From the NCBI GenBank assembly GCA_035499955.1, contig DATJXV010000011.1, positions 11,277-75,276 on the forward strand: 64,000 bases of DNA, written 5' to 3'. The notes beneath the pieces were generated by a model. The model saw only the letters and a program-made list of their open reading frames with translations, searched no databases and had not been told where the DNA came from. This DNA is from Casimicrobiaceae bacterium. Its GTDB lineage: Bacteria; Pseudomonadota; Gammaproteobacteria; Burkholderiales; Casimicrobiaceae. Below, piece by piece: positions 1-64,000 of the stretch (its first letter is position 1; every line of letters begins with the position of its first letter). Made by a program: the position numbers and the translations under genes.

Positions 1-803
1 GTGCCGCACGCCATGGCCTCGAGCATGACCAGGCCGAAGGTATCGGTGCGGCTCGGAAAGACGAAGACGTCGGCTTGCCGGTAGCGCCACGCGAGATCGT
101 CGCCCGTCTTCATGCCGAAGAACACGGCCTCGGGGAAGCGGCGCTGCAGCTGCACTCGCGCCGGGCCGTCGCCGACCACCCACTTCGTTCCCGGAAGGTC
201 GAGCGAAAGGAACGCCTCGATGTTCTTCTCGACCGCGACGCGGCCGGCGTAGAGGAAGATCGGCCGGTCGACCTCGGCCGACTCGCGCGCGCCCGGGCGG
301 AACAAGTCCGTGTCCACCCCGCGCGACCACATCGCGAGGTTTGCGAAGCCGCGCGCGGCGAGCCTGCGCCGGATGTCCTCGGTCGCCACCATGAGCGAGC
401 GCGACGGCGAGTGGAACCAGCGCATGAAGCGGTACGTGATGCCCAGCGGCAGGCGGGTGCGCGCGTGCACGTACTCCGGGAATTGGGTGTGATACGCCGT
501 CGTGAACGGCCGCCCCGAACGCAGGCAATGCGCGCGCGCGGCGAGCCCGAGCGGGCCTTCCGTGGCGATGTGGATCGCCTGCGGCGCGAAGGCCTCGATC
601 GTGTCGGCCACCTTGACGCCGGGCCACAGCGACAGGCGGATCTCGGGGTAGGTGGGACACGGGATCGTGCGGAATCCCTCCGGCGTGAGGGTCGCCACGT
701 CGTGCCCGGCGCGCGCGAGCTCGCGCAGGGTATTGCGCAGGGTGACCACCACGCCGTTGATCTGCGGCGACCAGGCATCGGACACGATCAGGATGCGAAG
801 CAT
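1..803 (-). CDS. GT4-family glycosyltransferase, probable glucosyl/glucuronosyl-diacylglycerol synthase (Agt-like); 3' end outside window
   Basis: Own translation from ATG at 803: MLRILIVSDAWSPQINGVV...HIATEGPLG...TAYHTQFPEY...LYAGRVAVEKN...FPSRTDTFGLVMLEAMACG (GT4 motifs). Not in the ORF track because it runs off the window. Overlaps the stop of the upstream phosphoesterase. Confidence 0.88.
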   Translation of the reverse strand, partial: MLRILIVSDAWSPQINGVVVTLRNTLRELARAGHDVATLTPEGFRTIPCPTYPEIRLSLWPGVKVADTIEAFAPQAIHIATEGPLGLAARAHCLRSGRPFTTAYHTQFPEYVHARTRLPLGITYRFMRWFHSPSRSLMVATEDIRRRLAARGFANLAMWSRGVDTDLFRPGARESAEVDRPIFLYAGRVAVEKNIEAFLSLDLPGTKWVVGDGPARVQLQRRFPEAVFFGMKTGDDLAWRYRQADVFVFPSRTDTFGLVMLEAMACG

Positions 804-1636
804 TCGGCCTCCGTCATGACGTCCGCCCAGCGGATCACCGCAAGCGTGCCGTCGTGCGCCTCGGCGATCGCGGTGAGGCTTTCGACCCAGTCGCCGGCGT
901 TGCAGTACAGCACGGGACCGATCGCGCGCACCTCGGCGTAGTGGATGTGGCCGCAGACGACGCCGTCGAAGCCGCGGCTGCGCGCCTCGCGCGCGAGGGC
1001 GTCCTCGAACGCCGTGATGTAGGTCACCGCGTTCTTGACCTTGAGCTTGAGGAATTGCGACAGCGACCAGTAGGGCAGGCCGAGCCGTGCCCGCATGGCG
1101 TTGAAATGCTGGTTGAGCTTGAGGATGAGCGTGTACAGCTGATCGCCCAGCAGCGCGAGCCAGCGCGCGTAGGTGACCACGCCGTCGAAGCGGTCGCCGT
1201 GGGTGACGAGCAGCCGCAGCCCCTTGCGCGTGACGTGGACCGCCTCCTCGCGGATCTGGATGCCGCCCAGGTCCACGCCGAGGTAATGGCGCGCCGCCTC
1301 GTCGTGGTTGCCCGGGATGTAGATGACGCGCGTGCCCTTGCGCGCCTTGCGCAGCACCTTCTGCACGACGTCGTTGTGCAGCTGATGCCAGTACCACTTC
1401 CGACGCAGCTGCCAGCCGTCGACGATGTCGCCCACGAGGTAGAGGTATTCGGAATCGGTCGCGCGCAGGAACTCGAGCAGGGCGCCGGCCTGGCAGCCGG
1501 GCGTGCCGAGATGGCAGTCGGAGATGAAAATCGAGCGGTAGCGCGCCTTGCCGTGGCCGTCGTCCTCGGGTGTGTCGAGGGGCGACGGCGCCGGCGCGGA
1601 GTTCTTTTCACGTACTTCGGCAAGTGGCAACGGCAT
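788..1636 (-). CDS. UDP-2,3-diacylglucosamine diphosphatase-like metallophosphoesterase (PlcP/LpxH family)
   Basis: Motifs ISDCHLG, LVGDIVDGW, PGNHDE, THGDRFD, CGHIH, NAGDWVES. Start placed at ATG 1636 (MPLPL...); the ORF track extends to 1708. Pairing with a GT4 matches the known plcP-agt arrangement. Confidence 0.85.
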   Translation of the reverse strand: MPLPLAEVREKNSAPAPSPLDTPEDDGHGKARYRSIFISDCHLGTPGCQAGALLEFLRATDSEYLYLVGDIVDGWQLRRKWYWHQLHNDVVQKVLRKARKGTRVIYIPGNHDEAARHYLGVDLGGIQIREEAVHVTRKGLRLLVTHGDRFDGVVTYARWLALLGDQLYTLILKLNQHFNAMRARLGLPYWSLSQFLKLKVKNAVTYITAFEDALAREARSRGFDGVVCGHIHYAEVRAIGPVLYCNAGDWVESLTAIAEAHDGTLAVIRWADVMTEAECFAS

Positions 1637-1731
1637 CCCGTTGATCGAGCGAGACACCGCGTGAGCGTAGCGGCCACGTGCGTCATGCATGTTGCGGCCG
1701 GAAGTCACCAGGATGACGGCCGCGCGTACCG

Positions 1732-1765
1732 CTGTAACGTTGCTGTCACGAGCGCGCGCTAGTTT
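1732..1765 (+). promoter_or_regulatory. Pho box (PhoB-type) plus -10 hexamer
   Basis: CTGTAAC-GTTG-CTGTCAC at 1732-1749 (11-bp periodic half-sites), 10-bp spacer, TAGTTT at 1760-1765, ATG at 1773. Confidence 0.65.
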
Positions 1766-1772
1766 CCCTCCG

Positions 1773-2129
1773 ATGCTTGCCCGCCGTCACGCCGCGCCGA
1801 TCATTGACGCAGTACCCGATCGCTTCCGCGGAACCATCCAGCGCTGGTCGGTCGAGACCGGCCCGCTCGCGGGTACGGTGTGCGACCTCGCGTTCAACGA
1901 GGACTGGTCGCTGACGTGGCGCGTGATCGCGGGGCTCGCTCAAGGCGACGCGGGCCGCGCCCGCCGCTTCGACGTGCAGCCTGTGCGCGTGCAGCTTTTC
2001 ATCGTGTCGTTCCCGATCGCCGGCGAGGTGCTCACCGTGACGGTCGATTTCGCGAGCCGCCGCTTCGTGGGCTTTCGTACCGGCGCTGCTGATTGCCTGC
2101 CGGTCGAAGGCTCGATCCGAGTCCTGTAG
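1773..2129 (+). CDS. Small hypothetical beta-rich protein (118 aa), loosely MoaF-N/phenolic-acid-decarboxylase-like
   Basis: In frame with ORF 1689..2129. Segment WSVETGPLAG...LTWRVIAG...FIVSF resembles the MoaF-type barrel. Start supported by promoter geometry. Confidence 0.5.
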   Translation: MLARRHAAPIIDAVPDRFRGTIQRWSVETGPLAGTVCDLAFNEDWSLTWRVIAGLAQGDAGRARRFDVQPVRVQLFIVSFPIAGEVLTVTVDFASRRFVGFRTGAADCLPVEGSIRVL

Positions 2130-2134
2130 GCATC

Positions 2135-2830
2135 CTAGCCCGCGAACAGCTTCTCGACGTCGCCCCGTTGCTCGGCGCAATCCACGACCGGCCCGTGCGC
2201 GGGAATGAGGAAGTCCGGCGGATCGCGCGCGACCTCGGCCGCGAGCCAACGCTTGAGCGCGCGCCTGTCCTGCACCATGAACAGCGAGGCGAGGTTGTTG
2301 AAACGCAGGCCGGGGCCGCTGCTGCTGAGGGCGAAAAGCGCGCGCGCGACCGGATTGCGCGGCATCGCCTCGAAGTTCAGCACGACGTCGGTGACGTACC
2401 AGGCGCACCCGCGCGACGTGCGCATCTTCACGAGCGTCTCGCCGGTCTTGTAGTGCGGCAGGTCGACGAACGCGACCCCGGCGCCGGCGATCTTCATGTC
2501 CTCGCCGATCGGCAGGATCGGCGACAGGCCGGTCTTGGCCTGCACGCGCGCGATCGATTGCGCGGGCGCGTAGAGCACGGCGTCCGGGTAGCGCCGCTTC
2601 CACTCGGGAAGACCCAGGTAATGGAAGGCGTTCGAAGCCACGAGCGCCCTGACCGGCCCGTGGCGCGCGAGCTCGTCGAACACGCCGTCCGCGACGCGCC
2701 ACGGCGGGCTCGCGACCGCGAGGCCCCCATCCACGCCGACGGCGAGCGCGTTGGCAAGGCCGGGTCCGAACGAGTAGGCGAAGGTGAGGACGGGCAGCTT
2801 CGCGTCGAAGACGATCCAGGTGCCGGGCAT
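2135..2830 (-). CDS. DUF4336-like metallo-beta-lactamase-fold protein
   Basis: ALVASNAFHYLGLPEWKRRYPDAVLYAP and LIPAHG motifs; 231 aa. Confidence 0.6.
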   Translation of the reverse strand: MPGTWIVFDAKLPVLTFAYSFGPGLANALAVGVDGGLAVASPPWRVADGVFDELARHGPVRALVASNAFHYLGLPEWKRRYPDAVLYAPAQSIARVQAKTGLSPILPIGEDMKIAGAGVAFVDLPHYKTGETLVKMRTSRGCAWYVTDVVLNFEAMPRNPVARALFALSSSGPGLRFNNLASLFMVQDRRALKRWLAAEVARDPPDFLIPAHGPVVDCAEQRGDVEKLFAG

Positions 2831-2854
2831 GATTGATGCAACGCGGGTCTGGAG

Positions 2855-5800
2855 TTATTGCACGTTGATGGGCGTAGTGTTAACGAGGCACACCCAGCAC
2901 TGTCCGTTTGCCGCCGACTCGATCAGCGTGGAGTACGTGTTCAGGTGAGGAGCCTGCGAGTCAGCCGGTGCATACCGCGCGCTTCCATCGGACATCTGAA
3001 CGAGCCTCGAGATCTGGAAATGGCCGTTGGGCGTCGTACTGAAGTTGGTCCAGTTCAGATCGTTGCTCAGGATCGTGACGGGTGGGCCGCTGGTGATACT
3101 GGGCGCCTCGAAATAGATTCCCTGAAAAGCTTTGCCTGAGGTTGTCCATCCCTGATTGACGGTGACGCCATTCAAGTCGAGGGCGGCCCCCGCCTTGAGC
3201 ACGATACCGCCGGGAAACGCAAAATCGCGCGCCATCCCGTCATCGTGAAGCTTGAGATTGCCGGTCGCCTGGACGATCATGCTTCCACCCCCGAACGACG
3301 GCTCTCCCGTCCCCGCCGGACGCACACCGCCGGATGGGATAGGCGCGCTGTTGTTCGGGAACATCGCGCCCGCCGGCCAATACGACGGCATCCACACCTC
3401 CGTGTTGCCGTTGACCTTCGCGTTGAGCACCTGGGGCGCGGTCCCGTAGAGGTTCAGAATGAGCCCGACATCGGCTCCCGTGGCCGGGTAGAGCTGAATG
3501 CCGTTGGAAAGGTAGTGCGAGCCGTTGACCGGATTGTTCGTGTACCCGAACGTCGACAGCGAGATCGTATTGCCTCGGAACTGCCCCGCTCCGTGAATGG
3601 CACCCGCGAGCAGCACGAGACCGTTCCCGCCGTCGAGCACTCCATCGTTGAGCAATTGAGCGCCCACGGCCGTGGTAACGCCCAAGGTGTCGACTTGCAG
3701 GCCGGCAGCGGCCGCAATCCGACCCGAGGAGGTGACCGTCACTCCGTTCGGATTCTTGACGACGAGTTGGGGCGCCGCGATCGATCCGCTGCCCTGCGCC
3801 TGGATGATCCCGTGAATCGAGCCCGGCGTGCCGCTCGTGTCGCTGAGCGATACGGTTTGACCAGCGGCGCCCGACTTGATCGTCAGCGTGTTGCCGCTTC
3901 CGAGATTGAGGCCCTGGAAATCGATTTCCGCGACCGAGCCCGCATTGCCCGGCGTGCTTCCGAGCTGTACCACGACATTCGGCTGAGGATTGGACATCGT
4001 GTTGCCGACCAGATCGGCGCCCTGCACAGTAATGGCGCCGTACGCATTGGTAGCGATGGTGCCCGTCCCCAGTGTCATGGGAGTGACCGTCAGATCGGCC
4101 CACCAGGCATGGTCGCAACTGAAGTCTCCGGCCGAATCGGTAACGAGCTGGAGCAGGATGTTCTTGCCTTGCCAACCGGAAACGTCGAGCGCTCCCGGAT
4201 GCCAGCCGCTCGCGGCTGGCTGAAACTGCGTCCAGTAGGCGAGGCCGTTGATGCGGACCTCGAAGCGCACACCCGACGTGCACGTCGCGGAATCGGCCAG
4301 CGCCGCAGACCAGGACAATCGCTGGTCGCCTGCGGGAATCGCCAGCACCCAGGACAGAATCGTGCGGCCATAGTCTGGCGGATGCGCGAATATCGCGTTC
4401 TGCCTTGCCGTGCCGGCCGAGATTGCGCTCGCGACGCTGCCGGAGCCGAAAATCGTCCCCGGTAGGGGCAGTTCGTTTTCACTCCCGAGCCAAGTGACGA
4501 AGGGGAGCGTCGCGAGATTCACGCCGCTCACGTTCGAGCCCGCCGCGAGAATCAGCGCGAACAGTCCCGGTACCGAGACGTTGTCGACCCGTAGCGCCCC
4601 GGGCCCGGCGTTTGAGAGCGCGCCGCTGCCGAAGAATCCCGACGGCGTCGCGCCGGGCCCCAGCACGAACGGAACCGATACCGTCAGCGGGCCCGTCGAC
4701 GACAACGCGAGGGCGCTGAAATACGCCCAATCGCACCCGGCGTTGCTGGCGGGCCCGGGATTGGTGACGATGCGCAACCGGACGGTCGTACCCGCATACG
4801 CGGAAAGGTCCACGCGGCCGTCCGTCCACCCCTGATGCAGCACGTTTTGCCGCCAAGCTTCGGTGCCGTTCACCGCCACACGAAACGTGACGCCGTCGGT
4901 GCAGGTAGCGCCGTCGTCCACGCCGACGGAAAACGTGAACGCCGTGGACGGGGGCACCGGCAAGCTCCACTCGACGAACGTTTCTCCTCCGGCATGGCCC
5001 TGCGCATACGGCGGATGCATGAAGATTCCCTGGCGGGCCACGCCCGCGACCGTTGCGGTGCCGACCGTGACGGTCGCGCCGAATCCAACCGGACCATCGA
5101 TGCCGTTTTCGTTCGTGCCGACCGTGGCCGCCCACAAGTTGGCGATGAAATCGTACGACGGCGCGGGAGCGAGCTGAATGAGGGCGAAGTTGGACGAGAT
5201 CATGCTCTGCGCGCCGATCTCGACCGTAGACGGCAGGCTGGAGACGTGCGACGTAGTGGGGCGCGGAACCGTGTCCAGCCAATACTGCTTGGTAGGATCG
5301 AGCCCGTAGATGCGCGTCGAGTCGAATGCCGGCCAACCGAGGGCGTAGCTCGCCGTATCGACCTGCGCCGCGTCGTGCGCGCGCTGGTAAACCGGCGCGC
5401 CGCCGCTGCTCACGCCGACCAGGCTTCCGGTATCGACAAGGGCCGCGGTCGTGGTGGAGCCGGGGGCGGCCTTGTAGGGAATGAGGACGCCGTTCCAGGA
5501 TCCGGTCCAATCCGGCTGGAATCCGTTGGCCTGCCACGATTGCAGCCATCTCAATAGGCGCGCGTTGTCGGCGTTGGCGAGGTCCAGGTCGTTCTGGCCC
5601 TCGATGGACAACGTCGGCAGGATGGCCTGCCGCTCGAGCTGTGACACGAACCCCTTCAGTGCCGGATCGGTGGCAAAGGGCTGGCCAAGATGGCCGTAGT
5701 ACTGCATGCGGCCGCTGCCTTGGCTGTTCCAGAGGAAGTTGACGATCGGATGACCCGGGGGGCGGCCCGGACCCCAGATATCGCCCACCCACCAATTCTG

Positions 5801-7240
5801 GGCGAACGCGTTATAGCGGTAGATCACGTCATTCATGCCTTCGCCCCCGAGGGCCAGGCCGGGGAAGGCGGCGAGCAGGTCCTTGTGCAACTGCGCGGAC
5901 CCCTGCGGATAGCTCATCCCCTCGATGGCACCGTTCCCATCGCTGTACATCGGGCCCGAGATATCGAGATGGAGCGCGTCGGGCTGGATCGCCGCCATGG
6001 CGGCGCCCACCCGTTGCACGAACAGGTTGCGGTAGACGGACGAAGCCGGATTGATGTACGCGAAGCGAGTGGGCTCGGTCGGCGGATAGTCCCAGTGCCA
6101 ACCCATCGGCGAGAGCGACCGCGGATCCTTGAGTTGCCACGATTGCACGGAAGCAAAGTCGGGATTGCTCGGCGTGACGCCGATTAGGTCGGTGTGCAGC
6201 ATGACCTTGAAACCGAGTGAATGCGCCTTGGCGACAAAAGTCGCCACTCCGGGAGATGCCGTGTAGTCCGGATAGTTGTGATCGTATCCGGCCTGGCGCC
6301 AGCCGACGAGGTAGATCAGCGTCTGCGAGGGCGTGAGCACCGTCGCGAGGGAGTCGAGCAGGCTCGCATCGTTGCTGTAGGAGGTCACCACGGCTCGAAT
6401 CTGCTGAACCCAGGCAGGACTCGCGTTGGCCGGGCGCGGACGATTCGCGGCGAGCCAATCGCGGTAGACCGCAGCCGCGGTTCTCCAGTCGCCGGAAAAC
6501 ATCTTGAGCCGCCACTCGACGGTTGGTACCGACGTGGCGTCGGGCCATGGCCCGATCGCGTCCGTCGCAATCGAAAGGTCCAGGGTCGAGCTCGTCCGGC
6601 TGGCAATGCGCAGTTGCTTGAACAGGTACAGCGGATCCGTGGAATAGAGGACCATGCTGCCGGCGGACGTCTCGTACACGAACATCTGCGCCGTCCAGTC
6701 TTCCGGGTAGCGAGTCGAGGCGCTGTACATCCGATGCTGCCGGTCGATGACGACCCCCGTACTTGCGGGAACGATCAGCCGGCCCGCATCCAGGTCGAGA
6801 CCGCCAATGCCCCAATAGGCCGCGGTGACGCCCGCCTGCGTCGCCTGTCCAGACATCTTGATCACGATTTCCTGGCTCGCGGCGTCGACGCTTACCGCCA
6901 AGGTCACCGAACGAATGGAATCCTGCACCGTCAACGAGGCGACGGTCGTGCCGTTCTGCACGCTCGTCGTCCAATCGGACGCAGCTACGAGTTGGCCGGG
7001 ACCCGCGAGGGTTTCGAGATTTGCGAGCGGCGAAGACGGCGCCAGCCTCAAGTACGACTCGCCCGTGGCGGTGTTGGTCAGGCCGGCCAGGTCCGGGCCT
7101 TGAAAAGTCGCGACGGCGTTGGCGGTGGTGACGGTCAACGCCTGTCCCGATGCCACGATCTGCGCGTGCGCCGGGGAGAAGAGAACGAGCAAGGACAACG
7201 ATGCGCAGGCGCAGTACGACCAGCCGTATCGCAACTTCAT
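2855..7240 (-). CDS. Large secreted multidomain protein (1461 aa): signal peptide, DUF6259-like GH TIM barrel, two NPCBM/CBM-like modules, Gly/Asn/Thr-rich C-terminal domain
   Basis: GGAGG SD upstream of ATG 7240 (MKLRYG...SPAHA/Q). GWRQAGYDHNYPDY, GFKVMLH and PDALHLDISG segments; two repeats of the HPP...DGVTFRV/GVRFEV...W...VDLS...CDxA pattern. The first 170 aa of the ORF-track call are shadow of the cyclase. Confidence 0.75.
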   Translation of the reverse strand: MKLRYGWSYCACASLSLLVLFSPAHAQIVASGQALTVTTANAVATFQGPDLAGLTNTATGESYLRLAPSSPLANLETLAGPGQLVAASDWTTSVQNGTTVASLTVQDSIRSVTLAVSVDAASQEIVIKMSGQATQAGVTAAYWGIGGLDLDAGRLIVPASTGVVIDRQHRMYSASTRYPEDWTAQMFVYETSAGSMVLYSTDPLYLFKQLRIASRTSSTLDLSIATDAIGPWPDATSVPTVEWRLKMFSGDWRTAAAVYRDWLAANRPRPANASPAWVQQIRAVVTSYSNDASLLDSLATVLTPSQTLIYLVGWRQAGYDHNYPDYTASPGVATFVAKAHSLGFKVMLHTDLIGVTPSNPDFASVQSWQLKDPRSLSPMGWHWDYPPTEPTRFAYINPASSVYRNLFVQRVGAAMAAIQPDALHLDISGPMYSDGNGAIEGMSYPQGSAQLHKDLLAAFPGLALGGEGMNDVIYRYNAFAQNWWVGDIWGPGRPPGHPIVNFLWNSQGSGRMQYYGHLGQPFATDPALKGFVSQLERQAILPTLSIEGQNDLDLANADNARLLRWLQSWQANGFQPDWTGSWNGVLIPYKAAPGSTTTAALVDTGSLVGVSSGGAPVYQRAHDAAQVDTASYALGWPAFDSTRIYGLDPTKQYWLDTVPRPTTSHVSSLPSTVEIGAQSMISSNFALIQLAPAPSYDFIANLWAATVGTNENGIDGPVGFGATVTVGTATVAGVARQGIFMHPPYAQGHAGGETFVEWSLPVPPSTAFTFSVGVDDGATCTDGVTFRVAVNGTEAWRQNVLHQGWTDGRVDLSAYAGTTVRLRIVTNPGPASNAGCDWAYFSALALSSTGPLTVSVPFVLGPGATPSGFFGSGALSNAGPGALRVDNVSVPGLFALILAAGSNVSGVNLATLPFVTWLGSENELPLPGTIFGSGSVASAISAGTARQNAIFAHPPDYGRTILSWVLAIPAGDQRLSWSAALADSATCTSGVRFEVRINGLAYWTQFQPAASGWHPGALDVSGWQGKNILLQLVTDSAGDFSCDHAWWADLTVTPMTLGTGTIATNAYGAITVQGADLVGNTMSNPQPNVVVQLGSTPGNAGSVAEIDFQGLNLGSGNTLTIKSGAAGQTVSLSDTSGTPGSIHGIIQAQGSGSIAAPQLVVKNPNGVTVTSSGRIAAAAGLQVDTLGVTTAVGAQLLNDGVLDGGNGLVLLAGAIHGAGQFRGNTISLSTFGYTNNPVNGSHYLSNGIQLYPATGADVGLILNLYGTAPQVLNAKVNGNTEVWMPSYWPAGAMFPNNSAPIPSGGVRPAGTGEPSFGGGSMIVQATGNLKLHDDGMARDFAFPGGIVLKAGAALDLNGVTVNQGWTTSGKAFQGIYFEAPSITSGPPVTILSNDLNWTNFSTTPNGHFQISRLVQMSDGSARYAPADSQAPHLNTYSTLIESAANGQCWVCLVNTTPINVQ

Positions 7241-7266
7241 CGAAGCCTCCGCGCTGTTCGTCGAGC

Positions 7267-9303
7267 CTAGTCCTTCAACCGGTGCGCGGCTTCCAGCAGC
7301 AGCCGCCGCGCCTCCGCGCGCTGCGTGCCCGTGAGCCTGCGCTGATCGATCACGAGCAGAAGGCCATCCTGCTCCTGCCGGATGACGCGGCCTTCGCCGC
7401 TCGCGTCGTGCAGGCCGACAACGCGATGCGTGCGCACGGGCTTCGGGAAGCCCTTGACCGTGATCGTCCCCGTTTCCTCGGTAATCACTTCGTCCTTGAC
7501 CAGGGCGTAGGTCTCGTGCGCGAGCAGGATGCCGCCCAGGTCGGCGTGCTGCTGCAGCCGCGAGGCGAGGTTCACCTCGTTGCCGATGATCGTGTAGTCG
7601 ACGCGCTCGTTGCTGCCGAAATTGCCCACGGTGCAGAAGCCGGTGTTGATGCCGATGCGCAGCTGGAACACGTTCTCCTGTCCGCGCTCGCGCCATTCCG
7701 CCTGCAGGTCGCGCATGCGCTGCTGCATCGCGATGGCCATCCGCACGCACGCGGTGGCGTCCTCGCGCGGGCCGCGCGTCTCGGGGTCGCCGAAGAAAAG
7801 CATGATGGCGTCGCCGATGAACTTGTCGATGGTCGCGCCGTATTCGAGCGCGATCGACGACATCTCGCGCAGGTACTGGTTGAGCAGGATGGTGAGCTCC
7901 TCCGACTCGAGCATGTCGGTCGTCTCGGTGAAGCCCGCGATGTCGGAGAAGAAGATGGTGAGCTTCTTGCGCTGCGCGGCCACCTCGGCCGTCTTCTCGC
8001 CTGTGAATATCGAACGGTAGATCTGCGGCGACAGGTACTTCGACAGCTTGGCCGAAAGCGACTCGAGCATCCGGTTCTTCTCGCGCGCCTGGCGGTTCGC
8101 CTCCTCGGTCTGCGCCACCGCGTCGCGCAGCTTCGCCTCGGCGCTCTTGAGCTCCGTGATATCGCTCATCGCCGTCACGGTGCCGCCGTCGGCGGCGCGC
8201 CGCCGCGCGATGCGATAGACGCGGCCGTCAGGTGTGCGGTCCTCGAAGGCCACGCCGGTCGGGTTGCACAGGCTCTCGACGCGCTGGGCCACGTGATCGT
8301 CGACATCGCCCTCGCCATAGTAGCCGTGCTCGGCGAGGTAGCGCAGGAGCGCGGGGTAAGGTTGCCCCGGCTGCAAGAGCTCCGGTGGAACGGGATACCA
8401 TTCCGCGAAGCGTCCGTTGCAAATCACGATGTCGAGATTCGCGTCGGTGTACACGAGAGCCCCCGGCATGTTGTCGAGCGCGCCGTGCAGAATCGCCTCC
8501 TTGCGCGCAAGCGCCGCCTCCGCCCGCTTGAAGTCGGTGATGTCGGTGATGACCGTGACCGTCCCCCCGCCGTCGGCGCGCCGGCGCAGCACGCGGTAGA
8601 CGCGACCGTCCGGCGTGCGGTCCTCGAGCGTGTGCCCCGTCGGATGGAGCAGGCTCGCAACGCGCTTCGCGACGAGTGCGTCGACGTCGCCCTCTCCGTA
8701 ATAGCCGTGCATGGCGAGCCAGCGCAGGAACTCCGGATAGGGGCGACCGGGCGCGAGGAGCTCCTTCGGTGCCGGGTACATCTCGGCGAATCGCGGGTTG
8801 CGCAATACGATCATGCCGTGCGCGTCGGTGTACGCGAGCGCGCCCGGCATGTTGTCGAGTGCGACGGCAAGCTGCGCTTCCTTCTGGGCGGCCGCGCGCT
8901 CGGCGGCCTTGCGCGCGGTGATGTCCTCGTAGGCGAGGACGAGGCCGTCGTGGACGATCGGCGTGTACCGCACGAGCAGCAACTGGCCCGAGGAGGTGAC
9001 GTGCTCCAGCGAATACGGCTCGCGGCCGCGCGCGCGCGTCAGGCGCGACATCGCGTGCGCCTCGACGTCGCCGGCGCCATAGTCGCCCCGCCGCGCGTTG
9101 TAGCGGTACAACTCGACGATCTCGGTGCCCGGCTTCACCAGCGCGGCCGGGTAGCCGCGGAGCGTGCGGAACGCCTTGTTGCTCGTCACCAGTCGAAGGT
9201 CGCGGTCGAAGATCGCGAAGCCGAACGCGAGCGTATCAAGACCGGCGCGCAGCAGGTGCGCGGCGCGATCACCAGCGGAGCCGATGCGGTTCGCTTCCGG
9301 CAT
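7267..9303 (-). CDS. Soluble class III adenylate cyclase with three PAS-fold (PAS_7-like) repeats
   Basis: FFSDIAGFT, DKFIGDAIM, RIGINTG, DYTIIGNEVNLASRLQ; the Lys and Asp determinants indicate ATP specificity. Three internal repeats (ALDNMPGAL...YLAEHGYYG); no TM helix. Confidence 0.9.
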   Translation of the reverse strand: MPEANRIGSAGDRAAHLLRAGLDTLAFGFAIFDRDLRLVTSNKAFRTLRGYPAALVKPGTEIVELYRYNARRGDYGAGDVEAHAMSRLTRARGREPYSLEHVTSSGQLLLVRYTPIVHDGLVLAYEDITARKAAERAAAQKEAQLAVALDNMPGALAYTDAHGMIVLRNPRFAEMYPAPKELLAPGRPYPEFLRWLAMHGYYGEGDVDALVAKRVASLLHPTGHTLEDRTPDGRVYRVLRRRADGGGTVTVITDITDFKRAEAALARKEAILHGALDNMPGALVYTDANLDIVICNGRFAEWYPVPPELLQPGQPYPALLRYLAEHGYYGEGDVDDHVAQRVESLCNPTGVAFEDRTPDGRVYRIARRRAADGGTVTAMSDITELKSAEAKLRDAVAQTEEANRQAREKNRMLESLSAKLSKYLSPQIYRSIFTGEKTAEVAAQRKKLTIFFSDIAGFTETTDMLESEELTILLNQYLREMSSIALEYGATIDKFIGDAIMLFFGDPETRGPREDATACVRMAIAMQQRMRDLQAEWRERGQENVFQLRIGINTGFCTVGNFGSNERVDYTIIGNEVNLASRLQQHADLGGILLAHETYALVKDEVITEETGTITVKGFPKPVRTHRVVGLHDASGEGRVIRQEQDGLLLVIDQRRLTGTQRAEARRLLLEAAHRLKD

Positions 9304-9414
9304 GGCCGCTTCCTTGGCGCCTATCGTCGTTGGAGATGCGCATGATGCGCCCGCGCATGGCGCCGTTCAATGGGAGCGGCCGGCGGCGCATTCGGACCGT
9401 GCGTACCGGCAGTG

Positions 9415-9440
9415 AAAACGGGCGCCGCGGCGCCCGTTTT
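9415..9440. terminator. Probable intrinsic terminator downstream of efp
   Basis: Perfect 26-bp palindrome AAAACGGGCGCCG/CGGCGCCCGTTTT with T-tracts on both strands. Confidence 0.75.
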
Positions 9441-9460
9441 GTCGCTCGAAGCGAGGCTCG

Positions 9461-10015
9461 CTACACGCGGCGGCGGTACTCGCCCGTGCGGGTGTCGATC
9501 TCGATGCGGTCGCCGGTGGTGACGAACAGCGGGACCTGAACTTCAAAGCCGTTGGAAAGCTTCGCGGGCTTCATCACCTTGCCCGAGGTGTCGCCCTTGA
9601 CGGCGGGCTCGGTATAGGCAATCTCGCGGTCCACGGACGTGGGCAGCTCGACCGAGATGGCGCGGCCCTCGTAGAACGTGAGCTCGCATTGCAGCCCCTC
9701 CTCGAGGTAGTTGAGCGCCTCGCCCAGGTTGTCCTTCTCGACGTCGTATTGGTTGAACTCGCCGTCCATGAAGACGTACATCGGGTCGGCGAAGTACGAG
9801 TACGTGACGTCCTTCTTTTCAAGCTGGATCGTGTCGAACTTCTCGTCGGCACGGTAGATCGTCTCCGACGGGCTGCCCGACAGGAGATTCTTGAGCTTCA
9901 TCTTGACCACCGACGCGTTGCGGCCGGATTTGCTGAACTCGGCCTTCTGCACGACCATCGGATCCTTGCCGACCATGATCACGTTGCCGGCGCGCACTTC
10001 CTGAGCTTGTTTCAT
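9461..10015 (-). CDS. efp: Elongation factor P (Arg32 type)
   Basis: [11 protein letters not shown]...[10 protein letters not shown]...PAVKGDT...QVPLFV...IDTRTGEY; AGGA SD before ATG 10015; adjacent to earP. Confidence 0.97.
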
Positions 10016-10086
10016 GACCGTTCCTAAGCGTCGGTGGCGGCGGTCCGCCACCCAAATCTGTAAATGGGGACTGGGTTCGGGAAACC

Positions 10087-10096
10087 TATAATTATA
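10087..10096. promoter_or_regulatory. Palindromic TATAATTATA; probable efp -10 box overlapping the earP stop
   Basis: TATAAT on both strands in an otherwise very GC-rich context; the earP TAA is at 10092-10094. Confidence 0.5.
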
Positions 10097-11273
10097 AACG
10101 ACTTTCACAGAACTTGACCAGCCCCTCGGCAAGGTCCGGCTGGCGCGCCAACGCGCGCGCCCAGGCCCGGGCGAGGACCGTGATCGCCGGCATCGCGGCG
10201 CGGTAACCGGGCCAGGCGTCCGATGTGGTGACGGGGTCGCCGGCATTCCAGGCGTACCAGAAAGTGCGCTGCGCGAGGCGGACGGCGTCGGGCAGGCCGC
10301 TCTCGATCCGCGTGAGGAAGGCGTCCATCTTCGTGAGGTGCGCGTCGTCCTCCTGCGGGTAGATGTGCCAGACGTACGGCTGCCCCGCCCACTGCGCGCG
10401 CATGAACGAGTCCTCGCCGCGCACGAAGTTGAGATCGCATGCCCAGAGTCGGCGGTCGAACGCGTCCTGGTCGACGAAGGGCACCACGTGGAGCGAAAGG
10501 CGTCCGCGCGCGAGTGGCGAGCCCGGGTGCGGCACCGCGCCGCCCGCCCACTGGTCGAGCGCGGAGCGGGCCACGCCGTCAGGCACGACGCACGTCACAG
10601 GCTCGTCGCCTTCCGCCCACGCGTCGAGCAGCGCAGGCAGCGCCGGATTGGTGTAGCAGAAGAGCGAGACGGTGAGCGCCCCTGGCGCGGGCGCTACCCC
10701 GATCGCGCGCCACATTCGCTCGCGGGCGGCATCGCCGCTGCGGAAGGCGTCGCGCGCTTCCAGCAGGCCCGCCTCGCGCAGCACGCCGCCGGTCTTCGAA
10801 GTGAATCCGGGAAACCAGAACCAGCGCGTGAGCGGCAGGCGCGGATGGCGGGAGGGCAGGGCGTGCGACGCGTCGATCCACGGCTCGGCCGAAAGGTACT
10901 CGAGCACGACCCACACCGGCGGGCGCGGTCGCGCCGCCATGGCCGCGAGATAGGGGTCGGGCAGGCCGCAGCCGAAGCCCTCGATCACGACGTCGGGCAG
11001 CGTGGAATCGCCCGGGGAGAGCGAGCTCAGCCGGCGCACGCGGACACCCGACGCGGCCTGGTCGGCGGCCTCGGCCGCAAGGCCGGGGACGAACCGCGCG
11101 AGGCTGCCTACGTCGTCGATCCAAAGCGTCACCGCGATCCCATGCTGCGCAGTGAGCTGGCGGGCGAGCCGCCAGCACACACCCGCGTCGCCGAAGTTGT
11201 CGACAACGCGACAGAAGACGTCCCAGCGCAGCGAGGGCGGCAAGGGGTTGGGTTCGTGACGTTCGTCCCCCAT
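10092..11273 (-). CDS. earP: EF-P arginine rhamnosyltransferase EarP
   Basis: [54 protein letters not shown]. True start may be slightly downstream, since TGCGATAAT overlaps the ATG. Confidence 0.96.
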
Positions 11274-11317
11274 TATCGCAAGTGGCGCACCGGCGCGCCG
11301 ATACCTCGTCCACCGCC

Positions 11318-11971
11318 ATGCTCGGAGCCTTCCCCATCGACGTCGTCTCGGATGTCGTCTGCCCCTGGTGCTACATCGGCAAGCGGCGCCTCGAGGCGGC
11401 GCTCGCGCGGCTGCGCCAATCCGAACCCGACTTCCTGTACGAGATCCGCTGGCATCCGTTCCAGCTCAATCCCGACTTGCCCCCCTCGGGCGTGGACCGC
11501 CGCGAGTATCTCGAACGGAAATTCGGCGGACCGGATCGCGCGCGGGAGATCTACGCTCGCGTGAGCGCGGCCGGGGAGAGCGTGGGCATTCCCTTCGCGT
11601 TCGATGCAATCGCACGGCAGCCCAATACGCTCGACGCGCATCGCCTCGTGGCGTGGGCGCAGGCCAGGCGCGAAGGCGACCCCGACGCGCTCGTGGAGGC
11701 GCTCTTCAAGGCCTACTTCGTGGAAGGCCGCTACGTCGGCGACCGCGAGGAGCTCGCGAAGCTCGCGGCGGCGGCAGGCTACGATCCTTCCGACGCGCGC
11801 GCCTTGCTCGCGTCCTCCGAGCTCGCTGACGGCGTGGCCGACGCCGACCGCCGCGCACGCGAAATGGGCATCGGCGGCGTGCCGCTCTTCATCTTCGGAG
11901 GCAAGACGGCGGTGTCCGGGGCGCACGAGCCGGAGACGCTGCTCGATGCGATAGCTCAGGCCCGAAAATAG
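11318..11971 (+). CDS. DsbA-family (FrnE-like) oxidoreductase
   Basis: IDVVSDVVCPWCYIGKRRL, WHPFQLNP, PNTLDAHRL, GIGGVPLF, SGAHEPE. Confidence 0.9.
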   Translation: MLGAFPIDVVSDVVCPWCYIGKRRLEAALARLRQSEPDFLYEIRWHPFQLNPDLPPSGVDRREYLERKFGGPDRAREIYARVSAAGESVGIPFAFDAIARQPNTLDAHRLVAWAQARREGDPDALVEALFKAYFVEGRYVGDREELAKLAAAAGYDPSDARALLASSELADGVADADRRAREMGIGGVPLFIFGGKTAVSGAHEPETLLDAIAQARK

Positions 11972-12058
11972 GGTCAGACCCCATTACAAGGCCTGTCCCC
12001 ATTTCCGGGGGTCCGGAAAAAAGGTGCCGGGCCTTGTAATGGGGTCTGACCCTATTTT
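11965..12058. repeat. REP-like palindromic element, copy 1
   Basis: Perfect 29-bp inverted repeat AAAATAGGGTCAGACCCCATTACAAGGCC (11965-11993 / 12030-12058) filling the gap between convergent genes. Confidence 0.85.
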
Positions 12059-13854
12059 CAGAACGCGTCGTCCCAGGGGATCGACAGCCGTATCGCGGAG
12101 TTGATGAGCCCCACCATGCTGTAGGTCTGGACGAAGTTGCCCCACAGCTCGCCCGACACGGGATCGATGTGCTCGGCCAGAAGGCCATGCCGGTTGCGAT
12201 AGCTCAGCAGATGCGTGAAAAGCGCTCGCGCCTCCTCGCGGCGCCCGATCGCCCCGAGCGCGTCGACGAGCCAGAACGTGCAGACGAAAAAGGCGTTCGA
12301 CGGCACGCCGAAGTCGTCCTTCTCCATGTAGCGGAACACGAAGTCGCCGCGCTTGAGCGCCCTTTCGACGGCGATCACGGTGGCGACGTAGCGCGGATCG
12401 TCCGCCGGGAGGAAGTTGAGCTCGGCCAGGAGCAGCAGGCTCGCGTCGAGCTGGCGGCTGTCCACGGCCGCGACGAAGCAGCCCTGCTCCGCGTCGAAGC
12501 AGCGCGCGAGAACGAACGCACGGATGCGGTCGGCGTCGGCCCGCCACTGGGTCGCGCGATCGTGCAGCGCCAGCCGCGCCGCGATGCGCGCGAGCCGGTC
12601 GCACGCCGCCCAGCACATCACGCTCGAGAACGTATGCACCCGCGTGTTGCCGCGCAGCTCCCACAATCCCGCGTCCGGCTGGTCGTGCATCGCGATCGCG
12701 CGCCGGCCGAGCGGCTCGAGCCGCTCGAACAGCGCGACGTCGCCGCGCTGCGTGAGACGCTCGTCGAAGAACACGTGCGTGGCGGCCAGGATGGCGGAGC
12801 CGTACACATCGTGCTGGACCTGCCGCCACGCGTCGTTGCCGACGCGCACGGGCCCCATTCCGCGATAGCCGGGCAGCGTCTCCTCGACGCGCTCGGTGAG
12901 CTGCGGGCTGCCGCTGATCCGGTAGACGGGCTGGATCGGGCCGTCGGCGGCCGACGCCGCGATGGTCACGAGGTAGGACAGATAGCGCTCCATCGTCGCC
13001 GTGGCCCCGAGACGGTTGAGGGCATTCACGACGAAGTAGCCGTCGCGCAGCCAGCAGAAGCGGTAGTCCCAGTTGCGGCCGGAGTTCGGCGCCTCGGGCA
13101 GCGACGTCGTCATCGCAGCGACGATGGCCCCCGTGTCGTCGTATGCGTTGAGCTTCAGGGTGATGGCGGCGCGGATCACCGCGGCCTGCCACTCGAACGG
13201 GATGGCGAGGCCGCGAACCCACTCGCGCCAGTGCGTCGCCGTCTCCTCGATGAACCGGCGGCCGAGCTCGGTGAGATGCTCGGGAATCGTCTCGTCGGCG
13301 CCGAGCATGAGCGTGACCGTGTCCTCGACGAAGAAGGGCCGCTCCTCGAGGATGGCGGTGAGCGACGCATCGGTGGTGAGGCGCAGCGCGAGATCGTCGG
13401 TCACGTAGCGCACGTGATGGCTGCCCGTCGTCACCGCGGGGCGCGTGCGGCCGTAGCCGAAGATCGGCCGCAGACGCACGATGACGCGCGGGCTGCCGGT
13501 GATCCGGCGCAGGCGGCGTGCGATCGTGAGGGGCTGGTGCAGCCGGCCGTGGCGCATGAAGCGCGGCACGCAATCGGTGATCTCCACCACGCCGCCGCTC
13601 CGGTCCGTCATGCGCGTGACGAGCACCGCCGTATTGTCGAGATAGGCTTGCGTGATATCGGCGCGGTCGACGAGCTCGATCGCCCATACGCCGCGCGCTT
13701 CGGCGGGTGGCGTCGTGTCGAGCAGCCGACAGAACACGGGATCGCCGTCGAACGCGGGAAAAGAGCACCAGACGATCGACGCCTCGGCGTCGACCAGCGC
13801 GCCGATGCGCCCGTTGCCGACCAACGCAAGCTCGAGACTCGGCGACGTGATCAT
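12058..13854 (-). CDS. Glycoside hydrolase family 15 (trehalase/glucoamylase-like)
   Basis: LALVGNG, GAIVAAMTTSLPE, RNWDYRFCWLRD, QHDVYG, GLWELRG, GLLAEH, GNFVQTYS; directly downstream of otsB. Confidence 0.92.
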   Translation of the reverse strand: MITSPSLELALVGNGRIGALVDAEASIVWCSFPAFDGDPVFCRLLDTTPPAEARGVWAIELVDRADITQAYLDNTAVLVTRMTDRSGGVVEITDCVPRFMRHGRLHQPLTIARRLRRITGSPRVIVRLRPIFGYGRTRPAVTTGSHHVRYVTDDLALRLTTDASLTAILEERPFFVEDTVTLMLGADETIPEHLTELGRRFIEETATHWREWVRGLAIPFEWQAAVIRAAITLKLNAYDDTGAIVAAMTTSLPEAPNSGRNWDYRFCWLRDGYFVVNALNRLGATATMERYLSYLVTIAASAADGPIQPVYRISGSPQLTERVEETLPGYRGMGPVRVGNDAWRQVQHDVYGSAILAATHVFFDERLTQRGDVALFERLEPLGRRAIAMHDQPDAGLWELRGNTRVHTFSSVMCWAACDRLARIAARLALHDRATQWRADADRIRAFVLARCFDAEQGCFVAAVDSRQLDASLLLLAELNFLPADDPRYVATVIAVERALKRGDFVFRYMEKDDFGVPSNAFFVCTFWLVDALGAIGRREEARALFTHLLSYRNRHGLLAEHIDPVSGELWGNFVQTYSMVGLINSAIRLSIPWDDAF

Positions 13855-13864
13855 GAATGCGGCC

Positions 13865-14674
13865 TTAGGAAGCGCCGTTCGCGTCGGCCGCAAGCGTGGG
13901 CATCGGCGCCACCGGCGCAAGCAGCCATCGTCCGACCGCCGGAACGTCGGCGAGCCGGAAGCGCGCGACGGTGCGGCCCGTCCCGACCTTGACCGTCCAG
14001 CCGCCCAGGCGCTCGACCGTGGCGAAGCCGTGCTCGTCCGTGAGATCGTCGCCGACGAAAACGGGAAGGCGACCCGCGAACGGTGCTTCCGCCATGAAGT
14101 CGGCGATGGCGGTGCCCTTGTCGCGGCCGTCGGGGCGCACTTCGAGCAGCATCTTGCCGGGCTGCAACGTGTAGCCGCCGGCATGGCGCAGCGAGCGGCG
14201 CAGCGTGCGGCGAACCTGCGATGCGATCTCGGGCGAGGCGCGATAGTGCAGCGCGATGGAGGCGCCCTTGGTCTCGATCAGAAGCGACGGATGCCGCTTG
14301 GCGAGCCGCCTGAACAGCCTGCACAGGCGCGCGTAGGTATCGCCGCGCGGCGCGTGCAGATGGATGGCGCCGGTCGCGTCGCGCCGCTCGCAGCCGTGCT
14401 GGCCCGCCATCGGAAGCTTCATTCCGGGGAAGAGCAGGTCGGCGTTCGTGATGGCGCGGCCCGTGACGAGCGCGAGCGCGCCGCCCAGGTCCTGCACGAG
14501 GCACGGCAGCGCCGCGGCGATCTGCGCGTCGATGTGTACGGCATCGGGCACCTGCGCGAGCTCGGCGAGCGTGCCGTCGATGTCGAGGAACAGCGCGCAA
14601 TCGCGCGCGAGCGGCGGCGGAGGCGGGCGCACGAAGCGCGCCGGCCGCTCGGTGGGAATCGCGGTGTCATCCAT
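13865..14674 (-). CDS. otsB: Trehalose-6-phosphate phosphatase
   Basis: HAD motif LFLDIDGTL, LVTGR, AGQHGCE, DKGTAI, FVGDDLTDE. Confidence 0.93.
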   Translation of the reverse strand: MDDTAIPTERPARFVRPPPPPLARDCALFLDIDGTLAELAQVPDAVHIDAQIAAALPCLVQDLGGALALVTGRAITNADLLFPGMKLPMAGQHGCERRDATGAIHLHAPRGDTYARLCRLFRRLAKRHPSLLIETKGASIALHYRASPEIASQVRRTLRRSLRHAGGYTLQPGKMLLEVRPDGRDKGTAIADFMAEAPFAGRLPVFVGDDLTDEHGFATVERLGGWTVKVGTGRTVARFRLADVPAVGRWLLAPVAPMPTLAADANGAS

Positions 14675-14678
14675 GCGG

Positions 14679-16907
14679 TCAAACCGCTTGTGCCTCCACC
14701 TGGTCGCGGAAGCGCTTGCGGTGGCGCGTGGCGGCCGCGTCGAGCAGCATGCGACCCGCCCAGCGATAGACGTTGAATTCGCGGATGATGTTTCGCATCA
14801 GGCGCATGCGGTCGCGCTGCTCGTCCTCGGACATGGCGAGCGCAACCTCCAGCGCCTCAGCGCACTGCTCGGCGTCGTACGGATTGACGATGAGGGCTTC
14901 GGGGAGCTCGCGCGATGCGCCGGCGAACTGCGACAGCACGAGCACGCCGCGCTCGTCTTCGTGCGAGGCGACGAACTCCTTGGCCACGAGGTTCATGCCG
15001 TCGTGCAGGCTGCTGACGACACAGATGTCGGCGGCGCGCATGTATTCGTACACGAGGTCGGGCTCGTGGTGCTCCGCGAGCAGGACGATCGGCGGATGCG
15101 CCGCGCCCGCGTAGCGCGAATTGATCTCCTCTACGCGGCGGTGCACGCGCCGGGCGTAGCTTTGGTAGTCGCCGATGGTGCCGCGCGACGGCGCCGCGAT
15201 CTGGATGAACGTGAACTTGCCGATCCACTCGGGCTGGCGCTCGAACAGCCGCGCGACGGCCTCGATGCGCTCGACGATGCCCTTCGTGTAATCGAGGCGC
15301 TCCACGCCCAAGCCGACCTTGTGGTTGCGCGGCAGGCTGAAGCGGACGCGCACGCGCTCGCGCGCCTCGTCGATCGGAAGGGCGCGGGCGAGCGGCGCCG
15401 GCGGCCACTCGATCGAGATCGGATAGCGATGCACGGCGGTCCGGCTGCCCCGGCAGACCACGGCCGACGTCTCGCGGTCGATGCGCGCCTCGACGAAGCG
15501 GTCCACGGACTCCAGGAAATTGTTGACGTGGAACTGCGTGTGGAAGCCCAGGATGTCGCTGCCGAGGAGGCCGTGGAGCAGCTCCACGCGCCACGGGCAG
15601 ATCGCGAACGCCTCCGGGTTGGGCCACGGGATGTGCCAGAAGGCGATGATCGTCGCCTTCGGCAGGCGCTCGCGGATCATGCGCGGCAGGAGCGCGAAGT
15701 GGTAATCCTGCACGAGCACGACCGGGTCGTCGCTCACCGCTTCCTTCGCCACGGCATCGGCGAATTTCGCGTTGACCGCCCGGTATTGCTCCCAGTCGGC
15801 GGCGCGGAAGATCGGCCTTACGTGCGCGATGTGGCAAAGCGGCCACATGCCTTCGTTGGCGAAACCCTCGTAGTAGCCCGCGATCTCCTGCGGCGTGAGC
15901 CACAGGCGCCGGATGTGATATGCCGGCTTGCCGGGCGGCACCGCCACGCGATCATGCTTGTCGACTGTGTCGCGGTCCGCGCTGCCGCTGCCGTGCGCGA
16001 TCCACGTCCCGGAGCACGCCCGCATCACCGGCTCGAGCGCGGTCACGAGGCCGCTGGCCGGATGCTGCACGCGAACGCCGTCGGGCGTCTTCACGTGGAT
16101 GTACGGCTCGCGGTTGCTCACGATGATCACTTCGTTGCCGCGCATCTCGCCGCGCAGCACGGCGCGCAGCGTGTCCTGCGTCCAGCGCTGCTGTGTCTCG
16201 TCGGTGGGCCGGAACTGGTGCTCGAGCTCGCGCAGGAGTGCCTGCACGTCGCGGGCGATGGGCTTCAGCTCCGGCGCCGTCCCCGCGGACGGCCGCAGGA
16301 TGCCCTCGCCGCGCAGGAGAGCGCGCAGCCCTGCGACCCAGCCGCGCCAGGACAGCTGCGCGATCACGACCGTGATGAGCGCCACGCTCAGCGTGAGCGC
16401 GGCGAAGAAGTAGAACAGATACCGGCGCGTCTCCTCGCTGCGCTGCTCGATGAAGCTCATGTCGTGCACGAGCACGAGGTTCGCGCCGTCGGCGGCGTCG
16501 GCGCCGCCGAGGTCGAGGTGGCGAACCGTCACCTGGACCACCCCTCGGGGCGTGCGCAGCAAGTGCTCGCCGCCGGTCATGAAGGGCGCGAGCGCGTCGC
16601 AGCGCACCTCGCCGGGGAACGCGCCGGTCGCGATCGGCGAGGCGCTGTCGGACATGCACAGCCCCACGGCGTACAGGCGCTCGTCGGTGGTCAAGCGCTG
16701 GAAGAAGGCGAGGATGCGCGCCGGCGAGGCGGCCTTGACCATCTCTCCGAGCGGCTCCTGGACCGTGTTCGCGATGAGGTTGCTGCGTATGTCGAGGTCG
16801 CGCACGAACCACCGCGTGGTCAGCGCGTCCACCAGCGGTACCGCCGCGTAAGCGAAGAGCGCGAGCGCGACGAGCAACGGAACGAGAAAGCGAAGCGTCA
16901 GGCGCAT
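14679..16907 (-). CDS. otsA: Trehalose-6-phosphate synthase (GT20) with N-terminal TM-periplasmic-TM extension
   Basis: [63 protein letters not shown]. The first ~200 aa contain two hydrophobic helices. Confidence 0.92.
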
Positions 16908-17087
16908 GAAGAGAAGCCGCGGCGGGGCATCGGCCGTGCGAGGCAAGCGCCATCCTACTGCGCCGCCGGCGTCGGGCGACAGGCCGCAACCGCTCGGCGC
17001 GGCGTAAGACACGTCCTACATGGAACCGCTCTACAGATGCCGCGGAGCGCCTACAATTGCACGCATGTACCGGCTGACGGAGGCAGC

Positions 17088-17507
17088 ATGATCACGAAGC
17101 TCCTGCTGGGCTACGACGGCTCAGCCTCGGCGGAGCGCGCGCTGGGGTACGCGATCGAGACCGCCGAGCTCCACGGCGCGGAGCTGCACGTGCTCGCGGT
17201 GGCGCGGCCGCCCGACCTCGGCACCGAGATCGAGGTGGAGCCCGTCATCGAACGCGAGTTGAAGCACTACGAAACGGTCCTGGCCGGCGTGGCCGAGCGG
17301 CTGTCGGGCAGCAAGGTGACGACGCGTTCGGAGGTCGTCGTCGGGCACCCGGCCGAGCAGATCCTGCGCTACGCGGAGACGCACGGCATCGACCACATCG
17401 TCGTCGGCAATCGCGGGCGCAGTTTGTTCGAGCGGCTCCTGCTGGGCTCGATCGCCCGCCAGGTCGTCGCGCACGCGCCGTGCAACGTGACGATCGTGCG
17501 CGCCTAG
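17088..17507 (+). CDS. Universal stress protein (UspA family)
   Basis: MITKLLLGYDGS...GHPAEQIL...IVVGNRG...LLGSIARQVVAHAPCNVTIV; GGAGG SD; TACAAT at 17052-17057. Confidence 0.92.
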   Translation: MITKLLLGYDGSASAERALGYAIETAELHGAELHVLAVARPPDLGTEIEVEPVIERELKHYETVLAGVAERLSGSKVTTRSEVVVGHPAEQILRYAETHGIDHIVVGNRGRSLFERLLLGSIARQVVAHAPCNVTIVRA

Positions 17508-18661
17508 GCTCCTTGGGAAGCGTAGCCGAGGCCGAGCGCCCGCAGGCGCTCGATCGCCGCGTCGTCGAAGCCCCAGTCGGATAGCGCGGCGCGGCCGTGC
17601 GCGCCCCGCTCGGGCGGCGCGCCGCGCACCGCGCCGGGCGTGCGCGAGAAATGCGGCGCCGGGGCCGGCTGCGTCACTCCACCGACGGTGACGTGCGCAC
17701 CTCGCGCCTTCGCGTGCGGATGCGCCGCGGCTTCGGCGAACGACAGCACCGGCGCTGCGCAGGCGTCCGATCCCGCGAAGATCGCGTCCCATTCGTCGCG
17801 CGTCTTGCCCGCGAACGCGCGAGCGAGGCGTTCGCGCAGCGCGGGCCAGCCTCCGCGATCGTGCTGTGCCGGCAGCGCCTCCCCGGCGATCCCGAGCCGA
17901 GCCAGGAGGTCGGCGTAGAACTTGGGCTCGATCGCACCTACCGCGAAGTGCATGCCGTCGCTCGTCTGGTACACGTCGTACCAGGGCGCGCCGGTGTCGA
18001 GCGCGTTGACGCCGCGCTCGTCGCGCCAGGTTCCCGCGGCGCGCATGCCCCAGACCATCGTGGCGAGAAGGCCGGAGCCTTCGACCATCGCGGCGTCGAT
18101 GACCTGGCCACGGCCGCTGCGCTGCGTTTCGAGCAGCGCGCTCACGACGCCGAAGGCGAGCATCATTCCGCCGCCGCCGAAATCGCCGAGCATGTTGAGC
18201 GGCGGCACCGGCGCGCCGCCGGCGCGGCCGATGGCGTGCAGCACGCCGGACAGCGCGATGTAGTCGATGTCGTGACCCGCACGCGGGGCCATCGGGCCGT
18301 CCTGTCCCCACCCGGTCATGCGGCCGATGACGAGGCGCGGGTTGCTGTCGAGGAGGGTCTGCGGGCCGAGACCGAGGCGCTCCATCACGCCGGGTCGGAA
18401 GCCCTCGATCAGCGCATCGGCCTTCCCGGCGAGCGCCAGCACGACCTGCGCGCCTCGCGCCGATTTCAGGTCGAGGGTCACCGAGCGGCGGCCGCGGCGC
18501 ATCGCGTCGAAGCGGCGCTCGCGATCGACACCGAGACCGGGATCGTCGCGGCGGTCGACGAGCAGGACGTCAGCGCCCATGTCGGCGAGCATCATGCCGC
18601 AGAACGGCACGGGGCCGACGGCCTCGAGCTCGAGGATGCGCAGGCCGGTGAGCGGACCCAT
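17504..18661 (-). CDS. CaiB/BaiF family III CoA-transferase / alpha-methylacyl-CoA racemase-like
   Basis: GPVPFCGMMLADMGADV, LIEGFRPGVMERLGLG, GHDIDYIALSG, LGDFGGGG. Confidence 0.92.
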   Translation of the reverse strand: MGPLTGLRILELEAVGPVPFCGMMLADMGADVLLVDRRDDPGLGVDRERRFDAMRRGRRSVTLDLKSARGAQVVLALAGKADALIEGFRPGVMERLGLGPQTLLDSNPRLVIGRMTGWGQDGPMAPRAGHDIDYIALSGVLHAIGRAGGAPVPPLNMLGDFGGGGMMLAFGVVSALLETQRSGRGQVIDAAMVEGSGLLATMVWGMRAAGTWRDERGVNALDTGAPWYDVYQTSDGMHFAVGAIEPKFYADLLARLGIAGEALPAQHDRGGWPALRERLARAFAGKTRDEWDAIFAGSDACAAPVLSFAEAAAHPHAKARGAHVTVGGVTQPAPAPHFSRTPGAVRGAPPERGAHGRAALSDWGFDDAAIERLRALGLGYASQGA

Positions 18662-18669
18662 GATCGCTC

Positions 18670-20034
18670 CTAGTCGCCGCGCGCGAGGCTCCGCGCGAGC
18701 GCGTTGTGGCGCTCCACCAGCACGGGCAGGTCGGCCGTTGCGAGCACGCCGCCGCGCACGACGGTGCGGCCTTGGATCAGCGAAAGCGCCGCGCGCACCG
18801 GGGCGCAGAAGACGAGCGCGGCAAGCGGGTCGTGCAGCGCACCGGCGAAGCCGATATCGGAGAGATCGAACGCCGCGATGTCGGCCGCCATGCCGGGCGC
18901 GAGCTGCCCGATGTCGTCGCGGCCGAGGACGCGAGCGCCGCCACGGGTTGCCATCGCGAGTGCTTCACGCGCAGTGAGCGCCGCCGCATCAAAGCCGACG
19001 CGCGCGAGCAGCAGCGCCTGCCGGGCTTCGGCGAGCAGGTGCGAGGCGTCGTTCGATGCCGAGCCGTCCACGCCCAGGCCGACCGCCACACCCGCGTCGA
19101 GCATGCGCCGGACGGGCGCGATGCCCGAGGACAGACGCATGTTCGAAGACGGGCAGTGGGCGACGCCCGTACCGGTGCGCGCGAACAAGTCGATCCCATG
19201 CGCGTCGAGCTTCACGCAGTGCGCGTGCCACACGTGCGGCCCCGTCCATCCCACATCGCCCGTGTACTGCGCCGGCGTGCAGCCGAAGCGCTCGCGCGAG
19301 TACGCGACGTCGTTGTCGCTTTCGGCCAGGTGAGTGTGCAGGCCGACGCCGTAGGACGCTGCGAGCGCGGCCGTCTCGCGCATGAGATCGCGCGAGACCG
19401 TGAACGGCGAGCAAGGCGCGGCGGCCACGCGCAGCATCGCGTGCCGCGAGCTGTCGTGGAACGTCTCGATCGCCCGCTGCGTATCGCGCAGGATGGCGTC
19501 CTCGCGCTCGACCAGGTCGTCGGGCGGCAGGCCTCCCTGCGATTCGCCCAGGCTCATCGCGCCGCGGCACGCGTGGAAGCGCAGGCCGAGATCGCGTGCC
19601 GCCTCGATGGTGTCGTCGAGGCGGCTGCCGTTGGGGAAGAGGTAGAGATGGTCGCTCGCCGTCGTGCAGCCCGACAGCAACAGCTCGGCGATCGCAACCC
19701 GGGCCGACACACCGAGCATCTCGGGCGTCAGGCGCCGCCACAGCGGATAGAGGGCGCGCAGCCAGCCGAAGAGCTCCGCGTCCTGCGCCGCGGGCACGGC
19801 GCGCGTGAGCGTCTGGAAGAAGTGGTGATGCGTATTGACGAGACCCGGGAGGACGACCTTGCCGCGGCAGTCGTGGACCTCGTCCGCGACGGCGGGGAGG
19901 CACGCGGACGGACCCACCGCTTCGATCACGTGGCCGCGGACGAAGACGGCGCCGTCAGCGATCTCGCGGCGTGCTTCGTCCATGGTCGCGACGAGCATGG
20001 CGTTGCGAAGAAGCACGGTGCGCGGCGGCGTCAT
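18670..20034 (-). CDS. 8-oxoguanine deaminase-like amidohydrolase
   Basis: PGLVNTHHHFFQTLTRA, SDHLYLFP, APCSPF, HTHLAE, AHCPSSNMRL, GVDGSASND. Confidence 0.82.
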   Translation of the reverse strand: MTPPRTVLLRNAMLVATMDEARREIADGAVFVRGHVIEAVGPSACLPAVADEVHDCRGKVVLPGLVNTHHHFFQTLTRAVPAAQDAELFGWLRALYPLWRRLTPEMLGVSARVAIAELLLSGCTTASDHLYLFPNGSRLDDTIEAARDLGLRFHACRGAMSLGESQGGLPPDDLVEREDAILRDTQRAIETFHDSSRHAMLRVAAAPCSPFTVSRDLMRETAALAASYGVGLHTHLAESDNDVAYSRERFGCTPAQYTGDVGWTGPHVWHAHCVKLDAHGIDLFARTGTGVAHCPSSNMRLSSGIAPVRRMLDAGVAVGLGVDGSASNDASHLLAEARQALLLARVGFDAAALTAREALAMATRGGARVLGRDDIGQLAPGMAADIAAFDLSDIGFAGALHDPLAALVFCAPVRAALSLIQGRTVVRGGVLATADLPVLVERHNALARSLARGD

Positions 20035-20095
20035 GCGCGCACTCTACGCGATCGGCACCGGCCCGAATCGTCCGAATGCGATAATGAGCGCCGCA

Positions 20096-21505
20096 ATGGG
20101 CGCGCCTGCCGAACTTGCCGCGCTGTTCGCTTCGCAGCGGGCCGCGTTCGAACGCGAGCGCTATCCGTCGCTCGCGGTGCGCCAGGACCGCCTCGCGCGG
20201 CTCAAGTCAATCGTCGTCGCGCACGAAGCGCGCTTCGTCGAGGCGGTCGATCGCGATTTCGGCGGACGCTCGGGGCATGAGACGAGACTCGCCGAGCTCT
20301 ACATCGTCGCCGCCGAGGTTGCCGACGCACAGCGCCATCTCGCGCGCTGGATGCGCGCTGAGCGCGTGTCGACACCGCTGCACCTCAAGCCCGCGCGGGC
20401 GCGCGTGGAGCGGCAGCCGGTCGGCGTCGTCGGCGTGATCAGCCCGTGGAATTATCCCGTGCAGCTCGCGCTCGCGCCGGTCGTGGGGGCGCTCGCAGCG
20501 GGAAACCGCGTCCTGCTCAAGCCTTCGGAGCTCACCCCCGCGACGTCCGAGCTCCTGCGCGAGCTCGTCGCGGCGGCGTTCGCCGAGGACGAGCTCGCGG
20601 TCGTGCTGGGCGATGCGGCCGTGGGCCGGGCCTTCACGCAGCTGTCCTTCGACCACCTCTTCTTCACGGGCTCGACCGCGGTCGGCCGCGCGGTGGCGCG
20701 CGCCGCCGCGGAAAACCTGACGCCCGTTACGCTGGAGCTCGGCGGCAAGTCACCCGCGCTCGTCGCGCCGGATGCGGACCTCGCCCTCGCGGCGCCGCGT
20801 CTCATGGCCGGCAAGCTCCTCAACGCGGGCCAGACCTGCATCGCGCCCGATTACGCGCTCGTGCCCGAGGGGAGTGCAGAGGCTTTCGTGACCGCAGTCG
20901 AGCGCGCGGCGGCGGCGCTCTATCCCACTTACGTCGCGAACCGGGACTACACCGCGATCGTCAACGCGCGGCATCACGCGCGACTCGCAGCACTCGTGGC
21001 CGACGCGCGGGCGCAGGGGGCGCGCGTCGTCGAGCTAGGCGAAGCGCCTTCGGCGGACTCGCGCAAGATGCCGCCCATGCTCGTCCTCGGCGTCACGGAC
21101 GCCATGGCGGTGATGCGCGAGGAGATCTTCGGGCCTATCCTGCCGGTCGAGACGTACGCAAGCGTCGACGACGCCATCGCGAAGATCAATTCGAGGCCGC
21201 ATCCGCTCGCGTTCTACTACTTCGGGCGCGACGGCGTGCGGATGGGGAAGGTGCTCGCGGAGACCACCGCCGGCGGCGTCACCGTCAACGACACGATCTG
21301 GCACTTCGCGCACAAGAACCTGCCGTTCGGCGGCGTGGGTGCTTCCGGCATCGGCGCCTACCACGGCGAGGCGTCGTTCCTCGCCTTCACGCATCGCAAG
21401 CCCGTGTTCGTGCAGCCGCGGCTCGCCGCCACGCGGCTGCTGTACCCGCCCTACGGCGCCGCTTTCGAGAGAGTGCTTGCGTTGCTGCGCAAGCTCAACG
21501 GCTAG
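20096..21505 (+). CDS. Aldehyde dehydrogenase (coniferyl-aldehyde dehydrogenase-like)
   Basis: SPWNYP, FTGSTAVG, LELGGKSP, NAGQTCIAPDY, EEIFGP. Extended -10 TGCGATAAT at 20077-20085 favours ATG 20096 (alternative 20084). Confidence 0.9.
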   Translation: MGAPAELAALFASQRAAFERERYPSLAVRQDRLARLKSIVVAHEARFVEAVDRDFGGRSGHETRLAELYIVAAEVADAQRHLARWMRAERVSTPLHLKPARARVERQPVGVVGVISPWNYPVQLALAPVVGALAAGNRVLLKPSELTPATSELLRELVAAAFAEDELAVVLGDAAVGRAFTQLSFDHLFFTGSTAVGRAVARAAAENLTPVTLELGGKSPALVAPDADLALAAPRLMAGKLLNAGQTCIAPDYALVPEGSAEAFVTAVERAAAALYPTYVANRDYTAIVNARHHARLAALVADARAQGARVVELGEAPSADSRKMPPMLVLGVTDAMAVMREEIFGPILPVETYASVDDAIAKINSRPHPLAFYYFGRDGVRMGKVLAETTAGGVTVNDTIWHFAHKNLPFGGVGASGIGAYHGEASFLAFTHRKPVFVQPRLAATRLLYPPYGAAFERVLALLRKLNG

Positions 21506-21543
21506 GTCGAAGTCGGGAATTCGCGGCGAGCTCGATTCCGCGA

Positions 21544-22839
21544 CTACGTCCGCATTCCGACGCGCAGCGTCCAGCCCGCCTTGCCGAATTCCTGCGTCGC
21601 CCGCTCGCTCGCAGCGCCGGCGATCAGCAGAATCCTTCGCTTTCCCTTCAGTTCCGCGCGCTGCGCGAATCCGGCTGCGGCCTTGTCCCAGTAGGCGTAG
21701 TCGATGGCCGCGGCGATCACCAGGGTGCCGTCCTCCGCGACACCCACCGGCACCAGGCCGCTCATCCGGAGCTTGGCGAGCCTCGCCTCCTTGCCGCCGT
21801 ACTGGCCGAGCATCCGCACGGATTCCACGAGGAACCTGACGTAGGTCTCGCCCTGCACCTGCGAGGCAACCCGGATCACCGATTCCGCGCCGGCGATGCC
21901 GCCCATCTTCGACATTGCGACAACCAGCGCTGTCTGCAGCGACGGCGTGAACCACCGGTTGCGAAGGAAGTCGCGCGTGGTGCGTGCGCTCACGCCCATG
22001 CCGGCAAGTCGCGATTCGTTCTGCCTTGCGAGGTCGACCGGGGGCTGGTTCCATACGGCATCGCGAACGTCGGTGTCGAACGCGACGACCAGGTTCGCGC
22101 CCATCGAGGCCGCGCCGATCGCCGTATTGACCGCGAAGCTTCCGGCAAAGCTCGCCGCCGACGCGTTGTCGAGCAGCGGCCGCAGCACCGGGTTGGACGT
22201 GTAGGGGTCGATATTGAGCTGCCTCGCCCAATCGCGGCGCGCCTTGTTGTAGCCGAAGGGATCGCCCGTGAAGGCGGACGGCATTGCTTCCCCGGCTGGA
22301 GCCGGCGGAAGGCCGGACGGCGCCGACGCTCCACCGCTCGTGCTGTCCGCCACCGATTGAGCGCCCGACCTGGCCAGGAAGCCGACGCGCCCCAGCACGT
22401 TGCCAAGCCCCTGGCCGACGTTCTCTACCGTGCCGACAGGATTGGCGACCGCGCTTTGCACCAGCTGAATCGGCGCCTGGGCCGCCCTCACGAGGGAATC
22501 CTGGAAGGCCTGGCTCTTCTGCACTTCCTGCAACGCTTCGATCGCTTGCAGCTCGTTGACGCGCACGGCGAGCATGTTCGCGCCGACCACGGAGAAGGTG
22601 CCGAATTTCGACTCGATCACGAACCGCCCGAAGAAGCCTTCCAGCGCCACGGGCTCGGCGACGGTGTGCAACGGTCCTTTCAAGAGCGCTGCCGGGACAA
22701 GCTCCGCGCCAGGCAGCGAGGGCACGGTCTCGAAGCCGTCCTTGGGCGCAGCGAACGCCGCTCCGGCGGTGACGGCGGTCGCGGCCGCAAACAGGCAGGC
22801 CACGGTGAAGGCGCCTCGGGTCATGGGCTTAGGTGTCAT
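21544..22839 (-). CDS. Hypothetical secreted protein (~430 aa)
   Basis: Signal-like TRGAFTVACLFAAATAVTAGAAFA followed by a natural-looking globular sequence; no family recognised; start uncertain (22839 or 22824). Confidence 0.6.
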   Translation of the reverse strand: MTPKPMTRGAFTVACLFAAATAVTAGAAFAAPKDGFETVPSLPGAELVPAALLKGPLHTVAEPVALEGFFGRFVIESKFGTFSVVGANMLAVRVNELQAIEALQEVQKSQAFQDSLVRAAQAPIQLVQSAVANPVGTVENVGQGLGNVLGRVGFLARSGAQSVADSTSGGASAPSGLPPAPAGEAMPSAFTGDPFGYNKARRDWARQLNIDPYTSNPVLRPLLDNASAASFAGSFAVNTAIGAASMGANLVVAFDTDVRDAVWNQPPVDLARQNESRLAGMGVSARTTRDFLRNRWFTPSLQTALVVAMSKMGGIAGAESVIRVASQVQGETYVRFLVESVRMLGQYGGKEARLAKLRMSGLVPVGVAEDGTLVIAAAIDYAYWDKAAAGFAQRAELKGKRRILLIAGAASERATQEFGKAGWTLRVGMRT

Positions 22840-22928
22840 GGTCGGCTTCGAGTAGGTTTGGGATGCGGTCGACGCATCGTGTAGATGATTTTCAATCGCA
22901 GCCGAAGGCACGGAGCCCGGACAGCGCA

Positions 22929-24323
22929 CTACTCGTCGGACAGGGCGCGCACCCGGCCGGAACGAATCGCCTTCACCAGTGCCGCGTGGTCCTCCTGCGT
23001 CTGGTCCGCATAGGCCAGCGCGAACGCCGCAATCGCCTGGTCGAAGGCGTCCCCCTTGCCGAGGTAGCCGCTGATGGTGGCGGCATCTCCCGACTTGGCA
23101 TGGGCGCGCGCCAGCGTCCAGCCGCACACGTGCGCGTAGCGCCCGAGCTGCGCGGCCGTGAATCCGTCCACCGGAACCGACATCTTCATGTCCCGCAGTT
23201 GGCGCACGTAGTAATCGTAGCCCCGTCGTCCGCGCACCCAGCCGAGGAAGATGTCGCTGGAGGACTGCATGAGCCGCTGTCCCACGACGACGCGCTGGCC
23301 CTGATTCTTGTAGGCGCTTTTCCCCGCGTAGGGTTCGAGGACGGAGCGGACGGCTTCCTTGAACTGGAGGATCAGGGGGTGGCCGTCTTCCGAGAAGAGC
23401 AAGCCGATGTAGCAGCGTGTGCCGACGCTCCCGATGCCGACCACCTTCATCGCGAAATCTTCCAGGCGATAGCGGTCGAGCAGGACGCGGCGCTCGTCGG
23501 GCAGCGAGTCGCGGTAGTCGACCACCGCCTCGCGAAGCCGCGATTCCACGTCCGGCTCATCGACATGGAAGAGAACCGGCGGCTGATCGACGAGCCGGTG
23601 GCGTCCGCCGACCTGGGTGGTGATCTTGGGGAAGAGGCTTTCGATGACCCGTTCGCGCGCACGGTCCACGATCTGTCGCCGGAATTTTCTCTCCTTCGCG
23701 CCCGGCGCCGCCTTGATCAGGGATTCCGCGTCCAGCCGCTGGTACCAGACTTCCAGCGGACGCACGCGGGAGCAATCGCGAAGATGCTCACGATAGGCTG
23801 AGGCGCACGCCAGCACGGCGGCGCGACTGTCATCGTCCGAAAGCCGATTGTCGCGCCCGGCGACCACGAAGCTCGCGGCAAGGCGCTTGACGTCCCACTC
23901 CCACGGCGCGGGAATCGTCTCGTCGAAGTCGTTAAGATCGAAGACCAGGTTCCTCTCGGGTGTGGCGAACGCGCCGAAGTTGAGCAAGTGGCAGTCGCCG
24001 CACGCTTGCACGCGAACGCCGGTCGTCGGCGTGGCGGCCAGGTCGAACGCCATGAGCGCCGCCGAGCCGCGCAGGAAGGTGAAGGGACTGCGCACCATCC
24101 GCCCGTAGCGCAGCGGCACCAGGGCGGCCAGCCGCCCGCGGTTCGACGCTTCCAGGATATCGATGGGGTCGCGGCCCCTGCGCCTGGGCCTCCATTGCCC
24201 GTGGCTCTTTCGCGGTACGCGCTCGCGCAGCGCCGTTCCGGCCGCAATTCGCTCCGCACGCGGGTGGAAGTCCGCGATGTTTCCCGACGGGTCGAGCGCG
24301 GGCGCACGCTTCGTCGATCGCAC
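22929..24323 (-). CDS. DUF2252-family protein (predicted kinase-like)
   Basis: RYGRMVRSPFTFLRGSA, CGDCHLLNFG, FDLNDFDE, KVVGIGSVG, LQFKEA, YVRQLRDMK. GTG start overlaps the ppk2 stop (TAGTG). Confidence 0.88.
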   Translation of the reverse strand: MRSTKRAPALDPSGNIADFHPRAERIAAGTALRERVPRKSHGQWRPRRRGRDPIDILEASNRGRLAALVPLRYGRMVRSPFTFLRGSAALMAFDLAATPTTGVRVQACGDCHLLNFGAFATPERNLVFDLNDFDETIPAPWEWDVKRLAASFVVAGRDNRLSDDDSRAAVLACASAYREHLRDCSRVRPLEVWYQRLDAESLIKAAPGAKERKFRRQIVDRARERVIESLFPKITTQVGGRHRLVDQPPVLFHVDEPDVESRLREAVVDYRDSLPDERRVLLDRYRLEDFAMKVVGIGSVGTRCYIGLLFSEDGHPLILQFKEAVRSVLEPYAGKSAYKNQGQRVVVGQRLMQSSSDIFLGWVRGRRGYDYYVRQLRDMKMSVPVDGFTAAQLGRYAHVCGWTLARAHAKSGDAATISGYLGKGDAFDQAIAAFALAYADQTQEDHAALVKAIRSGRVRALSDE

Positions 24324-25402
24324 TACGTGCCCTGCTTCTCGCCGCGCTCGTACACGATGTGCGCGCGCCCGACGAGCAGGGGATCGACCGCGCTGATGCG
24401 CTCGGGATCCTTGGCCGCGTAGTTGAACGAATGCAGGAGGTAGCGCAGCGCGTTGAGGCGCGCGCGCTTCTTGTCGTCGGACTTGATCACCGTCCAAGGC
24501 GCGTCGGCGGTGTCGGTGTGGAAGAACATCGCTTCCTTGGCCTTCGTGTAGTCGCCCCACTTGTCGAGCGAGGCCTTGTCGACGGGCGACAGCTTCCACT
24601 GCTTGAGCGGGTGCGACTCGCGCTCGTCGAAGCGGCGGCGCTGCTCCTCGCGGCTCACCGAGAACCAGTACTTGATGAGGAAGATGCCGCTGTGCACGAG
24701 GTTCTGCTCGAACACCGGCGCCTGCCGCATGAACTCCAGATACTCCTTCTCGGAGCAGAAGCCCATCACACGCTCCACGCCGGCGCGGTTGTACCAGGAG
24801 CGGTCGAACAGCACGATCTCGCCGGCCGTCGGCAGGTGCCGCACGTAACGCTGGAAGTACCATTGGCCGCGCTCGTCCTCCGACGGCTTGTCGAGCGCGA
24901 CCACGCGCGCGCCGCGCGGGTTCAAATGCTCCATGAAGCGCTTGATGGTGCCGCCCTTGCCGGCGGCGTCGCGCCCCTCGAAGAGCACGACGACCTTCTG
25001 GCCCGTGTCCTTCACCCACGCCTGCAGCTTGAGCAATTCCACTTGCAGGCGGTACTTCTGGCGCTCGTAGCTCTTGCGCGACAGCAGGTACTGGTAGGGG
25101 TAGCCGCCCGTGCGCCAGTCGGCGGAGAGCTCCTGCTCGAGGTCTATGCCGCGTTCGAGCAGGGCCGCCGGCGCTTCCTTGATCTTCTGCGGCGGCGCGC
25201 GCCGCGAAGGGGGAATGTCCGCGCGCGCGGCGCGCTCCGAGAGCGTGGCGGCCTGCACGCGCTGGTGGACGACGGACCGCTCGACCGCCACCGGCGAGCG
25301 CGCGGGATCCACGTCGCCGGCCGAAACCGGACGCCGGCGCACGGAACGGCTCGGAGTCTTCAGGGTGCTCGCCAAGTCTTCGTCCTGTTCTGGAGGGCTC
25401 AC
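24323..25402 (-). CDS. ppk2: Polyphosphate kinase 2 (class I-like), copy 1
   Basis: FEGRDAAGKGG, FDRSWYNRAGVERVMGFC, LKQWKLSPVD; ~90-aa low-complexity N-terminal extension; GTG start overlaps the BMP stop (GTGA). Confidence 0.95.
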   Translation of the reverse strand: MSPPEQDEDLASTLKTPSRSVRRRPVSAGDVDPARSPVAVERSVVHQRVQAATLSERAARADIPPSRRAPPQKIKEAPAALLERGIDLEQELSADWRTGGYPYQYLLSRKSYERQKYRLQVELLKLQAWVKDTGQKVVVLFEGRDAAGKGGTIKRFMEHLNPRGARVVALDKPSEDERGQWYFQRYVRHLPTAGEIVLFDRSWYNRAGVERVMGFCSEKEYLEFMRQAPVFEQNLVHSGIFLIKYWFSVSREEQRRRFDERESHPLKQWKLSPVDKASLDKWGDYTKAKEAMFFHTDTADAPWTVIKSDDKKRARLNALRYLLHSFNYAAKDPERISAVDPLLVGRAHIVYERGEKQGT

Positions 25403-26502
25403 TTGCTCGACGGCAGCTTGCCGATCACGCCTTCGACGTAGTAGTCCATCTTCGAAAGCTCCGCGTCGGTGATGGTCTTGCCCGCGGCCAGGCGCTCCTT
25501 GCCCTCGTTATCCTTCATCGGGCCCGTGAACGGATTGAGCTTGCCGGCGGCGATCTCGTCCTGCGCCTTCTTCACGAGCGCCTGCACGTCGGGCGGCACG
25601 ACCTTGTTGTACGGCGCGAGCTTGATCATGCCGTCCTTGATGCCGCCCCAGACGTTGTCGGACTGCCACTTGCCGTCAACCACGGATTGCGCGACCTTCG
25701 TGTAGTAGTCGCCCCAGTGGTGCGTCACCGCGGTGAGCTGCGCGTTCGGCCCGTACTTCGACATGTCGGAGTGGTAGGCGATCGAGTAGACCTTCTTCGC
25801 CTCCGCGGCCTGCGTCACGGCGGGCGAGTCGGTGTGGTGCGTGAGCACGTCGGCGTTCTGGGAGATGAGCGTGTTGGCGGCCTCGGTCTCCTTGCCCGGG
25901 TCGAACCACGAGCTCGTCCAGATCACCTTGACCTCGGCCTTCGGATTGACGCTGCGCATGCCGCGCGTGAAGGCATTGATGCCCATCACGACCTCGGGAA
26001 TCGGGAACGCGGCGACGTAGCCCGCCACCCCCGTCTTCGACATCTTGCCGGCGACGATGCCCGCGAGGTAGCGGCCTTCGTAGAAGCGCGCGTTGTAGAT
26101 GCCGACGTTCTTGGACGTCTTGTAGCCCGTCGCATGCTCGAACTTGACGTTCGGGAACGACTGCGCGACCTTGATCGTCGGGTTCATGTACCCGAACGAG
26201 GTCGTGAAGATCAAGTTGTGACCCGTCTGCGCGAGTTCGCGGATCACGCGCTCGGCGTCGGCGCCTTCGGGCACGTTCTCGATGTACTTGGTCGTGACCT
26301 TGCCGCCGAGATTCTTCTCCATCTCCTTGCGGCCGGTGTCATGCTGGAAGGTCCATCCGGCGTCGCCTATCGGGCTCACGTAGACGAAGCCGATCTTCAG
26401 GGGCTCGCCGGCCTTGGGCGCCTGCGCGGCGGCGGGGAGGGCGAGGGCGATCGCGCAGGCGGTCATGGCCGCGAGCGTCGTTCTGCGGGTCGGGCGGGTC
26501 AT
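25399..26502 (-). CDS. BMP-family purine/nucleoside ABC substrate-binding protein
   Basis: KIGFVYVSPIGDAGWTFQH, IFTTSFGY, FEHATG, RFYEGRY, WFDPGKE, HHTDS; AGGAG SD. Confidence 0.92.
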   Translation of the reverse strand: MTRPTRRTTLAAMTACAIALALPAAAQAPKAGEPLKIGFVYVSPIGDAGWTFQHDTGRKEMEKNLGGKVTTKYIENVPEGADAERVIRELAQTGHNLIFTTSFGYMNPTIKVAQSFPNVKFEHATGYKTSKNVGIYNARFYEGRYLAGIVAGKMSKTGVAGYVAAFPIPEVVMGINAFTRGMRSVNPKAEVKVIWTSSWFDPGKETEAANTLISQNADVLTHHTDSPAVTQAAEAKKVYSIAYHSDMSKYGPNAQLTAVTHHWGDYYTKVAQSVVDGKWQSDNVWGGIKDGMIKLAPYNKVVPPDVQALVKKAQDEIAAGKLNPFTGPMKDNEGKERLAAGKTITDAELSKMDYYVEGVIGKLPSSK

Positions 26503-26548
26503 CGGGATCTCCTGGGAGGGAACGGCGGGCAAGCGCGGCATTTTACGC

Positions 26549-27469
26549 CTACCCGTCAGGGTGGAAAGGTCGTCCGAGCGACGCCGGCGCGTTGAGCTTG
26601 ATGGTCGCGGCGTCGCGCGAAATGATCGCGAGCACGACGATGGTCGCGACGTAGGGCAGCATCGACAGGTACTGGGCGGGAATTTCCACACCGAGGCCCT
26701 GCGCCTGGAACTGCGCGAGCGTCACGCCGCCGAAAAGGTAAGCGCCGGCGAGCACGCGCCACGGCTTCCATGTGGCGAACACGACCAGCGCGAGCGCGAT
26801 CCAGCCGCGGCCGGCGGTCATGCCCTCCACCCACGACGGGTTGTAGACGATGGAGAGGTAGGCGCCGGCCAGCCCCGCGCAGGCGCCGCCGAACATCACG
26901 GCGGCGTAGCGGATGCGCACCACCGGGTATCCGATGGCGTGCGCCGACTGCGGGGACTCGCCGACCGCGCGCAGGACGAGTCCGGCGCGCGTGTGGAACA
27001 GGAACCACTGGATCGCGGCGAACAGGACGAGCGAAACGTAGACGAGCGGGTTGTGGGCGAAGAGGAGCTTGCCGAGCACCGGAAGGTCGCTTAGGCCCGC
27101 AATCGCAATCGGCCGGATCGGATCGATCACCACGCTCACGTACGACAGGCCCACGAACGCCGAAAGGCCCACGCCGAACAGCGACAACGCGAGGCCCGAA
27201 GCGACCTGGTTGGCCTGCAGCGTCAGCGTCACGAGCGCGAAGACGAGCGACAGCGCCGCGCCGGCGGCGATGCCTGCGACCACGCCCAGCCACGGCGACT
27301 TCGTGTTGGCGGCGACGATGAACGCGACCACGGCGCCGACGAGCATCATGCCCTCGACGCCGAGGTTCAGCACGCCCGACTTCTCGGTGACGAGCTCGCC
27401 GAGCGCGGCGAACACGAGCGGCGTGCCCGCGGCCAGCGTGAGCAGGACCAACTGCGCGGCGGTATCCAT
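26549..27469 (-). CDS. Nucleoside/purine ABC permease
   Basis: [37 protein letters not shown]; TGATG overlap with the upstream permease. Confidence 0.92.
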
Positions 27470-28554
27470 CAGGCCGGTCGCGCCGCGGCGGCCGGCGCGC
27501 GAACGATGCGCAGGCGGTAGTGGATGAACACGTCGGCCGCGAGCAGGAACAGCAGGAGCGTCCCCTGGAACAAGCCCGTCACCGAGGATGGCAGCGCGAG
27601 CTTCATCTGCGCCGCTTCGCCGCCCAGATACAGGAGCGACATGAGGAGGCTCGCGAAGAAGATGCCGAGCGGATGGAGCCGTCCGACGAAGGCGACGATG
27701 ATCGCCGCGAAGCCGTAGCCGGGCGAGATGACCGGCAGGAGCTGCCCCACGGGGCCAGCGACCTCGCCGATGCCCGCGAGGCCCGCGCACCCGCCGCCGA
27801 TCAGCATGCCCATCCATACCGTGCGGTTCGCGGAGATGCCCGCATAGTTGGCCGCCGCGGGCGCGAGGCCCGCCACCCGCATCTGGAAGCCGGGCAGGCT
27901 CTTGCGCATGAACAGCCATCCGGCGGCGACCGCGGCCAGCGCGATCAGGAATCCGACGTTGAGGCGCGTGTCGGGCACGAGGTTCGGCAGGAGCGCGTGC
28001 TCGGCGAACATCTTCGACTGCGGGAAGTTGAAGCCCTCCGGGTCGCGCCACGCGCCGTGCACGAGCAGCGACAGCACGAGCGAGGCGACGTATACGAGCA
28101 TCAGCGACACGAGGATCTCGTTGGCGTTGAAGCGCGTGCGCAGCAATGCGGGTATCGCCGCCCACAGCATGCCGCCCGCCATGCCCGCGAGCAGCATGAG
28201 CGGCAGCACCCAGCGCGTCTCGATGTCCTGGAACGCGAGCGCGATGCCGCCGCCGCAGATCGCACCCATGATGAGCTGCCCCTCCGCGCCGATGTTCCAT
28301 ACGTTCGCGCGATACCCGACCGCGAGGCCGATCGCGCACAGCATGATCGGGCTCGCCTTGAGAAGGAGCTCGGCCGCCTTGTAGCGCTCGTCGATGGGGT
28401 CGATGAAGAACGTGTACATCGCCTGCCACGGGTCCTTGCCCATCGCCGTGAACAGCACGAAGCCGATGAGGAGGACCGCAAGTGTCGCGACGATCGGCGA
28501 CAGCCAGCGCGCAAGGCGCGACGGCTCTCGGCGAGCTTCGAGGAGGATGCGCAT
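27469..28554 (-). CDS. Nucleoside/purine ABC permease
   Basis: WNIGAEGQ, ANEILVSLML, GYGFAAIIVAFVGRLHP. Confidence 0.92.
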   Translation of the reverse strand: MRILLEARREPSRLARWLSPIVATLAVLLIGFVLFTAMGKDPWQAMYTFFIDPIDERYKAAELLLKASPIMLCAIGLAVGYRANVWNIGAEGQLIMGAICGGGIALAFQDIETRWVLPLMLLAGMAGGMLWAAIPALLRTRFNANEILVSLMLVYVASLVLSLLVHGAWRDPEGFNFPQSKMFAEHALLPNLVPDTRLNVGFLIALAAVAAGWLFMRKSLPGFQMRVAGLAPAAANYAGISANRTVWMGMLIGGGCAGLAGIGEVAGPVGQLLPVISPGYGFAAIIVAFVGRLHPLGIFFASLLMSLLYLGGEAAQMKLALPSSVTGLFQGTLLLFLLAADVFIHYRLRIVRAPAAAARPA

Positions 28555-28561
28555 CGGAGTT

Positions 28562-30115
28562 CTAATTGCCGGCGATCACACCGGCCGGGGAGAAGGCGCG
28601 GTGCGATTCGGCGCCCGCGTGGATGAACGAGCCGGCCATGAGCAGGCCGATCTCTTCGGCGTTGGTCTCGCCCACCGGCTTCGCATCGGAGAGGCGGCCC
28701 TGCGCGATCACGGCGAGCCGGTCGCAGATCTCGAAGAGCTCGTCCAGCTCCTCCGACACCACGAGCACGCCCACGCCGCTGTCGCGCAGATCGAGCAGCG
28801 CCTGGCGTATCTGCGCCGCGGCGCCGACGTCGACACCCCACGTCGGCTGCGCGGCGATCATCATGCGCGGCTTCTGGCGGATCTCGCGGCCGACGATGTA
28901 TTTCTGCAGGTTGCCGCCGGAGAGGCTGCGCGCTGCGGCGTCGGGTCCGCCGGCCTTCACGCCGTATTCGCGGATCGTGTCGCTCGCGTATTCGCGGACC
29001 GCGCGCTCGCGCACGAAGCCGCGCTTGGTCATGCCTTGGCGGTGCGCGGTGAGGAGCGCGTTATCCGCCAGCGACATCTCGGGGACGGCGCCGCGGCCCA
29101 GACGCTCCTCCGGCACGAAGGCGAAGCCCAGCGAGCGCCGCTGCGCGGCGTTGAGCCGACCGGCGGGAACGCCGAGGATGGTGACCGAGTCGGCGTCGGG
29201 CAGCGTGCGCTCGCCCGACAGCGCGGCCATGAGCTCCTTCTGGCCGTTGCCCGAAACGCCCGCGATGCCCAGCACCTCGCCCGCGCGCACGATGAGGTTG
29301 ATGCCGGCGAGCGACGTGCCGAAGGGATCGTCGGCGGGCAGCGTGAGATCGCGCACGACCAGCGCATCCGCGCCCGCTTCGGTGTCGCGGTGCGCCGGAT
29401 GCGGGAGGTCGCCGCCGATCATCATGCGTGCGAGCGAGGACGACGACTCGCGGCGCGGATCGCACGTCCCGGTGACCTTGCCCGCGCGCAGCACGGTGGC
29501 CTTGTGGCACAGCGCGCGGATCTCGTCGAGCTTGTGGCTGATGTAGAGGATGCTGCAGCCTTCCTCGGCGAGCCTGCGCAGCGTCTCGAACAGTTTCTCC
29601 ACGGCTTGCGGCGTCAGCACGGACGTGGGCTCGTCCATGATGAGCAGGCGCGGGTCCTGCAGAAGGCAGCGCACGATCTCCACGCGCTGCCGCTCGCCGA
29701 CGGACATCGTGTGCACGTAGCGGGCGGGGTCGAGCGGCAGGCCGTACTTCGCGGAGACGTCGCGGATGCGCTCGGGAAGGCCGGGTCCGGCCCGGTCGCC
29801 CTCCAGCGCGAGCGCGATGTTGTCGGCGACGGTCAGCGTCTCGAACAGCGAGAAGTGCTGGAACACCATGCCGATGCCGAGCCTGCGCGCACGCGCAGGA
29901 TTGCCGATGGTCACCTGCTTGCCTTCCCATTCGATCGTCCCGGCATCGGGCTTCACCGCGCCGTAGATGATCTTCATGAGCGTGGACTTGCCGGCGCCGT
30001 TTTCGCCCAGCACCGCGTGCACTTCGCCCGGGAGCACGGCGAGGTCGATGCCGTCGTTGGCGACCACCGACGGGTAGATCTTGGTGATGCCGGTGAGGAC
30101 GAGTCGGGGCGTCAT
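28562..30115 (-). CDS. ABC ATP-binding protein with two NBDs (CUT2/nucleoside type)
   Basis: GENGAGKST, MSVGERQRVEI, MDEPT, LSGGNLQK, QPTWGVDVGA. Confidence 0.95.
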   Translation of the reverse strand: MTPRLVLTGITKIYPSVVANDGIDLAVLPGEVHAVLGENGAGKSTLMKIIYGAVKPDAGTIEWEGKQVTIGNPARARRLGIGMVFQHFSLFETLTVADNIALALEGDRAGPGLPERIRDVSAKYGLPLDPARYVHTMSVGERQRVEIVRCLLQDPRLLIMDEPTSVLTPQAVEKLFETLRRLAEEGCSILYISHKLDEIRALCHKATVLRAGKVTGTCDPRRESSSSLARMMIGGDLPHPAHRDTEAGADALVVRDLTLPADDPFGTSLAGINLIVRAGEVLGIAGVSGNGQKELMAALSGERTLPDADSVTILGVPAGRLNAAQRRSLGFAFVPEERLGRGAVPEMSLADNALLTAHRQGMTKRGFVRERAVREYASDTIREYGVKAGGPDAAARSLSGGNLQKYIVGREIRQKPRMMIAAQPTWGVDVGAAAQIRQALLDLRDSGVGVLVVSEELDELFEICDRLAVIAQGRLSDAKPVGETNAEEIGLLMAGSFIHAGAESHRAFSPAGVIAGN

Positions 30116-30116
30116 G

Positions 30117-30185
30117 AAATAGGGTCAGACCCCATTACAAGTTGTTTCAGCAAATGGGGACAGGCCTTGTAATGGGGTCTGACCC
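30117..30185. repeat. REP-like palindromic element, copy 2
   Basis: 20-bp inverted repeat GGGTCAGACCCCATTACAAG (30122-30141 / 30166-30185). Segment 30152-30185 is the exact reverse complement of 11971-12004 (34 bp). Confidence 0.85.
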
Positions 30186-31172
30186 CTTTTTCGGGGTTTC
30201 GTACAGCGTGAGCATTTCCGCCGCCACGGCGACCGCGATCGCGCCCGGGGCCTTGCCGCGGATCGCAAGTCCCGCGCGGCCGATCGGGCAGGTGATGCGC
30301 GCGAGTTGCTCCGACGCGAAGCCGCGCGCGGCGAGACGCTTCTCGAACTGGTTGCGCTTGGAGACGGAGCCGATGAGGCCGAGGTAGCGCCAGTCGTCGC
30401 GCGCGAGCGCGGCGGTGACGACCGCGAGGTCGAGCGCGTGGTTGTGCGTGGCGACGACGACGAACGCGCCGCGAGGCGCGCCGTCGAGCTCGGCTTCCGG
30501 CGCGTCGGTGGCAACGACCTCGACGTTGGCCGGCGCCGACGGGGGGAAATCGCTCTCGCGCTCGTCGACCCATCGCACGTGGACCGGCAGCACGCCGAGC
30601 ACCTGGATCAAGGCGCGTCCGACATGGCCGTTGCCGAAGACGACGACGTTGAAGTCGGTAGGCACGATCGTATGGACGAGCGAGGTCGTGCCGTCGCCGG
30701 AGGCCGAGGGCACCAGTGCTGCGCCGCCCGTCGTCGCCTCCGGCCGCCGCTCGACCGTGTGGGCGTCGCCGTCGCCGCCGACGCGTGTGACGATCGTCAT
30801 CGCGCAGCGTTCACGCTCGCACTGCTCGGCCTCGCGGATCCACGCGCTGTCGCGCCCGTCGACGACGGCGAAGACCAGCGTGGCCACGCCGCCGCAGCAT
30901 TGCCCGAGCCGCGCAGCGAGGGGAAAGCGCACGAGCCACGGGCGCGGCGCCTCGCGCTGCACGAGCGCGTCGCGACCTATCCGGATGGCCTCGAATTCGA
31001 GATGGCCGCCTCCGATCGTCGCGAACACATCGCGGGCGCCGACGATCATCGACGTGCCGGCCTCGCGCGGCGTGGAACCAGACGCGTGCGCGATCGTGAC
31101 GAGCACGGCGCGGCCATCGCGCGCGACCCGCGCGGAGAGCTCGGCGATGAGACCGCCCGGGAAGTCAGCCAT
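30147..31172 (-). CDS. xdhC: Xanthine dehydrogenase accessory protein
   Basis: GSTPREAG, TIGGGHLE, LGQCCGG, FGNGHVG, YLGLIGS, ITCPIG; downstream of xdhB. Confidence 0.92.
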   Translation of the reverse strand: MADFPGGLIAELSARVARDGRAVLVTIAHASGSTPREAGTSMIVGARDVFATIGGGHLEFEAIRIGRDALVQREAPRPWLVRFPLAARLGQCCGGVATLVFAVVDGRDSAWIREAEQCERERCAMTIVTRVGGDGDAHTVERRPEATTGGAALVPSASGDGTTSLVHTIVPTDFNVVVFGNGHVGRALIQVLGVLPVHVRWVDERESDFPPSAPANVEVVATDAPEAELDGAPRGAFVVVATHNHALDLAVVTAALARDDWRYLGLIGSVSKRNQFEKRLAARGFASEQLARITCPIGRAGLAIRGKAPGAIAVAVAAEMLTLYETPKKGSDPITRPVPIC

Positions 31173-33504
31173 GGGTCCTCGCGCGCACGCGAAGCTCTTC
31201 GACCGACGCGAGGATGCGCTCGTCGGTGGCAGGCGCATCGAGCCGCGGCGCGAGCTTGCGGTCGGCCACGCCGGCGACCGCGTCGCGCAACGCGTGGAAC
31301 GCCGAGAGCGCGAGCATGAACGGCGGCTCGCCGACGGCCTTGGAGCGGTAGATCGTGTCCTCGCGGTTGGGCTCGCCGTGGAACTCGATCCGGAAGTGCT
31401 TCGGCACGTCGTGCGCCGTGGGGATCTTGTAGGTGGACGGCGCGAACGTGCGCAGCTCGCCCTTGTCGCTCCACCACAGCTCCTCCATCGCGAGCCAGCC
31501 GTAGCCCTGGATGAAGCCGCCCTCGATCTGGCCGCGGTCGATGGCCGGATTAAGCGACGTGCCCACGTCGTGCAGGATGTCCACGGCGAGCAGGCGGTGC
31601 TCGCCGGTGAACGTGTCGACGGCGACCTCCGACACCGCGGCGCCGTACGCGAAGTAGAAGAACGGGCGGCCGGTGAGGGTCTTCTTGTCGTAGTGGATCT
31701 TGGGCGTCGCGTAGAAGCCGGTGGCGGACAGCTGTACGCGCGCGAAATAGGCGGAGCGCGCCAACTCGGAGAACGGAAGCGTCTTGCCGCCCGCGCTCAC
31801 CATGCCGTCGGCGAACTCGACGATGCCGGAGTCGCAGTCGAGCTTGCGCGCGGCAAATTCCGCGAGGCGCTTGCGCAGCGTGCGCGCGGCGTCGCGCGCC
31901 GCCATGCCGTTGAGGTCGCTGCCCGACGACGCCGCGGTGGGCGACGCGTTGGGCACCTTGCTCGTGTCGGACGCCGACACGCGCACGGCCGCGAGCGGCA
32001 CGCCGAGCTCCTGCGCGACGAGTTGCGCGACCTTGGTGAACAGCCCCTGGCCCATCTCGGTGCCGCCGTGGTTCAGGAGCAGCGTGCCGTCGCTGTACAG
32101 GTGCAGCAGCGCGCCTGCCTGGTTGTAATGCGTGGCGGTGAACGAGATGCCGAACTTGACGGGCGTCAGAGCGATGCCGCGCTTGATGACCGGGTTCGCC
32201 CGGTTCCACTGCGCGATTTCTTCGCGCCGCTCGCGGTAGCGCGAGGACACCAAAAGCTTCGCGATGATCTCCGCGGCGATGTTGTCCTCGACCGCCATGC
32301 CGTAGGGCGTGACATTGCGCGACGTCGTGCCGTAGAGGTTCGCGATGCGCACGTCGACCGGGTCGCGGCCGAGCGCGAACGCGATTTCGTCGATCACGTG
32401 CTCGATCGGGAACATGCCCTGCGGTCCGCCGAAGCCGCGGAACGCCGTGTCCGACACCGTGTTGGTCTTGCAGCGGAAGCTGTGCAGCGCGACGTCGGGC
32501 AGCCAGTACGCGTTGTCGGAATGGAAGACCGCGCGGTCGTTGACGGGCCCCGAGAGGTCGGCCGAGAAGCCGCAGCGCGAGGCGAGGGTCAAGTCGAGGC
32601 CGAGGATGCGGCCGTCGTCGTCGAACCCCACGTCGTACCAGTAGGCGAACGCGTGCCGCTTGCCCGTCGAGCGCATGTCGTCGTCGCGGTCGAGGCGAAG
32701 CTTCGCCGCGCGACCCGTCCTGCGCGCGATGAGCGCCGCCACGCAGGCGAAGAGCGACATCTGCGTCTCCTTGCCGCCGAAACCGCCTCCCATGCGGCGG
32801 CATTCGACCGCGACGTCGTGCGCGGCGAGCCCCAGCGCGTGGGCGACCATGTGCTGCACTTCGCCGGGGTGCTGTGTCGACGTGTAGACGTGCACGCCGC
32901 CGTGCTCGCGCGGGACGGCGACGGCAATCTGGCCTTCGAGGTAGAAGTGGTCCTGCCCGCCCGCCCGCACGGTGCCGCGCAGCCGGTGCGGCGCGCGCGC
33001 GAGCGCCGCAGCGGCGTCGCCGCGCGTCACGTGCACCGGCGGCAGAACGTAGGACTCCGCCGCCATCGCCTCGTCGATGGTGAGGATCGGCGGCAGGGGC
33101 TCGATGTCGTACTTCGCGAGCCTTGCGGCGCGGCGCGCGAGGCGCACGTCGGTGGCCGCCACCGCGAACACCGGCTGGCCGACGAACTGGACGGTCTCGT
33201 GGGCGAAGATCGGGTCGTCGTGCTGGATCGGCCCCACATCGTTCACGCCCGGAATATCGCGCGCCGTGACCATCGCAACCACGCCCGGCGCGGCCTCCAC
33301 GGCGGAAAGGTCGACGCCGCGCAGGCGGCCGTGCGCGACCGGGCTCACGCCGACGGCGACGTGGAGGAGGCCGGCCAGCTCGGGAAGGTCGTCGGTGTAT
33401 TGCGCTTCGCCGGAGACATGCAACGCCGCGGAATCGTGCGGCACCGGCGCGCCCGCGACGACGCGCCACTGCGTATCGCGAACCCGGGAGTCAGGCGCGT
33501 TCAT
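31165..33504 (-). CDS. xdhB: Xanthine dehydrogenase molybdopterin-binding subunit
   Basis: GGQDHFYLEGQ, RMGGGFGGKE, AFRGFGGPQG, GGTEMGQG, AASSGSD, GQIEGGFIQG, KAVGEPP. Confidence 0.96.
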   Translation of the reverse strand: MNAPDSRVRDTQWRVVAGAPVPHDSAALHVSGEAQYTDDLPELAGLLHVAVGVSPVAHGRLRGVDLSAVEAAPGVVAMVTARDIPGVNDVGPIQHDDPIFAHETVQFVGQPVFAVAATDVRLARRAARLAKYDIEPLPPILTIDEAMAAESYVLPPVHVTRGDAAAALARAPHRLRGTVRAGGQDHFYLEGQIAVAVPREHGGVHVYTSTQHPGEVQHMVAHALGLAAHDVAVECRRMGGGFGGKETQMSLFACVAALIARRTGRAAKLRLDRDDDMRSTGKRHAFAYWYDVGFDDDGRILGLDLTLASRCGFSADLSGPVNDRAVFHSDNAYWLPDVALHSFRCKTNTVSDTAFRGFGGPQGMFPIEHVIDEIAFALGRDPVDVRIANLYGTTSRNVTPYGMAVEDNIAAEIIAKLLVSSRYRERREEIAQWNRANPVIKRGIALTPVKFGISFTATHYNQAGALLHLYSDGTLLLNHGGTEMGQGLFTKVAQLVAQELGVPLAAVRVSASDTSKVPNASPTAASSGSDLNGMAARDAARTLRKRLAEFAARKLDCDSGIVEFADGMVSAGGKTLPFSELARSAYFARVQLSATGFYATPKIHYDKKTLTGRPFFYFAYGAAVSEVAVDTFTGEHRLLAVDILHDVGTSLNPAIDRGQIEGGFIQGYGWLAMEELWWSDKGELRTFAPSTYKIPTAHDVPKHFRIEFHGEPNREDTIYRSKAVGEPPFMLALSAFHALRDAVAGVADRKLAPRLDAPATDERILASVEELRVRARTHG

Positions 33505-35020
33505 CGGCTAGAGCGTCGTCGATGCGCGTGCACACGCGCGCGGCGGACGTTTCGAGGCGGAATCGGCGCAGGAGGTTGGCGAGCGCCGCACGGCGATAGG
33601 CCGCGGTGGCCCGCATGTCGTCGATCGGCGTGAACTCGTTCGCGAGCGCGCGCACGGCGGTGTCGGCGGTGGCGTCGTTCCAGGGCTGACCGGCGAGCAC
33701 CGCCTCGGTCGCCCTGGCGCGCGACGGAATGGCCGCCACGCCGCCGCAGCCGATGCGCGCCGACACGATGCGCGTGCCGTCGAGCGCCAGCGCGAAGCAG
33801 GCAAACACCGCCGAGATGTCCTGATCGTAGCGCTTGCTCACCTTGTAGGCGCGAAGGACGATGTTCGGCGCGCGATGCGGGACCCGGACCGCGACGACGA
33901 ATTCGCCGGGCGCGAGCGCCGTCTTCTGGTAGGCAAGGTAGAAGTCTTCCAGCGCCATCTCGCGGGTCGCATCCGCGCGGCGCAGGACCACCGTAGCGCC
34001 GAGCGCCATGAGCGCGGGCATCGAGTCGCCGATCGGCGAGCCGTTGGCGACGTTGCCGCCCAGCGTGCCGCTGTTGCGGATCGGCACGGAGGCGAAGCGT
34101 GCCCAGGCCTCGTGCAATTCAGGCCATTCCTCGTCGAGCGCCGCGAAGGCATCGGTGAGCGTGGCCGCCGCGCCGACCGACAGGTGCGTGCCGTCGTCGC
34201 GAATCTCGCGCAGCCGCGCGACGTCGCCGGTGTACACGATGTCGCCGACGTCGCGGTGGTGCTTGGTGATCCATAGGCCGACGTCGGTCGCGCCCGCGAC
34301 GATGCGGGCATCCGGATGGGCGACGAGGATCCCCGCGAGCGCGTCGATCGTGCGCGGCGCCCACCAGCGCCGCCCCTGCGCTGCGTACTCGAAGGTTCCG
34401 GTCTCGGCGAGCGAGGCCACCTGTGCGCACAGCCGCTCCTCGTCGGACGACGCGACCCGCGAGCCGTCGGCCGCCACGCCGCACGCGCGCCATCCGTCGG
34501 CCCGGTGGGCGTCGTCGTACATGGCCTGCGCCGCATCGACGATTGGCCGGTAGCCGGTGCAGCGGCACAGGTTGCCGGAGAGCGCGTCCTCGATCGCGGA
34601 GGTCGAAGGGCGATGCGCGTTCTTGAACAGGCCGAAGAGGCTCATCGCGAAGCCCGGCGTGCAGAAGCCGCACTGCGAGCCGTGGCCCTCGGCGAGCGCG
34701 CGCTGGACGGGATGCAGCGAGCCGTCGGGCAACTTGAGCGATTCCACGGTGAACACCGCCTTGCCGGCCACCGAGGGGAGGAGGCGGATGCACGCGTTGA
34801 CCGGTTTCCAGCAAAGCTGCGAAACGCCCTCCGCCGGCTCGGCGAGGACGATGGTGCACGCGCCGCAATCGCCTTCGGCGCACCCCTCCTTCGTGCCGGT
34901 GAGCCGGCACGCTTCGCGCAAGTATTCGAGCAGCGTCGCCGTCGGCGCCGCGCCCTCGACCGCCACCGGCTCGCCATTGAGCAGGAAGCGGATGGACCCG
35001 TGTTGCGAAGCTGCCGGCAT
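33491..35020 (-). CDS. xdhA: Xanthine dehydrogenase small subunit (2Fe-2S/FAD)
   Basis: GTKEGCAEGDCGAC, QCGFCTPGF, GNLCRCTGY, AGATDVGL, GTLGGNVANGSPIGD, KVSKRYDQDIS. Confidence 0.96.
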   Translation of the reverse strand: MPAASQHGSIRFLLNGEPVAVEGAAPTATLLEYLREACRLTGTKEGCAEGDCGACTIVLAEPAEGVSQLCWKPVNACIRLLPSVAGKAVFTVESLKLPDGSLHPVQRALAEGHGSQCGFCTPGFAMSLFGLFKNAHRPSTSAIEDALSGNLCRCTGYRPIVDAAQAMYDDAHRADGWRACGVAADGSRVASSDEERLCAQVASLAETGTFEYAAQGRRWWAPRTIDALAGILVAHPDARIVAGATDVGLWITKHHRDVGDIVYTGDVARLREIRDDGTHLSVGAAATLTDAFAALDEEWPELHEAWARFASVPIRNSGTLGGNVANGSPIGDSMPALMALGATVVLRRADATREMALEDFYLAYQKTALAPGEFVVAVRVPHRAPNIVLRAYKVSKRYDQDISAVFACFALALDGTRIVSARIGCGGVAAIPSRARATEAVLAGQPWNDATADTAVRALANEFTPIDDMRATAAYRRAALANLLRRFRLETSAARVCTRIDDALADERA

Positions 35021-35106
35021 GGACGGGATCCCTGGGCGGACCCGGCGGGAGGTAAAGCGGTGATCCTCGCGCTGCTGCCGCGGCTTGTCAACGGGCGCGA
35101 CGTTCC

Positions 35107-35141
35107 GGTATACAGAATGTCGTCGATCGGGTATGCCGAAT
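35107..35141. promoter_or_regulatory. Putative GntR/FadR-type operator between xdhA and the regulator
   Basis: GGTATACAGAAT (35107-35118, GTATAC core) and GGTATGCCGAAT (35130-35141) in the divergent intergenic region. Confidence 0.4.
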
Positions 35142-35868
35142 GGCGTTGACCCGCCCCGTCCCGCGCCCTATTCTGGAGCGCATGGCCGAGCGCAAGCGAA
35201 GCAAGGGGAGCGCCGAGGCGCACATCTGCGCGGCGGTGCGCGCCGCGATCCTCGAGCGGCGCCTCGCGCCGGGCACGAAGCTCCCGGAGCACTCGCTCGG
35301 TGCGTTCTTCGGGGTCTCGCGCACCATCGTGCGGCAGGCGCTGCGGACGCTCGCGCGCGAGGGCATCGTCGCGCTGCGCGACCGCCGGATCGCCGTTGTG
35401 GCCCGGCCGTCCGCGACCGACGTCGCCCACGTCTTCGCGGCTCGGCGGGCCATCGAAGGCTCGGTGGTCGAGCACGCCGTGTCGCGCGCCACGCGAGGCG
35501 AGATCGCTTCGTTGCGCAAGCTCGTCCGCGACGAGGAGGCGGCATACCGGCGCGGCGACCGCGCCGAAGGCCTCGCGCGCTCGCTCGAGTTCCATCGCCG
35601 CTTGGGCGCGCTGTGCCGCAACTCCGTGCTCGAGCGCTACCTCACCGAGCTCGTGCTGCAGACGTCGCTCGCGGTGGCCCTCTACGAACAGGCGGACGCC
35701 GTGCACAACCACGCCGACCACCTGGCGCTGATCGATGCGATCGCGCGCCGCGACGCGAAGCGCGCGACGCGCCTCATGGCCGAGCACCTGTCCGTGCTCG
35801 AAAGGGGCCTGCACCTTACCGCGCCGCGCGAGCAGCCTTCGCTCGAGGCCATCTTCGGCAAGCCGTGA
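35140..35868 (+). CDS. GntR (FadR/FCD) transcriptional regulator
   Basis: PGTKLPE...FGVSRTIVRQAL HTH, FCD domain with FHRRLG and DHLALIDAI; divergent from xdhA; start may be ATG 35182. Confidence 0.9.
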   Translation: MALTRPVPRPILERMAERKRSKGSAEAHICAAVRAAILERRLAPGTKLPEHSLGAFFGVSRTIVRQALRTLAREGIVALRDRRIAVVARPSATDVAHVFAARRAIEGSVVEHAVSRATRGEIASLRKLVRDEEAAYRRGDRAEGLARSLEFHRRLGALCRNSVLERYLTELVLQTSLAVALYEQADAVHNHADHLALIDAIARRDAKRATRLMAEHLSVLERGLHLTAPREQPSLEAIFGKP

Positions 35869-35872
35869 CGGC

Positions 35873-35914
35873 TTGATCGGGGTCAAGGCGCGCCCGTCCG
35901 GGCGCCCCTAGCAT
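35873..35914 (+). promoter_or_regulatory. FNR/FixK-type class II promoter of hemG
   Basis: TTGAT-CGGG-GTCAA at 35873-35886 (centre 35879.5) and TAGCAT at 35909-35914. Centre +41.5 = 35921, the A of the ATG. Confidence 0.75.
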
Positions 35915-35920
35915 GAATCA

Positions 35921-36490
35921 ATGGCTGTTCTGACGGTTCTCTACGCAACGCGCGAAGGCCAGACCGGGCGCATCGCGCAGCGCGTCGCGGCGGCCCTGCG
36001 CGCGGCCGGTCATGCGGTCGACCTGTTCGACGTCGTGCGCGGCGTGCCCGCCGATTTTCGTCTCGGGCGCTACGCCGCAGCGGTCGTGGCGGCTTCGATC
36101 CACGTCGGCAGGCACCCGCGCGAGATGCTCGCTTTCGTGCGCGAACACCGCGCGGAGCTCGCGCGCATCCCGACGCTCTTTCTCTCGGTGAGCCTCTCCG
36201 CCGCGGGCGCCGCCGACCCGACCGCGACCGCCAAGCGGCGCGAAAGTGCCGCGGCGAACCGCGACGCGATGATCGAGCGCTTCCTGCGCGAGAGCGGCTT
36301 CCGTCCGACGATCGTGCACCCGGTCGCCGGCGCGCTTCTGTATCGGCAGTACGGCTTCTTCGTGCGCACGATGATGCGCTTCATCTCCTCGATCGTGGGC
36401 GCGAGCACGGACACGTCGCGCGACCACGAGTACACGGACTGGGAGGCGGTCGACCGCTACGCGAACGAGTTCGCCGCATCCATCAAATGA
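35921..36490 (+). CDS. hemG: Flavodoxin-domain protoporphyrinogen IX dehydrogenase (HemG-like)
   Basis: VLYATREGQTGRIA, AASIHVGRH, FLSVSLSA, VAGALLYRQY, EYTDWEAV. Confidence 0.8.
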   Translation: MAVLTVLYATREGQTGRIAQRVAAALRAAGHAVDLFDVVRGVPADFRLGRYAAAVVAASIHVGRHPREMLAFVREHRAELARIPTLFLSVSLSAAGAADPTATAKRRESAAANRDAMIERFLRESGFRPTIVHPVAGALLYRQYGFFVRTMMRFISSIVGASTDTSRDHEYTDWEAVDRYANEFAASIK

Positions 36491-36516
36491 AAGGGGCCCC
36501 GTGCGGGGCCCCTTTC
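36489..36516. terminator. Bidirectional intrinsic terminator
   Basis: 13-bp perfect inverted repeat GAAAGGGGCCCCG-TG-CGGGGCCCCTTTC between convergent genes. Confidence 0.75.
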
Positions 36517-36537
36517 CGACTGCTGCTGCGGGACGGA

Positions 36538-37212
36538 CTACTTGGCGGCCCTCGCGACTTCGGCGAGCAGCTTGTCCGCACCCTTGTTGCTGACGTTGGC
36601 CTTGATCAGGATGTCGGGCGGCAGCACCGGCTTGCCGAAGTAGGCCTTGTTCCACTCGTCCGACAGGTTGACGAGCGTGCCGTCGAGGTTCAGGCCACCG
36701 TACACGCCCTTCGCGCGCGTGAACGTGATCAGGTCCGCCTGGATGTCGGACTTGGCGCCCGCGCCGACCGGGCCCGCGGCGACGCTGGCGTCGCCGCCCA
36801 TCTTGAAGTTGGCGGCGAGCAGCGAGTTGAGCCCCTTGTCCGTCATCACGAGCGTGACCATCTCCGACACCGCGAGACCGGCCTGGAACCCGACGCTGGC
36901 GGTCGCCATCGTGTAGAACGACGGGCCGACCCACTTGGTGCCCGCTTTGGCGACGACGATCGCGCGGCCGCCCGAGCCGCCGACGATGAAGCCAGCCTTG
37001 ACGATCTCGGGCGAGATCATCACCGCCTTCGCGCGGCCGATGTTCTGCTGCAGCCACTTCATTTCCGGATCACGCATGAAATTCGAGAACGTGGTTTCCG
37101 ACTGGTTGACGAGCACTTGCTGATCGCCCTGCGCCGAAGCTGTCGCGGGCAACCCCATCGCCGTCGCCGCGATGAACGCAGCTGCCGCGAATTGTTTGAA
37201 CATGGTCTTCAT
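36538..37212 (-). CDS. Lipid-binding SYLF/YSC84-domain exported protein
   Basis: AKAVMISPEIVKAGFIVGGSGG, SVGFQAG, GGDASVAAGPVG, RAKGVYGGLNLDG; signal peptide. Confidence 0.88.
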   Translation of the reverse strand: MKTMFKQFAAAAFIAATAMGLPATASAQGDQQVLVNQSETTFSNFMRDPEMKWLQQNIGRAKAVMISPEIVKAGFIVGGSGGRAIVVAKAGTKWVGPSFYTMATASVGFQAGLAVSEMVTLVMTDKGLNSLLAANFKMGGDASVAAGPVGAGAKSDIQADLITFTRAKGVYGGLNLDGTLVNLSDEWNKAYFGKPVLPPDILIKANVSNKGADKLLAEVARAAK

Positions 37213-37283
37213 GATCTCTTCCCTCTCGGATCGCGGCTTCGAGTCCGCCGCGTTGTTGAATGGCCCGCCGCCTCCGGTAATTC

Positions 37284-37730
37284 CTATCCGCGGAGGAGCT
37301 CGATACCGGTCGACGTCACGCGAACGCGATCGCCGATCCGCAAACCGGGGGCCGATGTCTGCTGGACGGTGGCATAGGAGCCGTCGTCGTAGCGGATGCC
37401 GATGTCCCAGACGAGCGTCTGGTCCTTGCTTGCCAGTTCGTTGCCGACGAAGCCGCCGCCGATGGCGCCGACGACCGTCGCGACGGTCTTGCCCGTGCCG
37501 CCGCCGATGAGGCTGCCGAGCCCGCCGCCGACCAGCGCGCCGCCGATCGCGCCCACCGCGTTCGGCACGTTCTGCACGGTGCGCGTCTGGATCGACTCCA
37601 CGGTGCCCACGCGTGCGGCCGGCGTCTCGCTGACGGAATAGGCGGGCGGCGTGTTACAGCCCGCGAGCAGCATGGCCGCGGCGGCGGCGATGGCGGCGGC
37701 GGAGCGCCGCCAGGTCGAAAGCTTCATCAT
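37284..37730 (-). CDS. Glycine-zipper (SlyB-like) outer-membrane lipoprotein
   Basis: Lipobox LLAGC; GALVGGGLGSLIGGG; C-terminal IRYDDG...LRIGDRVRV. Confidence 0.82.
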   Translation of the reverse strand: MMKLSTWRRSAAAIAAAAAMLLAGCNTPPAYSVSETPAARVGTVESIQTRTVQNVPNAVGAIGGALVGGGLGSLIGGGTGKTVATVVGAIGGGFVGNELASKDQTLVWDIGIRYDDGSYATVQQTSAPGLRIGDRVRVTSTGIELLRG

Positions 37731-37758
37731 CCTCTCTCCTACAGAAATTCGCGGTGGT

Positions 37759-38619
37759 TCAATCCGGGATCGAATACAGAAGGTACATGGCGGCGAGCAG
37801 GCCCGACGGCCGTCCGAGCTTGCCCAGCCACTGGCCGAAGATCTGCTCGATTTCCCCGCCCATGTACACCTGCGTGAGCGCCTTGTTCACCTCGAGGCGG
37901 AACGCGGAGTCGTTGCGCGGGATCGCAAACGCGTAGGGCTCGAACGACAGGTCCTCGGCGAGCATCGCGAGCTTGGCCGGATCCTTCGCCTGCGCCGCGA
38001 GGCCGACCAGCTTGATCTTGTCGCCGGCGTAGGCGTCCACGCTGCCCGATTCGAGCATGGCCACGCCCTCGTTCGCGTTGGCGATGGGCACCACGGTGGC
38101 GTTGACGAGGCGGCGCTGCAGCGTGTCCTTGAGACGGCCTTCCGTGGTGGTGCCGGCCAGGACCGCGATCTTCTTTCCAGACATGTCGGTGGTCTTGTTG
38201 ATCGGCGAGTCGGACTTCACGAGGAAGCCGCCGCCGTCGACGAAGATGAGGTTCGAGAAATCGACGGTGGCGAGCCGCGCGATCGTCTGCGTCGTGTTCG
38301 CGCATTCGATGTCGGCCTTGCCGGATTCGACCATCTTCAGGCGCTCGGCCACCGAGCCCGACACCCAATTCACCTTGAGGTTCGGTTCGCCCACGGTGCG
38401 GCCGACCTGCGCGATCACGCGCTTGCAGATGTCGATCGAATAGCCCGCCGGCTCGTTGTTCGGGCCGACGAACGAGAACGGCAGCGAGTCGGGCGAGAAG
38501 CCGACGTTGATCGCCTTGGCCGCCTTGATCTTGCCGAGCGTGTTGGGTACGGGCTGGGCTTGCGCCCCGCCCGCGACGAGGGCGGCGGCGGCAAAGAAAC
38601 CGAGGAGGACGCTTTTCAC
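37759..38619 (-). CDS. Amino-acid ABC substrate-binding protein (GltI-like), orphan A
   Basis: PFSF, GYSIDIC, DIECANTT, VDFS, GTTTE, EPYAFAIPRND; GTG start at 38619. Confidence 0.88.
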   Translation of the reverse strand: MKSVLLGFFAAAALVAGGAQAQPVPNTLGKIKAAKAINVGFSPDSLPFSFVGPNNEPAGYSIDICKRVIAQVGRTVGEPNLKVNWVSGSVAERLKMVESGKADIECANTTQTIARLATVDFSNLIFVDGGGFLVKSDSPINKTTDMSGKKIAVLAGTTTEGRLKDTLQRRLVNATVVPIANANEGVAMLESGSVDAYAGDKIKLVGLAAQAKDPAKLAMLAEDLSFEPYAFAIPRNDSAFRLEVNKALTQVYMGGEIEQIFGQWLGKLGRPSGLLAAMYLLYSIPD

Positions 38620-38922
38620 GGGTGAACGCCTTCGAAGATGGGGGAAGGTGCGCGCTGCCGGGGCCGCCGCGAGTGGATGAGACGCCCGAGCGGTCTGGCG
38701 GCCCGGCATGGCCGCATGGGGGACGCATTCTACACTACAACCCAGGGGACCTCCGGACAACCTGGCGATTGCGACGGCTCTGCCGGTTCGGGATGCGGTG
38801 CCCCGGTCTGGAAAGCGAGGCAAGCCGACGCCCGCGCGAGACGCAGGCACGCGATTCGGAAGGGCCCGCGTGCTACACTCCGCCCGCCACCCCGCCGCGG
38901 TTTTACGCCGGTTTACGCCGTC

Positions 38923-39783
38923 ATGCATCGCACGAAACTCCTGCTCGTATCGCTCGCTGCATTGCTCGCCGCCGGTGCGGCCGCGGCAGCCTCGCCCACG
39001 CTCGAGCGCATCAAGTCGACGGGTACGATCGTGTTCGGCTACCGCGACGGCGCGGCGCCGTTTTCCGCGCGCCAGCGCAACGGGCAGGTGCGCGGCTATA
39101 CGGTGGAGTTGTGCGAGAAGGTCGCCGCGGCCGTCGGACGCGCCCTCGGCGTGCCCAACCTCAAGGTCGAGTGGAAGCCCGTCGACAGCGAGACGCGCCT
39201 TGCCGACGTGGTGTCGCACAAGGTGGACGCCGAGTGCGGAACGACCACGATCACGCTGTCGCGGATGGAGCGCGTCGACTTCTCGGTGCCGATCTTCGTC
39301 GACGGCGGCAGCGCGCTCGTGCGCGCCGGCCGGAACGCGCCGACCACCGTGGGCGGGCTCGCCGGCAAGAGGATCGCGGTCATGCCGGCGACGACGACCG
39401 AGACGGCGCTTCGCAAGGCGCTCTCGGTAACCGGTGCGGACGCGACCTTCGTGCAGGTCAAGGACGGCGCGGAGGGCGTGGCGGCCCTGCTCGCAGGCAA
39501 GGTCGACGCGTACGCGTCCGACCGCATGCTGCTCGCCAAGCTTCGCATCGACGACGCGAAGGGCAACGATCTCGCCTTTCTCGAGAACGACTTCTCCTAC
39601 GAGCCGTACGGCATCGCGCTGCCGCGCGATGACTCCGAATTCCGCCTGCTCGTCAACCGCACGCTGATCGCGCTGTTCAAGTCGGGCGAGATCGACCCGA
39701 TCTTCATCCGCTGGCTCAGCCCGTACGGCAACCCGGGCGCGCTGCTCAATGCCATGTTCTATCTCAATTCCTTCCCGGAGTGA
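38923..39783 (+). CDS. Amino-acid ABC substrate-binding protein (GltI-like), orphan B
   Basis: GYRDGAAPFS, DAECGTTT, VDFSVPIF, EPYGIALPRDD; extended -10 TGCTACACT at 38871-38879. Confidence 0.88.
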   Translation: MHRTKLLLVSLAALLAAGAAAAASPTLERIKSTGTIVFGYRDGAAPFSARQRNGQVRGYTVELCEKVAAAVGRALGVPNLKVEWKPVDSETRLADVVSHKVDAECGTTTITLSRMERVDFSVPIFVDGGSALVRAGRNAPTTVGGLAGKRIAVMPATTTETALRKALSVTGADATFVQVKDGAEGVAALLAGKVDAYASDRMLLAKLRIDDAKGNDLAFLENDFSYEPYGIALPRDDSEFRLLVNRTLIALFKSGEIDPIFIRWLSPYGNPGALLNAMFYLNSFPE

Positions 39784-40244
39784 CCCTCATGCGCGCGCTC
39801 CTTGCCGCCCTGCTTGCCCTCGTGCTCGGTGACGGCGATGCGCTCGCGCAAGGGCAGCAAAGCACGCGGCGGCCGCCGTGCAACGGGGTATGCGGCGTGA
39901 TTCAGACGATCGTGCCGGTCCAGGAGCGGCAAGTGTGGACGCCCCTGGGCTCCGTCACGCCGGGCTCGCTCGGCGTCGCCGGCGTGAGCGGTATGTCCGG
40001 ATCGTCCACACAGATGCAGATCGGTCCGGGATTCACGAACCAGGGGATGGTTGTCATCGGCGCGGCCGGCGGGGCGGTGTATGCGCAGAAGCCGAACGAA
40101 TACCGCCGCACGCGCTGGGACGTGACGCTCAAGATGGACGACGGCACGACGCGCGTCGTCTCGCTTTCCTATGAGCCGCTGTTCGTGCAGGAGGGCGACT
40201 ACGTGCGCGTGTCGGGCAACAGCCTGGAGCAGGTTACTCCCTAA
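39780..40244 (+). CDS. Exported SlyB/glycine-zipper-like protein
   Basis: Signal peptide; CNGVCGVIQTI; GAAGGA; C-terminal VTLKMDDG...VQEGDYVRV, matching 37284..37730; GTGA overlap with the upstream stop. Confidence 0.65.
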   Translation: MTLMRALLAALLALVLGDGDALAQGQQSTRRPPCNGVCGVIQTIVPVQERQVWTPLGSVTPGSLGVAGVSGMSGSSTQMQIGPGFTNQGMVVIGAAGGAVYAQKPNEYRRTRWDVTLKMDDGTTRVVSLSYEPLFVQEGDYVRVSGNSLEQVTP

Positions 40245-40247
40245 GCA

Positions 40248-41366
40248 ATGAGCGGAGCGGCGCTGGCCGTCAGCGACGCCCCCGACGGGCGGCTGGTGCT
40301 CGCGCTGTCCGGCCGCCTCGTCGCCGACACCATTCCCGCGATCTGGCGCGACGCGCTTGCCGCCGTGCGCGGCGCCGTGCGCCGCCCGGTGGTCGTCGAC
40401 GCGGCAGGCGTCGACTACTGCGACGGCGCCGGGATCGCGTTGATCGTCGACCTCCTGCGCCAGCCGCGCGAGGCGCCGGTGGAGGTCGCGAACCTCGCGC
40501 CGGCGTACGCGGCGCTGCTGCGCCAGTACGATCCGCACAACCTCGAGCATGACCTCGACCCGGAGCCGCCGCGCCGTCCGGCGATCGAGGAGATCGGGCG
40601 CACGACCGCCACGGTATTGCGCGACCTGCGCACGCAGGTCGAGTTCCTCGGCCAGGCGACGGCGGCGCTGGCGGATGCGATTCGCCATCCGTCGACGATC
40701 CGCTGGCGCGACGTGTGGGTAGTCTGCGAACGCGTGGGCGCGGATGCGCTGCCCATCGTGGGGTTGATCGCGTTCCTTTTCGGGCTGATCCTCTCCTTCC
40801 AGTCCGCCATCCCCATGAAGCAGTACGGCGCCGAGGTCTTCGTGGCCGACCTGATCGGCCTCGGCATGGTGCGGGAGATGGGCGCGCTCCTCACCGCGAT
40901 CCTGCTTGCCGGGCGCTCGGGCGCCGCGTTCGCGGCGGAGATCGGCACGATGCGCGTCAACCAGGAGATCGACGCGCTCACCACCATGGGCCTCGACCCC
41001 GTGCGCTTTCTCGTCACGACCCGTGTGATCGCTGCGCTGATGATGACGCCGCTCCTGACGCTGTTCGCGATGCTCATCGGCATGCTGGGTGGCGCCTTCA
41101 CCATGCTTTCCTTCGGCATTCCGTTCGTCACGTTCGCCAAGGAAGTGGATTCCGCCGTCAACTTCACGGATTTCATGAGCGGCTGGGTGAAGTCGTTCGT
41201 CTTCGCCGTCGCCATCGCGGGGATCGGCTGCCTGCGAGGGCTGCAGACGAGCGCCGGCGCATCGGCCGTCGGCGACTCGGCCACGCGCGCGGTGGTGTCG
41301 GGCCTCGTGCTGATCGTGATCATCGACGGCGTGTTCGCCGTTCTCTACTTCTACCTGAACATCTGA
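40248..41366 (+). CDS. mlaE: MlaE-family permease with N-terminal STAS-like domain
   Basis: VDYCDGAG; REMGALLTAILLAGRSGAAFAAEIGTM; EIDAL. Confidence 0.9.
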   Translation: MSGAALAVSDAPDGRLVLALSGRLVADTIPAIWRDALAAVRGAVRRPVVVDAAGVDYCDGAGIALIVDLLRQPREAPVEVANLAPAYAALLRQYDPHNLEHDLDPEPPRRPAIEEIGRTTATVLRDLRTQVEFLGQATAALADAIRHPSTIRWRDVWVVCERVGADALPIVGLIAFLFGLILSFQSAIPMKQYGAEVFVADLIGLGMVREMGALLTAILLAGRSGAAFAAEIGTMRVNQEIDALTTMGLDPVRFLVTTRVIAALMMTPLLTLFAMLIGMLGGAFTMLSFGIPFVTFAKEVDSAVNFTDFMSGWVKSFVFAVAIAGIGCLRGLQTSAGASAVGDSATRAVVSGLVLIVIIDGVFAVLYFYLNI

Positions 41367-42139
41367 TGGAACCCGGCGAGCCCATCATCCGGGTCGAGAA
41401 CCTCACCGCCGGCTACGACGGCCGCACGATTCTCGAGAACCTCAATTTCGAGGTGCGGCGCGGCGAGGTGTTCGTGATCCTCGGCGGGTCGGGCTGCGGA
41501 AAGAGCACGCTCCTGAAGCACATGATCGGCCTGTACGAAGTCATGTCCGGCCGCGTCTGGATCCAGGGTCACGACATCGTCACGGCGGAAGGGCCCGAGC
41601 GCGACGCCATCCTGCGCACGTTCGGCGTGATGTACCAGTCGGGTGCTCTGTTCGGGTCGATGACGCTCCTCGAGAACGTGCGCCTGCCGATGGAGGCGTT
41701 CACGAACCTCGACATGGAGCAGATGGACCTCCTCGCGCGGATGAAGCTCTCGCTCGTGGGGCTCGTGCAGTTCACCGGCCACCTGCCGAACGAGATCTCG
41801 GGCGGCATGCAGAAGCGCGCGGCCATTGCGCGCGCCATGGCGCTCGACCCGCAGATCCTGTTCCTCGACGAGCCTTCCGCAGGGCTCGACCCGATCACGT
41901 CGGCCGAGCTCGATGCGCTCATCCGCCGCCTCGCCGACAACCTCGGCGTGACGTTCGTGATCGTCACCCACGAGCTGGCGAGCATCTACGCGATCGCCGA
42001 CCGTGTCATCATGCTGGACAAGCGCGTCAAGGGGATCATCGCCGAAGGGGACCCGCGGCGGCTGCGCGACGAGAGCACGGACCCGTACGTCCGCCAGTTC
42101 TTCCACCGCGAAGCCGAGCTCGCGGGCGCACCGGCATGA
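41366..42139 (+). CDS. mlaF: MlaF/Mkl-type ABC ATPase
   Basis: GGSGCGKST, ISGGMQKRAAIARA, LDEPSAGLDP, VTHEL; TGATG coupling. Confidence 0.92.
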   Translation: MEPGEPIIRVENLTAGYDGRTILENLNFEVRRGEVFVILGGSGCGKSTLLKHMIGLYEVMSGRVWIQGHDIVTAEGPERDAILRTFGVMYQSGALFGSMTLLENVRLPMEAFTNLDMEQMDLLARMKLSLVGLVQFTGHLPNEISGGMQKRAAIARAMALDPQILFLDEPSAGLDPITSAELDALIRRLADNLGVTFVIVTHELASIYAIADRVIMLDKRVKGIIAEGDPRRLRDESTDPYVRQFFHREAELAGAPA

Positions 42140-42325
42140 CGAGAACATGGCATTCACGCTGATGCAAAACCGTCGCGCGTCGCTCGCGTTGCTTTCCGCG
42201 GTGAACGGCGGCCGCCGCCGGGCCGCCCCAAGGCGGCCGCGTAGCATTCGTCCGATGCAAAAGGCGCAACTCCAAACCGACGGGCGCCGGTGGCGTCGCG
42301 GACGCCTTTGGCATCGGATCCTCCC

Positions 42326-43384
42326 ATGAGCCAGAAAGCCAACTACTTCAAGCTGGGGCTGTTCGTGATCGGTGCCGTGGTCGCGGGCGTCCTCGTGCTG
42401 ATCATCATCGGGTCGGGCCGCTGGTTCGAGCGGCGCGTCATCATCGAGACGTACTTCAAGGAGTCGGTGCAGGGGCTCGACGTCGGCTCGAAGCTCAAGT
42501 ACCGCGGCGTCACCATCGGCGAAGTGACGCGCGTCAGCTTCACCTACACGAAGTACCAGCTCGACCTGCCGATCACGCAGCGCCAGCGCTACGTGCTGGT
42601 GGAGGCGCAGCTGCAGCCGCGCCTGATCGGCGGGCGCGCGGCGGCCGGCGACATGGCCGACGTCGAGAACGCGAAGTTGGAAGTGGAGAAGGGCCTGCGC
42701 CTGCGCCTCGCGCCGCTCGGCATCACGGGGCAGAACTTCCTCGAGATGGACTACATCGAGCCGCCGCCGCCGGTGCTGCAGATCTACTGGACGCCCGAGA
42801 ACGTCTACATCCCGAGCGCGCCATCCACCGTGACGGCCATCGTCAACGCGGCGCAGGACGTGATGGAGAAGCTGAGCCACATCGATTTCCCGGCGACGAT
42901 CGGCCGCATCGACAAGCTGCTCGACACGACCAACGAGCGCATCGCCGCGCTCGACACCAAGCGGCTCGTCGACCACGCCGAGAAGACGTTCAACAAGCTC
43001 GACACCACGCTCGACCAGCTGCAGGCGAAGAAGGTCTCCGACGAGGCGACGGCGCTGCTCGCCGAGCTTCGCGAGTCCAACGCCGAGCTCAAGAAGACGC
43101 TCGCGAACCCGGCGTGGCAGAAGCTGCCCGAGGACGCCGCGGCCGCGGCGGCGAAGGTGAAGGAGCTCGTCTCCGATCCGAAGCTGCAGCGCACGGTCAC
43201 GAGCCTGGAGCGGATCATGACGCGCTTCGACCGCCTGTTCGGCTCCACCGACGCCGACCTCGCGACCACCATCGAGAACCTGCGGCAGATCACCGACAAT
43301 CTCCGCGATCTCACCGAGGAGACCAAACGCTATCCGGCCAGCGTGATCTTCGGCGCGCCGCCGGCTCCGCTGGAGCGCAAATGA
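42326..43384 (+). CDS. mlaD: MlaD/MCE-domain protein with long helical tail
   Basis: NYFKLGLFV, SVQGLDVGSKLKYRGVTIGEV, YPASVIFG. Confidence 0.88.
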   Translation: MSQKANYFKLGLFVIGAVVAGVLVLIIIGSGRWFERRVIIETYFKESVQGLDVGSKLKYRGVTIGEVTRVSFTYTKYQLDLPITQRQRYVLVEAQLQPRLIGGRAAAGDMADVENAKLEVEKGLRLRLAPLGITGQNFLEMDYIEPPPPVLQIYWTPENVYIPSAPSTVTAIVNAAQDVMEKLSHIDFPATIGRIDKLLDTTNERIAALDTKRLVDHAEKTFNKLDTTLDQLQAKKVSDEATALLAELRESNAELKKTLANPAWQKLPEDAAAAAAKVKELVSDPKLQRTVTSLERIMTRFDRLFGSTDADLATTIENLRQITDNLRDLTEETKRYPASVIFGAPPAPLERK

Positions 43385-44016
43385 TGAACGCATCGCGACG
43401 TCTGTGGATTCGCGGGGCGCTTGCCGCCGGGGCGCTCGCCGCCGCGGGCGGCTGCACCCGGCCTTCGCCGGTGAAGGGCACGTTCGTGCTCGATCCCGCG
43501 CTGCCCGCTCCGGTGGCGAAGACGCAGCCCGGGCTGCTTCGCGTCGGGTCGGTGACCGTCGGCGCGCCGTTTCGCGGCAAGCAGTTCGTCTTCCGCGACA
43601 CGGACCTTCAATACGAGACGGATTACTACAACGAGTTCCTCGTGGCCCCGGCTGCCAACATCAGCGACGCCACCGCCCGCGCGCTGGCGGCGGCGAAAGT
43701 GTTCGCGTCGGTGTCGCCCTCGAGCGTGACGCTCGATCCCGACTGGATCTTGGACGGATTCGTCGAATCGCTCTACGGCGACGGCCGCGACATGAGCAAG
43801 CCGGAGGCGGTGCTCACGATCACCTACTTCCTGCGCTCGCAGGCGGGCGATGCGGGCGTGCCGGTGTGGTCGCATACGTATTCGCGCCGCGTCCCGTTCG
43901 CGACCGGAAGCGCGGCCGCCTACGTGGGGGCGCTCAACACGGCCCTGGGCGACATCCTCGCCGAGCTCGCGCGCGACTTGTCGGCGCTGTCGCTTGCCAA
44001 GCAAGGCCGGGCTTGA
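43381..44016 (+). CDS. PqiC-like ABC auxiliary lipoprotein
   Basis: RR-containing signal ending in AAAGGC; YETDYYNEFLVAP; last gene of the mla block; ATGA overlap. Confidence 0.78.
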   Translation: MMNASRRLWIRGALAAGALAAAGGCTRPSPVKGTFVLDPALPAPVAKTQPGLLRVGSVTVGAPFRGKQFVFRDTDLQYETDYYNEFLVAPAANISDATARALAAAKVFASVSPSSVTLDPDWILDGFVESLYGDGRDMSKPEAVLTITYFLRSQAGDAGVPVWSHTYSRRVPFATGSAAAYVGALNTALGDILAELARDLSALSLAKQGRA

Positions 44017-44264
44017 CTGGGTGTGGTTGGAACCCGGACCGGCATCAAAGTCGGACGAAGCCGCTCAGCAACCGCAAGCAGGGCCGCGGCCTGGCGATTC
44101 GATGACAGCTACAATGTACGACGTTATGCGCTCTTGCGACGCGTACTCCGCCGCGCGCGTTGCCGGCACGGCGCCGCTACTGCGACGGCACGATATGTCC
44201 ATCCGCTTCCGGGAGCGCCTCGCAGCAGTGATTTAGCGCAAATGCGCGCCCCAGCGAACGTGCC

Positions 44265-45986
44265 ATGACAACCACACGCAGAAGACTGATCGCTGCAGCC
44301 CTCGCCAGCGCGCTCACACTGCTTGGCGCAGTCGCTCCGAGCCACGCAGCCGAGAAGAGGCCCAACATCCTGCTCATCGTCGCGGACGACATGGGCTACT
44401 CCGATATCGGTGCTTTCGGTGGGGAGATCAAGACGCCGAACCTCGATGCGCTCGCGGCGCGCGGGCTCAGGGCGACGAATTTCTACGTTGGTCCGACCTG
44501 CTCGCCGACGCGCTCGATGCTCTTGACCGGAACCGACAATCACGTCGCAGGGCTGGGCAACATGGCCGAGTATCTCGGTCCGACGCAGAAGGGCAAACGG
44601 GGCTACGAGGGGCATCTCAACAGCCGCGTGGCCAGCATTGCGAGCGTGCTGCGCAGCGCCGGTTATCACACCTACATGGCTGGCAAGTGGCACCTTGGCG
44701 AGGAGCCGGGAAGCTGGCCGGCCGCCGTCGGCTTCGAGCGCGATTTCACGCTTTTGCAGGGCGGCGGCAGCAACTGGTCCGACATGACGTATCCGAATCC
44801 GGCCCACCCCCGCCTCACCTTCACCCTCAATGGCAAGCGGCTTGACAAGCTGCCCGAGAACCATTTCTCCTCCGACGCCTACGCGAACTTCATCATGAAG
44901 TCCGTCGACGAGAACAAGGACGACGGCAAGCCGTTCTTCGCCTATCTCTCTTTCCAGGCCGTTCACAGCCCCTTCGCCGTGCCGGACGACTGGCTCAACA
45001 AATACCAGAACCACTATGACGGCGGCTATGACGCCTTACGCGCATCCCGCATCGCTCGCATGAAGGAAATGGGGATCGTCGGCAAAAGCGTGCAGCCGTT
45101 TCCACGCCTGCCGAACATTCCGGCGTGGGATTCGCTCGAACCCGAAGAGCAGAAGCTTTCGGCCCGCAGGATGGAAATCTATGCTGCGATGCTCAGCAAT
45201 ATGGATTATCACATCGGCCGCGTCCTCGATCACCTCAACGAAGTGGGCAAGCTGGACAACACGCTTGTGATCTTCTTCTCGGACAACGGGGCAGAACCCG
45301 TTCAACTCTCAACGTTGGTCGAATCGGCTTTCTCGCCGGAAGCCAAGAAGTGGTTCCTCGAGAGCTTCGACCAGCGACCCGAGAACTGGGGCAAAAAAGG
45401 CTCGGCGGTCGACTATGGACCGGCTTGGGCCCAGGTCGGGTCCACTCCCTTCCGCATGTTCAAGCACTTCGTCACGGAGGGCGGCATCCGCTCGCCATTG
45501 ATCATTGCGGGCCCCGGCGTCAACCGCGCAGGCGAAATCAGCGGCTCCTTCCTGCATGTCATGGATATCGCGCCCACGCTTTACGAGATGGCCGGCGCGA
45601 AGCACCCGTCGACGAAACCCGGCAGCAAGATCGCCCCGCTGGAGGGCAAAACGCTCGTCCCGCTCCTCGCCGGCGCTGCCGACTCGCCCCGCGGTCGAGG
45701 CGATTGGGTCGGCTGGGAGCTTTTCGGCAACCGTGCGGTCCGGCAGGGCGACTGGAAGATCCTCAACATCCTGCGAGCTGCGAATGGCACCGGTTCGTGG
45801 CAGCTGTTCAACCTCAAGGATGACCCGTCGGAATCCCACGACCTCGCCACAGCGAATCCCGCGAAGCTAAGGGAAATGATCGGTCTGTGGAATCGCTACG
45901 CGAAGGACAATGGCGTCATCCTCACCGGCGAAGGGCCCTTTGCCAAGGGCAAGGAACAGCTCGTGAAGGACGACCTCTATGATTGA
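44265..45986 (+). CDS. Arylsulfatase (Cys-type FGly), probable Tat export
   Basis: PNILLIVADDMG, CSPTRSMLLTG, GKWHLG, FFSDNG, EGGIRSP; TRRRLI signal. Confidence 0.93.
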   Translation: MTTTRRRLIAAALASALTLLGAVAPSHAAEKRPNILLIVADDMGYSDIGAFGGEIKTPNLDALAARGLRATNFYVGPTCSPTRSMLLTGTDNHVAGLGNMAEYLGPTQKGKRGYEGHLNSRVASIASVLRSAGYHTYMAGKWHLGEEPGSWPAAVGFERDFTLLQGGGSNWSDMTYPNPAHPRLTFTLNGKRLDKLPENHFSSDAYANFIMKSVDENKDDGKPFFAYLSFQAVHSPFAVPDDWLNKYQNHYDGGYDALRASRIARMKEMGIVGKSVQPFPRLPNIPAWDSLEPEEQKLSARRMEIYAAMLSNMDYHIGRVLDHLNEVGKLDNTLVIFFSDNGAEPVQLSTLVESAFSPEAKKWFLESFDQRPENWGKKGSAVDYGPAWAQVGSTPFRMFKHFVTEGGIRSPLIIAGPGVNRAGEISGSFLHVMDIAPTLYEMAGAKHPSTKPGSKIAPLEGKTLVPLLAGAADSPRGRGDWVGWELFGNRAVRQGDWKILNILRAANGTGSWQLFNLKDDPSESHDLATANPAKLREMIGLWNRYAKDNGVILTGEGPFAKGKEQLVKDDLYD

Positions 45987-46068
45987 ATCCGAGCGCGCTC
46001 GACGATGCGCCCAGCCGGGTTACCGGCGCACGAAAACACCCCAATAGCGCTCTACTAACAGGTCCAAG

Positions 46069-46905
46069 ATGAAGCTCTCCCGTTCGGTTGCATGCGTTAC
46101 GACGCTCCTCAGTCTTGCCATCGGTTCGCTCGTTTCGGGAAGCGCCGAAGCGCAGCAATCGAGTACCGATGCCGGTCCGTGGCAATTCACCGCGACGATC
46201 TATGGCTGGGTCCCCACGATCGACGGCAAGGTGAATTTCCCCGATGACGGGGGCAGCACCGGCATCCATGCGAGCATGGACGACGTCCTCAGCCATCTGA
46301 AGATGACCTTCCAAGGGGCGCTCGATGCGCACTACGGCCGTTGGGGTCTGTTCAACGACATCGTTTACGTCGATTTTGGCGGCGTCAAGTCGCAGACGCA
46401 CGACTTTACGGTCGGCAATGTGGGGATTCCGGCCACCGCCACGGCAAACCTCACCCTCGATCTGAAATCCTCGATCTGGACGGTGGCCGGCGAGTACCGG
46501 CTCGCCTCCGACCCCGCGTGGACCGTGGACTTGCTCGCCGGCGCGAGGATGTTGCGCATGAAGCCCACACTCGGGTACTCGATCACCGGCGACGTCGGTC
46601 CGATCGTCATTCCGGCGCGCGACGGAAGCAAGCAGGTCGACGCGAGCGCATGGGACGGGATCGTCGGGGTCAAGGGTCTCTACGCATTCGGCGATGACCG
46701 CAGGTGGTTCGTGCCGTTCTATCTCGATGTCGGTACCGGCCAATCGCAACTGACGTGGCAGATCTCGGGCGGAATCGGGTATTCATACAATTGGGGTTCG
46801 GTGTTCGCAACATGGCGCTATCTCGACTACAACTTCCAGTCCGGAAAGTCGCTGGACAGCATGAGCATGAGTGGCCCGATGCTTGGCGTGGCGTTACGGT
46901 GGTGA
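46069..46905 (+). CDS. Outer-membrane beta-barrel protein (hypothetical)
   Basis: Signal peptide; WQFTATIYGW; amphipathic strands; terminal ...GVALRW. Confidence 0.7.
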   Translation: MKLSRSVACVTTLLSLAIGSLVSGSAEAQQSSTDAGPWQFTATIYGWVPTIDGKVNFPDDGGSTGIHASMDDVLSHLKMTFQGALDAHYGRWGLFNDIVYVDFGGVKSQTHDFTVGNVGIPATATANLTLDLKSSIWTVAGEYRLASDPAWTVDLLAGARMLRMKPTLGYSITGDVGPIVIPARDGSKQVDASAWDGIVGVKGLYAFGDDRRWFVPFYLDVGTGQSQLTWQISGGIGYSYNWGSVFATWRYLDYNFQSGKSLDSMSMSGPMLGVALRW

Positions 46906-46952
46906 GCGCGCTCCGACCAACACCGTCGCCGGATCAAGTCCTGGTACGGCGC

Positions 46953-46994
46953 TTGATCTATGTCATGGGTGCGTCGCACAAATTGCGGTAACAT
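46953..46994 (+). promoter_or_regulatory. FNR/FixK-type class II promoter of the DUF3141 cassette
   Basis: TTGAT-CTAT-GTCAT at 46953-46966 (centre 46959.5) and TAACAT at 46989-46994. Centre +41.5 = 47001; ATG at 47002. Confidence 0.65.
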
Positions 46995-47001
46995 CGCCGA
47001 T

Positions 47002-55802: not shown

Positions 55803-56666
55803 ATGAAGTCCGTGGAAATTACGTATCGCTACGACGGCAGGCTCGCGGCCGCGCGGCCGCGGCCCGCGAGCGCGGAGGCTGCGCGCAGCCGCCTCGACGA
55901 GGGAAGCCGATCGTTCGCTTCGCTGCTGGCGGGGCTGACCGACGGCGACGGCACCGTGCAGCGCGTCGTCGCCGTGGACCCGCGCGACTTGGGGCTTGCG
56001 GCGGAGGGCGACAGCGCGCCGCCGCAGCGGCCGTACGCCGCGGTGCTCGGCTGCTCGGACGCGCGCGTGCCGATCGAGCTCATCTTCAACGAGGGCCCGA
56101 ATGACCTCTTCGTCGTGCGCGTCGCCGGCAACGGTGTCGGCGCCGAGGGCCTGGGCAGCCTCAAGTACGCGGCGGACCATCTCGGCGAGAGCCTCAAGCT
56201 CGTGGTGGTGCTGGGTCACAGCGGCTGCGGCGCCGTATCGGCCGCCGTCGACGTCTTCCTCACGCCGCAGAGCTACCTCGAGCTTGCCGCGCAGCATGCC
56301 CTGCGCAACATCCTCGACCGGCTGCTCGTCGTGGTGCACGCCGCCGCGAAGCGGATCGCGGCGGTGCACGGCCCCGACGTGACGGGTCGCGCGGGCTATC
56401 GCAAGGCGCTGATCGAGGCGGCGGTCGTCTCCAACGCGGCGCTGTCCGCCTTCACGGTCGGGCGGACGCTTTCGGATGCGGGAGCCCGCGGCCTGCGTGC
56501 CGCCTACGGCGTGTGGCTCATCGAATCGCGCGAGGTCTGGGCACCGCGCGCGGGCAGCCGCGAGTGCGCCGGGCTCGCGTACCCGCCGGACGACGACGCC
56601 GCGTTCGCGGAATTCGCCGACGCGGTCGTGCAGTCCGAACGCATCGCAGCCATTCTCGGCGCCTGA
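55803..56666 (+). CDS. Beta-class carbonic anhydrase
   Basis: LGCSDARVP, FVVRVAGN, LGHSGCGAV (Cys/His/Cys Zn ligands); TAAAAT at 55768-55773. Confidence 0.88.
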   Translation: MKSVEITYRYDGRLAAARPRPASAEAARSRLDEGSRSFASLLAGLTDGDGTVQRVVAVDPRDLGLAAEGDSAPPQRPYAAVLGCSDARVPIELIFNEGPNDLFVVRVAGNGVGAEGLGSLKYAADHLGESLKLVVVLGHSGCGAVSAAVDVFLTPQSYLELAAQHALRNILDRLLVVVHAAAKRIAAVHGPDVTGRAGYRKALIEAAVVSNAALSAFTVGRTLSDAGARGLRAAYGVWLIESREVWAPRAGSRECAGLAYPPDDDAAFAEFADAVVQSERIAAILGA

Positions 56667-56670
56667 AGCG

Positions 56671-57582
56671 ATGCCGCGGGGGGTTCACTGGGCCGCCGCT
56701 GCGCTTGCGCTGCTAGCCGCCGTGGCCGCGCGCGCCCAGGACATCGAGCCGCGCCAGTTCTCCAACACCCCGGTCGGCGTGAACTTCCTGCTCGCGGGCT
56801 ACGCGTATACCCGCGGCGGACTCTCCTTCGACCCGTCGCTGCCCATCACCGACACCAGCCTGCGTACGTCCAACGCGCTCTTCGCCTATGCACGCGCGCT
56901 GGACCTGTGGGGGCTGTCCGGCAAGTTCGACGCGGTCGTCCCTTACACGTGGCTTTCCGGGTCGGCGGATTACGCGGGCCAGCCGGTCCAGCGGGTCGTG
57001 AGCGGATTCGGCGACCCGGCGTTCCGCCTGTCGGTGAACTTCTATGGCGCGCCTGCGCTCACGCTGAAGGAGTTCCGGGACTATCGGCAGGACCTGATCA
57101 TAGGCGGCAGCTTCCGCGTGTTCGTGCCCGTCGGCCAGTACGACAGCAGCCGGGTGGTCAACATCGGCGCGCACCGATGGGCGTTCAAGCCCGAGTTCGG
57201 CGCGTCGAAAGCGGTAAGCGACTGGACCTTCGAGCTCATGGGTGCGGCCACCTTCTACACCGCCAACGACGACTTCTATGGCGGCCACGCGCGCACGCAG
57301 GACCCTGTCTACTCCGTCCAGGGCCACGCGATCTACAACTTCCCCTCGGGCATCTGGGGTGCGGTCGACGCGACGTACTACTGGGGCGGGAAGTCTTACG
57401 TCGACGGCGACCCGAGCGGGGGCGAGCTCAAGAACTGGCGCTACGGGGCGACGCTCGTCTTCCCCATCGACGTGCAAAACTCGATCAAGCTCTACGCGAG
57501 CAACGGCATTTCCGCGCGCACCGGCGCCAACTACGCTCTTGTCGGCGCATTATGGCAATACCGCTGGGGCGGCGGATTATAG
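56671..57582 (+). CDS. MetA-pathway/'transporter'-type outer-membrane beta-barrel
   Basis: Signal; DIEPRQFSNTPVG; PVGQYD...NIGAHRW; ends QYRWGGGL. Confidence 0.75.
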   Translation: MPRGVHWAAAALALLAAVAARAQDIEPRQFSNTPVGVNFLLAGYAYTRGGLSFDPSLPITDTSLRTSNALFAYARALDLWGLSGKFDAVVPYTWLSGSADYAGQPVQRVVSGFGDPAFRLSVNFYGAPALTLKEFRDYRQDLIIGGSFRVFVPVGQYDSSRVVNIGAHRWAFKPEFGASKAVSDWTFELMGAATFYTANDDFYGGHARTQDPVYSVQGHAIYNFPSGIWGAVDATYYWGGKSYVDGDPSGGELKNWRYGATLVFPIDVQNSIKLYASNGISARTGANYALVGALWQYRWGGGL

Positions 57583-57594
57583 AGAGGACGCATC

Positions 57595-60300
57595 ATGACA
57601 AGCACCGCCGAACAGAAGCGGCTCGACGAGGCGCGCGAGCAATCGGTGCCGTGGAAGCGCTGGGGACCCTACTTGAGCGAGCGGCAATGGGGCACGGTGC
57701 GCGAGGATTACTCCGACGACGGCAACGCGTGGGACTACTTCAGCCACGACCAGGCGCGCTCGCGCGCCTACCGCTGGGGCGAGGACGGCATGGCGGGCAT
57801 CAGCGACGACCGCCAGCGCCTGTGCTTCGCGCTCGCGCTGTGGAACGGCCGCGATGCGATCCTCAAGGAGCGGATGTACGGCCTCACCAACAGCGAGGGC
57901 AATCACGGCGAGGACGTCAAGGAGTACTACTTCTACCTCGACAGCACGCCTACGCATTCGTACATGAAGTACCTGTACAAATATCCGCAGGCCGCGTATC
58001 CGTACGAGGACCTCATCGCGACGAACCGCGAGCGCGGGCGCGGCGGGCTCGAGTACGAGCTCATCGACACCGGCGTGTTCGACGCCGACCGCTATTTCGA
58101 CGTTCTCGTCGAGTACGCGAAGGCCGTGACGGACGACATCCTCGTGCGCATTACGGTGACCAACCGCGGCGACGCGTCCGCCACGCTGCGCGTGCTGCCG
58201 ACCCTGTGGTTCCGCAACACGTGGAGCGTCGCGCCCTCCGCCGTGAAGCCTTCGCTCGCGGCGGTGGCGGGCCGCATGCGCGCGATCGCCGCGACGCATC
58301 CCGACTTGGGCGAGTACGCGCTTCGCTGCGACGGCGAGCCCACCCTGCTGTTCACCGAGAACGAGACCAACAACCGGCGCCTGTTCGGCTCCGACAACCC
58401 CACACCCTACGTCAAGGACGCGTTTCACGAATACGTGGTGCATGGACGGCGCAACGCGGTCAATCCCGAGGGGCGCGGCACCAAGGCTGCGGCCGACTAC
58501 GCGTTGACGGTCGAAGGTGGCAAGAGCGCGGTCGTCCGGTTGCGGCTCTGCCGCGCCGACGCGAAGGGCGACGCCTTCGGCCGCGCCTTCGAAGACGTCT
58601 TCGCGTCGCGCATCCGCGAGGCCGACGAGTTCTACCGCTCGATCACGCCGGCGTCCGCCACGGAGGACGAGGCGCGCGTGATCCGCCAGGGGCTGGCCGG
58701 GATGCTGTGGACGAAGCAGTACTACGAATTCGACGCCGACCGCTGGCTCGAGGAGCATGACGCCCATCCGCTGATGGGGCAGTCGCGCCAGATGCGCAAC
58801 CGCGAGTGGTTCCACATGGTCAACGCGGACGTCATCTCGATGCCCGACAAGTGGGAGTATCCCTGGTACGCCGCCTGGGACCTCGCGTTCCACTGCGTCG
58901 CACTGAGCGCCGTCGACCCGGACTTCGCGAAGCAGCAGCTCGACCTCATGCTGCGCGGGGTCTACATGCACCCGAGCGGTCAGATTCCCGCGTACGAGTG
59001 GAATTACAGCGACGTGAACCCCCCGGTCCACGCCTGGGCGACGCTGTTCCTGCATCGAACCAACCAGGCGCTCGGCAACGAGGTTGACCACGAGTTCCTC
59101 AAGCGCTCGTTCATGAAGCTCGCGCTCAACTTCAACTGGTGGGTCAACCGCAAGGACCGCACGGGGCGCAACGTCTTCGAGGGCGGCTTCCTCGGCCTCG
59201 ACAACATCGGCGTGTTCGACCGCAGCGCCGCGCTACCGACCGGCGGCTATCTCGAGCAGGCCGACGGCACCGCCTGGGTCGCGCTCTTCTGCCAGAACAT
59301 GGTCGAGCTGGCCGTCGAGGTCGCCGCGGAAGACCCGAGTTTCGAGGACATGTGCACGAAGTTCACCGAGCACTTCCTGTGGATCGCGTCGGGGATGAAT
59401 CACGCCGGGCAGTCCGGCATGTGGGACGAGGAGGACGGGTTCTACTACGACGTGCTGCGGCTGCCGGACGGAAGCGCCCAGCGGCTCAAGGTGCGCTCCA
59501 TGGTCGGGCTGCTCCCGTTGTGCGCGACCTCCGTGATCGAGCGCTGGCAGCGCGAGCGCGTCCCGCGCGTCGTCGAAGCCTTCCTGGATCGCCTCGCGCG
59601 CATGCCCGAGCTCCTCGAAAGCGTGCACGAGACCGGGCCGGGGCATTTCGGCGTCAACGAGCGCGGCATTTTCGCGCTCGTGAGCGAGAAGCGGCTGCGC
59701 CGGATCCTCGCGCGCGTGCTGGACGAGAACGAGTTCCTGAGTCCGTACGGGCTGCGTGCGTTATCGCGCTATCACCTCGACCATCCGTACGTCTTCCGCG
59801 CCGGCGGGCAGGAGTTTCGGGTCGGCTACCTTCCCGCCGAGTCCGACTCCGGCATGTTCGGCGGCAACTCCAACTGGCGCGGACCGATCTGGATGCCGGT
59901 CAACGTGCTCGTCATCCGCGCGCTCATGCAGTACTACCTCTACTACGGCGACGCGTTCAAGGTCGAGTGCCCGACCGGCTCTGGTCGCATGATGAACCTG
60001 TTCGAGGTAAGCCGGGAGCTGGCGGCGCGCCTCGAACGCATCTTCCTTCGCGACGACAAGGGACGGCGCCCCGTCTACGGCGGCACGGAGAAATTCCAAG
60101 CCGATCCGCACTGGCGCGACTGCATCCTCTTCTACGAATATTTCCACGGCGACAACGGCGCGGGCCTCGGCGCGAGTCACCAGACCGGGTGGACCGGGCT
60201 CGTCGCGCGGCTCATCCAGCTGTTCGGCAAGGTCGACGAGGCGCGCTATCTGCAGTTCGGCAAGCGGGACGCGGCGGCGGAAATGTCCAAGACCGGCTGA
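57595..60300 (+). CDS. MGH1-like GH63 glucosidase (901 aa)
   Basis: [61 protein letters not shown]. Confidence 0.9.
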
Positions 60301-60410
60301 GGCAGCGTTCGCGGCGCGAAGCTCGATCTCGGCGGCCGAGGTCCGCCCGCCCGCTGCCGAAGGGCCGTGACGGTAGACCTCCGGCTCGTCGCGACGGCCT
60401 GTGAACAGGC

Positions 60411-61265
60411 CTAGAATTTCTCGGGCACCCACTTGTACGGGTAGTCGGGCTCGCGGTAGCTCTTCTCCTTCTGGCGGTCGGGGAGCTTGACCTTCTCGCG
60501 CTTTACGTCCTCGTAGGGTATCTTGCTCAGCAGGTGCCGGATGATGTTGAGCCGCACGCGCTTCTTGTCCTCGGACTTGGCTGCGTACCATGGCGCCCAC
60601 GACGAGTCGGTCGCGGCGAACATCTCGTCGCGCGCCCGAGAGTAGTCGTACCAGCGGCTGTACGACTTCAAGTCCATCGGCGACAGCTTCCAGATCTTGC
60701 GGCCGTCGTCGATGCGCGCCTTCAACCTGCGCGTTTGCTCCTGCTCGCTCACTTCCAGCCAGTACTTGATGAGGATGATGCCGGAATCCACCATGGCCTT
60801 CTCGACCAGCGGCGCGGCGTTGAGAAACTTCTTTGCCTGCTCCTCGCTGCAAAAGCCCATCACGCGCTCCACACCCGCACGGTTGTACCAGCTGCGGTCG
60901 AAGATCACGATCTCGCCGGCGGCGGGCAGGTGCGGAATGTAGCGCTGAATGTACATCTGCGACTTCTCGCGGTCGGTGGGCGCCGGCAGGGCGACCACCC
61001 GGAAGACGCGCGGGCTCACCCGCTCGGTGATCGCCTTGATCGTGCCGCCCTTGCCGGCGCCGTCGCGGCCCTCGAAGATGACGCAGACCTTCAGGCCCTT
61101 GTGCACCACCCATTCCTGCAGCTTGACGAGCTCGACGTGGAGCTTCTTGAGCTCTTTCGCGTATTCCTTGTTGCCGAGCGTTCCGTCGGCCTTGCCGGAG
61201 GCATCCGCTTTTTTCACAACCTTGTCTTGCGGTGGCTTGTCCTGCGCTGTCTTCTTCTTGGCCAT
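60411..61265 (-). CDS. ppk2: Polyphosphate kinase 2, copy 2
   Basis: FEGRDGAGKGG, FDRSWYNRAGVERVMGFC, WKLSPMD; Lys-rich N-terminus. Confidence 0.95.
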   Translation of the reverse strand: MAKKKTAQDKPPQDKVVKKADASGKADGTLGNKEYAKELKKLHVELVKLQEWVVHKGLKVCVIFEGRDGAGKGGTIKAITERVSPRVFRVVALPAPTDREKSQMYIQRYIPHLPAAGEIVIFDRSWYNRAGVERVMGFCSEEQAKKFLNAAPLVEKAMVDSGIILIKYWLEVSEQEQTRRLKARIDDGRKIWKLSPMDLKSYSRWYDYSRARDEMFAATDSSWAPWYAAKSEDKKRVRLNIIRHLLSKIPYEDVKREKVKLPDRQKEKSYREPDYPYKWVPEKF

Positions 61266-61289
61266 GTGGAGATCTCCTTCGGTTGGATA

Positions 61290-62162
61290 TCACGTCATCG
61301 CTGGCTGCGTCGCGCGGCGCCTCCAGATCACGTACGGGATCACGGTCAGCGCGGACAGCAGGAAGTAGGCGAGCACCGTGGCGATGATACCGGGTGCCGC
61401 CTTGTTGAGCGTTGCGACCAGCAGCGCGAGTCCGGTGTTGCGCGCGGCGCTCGAGATCGCGGTCGACGTGCGGGTCGCGGTGTCCGGGCCGCCCAGCGCG
61501 TGGCCGACGGCCAGCGCGAGCAGCGTGACGGCGACGACTGCCACCGCCACGCGTGCCCCTGCGACGACCACGAGCTTCCACACGTCGGCGAGCACCAGCA
61601 TCACGAGCGCGATGAGCAGCAGCGATCCGAGCGTGCGAAGCCGGGGCTCGATCCACGTTGCGCCCGAGTCCCACGCCCGTCGTGTGGCCGCACCGAGGCA
61701 AAGTGGCAGCAACTGCGCGAAGAATACCTGACGCGCGAGATTAACGGGATCGATCGACACGCTGCTGGCGTAGTACTCGTCGAGGGCGTCGATCCACAGC
61801 GGCACCGACGCGATGGCGAGGATCGCCAGCAGGAGCTGCAGTGCGGGGGCGAACGCGCGATGCCCGCCGGCGTCCAGCGCGCGGCGCAGGGCCACGGGTG
61901 CGCCCGGCGCGATGGCCATCAGCATGATGCCGATCTCGGCGTCGCGCGGCATGTCGAGCGCACGCGCGACCATCCAGGCGATCGCCGGAACGGTGACGAC
62001 CACCGAGAACAGCGCCCGAAGCACGAGGCCCGGTCGTTCGATCACCCAACGGAATTCGATCGGGGCGACCGCGAGACCGATGTCGAACATGATGACGAAG
62101 AGCGTGGCCGCCGCTGCGGAAGACAGCAGCCAGTCGGGGACCGGACCGTCGAGCGGCGGCAC
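61290..62162 (-). CDS. Bile acid:Na+ symporter (BASS)-family transporter
   Basis: IMFDIGL, MAIAPGAP, LAVGHALGGP...TAISSAARNTGLAL; start (GTG 62162 or TTG 62168) uncertain. Confidence 0.78.
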   Translation of the reverse strand: MPPLDGPVPDWLLSSAAAATLFVIMFDIGLAVAPIEFRWVIERPGLVLRALFSVVVTVPAIAWMVARALDMPRDAEIGIMLMAIAPGAPVALRRALDAGGHRAFAPALQLLLAILAIASVPLWIDALDEYYASSVSIDPVNLARQVFFAQLLPLCLGAATRRAWDSGATWIEPRLRTLGSLLLIALVMLVLADVWKLVVVAGARVAVAVVAVTLLALAVGHALGGPDTATRTSTAISSAARNTGLALLVATLNKAAPGIIATVLAYFLLSALTVIPYVIWRRRATQPAMT

Positions 62163-62164
62163 GC

Positions 62165-63565
62165 TCAAGCCCCTGCCGCGGTACGATCGAGAGCCGGAGC
62201 GCCGCCCAGCCCCTGCGAGTCGGGGATGCGTGCCAGCGCGCGGTCCTCGGGATTGGCGTAGGACGCATCGATGGCGCGGTCGAGGAGCTCGAGCTCGGCT
62301 GCGAGCGCAGGCCTGCGATGCTCGGGCAGCGAACGGTCGAGATTGTCGAGCATTGCGCGCATTCTGCGTGCTATCTGAACGTTCGACGCGCCGCACATCC
62401 GGATCTCGTGGCACGCGAGGTTGACGTAGTTTTCCCAGTTCGGCGTACGAAAGATCACGCGCGGCTCTCCGGTCTCGTCGCAGATGATCTCGCCGCGAAG
62501 CTGGCGCTTGCCGAGCACGCGCATCAGGCGATGCACCTGGTCGATCGCGAGGACCGCCGTGGTCGGGTCGTTGATGGCCGGCGAGAGCGCCTTGAGCGCG
62601 ATGTCCACCAGGATGCGAAGGGCGAACATCGGATCCTGCTCGAGCGTACGTTCTCCGCCGAAGGCGACGGTCGTGCGCAACGCACGGTCGTCGATGGCGG
62701 CGGCACCGCCGTACAGCGCGAACAGCGGCTCGTCCACAGCCACGAAATCCCCTACTTGCGGCCAGAACTCGACCACGCCGGCGCTGCGCCGCGCGAGCGA
62801 CAGGACCGTCGCAAGATCGACCGCGAGCACGATCCCGGAGGTGCCGCTGTGCGGGAGCATGCGCGCAGGCGCCCCGAGCTGCGCGCGCAGCGGCGCGGCC
62901 TCGGCTACGAGGCCGCCGGAGGAGGCCGGATAGACGCACTTGATCACCTGCGCGCCGTCGTTGCCGACGCTCGCGACGACGCTTACCGGGCGCAGCAATC
63001 GCGCTGCGTAATCGATGAGGAACAGGAAGTCGGCGATGGAGGCCACGCCGAGTACCGCGGTGACCACCGCCACGAGCTGCGGCACCGACGTCGCGCCACC
63101 GGACCGGTTGAGCGCGACGACCGCGAACACCAGCGTGAACACGAACAGCCCCACGCTATAGCGCACGACGTTGTTGCGCAGGAGGGTCGTGGCGATGATG
63201 CGCGGGGTGAGCTGGCCGCTCGCCACCTGGATCGCGACCAGCAGCGAACCGAACGTGAAGACCAGGAACGAGAGGGTGAGCGTGATCACCGTCTGATACA
63301 TGGCCTCCAGGCCGGACTCGGCGATGCTCGTGATCCTCCAGCCGAGCCAAGCATCGAGCAGGCGCAAGAGCGGCGCCGTCAGGAACACGAGCACGATGGC
63401 GATGAGTGGAACGGTCCACAAGGCCGACTTGAGGTAGCTCGTCGTGCGGTACAGCCGATTCCACGTCAGCTTGCGCCGTACGTAGCGACGAATTCGGCGC
63501 CGCCGCAGCGCAGCTCGGACCACGAGGCGCTTCCACTTCCGGCGCAATTTGGAGCCGCTGCTCAT
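62165..63565 (-). CDS. DUF2254-family membrane protein
   Basis: QVASGQLTPR, VGDFV, ERTLEQDPMFALRILVDIALKALSPAINDPTTAV; Arg-rich N-terminus, so the start may be later. Confidence 0.85.
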   Translation of the reverse strand: MSSGSKLRRKWKRLVVRAALRRRRIRRYVRRKLTWNRLYRTTSYLKSALWTVPLIAIVLVFLTAPLLRLLDAWLGWRITSIAESGLEAMYQTVITLTLSFLVFTFGSLLVAIQVASGQLTPRIIATTLLRNNVVRYSVGLFVFTLVFAVVALNRSGGATSVPQLVAVVTAVLGVASIADFLFLIDYAARLLRPVSVVASVGNDGAQVIKCVYPASSGGLVAEAAPLRAQLGAPARMLPHSGTSGIVLAVDLATVLSLARRSAGVVEFWPQVGDFVAVDEPLFALYGGAAAIDDRALRTTVAFGGERTLEQDPMFALRILVDIALKALSPAINDPTTAVLAIDQVHRLMRVLGKRQLRGEIICDETGEPRVIFRTPNWENYVNLACHEIRMCGASNVQIARRMRAMLDNLDRSLPEHRRPALAAELELLDRAIDASYANPEDRALARIPDSQGLGGAPALDRTAAGA

Positions 63566-63639
63566 CGCATTACGGCAGTTGCAGCGAAACGAGAGGAGCG
63601 CTCGCGCGCCGTGCTAGTGTGGCGGCCCGAAGGAGCGTC

Positions 63640-64000
63640 GTGCGGGAGCGTGAAGTGGGACCAGCGCCTGGGGACGAGCGCGAAACACTGCTCGATCCGG
63701 TCGATCGAATATCGGAGGTCCTGTTCGGCCTCATCATGGCGATGACGATCGTCGGATCGATCTCGATCGCCACGGCCGGCCAGGCTGAAGCGCTCACCGT
63801 CGCGAAGGCAGCGCTGGGCTGCAACCTCGCGTGGGGTCTCGTCGACGCCGTCATGTACGTCGTACGCACGGTGACCGAGCGCTCGCGCTATCGAGTGCTC
63901 GGCCGGCGCATCCGAACCGAGGACGCCGCTACCGCGCACCGGCTGATCTCGCAGGCGCTGCCGGAGCATCTCGCGGCCATCGTCGAGCCGAGCGCCATCG
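63640..64000 (+). CDS. VIT1/CCC1-like membrane protein, 5' part
   Basis: Own translation from GTG 63640 after AGGAG: ...LLDPVDRISEVLFGLIMAMTIVGS...ALGCNLAWGLVDAVMY...; truncated by the window end. Confidence 0.65.
   Translation, partial: MREREVGPAPGDERETLLDPVDRISEVLFGLIMAMTIVGSISIATAGQAEALTVAKAALGCNLAWGLVDAVMYVVRTVTERSRYRVLGRRIRTEDAATAHRLISQALPEHLAAIVEPSAI

Follow-up and report, generated by a model that had tools for sequence, protein, structure and literature searches.

The locus raises the question of whether the last ~400 residues of a large, apparently exported protein constitute a module of their own and, if so, by which route such a module would lead its carrier out of the cell or hold it there. 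In the window (the whole stretch of DNA that was analysed, 64,000 nt), the gene codes for a protein of 1461 aa, read as Sec-exported, whose passenger is followed by a C-terminal module that, according to Pfam, begins directly after the second NPCBM-like repeat (Table 1). The module is Gly/Asn/Thr-rich, with Gly amounting to 14.5% as compared with 9.6% in the remaining protein and Asn to 8.1% as compared with 3.7%, and the protein ends in ...NGQCWVCLVNTTPINVQ (also given as ...APHLNTYSTLIESAANGQCWVCLVNTTPINVQ), with Gln as the last residue. A first-pass annotation of the DNA had described a change of composition after the second CBM-like repeat as well as a terminal CxxC, and both observations held.

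Table 1. Features of the host protein gene and of its C-terminal module. Positions are those of the window; motif percentages are column frequencies computed over 129 family members.
Feature	Position (nt)	Strand	Evidence or remark
ORF of the host protein	2855-7240	minus	ATG start at 7240 preceded by GGAGG; TAA stop at 2855-2857
Predicted Sec signal peptide, aa 1-26	7163-7240	minus	MKLRYGW...SPAHA, in full MKLRYGWSYCACASLSLLVLFSPAHA, followed by Q; read from sequence
Passenger overall	4085-6508	minus	DUF6259 GH-like region and two NPCBM-like repeats
DUF6259 GH-like region	5963-6508	minus	Pfam PF19773, E 2e-11
NPCBM-like repeats	~4721-4975 and 4085-4411	minus	PF08305, E 7e-9, two stretches; bounds of the second set by reading the sequence
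C-terminal module, aa 1056-1461 (406 aa)	2858-4075	minus	Self-contained beta-helix, read as 'mini-TpsA'
TPS-like N-terminal part, module residues 1-165	3581-4075	minus	PF05860 and TIGR01901 sub-threshold; BLASTP to TpsA-like neighbour
C-terminal conserved part, module residues 166-406	2858-3580	minus	Homology with the C-terminal domain found in TpsA-like proteins of the clade
NAYG, N-cap motif (family NPYG)	4037-4048	minus	N 93%, P 93%, Y 92%, G 98%
NPNG turn motif, at the TPS-domain NPNG(I) position	3743-3754	minus	Covered by the PF05860 and TIGR01901 alignments
NNPVNG, the family's most conserved motif	3521-3538	minus	N 91%, N 96%, P 96%, V 82%, N 79%, G 96%
CWVC, the module's only two Cys, 10 residues before the C-terminus	2888-2899	minus	Cys 96% and 97% conserved

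The AF2 model of the module (pLDDT 97.2, pTM 0.94) was a soluble beta-helix with two short helices at its end. When this model was compared with the PDB using Foldseek, ranks 1 to 23 were all occupied by secretion (TPS) domains of TpsA proteins, including HMW1-PP, EtpA, HxuA, HpmA and Fha30; the best match was HMW1-PP (E 1.4e-4, probability 1.00, TM 0.43/0.46), and non-TPS beta-helix classes appeared solely at E>1. The TPS models PF05860 and TIGR01901 matched the module alone with 19.0 bits (E 0.0014) and 22.2 bits (E 1e-4), respectively, under their cut-offs of 33.5 and 29.1. Sub-threshold TPS HMM matches were also found in two of eight other family members examined, a precomputed PF05860 entry exists in 3 of 97 homologues, and several homologues carry the JGI label 'filamentous hemagglutinin family protein'. 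No Pfam or NCBIfam family scored above threshold on the module, and a direct search of its sequence against PDB chains returned noise alone (serpin matches, E ~2).

Other secretion and sorting signals were considered as well. Classical (type Va) autotransporters carry a C-terminal 12-strand beta-barrel and an aromatic last residue; such a barrel was rejected on the lack of a Pfam match, the soluble beta-helix of the AF2 model and the terminal Gln. RTX/T1SS, PEP-CTERM, T9SS-type and other sorting tags were rejected on the AF2 fold and because a scan with Pfam and NCBIfam, run on the whole protein and on the tail and listing matches up to E 1, gave no match to them, in agreement with the initial reading of the tail as free of an autotransporter-type terminal aromatic, RTX repeats and PEP-CTERM.

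In two-partner secretion the TPS domain is by definition N-terminal, and of its motifs NPNG(I) is general, while NPNL is restricted to the FHA/HpmA subfamily (PMC5422565). The host protein reads KNPNGVTV at the position aligned with NPNG(I), and across the family the four columns of this motif hold N in 56%, P in 43%, N in 40% and G in 97% of the members, Gly alone being near-invariant; no equivalent of NPNL was seen in the family columns, and NPYG and NNPVNG are the stronger motifs of the family. Exactly two Cys were present in 107 of 117 modules.

The same genome encodes a TpsA-like protein of 1005 aa (contig C84:25568-28585) directly after its sole ShlB/TpsB-family gene, and Pfam gave no match on this protein. 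By BLASTP, module residues 55-126 aligned with aa 122-207 of the TpsA-like neighbour (E 2e-4) and the C-terminal part of the module also matched it (E 1e-8), while hhalign paired module residues 166-391 with TpsA-like residues 751-982 (probability 99.2%, E 1.7e-19). Module and 1005-aa protein are thus collinear at both ends and, as residues 166-391 pair with the C-terminal end of TpsA-like fibres, the module corresponds to a TpsA protein minus its shaft. It is a complete miniature TpsA-type beta-helix, in which a TPS-like domain (~165 aa) is followed immediately by a TpsA-like C-terminal domain (~240 aa). The TpsA-like proteins of the clade possess an N-terminal TPS-like region and a C-terminal ~230 aa homologous to the module halves, and they overlap with the module in lineage distribution. 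They differ from it in their order (signal peptide, TPS-like region, ~600-aa shaft and C-terminal domain), have no enzyme passenger and adjoin the TpsB-like gene, and some are without CxxC. The first-pass annotation had taken the module to be unrelated to known secretion families, a view that had to be abandoned, since the TPS fold, the weak TPS HMM matches and the TpsA-like homology all match it to a known TPS family.

Three other genes of this genome match the module at 47-57% identity, so that four copies are present, with passengers of GH-like/NPCBM, S8 protease, Zn-metalloprotease and unknown-domain type. Among 1.84 billion representative proteins, the module family comprised ~148 clusters at 50% identity. 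As the module recurs in three more genes of its own genome and defines a family, it is not a chance feature. The family HMM matched 129 proteins end to end, and in these full-length members the module was located at the extreme C-terminus in 120, at the N-terminus in five, as a stand-alone domain in three and internally in one. More than 20 passenger types precede the C-terminal modules, among them S8, M12, astacin and matrixin proteases, sialidase-like proteins, phosphatase and GH+CBM enzymes, and they include proteases with prodomains and Ig-like or Calx-beta spacers. The passengers contain a median of nine Cys (maximum 32), with pairs 40-56 residues apart, and one module homologue has a Tat-like signal. 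Forms with the canonical TpsA order also exist, namely stand-alone ones (signal peptide and module) and ones in which signal peptide and module are followed by DUF1800. When 401 genomes from the whole order were searched, no additional lineages with the module came to light. Taken together, these results indicate a genuine portable module that is confined to one small lineage, which uses it as a tag, mostly C-terminal, on Sec-exported hydrolases and binding proteins. The original suggestion of a modular C-terminal domain on diverse passengers was thereby substantiated, and the paralogues that it had proposed to look for were found, four in this genome with unrelated N-termini.

The single TpsB-like gene of the genome (C84:23680-25233) codes for a protein that matches PF03865 with 34.3 bits, above the cut-off of 22.7. 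Its AF2 model (pLDDT 85) contained two beta-alpha-alpha-beta-beta units and a barrel, and Foldseek matched it to CdiB (TM 0.75, E 5e-25) and FhaC (TM 0.69); judging from the model, the protein has a true TpsB fold, with two POTRA domains and a 16-strand barrel. In TpsB proteins, the VRGY/F motif of L6 pairs with F/GxDxG on strand beta13 (PMC5422565). The latter is invariant in the TpsB-like proteins as VGDSG, while the aligned L6 tetrad is L-T/S-A-W (LTAW), the Arg of VRGY being absent. No Sec signal peptide was seen by eye in ~60 TpsB-like homologues, which begin M-x-x-D-L-P-P followed by a Pro/Ala-rich stretch and have neither a basic n-region nor a hydrophobic core; an upstream in-frame start that would provide a signal peptide was looked for and not found, and in one orthologue the reading frame is closed 15 codons upstream. 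Because of the lack of a Sec signal peptide and the replacement of the L6 Arg, the action and location of the TpsB-like protein are uncertain.

We searched for the TpsB-like gene at the level of the 326 genomes of the family, where both genes were present in 21, the module alone in 10, the TpsB-like gene alone in two and neither in 293. The module was found in 21 of the 23 TpsB-like-positive genomes, and eight of the ten module-only genomes are <90% complete or >5% contaminated. When high-quality genomes were counted, the corresponding numbers were 13, 1, 1 and 139. Both genes also occur in a second genus (G184). Each genome has one TpsB-like gene versus three to eight dispersed module genes, a pattern of one transporter and many clients, and several TpsA-like genes are present in addition. 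A cognate TpsB is usually encoded in the same operon as its TpsA; none of the module genes adjoined the TpsB-like gene in the genomes examined. A tree of GspD placed all six positive genomes that were tested in one clade, together with one negative genome. Since the tested positives form one clade, much of the co-occurrence is due to shared descent and not to independent events, and Fisher p-values for it overstate the evidence.

With roughly an even chance of being right, we propose that the module links the tagged enzymes to a TpsB/TpsA-like system for export or surface display. The tagged protein would first be exported to the periplasm, where the sole TpsB-like Omp85 protein, which is specific to the clade, would then recognise the TPS-like part through its POTRA domains; the module would cross the outer membrane and fold at the cell surface, and would either export the attached enzyme or hold it there, beside TpsA-like fibres. 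The conserved C-terminal Cys pair, whose disulfide and anchor role is putative, may have a stopper or anchor function of the kind known from HMW1 and HxuA, which are kept in the TpsB pore by a disulfide-containing C-terminal anchor (PMC5422565). What the data show directly are the fold, the homology, the use as a module and the co-occurrence of the genes; a need for the TpsB-like protein, the place where the enzymes end up and the way in which a folded N-terminal passenger would traverse the outer membrane are inferred. The link is favoured by the fold, the TPS HMM matches, the TpsA-like homology at two ends, the TpsB fold and the co-occurrence, as well as by the one-transporter/many-client pattern, the canonical-order forms and the HMW1/HxuA anchor precedent. 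It is weakened by the Cys-rich passengers, the presence of a type II secretion system (T2SS), the odd TpsB-like protein, the co-occurrence within one clade, the unlinked genes and the lack of a known precedent for a C-terminal TPS domain. As passengers of type V systems are translocated in the unfolded state and typically contain few Cys, it is doubtful that these Cys-rich enzymes pass through a TpsB barrel.

The main rival, possible if somewhat less likely, is that the enzymes are instead ordinary T2SS substrates. Folding and disulfide formation would take place in the periplasm and GspD would be the exit, the TpsB-like protein being uninvolved in their export. The TpsA-derived module would then just bind or retain, as a non-catalytic, dockerin- or CBM-like domain, with surface glycan, substrate or TpsA-like fibres as possible ligands. 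The secretin GspD was present in 15 of 15 genomes tested, module-bearing or not (nine being module-negative), and therefore an ordinary export route for folded enzymes exists; the idea that a missing T2SS forces the TpsB route was rejected accordingly. The passenger types are typical T2SS cargo, and their Cys-rich nature with widely spaced pairs, together with the one Tat-like leader, points in the same direction, as do the largely one-clade co-occurrence of the TpsB-like gene and the lack of a signal peptide in its product. That the module is found in N-terminal, C-terminal and stand-alone positions is also what would be expected of an autonomous folded domain. However, a mere binding domain has no obvious need for both TpsA ends, with their TPS turn motifs and CxxC cap, and the TpsB-like gene is present in 13 of 14 high-quality module-bearing genomes and also occurs without the module; moreover, as the T2SS is found in the nine module-negative genomes too, it does not explain the distribution of the module.

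We consider it improbable that the module passes through the TpsB-like barrel to fold on the outer side, leaving the folded passenger in the periplasm, so that the protein would span the outer membrane as a tether that keeps periplasmic enzymes there, or would display just the beta-helix. Passengers that are folded and disulfide-bonded could not pass the TpsB pore behind the module, a point that is partly established type V knowledge, and HMW1 and HxuA provide examples of a TpsA chain that stays lodged in its TpsB, a small disulfide-bonded domain being left on the periplasmic side (PMC5422565). Against this, prodomain proteases, CBM-bearing glycosidase-like enzymes and Ig-like or Calx-beta spacers typify extracellular and not periplasmic proteins, and, with one TpsB-like gene for three to eight module genes and several TpsA-like genes, a few permanently lodged clients would block the only TpsB-like pore to all others. 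Finally, it is highly improbable that the module is an unrelated repeat fold, peculiar to the lineage and unconnected with two-partner secretion, whose resemblance to TPS domains is generic beta-helix similarity: the curated TPS cut-offs were missed (19-22 bits) and the Foldseek TM-scores were modest (0.43-0.46, at a best E of 1.4e-4), but all 23 leading structure matches were TPS domains, no beta-helix class other than TPS was matched below E=1, TPS HMM matches recur in several homologues, and the profile-profile homology to TpsA-like genes beside a TpsB-fold gene is independent of these comparisons.

To return to the TpsB/TpsA-like link that we prefer, canonically the TPS domain is N-terminal and guides a fibre with few Cys through the TpsB partner. 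Among TpsA proteins, the best structure matches of the module are HMW1, HxuA and EtpA (second TPS-domain family, type Vb; 2odl, 4i84/4rt6 and 8cpk), with which it shares a right-handed beta-helix. The NPNG-type turn, with no NPNL hairpin, is a possible further resemblance, and the TpsB-fold protein encoded in its genome is a candidate partner. It differs from them in being C-terminal to large Cys-rich enzymes in 120 of 129 members, in having no shaft (406 aa in total), in a similarity that stays under curated thresholds and in not being linked to the TpsB-like gene. The module proteins reverse the TpsA order, with the passenger first and the TPS-like part last. Inverse autotransporters (type Ve, intimin/invasin) are likewise recognised as a type V subclass because their transport and passenger parts follow each other in the opposite order to the classical form; the parallel is conceptual and draws on general background as well as on PMC5422565. 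Unlike the module, they have their own barrel; no sequence or fold relation between the two was found, and translocation of the module is itself hypothetical.

A literature search for a C-terminal, internal or inverse/inverted TPS arrangement returned no paper with such terms, which is weak negative evidence, and we know of no precedent for a C-terminal TPS domain. A TPS-type module at the C-terminus of an enzyme is itself undescribed, and the export or attachment route may be undescribed too. We regard it as rather unlikely that these proteins represent a reversed-order class of two-partner secretion, in which the mini-TpsA module would allow a divergent TpsB-like Omp85 protein to export or anchor unrelated Cys-rich enzymes; such a class would add a subclass to type V secretion and be the proteobacterial counterpart of the T9SS C-terminal-domain (CTD) system. 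The T9SS CTD of Bacteroidota, a ~80-aa beta-sandwich, directs outer-membrane passage and surface attachment, and the dockerin, a ~70-aa Ca-binding module, docks to a scaffold. The likeness to these two is one of functional analogy only, in that each is a conserved, lineage-restricted C-terminal module on many unrelated hydrolases; the 406-aa beta-helix differs from both in fold and machinery, and no Pfam or NCBIfam match to either was found in the module.

If the tag works via the TpsB-like protein, type V machinery can take cargo that precedes the secretion domain, and the system would offer a new Gram-negative mode of enzyme display and a compact 400-aa display tag for biotechnology; if it works otherwise, it would be a clean case of a secretion domain re-used for binding or retention. 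A TPS-type unit has been turned into a portable tag, attached to the C-terminus of more than 20 enzyme kinds, in a lineage that keeps an unusual TpsB-like protein. The proteins that carry it are now annotated by their passengers alone, and the module, which bears no Pfam or NCBIfam name, merits a family model.

The C-terminal module of the window's secreted protein was richer in Gly (14.5% vs 9.6%) and Asn (8.1% vs 3.7%) than the remainder of the chain, and the protein ended in ...NGQCWVCLVNTTPINVQ. Pfam and NCBIfam scans of this tail returned no autotransporter, RTX or PEP-CTERM signature, and the first-pass annotation had thus described it accurately in composition, ending and lack of a known sorting signature. 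Directly downstream of the gene lay a 231-aa ORF (window 2135-2830, minus strand) with no Pfam match at E up to 1, while the upstream neighbour (7267-9303, minus strand) encoded a triple-PAS adenylate/guanylate cyclase.

Features of the window protein and carriers of the module in its genome
Feature	Position	Strand	Detail
Gene encoding 1461 aa	ATG 7240 to TAA 2855-2857	minus	GGAGG precedes ATG
Evident Sec signal peptide, MKLRYGW...SPAHA/Q	N-terminus of 1461-aa window protein	minus	
DUF6259 GH-like region	aa 245-426 of window protein	minus	Pfam
Two NPCBM-like repeats	before aa ~1052 of window protein	minus	Pfam
C-terminal module, aa 1056-1461	nt 2858-4075	minus	translation of ORF
Module carrier 1	window gene		GH-like/NPCBM passenger
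Module carrier 2	contig C41		S8 subtilase with prodomain
Module carrier 3	contig C39		HEMGH zinc-metalloprotease, three Big_3_5 and one Calx-beta domain
Module carrier 4	contig C86, cut by contig end		unknown Cys-rich domain and Big_3_5

A six-frame search with the 406-aa query found the module four times in the window's own 4.6-Mb assembly, on proteins whose N-termini were mutually unrelated. Word-indexed searching across 5.8 billion proteins yielded 97 module-bearing proteins of 803-2557 aa, and a full scan of 1.84 billion representatives gave 148 clusters matching the module HMM; according to their labels, the homologues came from Casimicrobiaceae and Burkholderiales metagenome-assembled genomes. 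Passengers in the 97-protein set comprised peptidases (S8, M12/reprolysin, astacin, matrixin, M64 and gametolysin), propeller types (BNR sialidase-like, Kelch, RCC1 and YVTN), and purple-acid-phosphatase, FG-GAP, Calx-beta and Ig-like domains. Among 129 end-to-end matches, the module lay at the C-terminus, give or take a few residues, in 120, was internal in one, stood alone behind a signal peptide in three, and followed the order signal peptide-module-DUF1800 in five. The earlier proposal of a portable C-terminal module on diverse passengers, for which paralogues with unrelated N-termini would be the support, was therefore borne out. The signal peptide-module-DUF1800 order, with a 555-aa DUF1800 domain (PF08811), was observed in the public metagenome proteins P0077, P0078, P0079, P0095 and P0111, indicating that the module also occurs in the order canonical for TpsA, with the cargo C-terminal. 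In one relative (G036:C2:291591-292785) a frameshift divided the module gene between two neighbouring frames (module residues 1-224 and 225-398), which makes it either a pseudogene or a product of misassembly.

Scanned by itself, the tail stayed below cut-off for both PF05860 (TPS secretion domain, 19 bits) and TIGR01901 (haemagglutinin N-terminal domain, 22 bits); comparable weak TPS matches occurred in a few homologues, and JGI names several 'filamentous hemagglutinin family protein'. The AlphaFold2 model, obtained from an 86-sequence alignment, was a highly confident all-beta helix with two short helices at the end (pLDDT 97.2, pTM 0.94), and its top 23 Foldseek matches in the PDB were exclusively TpsA secretion domains (HMW1-PP, EtpA, HxuA, HpmA and Fha30), with non-TPS beta-helix proteins first appearing at E>1. 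The nearest matches belonged to the HMW1/HxuA subfamily, whose TPS domains are without the NPNL hairpin (PMC5422565). Conservation across the family was highest at NPYG (N-cap), the Gly of NPNG, NNPVNG, H-x-N-T-Y, and a CxxC 10 residues before the end, which supplied the only two Cys residues in 107 of 117 modules.

The window's own genome contained no canonical PF05860 TpsA and exactly one ShlB/FhaC-family gene, the TpsB-like gene (C84:23680-25233), followed by a gene for a 1005-aa TpsA-like protein with a signal peptide. Residues 122-207 of the latter aligned with module residues 55-126 (E 2e-4) and residues 860-985 with 263-385 (E 1e-8), in conserved order, and hhalign, with alignments on both sides, matched module residues 166-391 to 751-982 with 99.2% probability (E 1.7e-19). 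Given this collinear alignment with both TpsA-like ends, the module is a shaft-less TpsA-like protein of the clade, in which the TPS-like head and the conserved C-terminal domain persist with the ~600-residue shaft gone. The module is TPS-type by fold and descent. It departs from TpsA secretion domains in three respects: its score against the curated HMMs, its place in the chain, which is N-terminal in TpsA proteins, and the lack of operon linkage to a TpsB gene.

The AlphaFold2 model of the TpsB-like protein (pLDDT 85) comprised two POTRA-like units and a 16-strand barrel, and its best structural matches were CdiB (TM 0.75) and FhaC, with BamA and TamA ranking behind. The C-terminal residue was Phe, and the GxDxG motif (VGDSG) was invariant. 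In Omp85 proteins VRGY/F is the hallmark L6 motif and GxDxG its usual salt-bridge partner; where VRGY/F was expected, the TpsB-like protein had L-T/S-A-W (~residues 403-421 in locus L007, alignments A3/A4), so that the Arg is missing. By eye, no Sec signal peptide was present in ~60 homologues, among them the own-genome protein (L007:1501-3051) and those of loci L008-L012. In all of them, including those with only 22-27% identity, the chain opened with M-x-x-D-L-P-P and continued into a Pro/Ala-rich stretch; the reading frame was closed 15 codons upstream in one orthologue, and in the model residues 1-24 were disordered and there was no H1 plug helix.

In 326 genomes of the family, the module was found in 31 and the TpsB-like gene in 23; 21 had both, two the TpsB-like gene without the module, 293 neither, and ten the module without the TpsB-like gene, eight of these being <90% complete or >5% contaminated. 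Of the remaining two module-only genomes, G221 had contig-end fragments only and G234 just a fragment of the TpsB-like gene. The corresponding high-quality counts (both, module only, TpsB-like only, neither) were 13, 1, 1 and 139. The Fisher p-values, nominally 1.7e-23 and 7e-17, exaggerate the strength of the co-occurrence, because a GspD tree built from 15 genomes grouped the six positives in a single well-supported clade that also took in one negative, at an unresolved node. Each positive genome had one TpsB-like gene vs 3-8 dispersed module genes; the TpsB-like gene of G303 was split into two adjacent pieces, and the module-negative G217 carried two copies. Both components were present in G184, of a second genus, while four other genomes, from that genus and a third and all incomplete, had the module only. 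In a 401-genome sample spanning 167 genera of the order, the module was confined to the window's own genus; it is a young invention restricted to one lineage.

These data describe a mini-TpsA tag travelling with a TpsB/TpsA-like system, from which the export route itself can at most be inferred. We consider the chances about even that carrying the module turns a protein into a client of this system, for export or surface anchoring. A TpsB-dependent route is favoured because the module keeps both conserved TpsA ends, because it is nearly absent without the TpsB-like gene while that gene is found without the module, because one transporter gene accompanies many potential clients per genome, and because forms in canonical order occur, either as the module by itself or with the module preceding DUF1800. 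HMW1 and HxuA offer a further precedent, with a disulfide-containing C-terminal anchor that remains in the TpsB pore (PMC5422565). However, known TpsA proteins have an N-terminal TPS domain by definition (PMC5422565), which argues against this route, as does the aberrant nature of the TpsB-like protein itself. The Cys-rich passengers likewise disfavour the route: their median Cys count was 9, pairs were spaced 40-56 residues from each other, and type V secretion typically moves Cys-poor chains in an unfolded state. The same applies to the twin-arginine-like leader (MPITRRELIRRLSALSSAGMAG...) of P0025, a 974-aa module-bearing protein from a public metagenome, which would imply folded-state export, and to GspD, present in every genome tested. 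Weighed together, these points leave type II secretion as a less likely but substantial alternative, in which the module would serve for binding or retention, perhaps by docking to TpsA-like fibres. Little weight is given to a passenger that stays in the periplasm or to a coincidental TPS-like fold. TpsB dependence, if proven, would make this system a new subclass of type V secretion, paralleling the inverse autotransporters, an earlier case of such recognition. In the literature searched, no use of the terms C-terminal TPS domain or inverse two-partner secretion was found, and NCBI annotations of module-bearing proteins gave passenger names only.

The TpsB-like locus had the order Wzt-like ABC ATPase (polysaccharide type), sulfotransferase-like, TpsB-like, one to five tandem TpsA-like (five in G036) and methyltransferase-like genes, a neighbourhood conserved between the own genome (C84:20228-30836) and loci L015-L020. 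HMW1 is glycosylated by HMW1C, and in view of the conserved ATPase, sulfotransferase-like and methyltransferase-like neighbours the fibres or the module may likewise carry glycans or other modifications. At C84:31932-33305 (minus strand, running off the contig end), 3 kb downstream of the TpsA-like gene, we observed a protein without the module that has at least five Big_3_5-type Ig repeats and ends in ...NNVCVGRGC.
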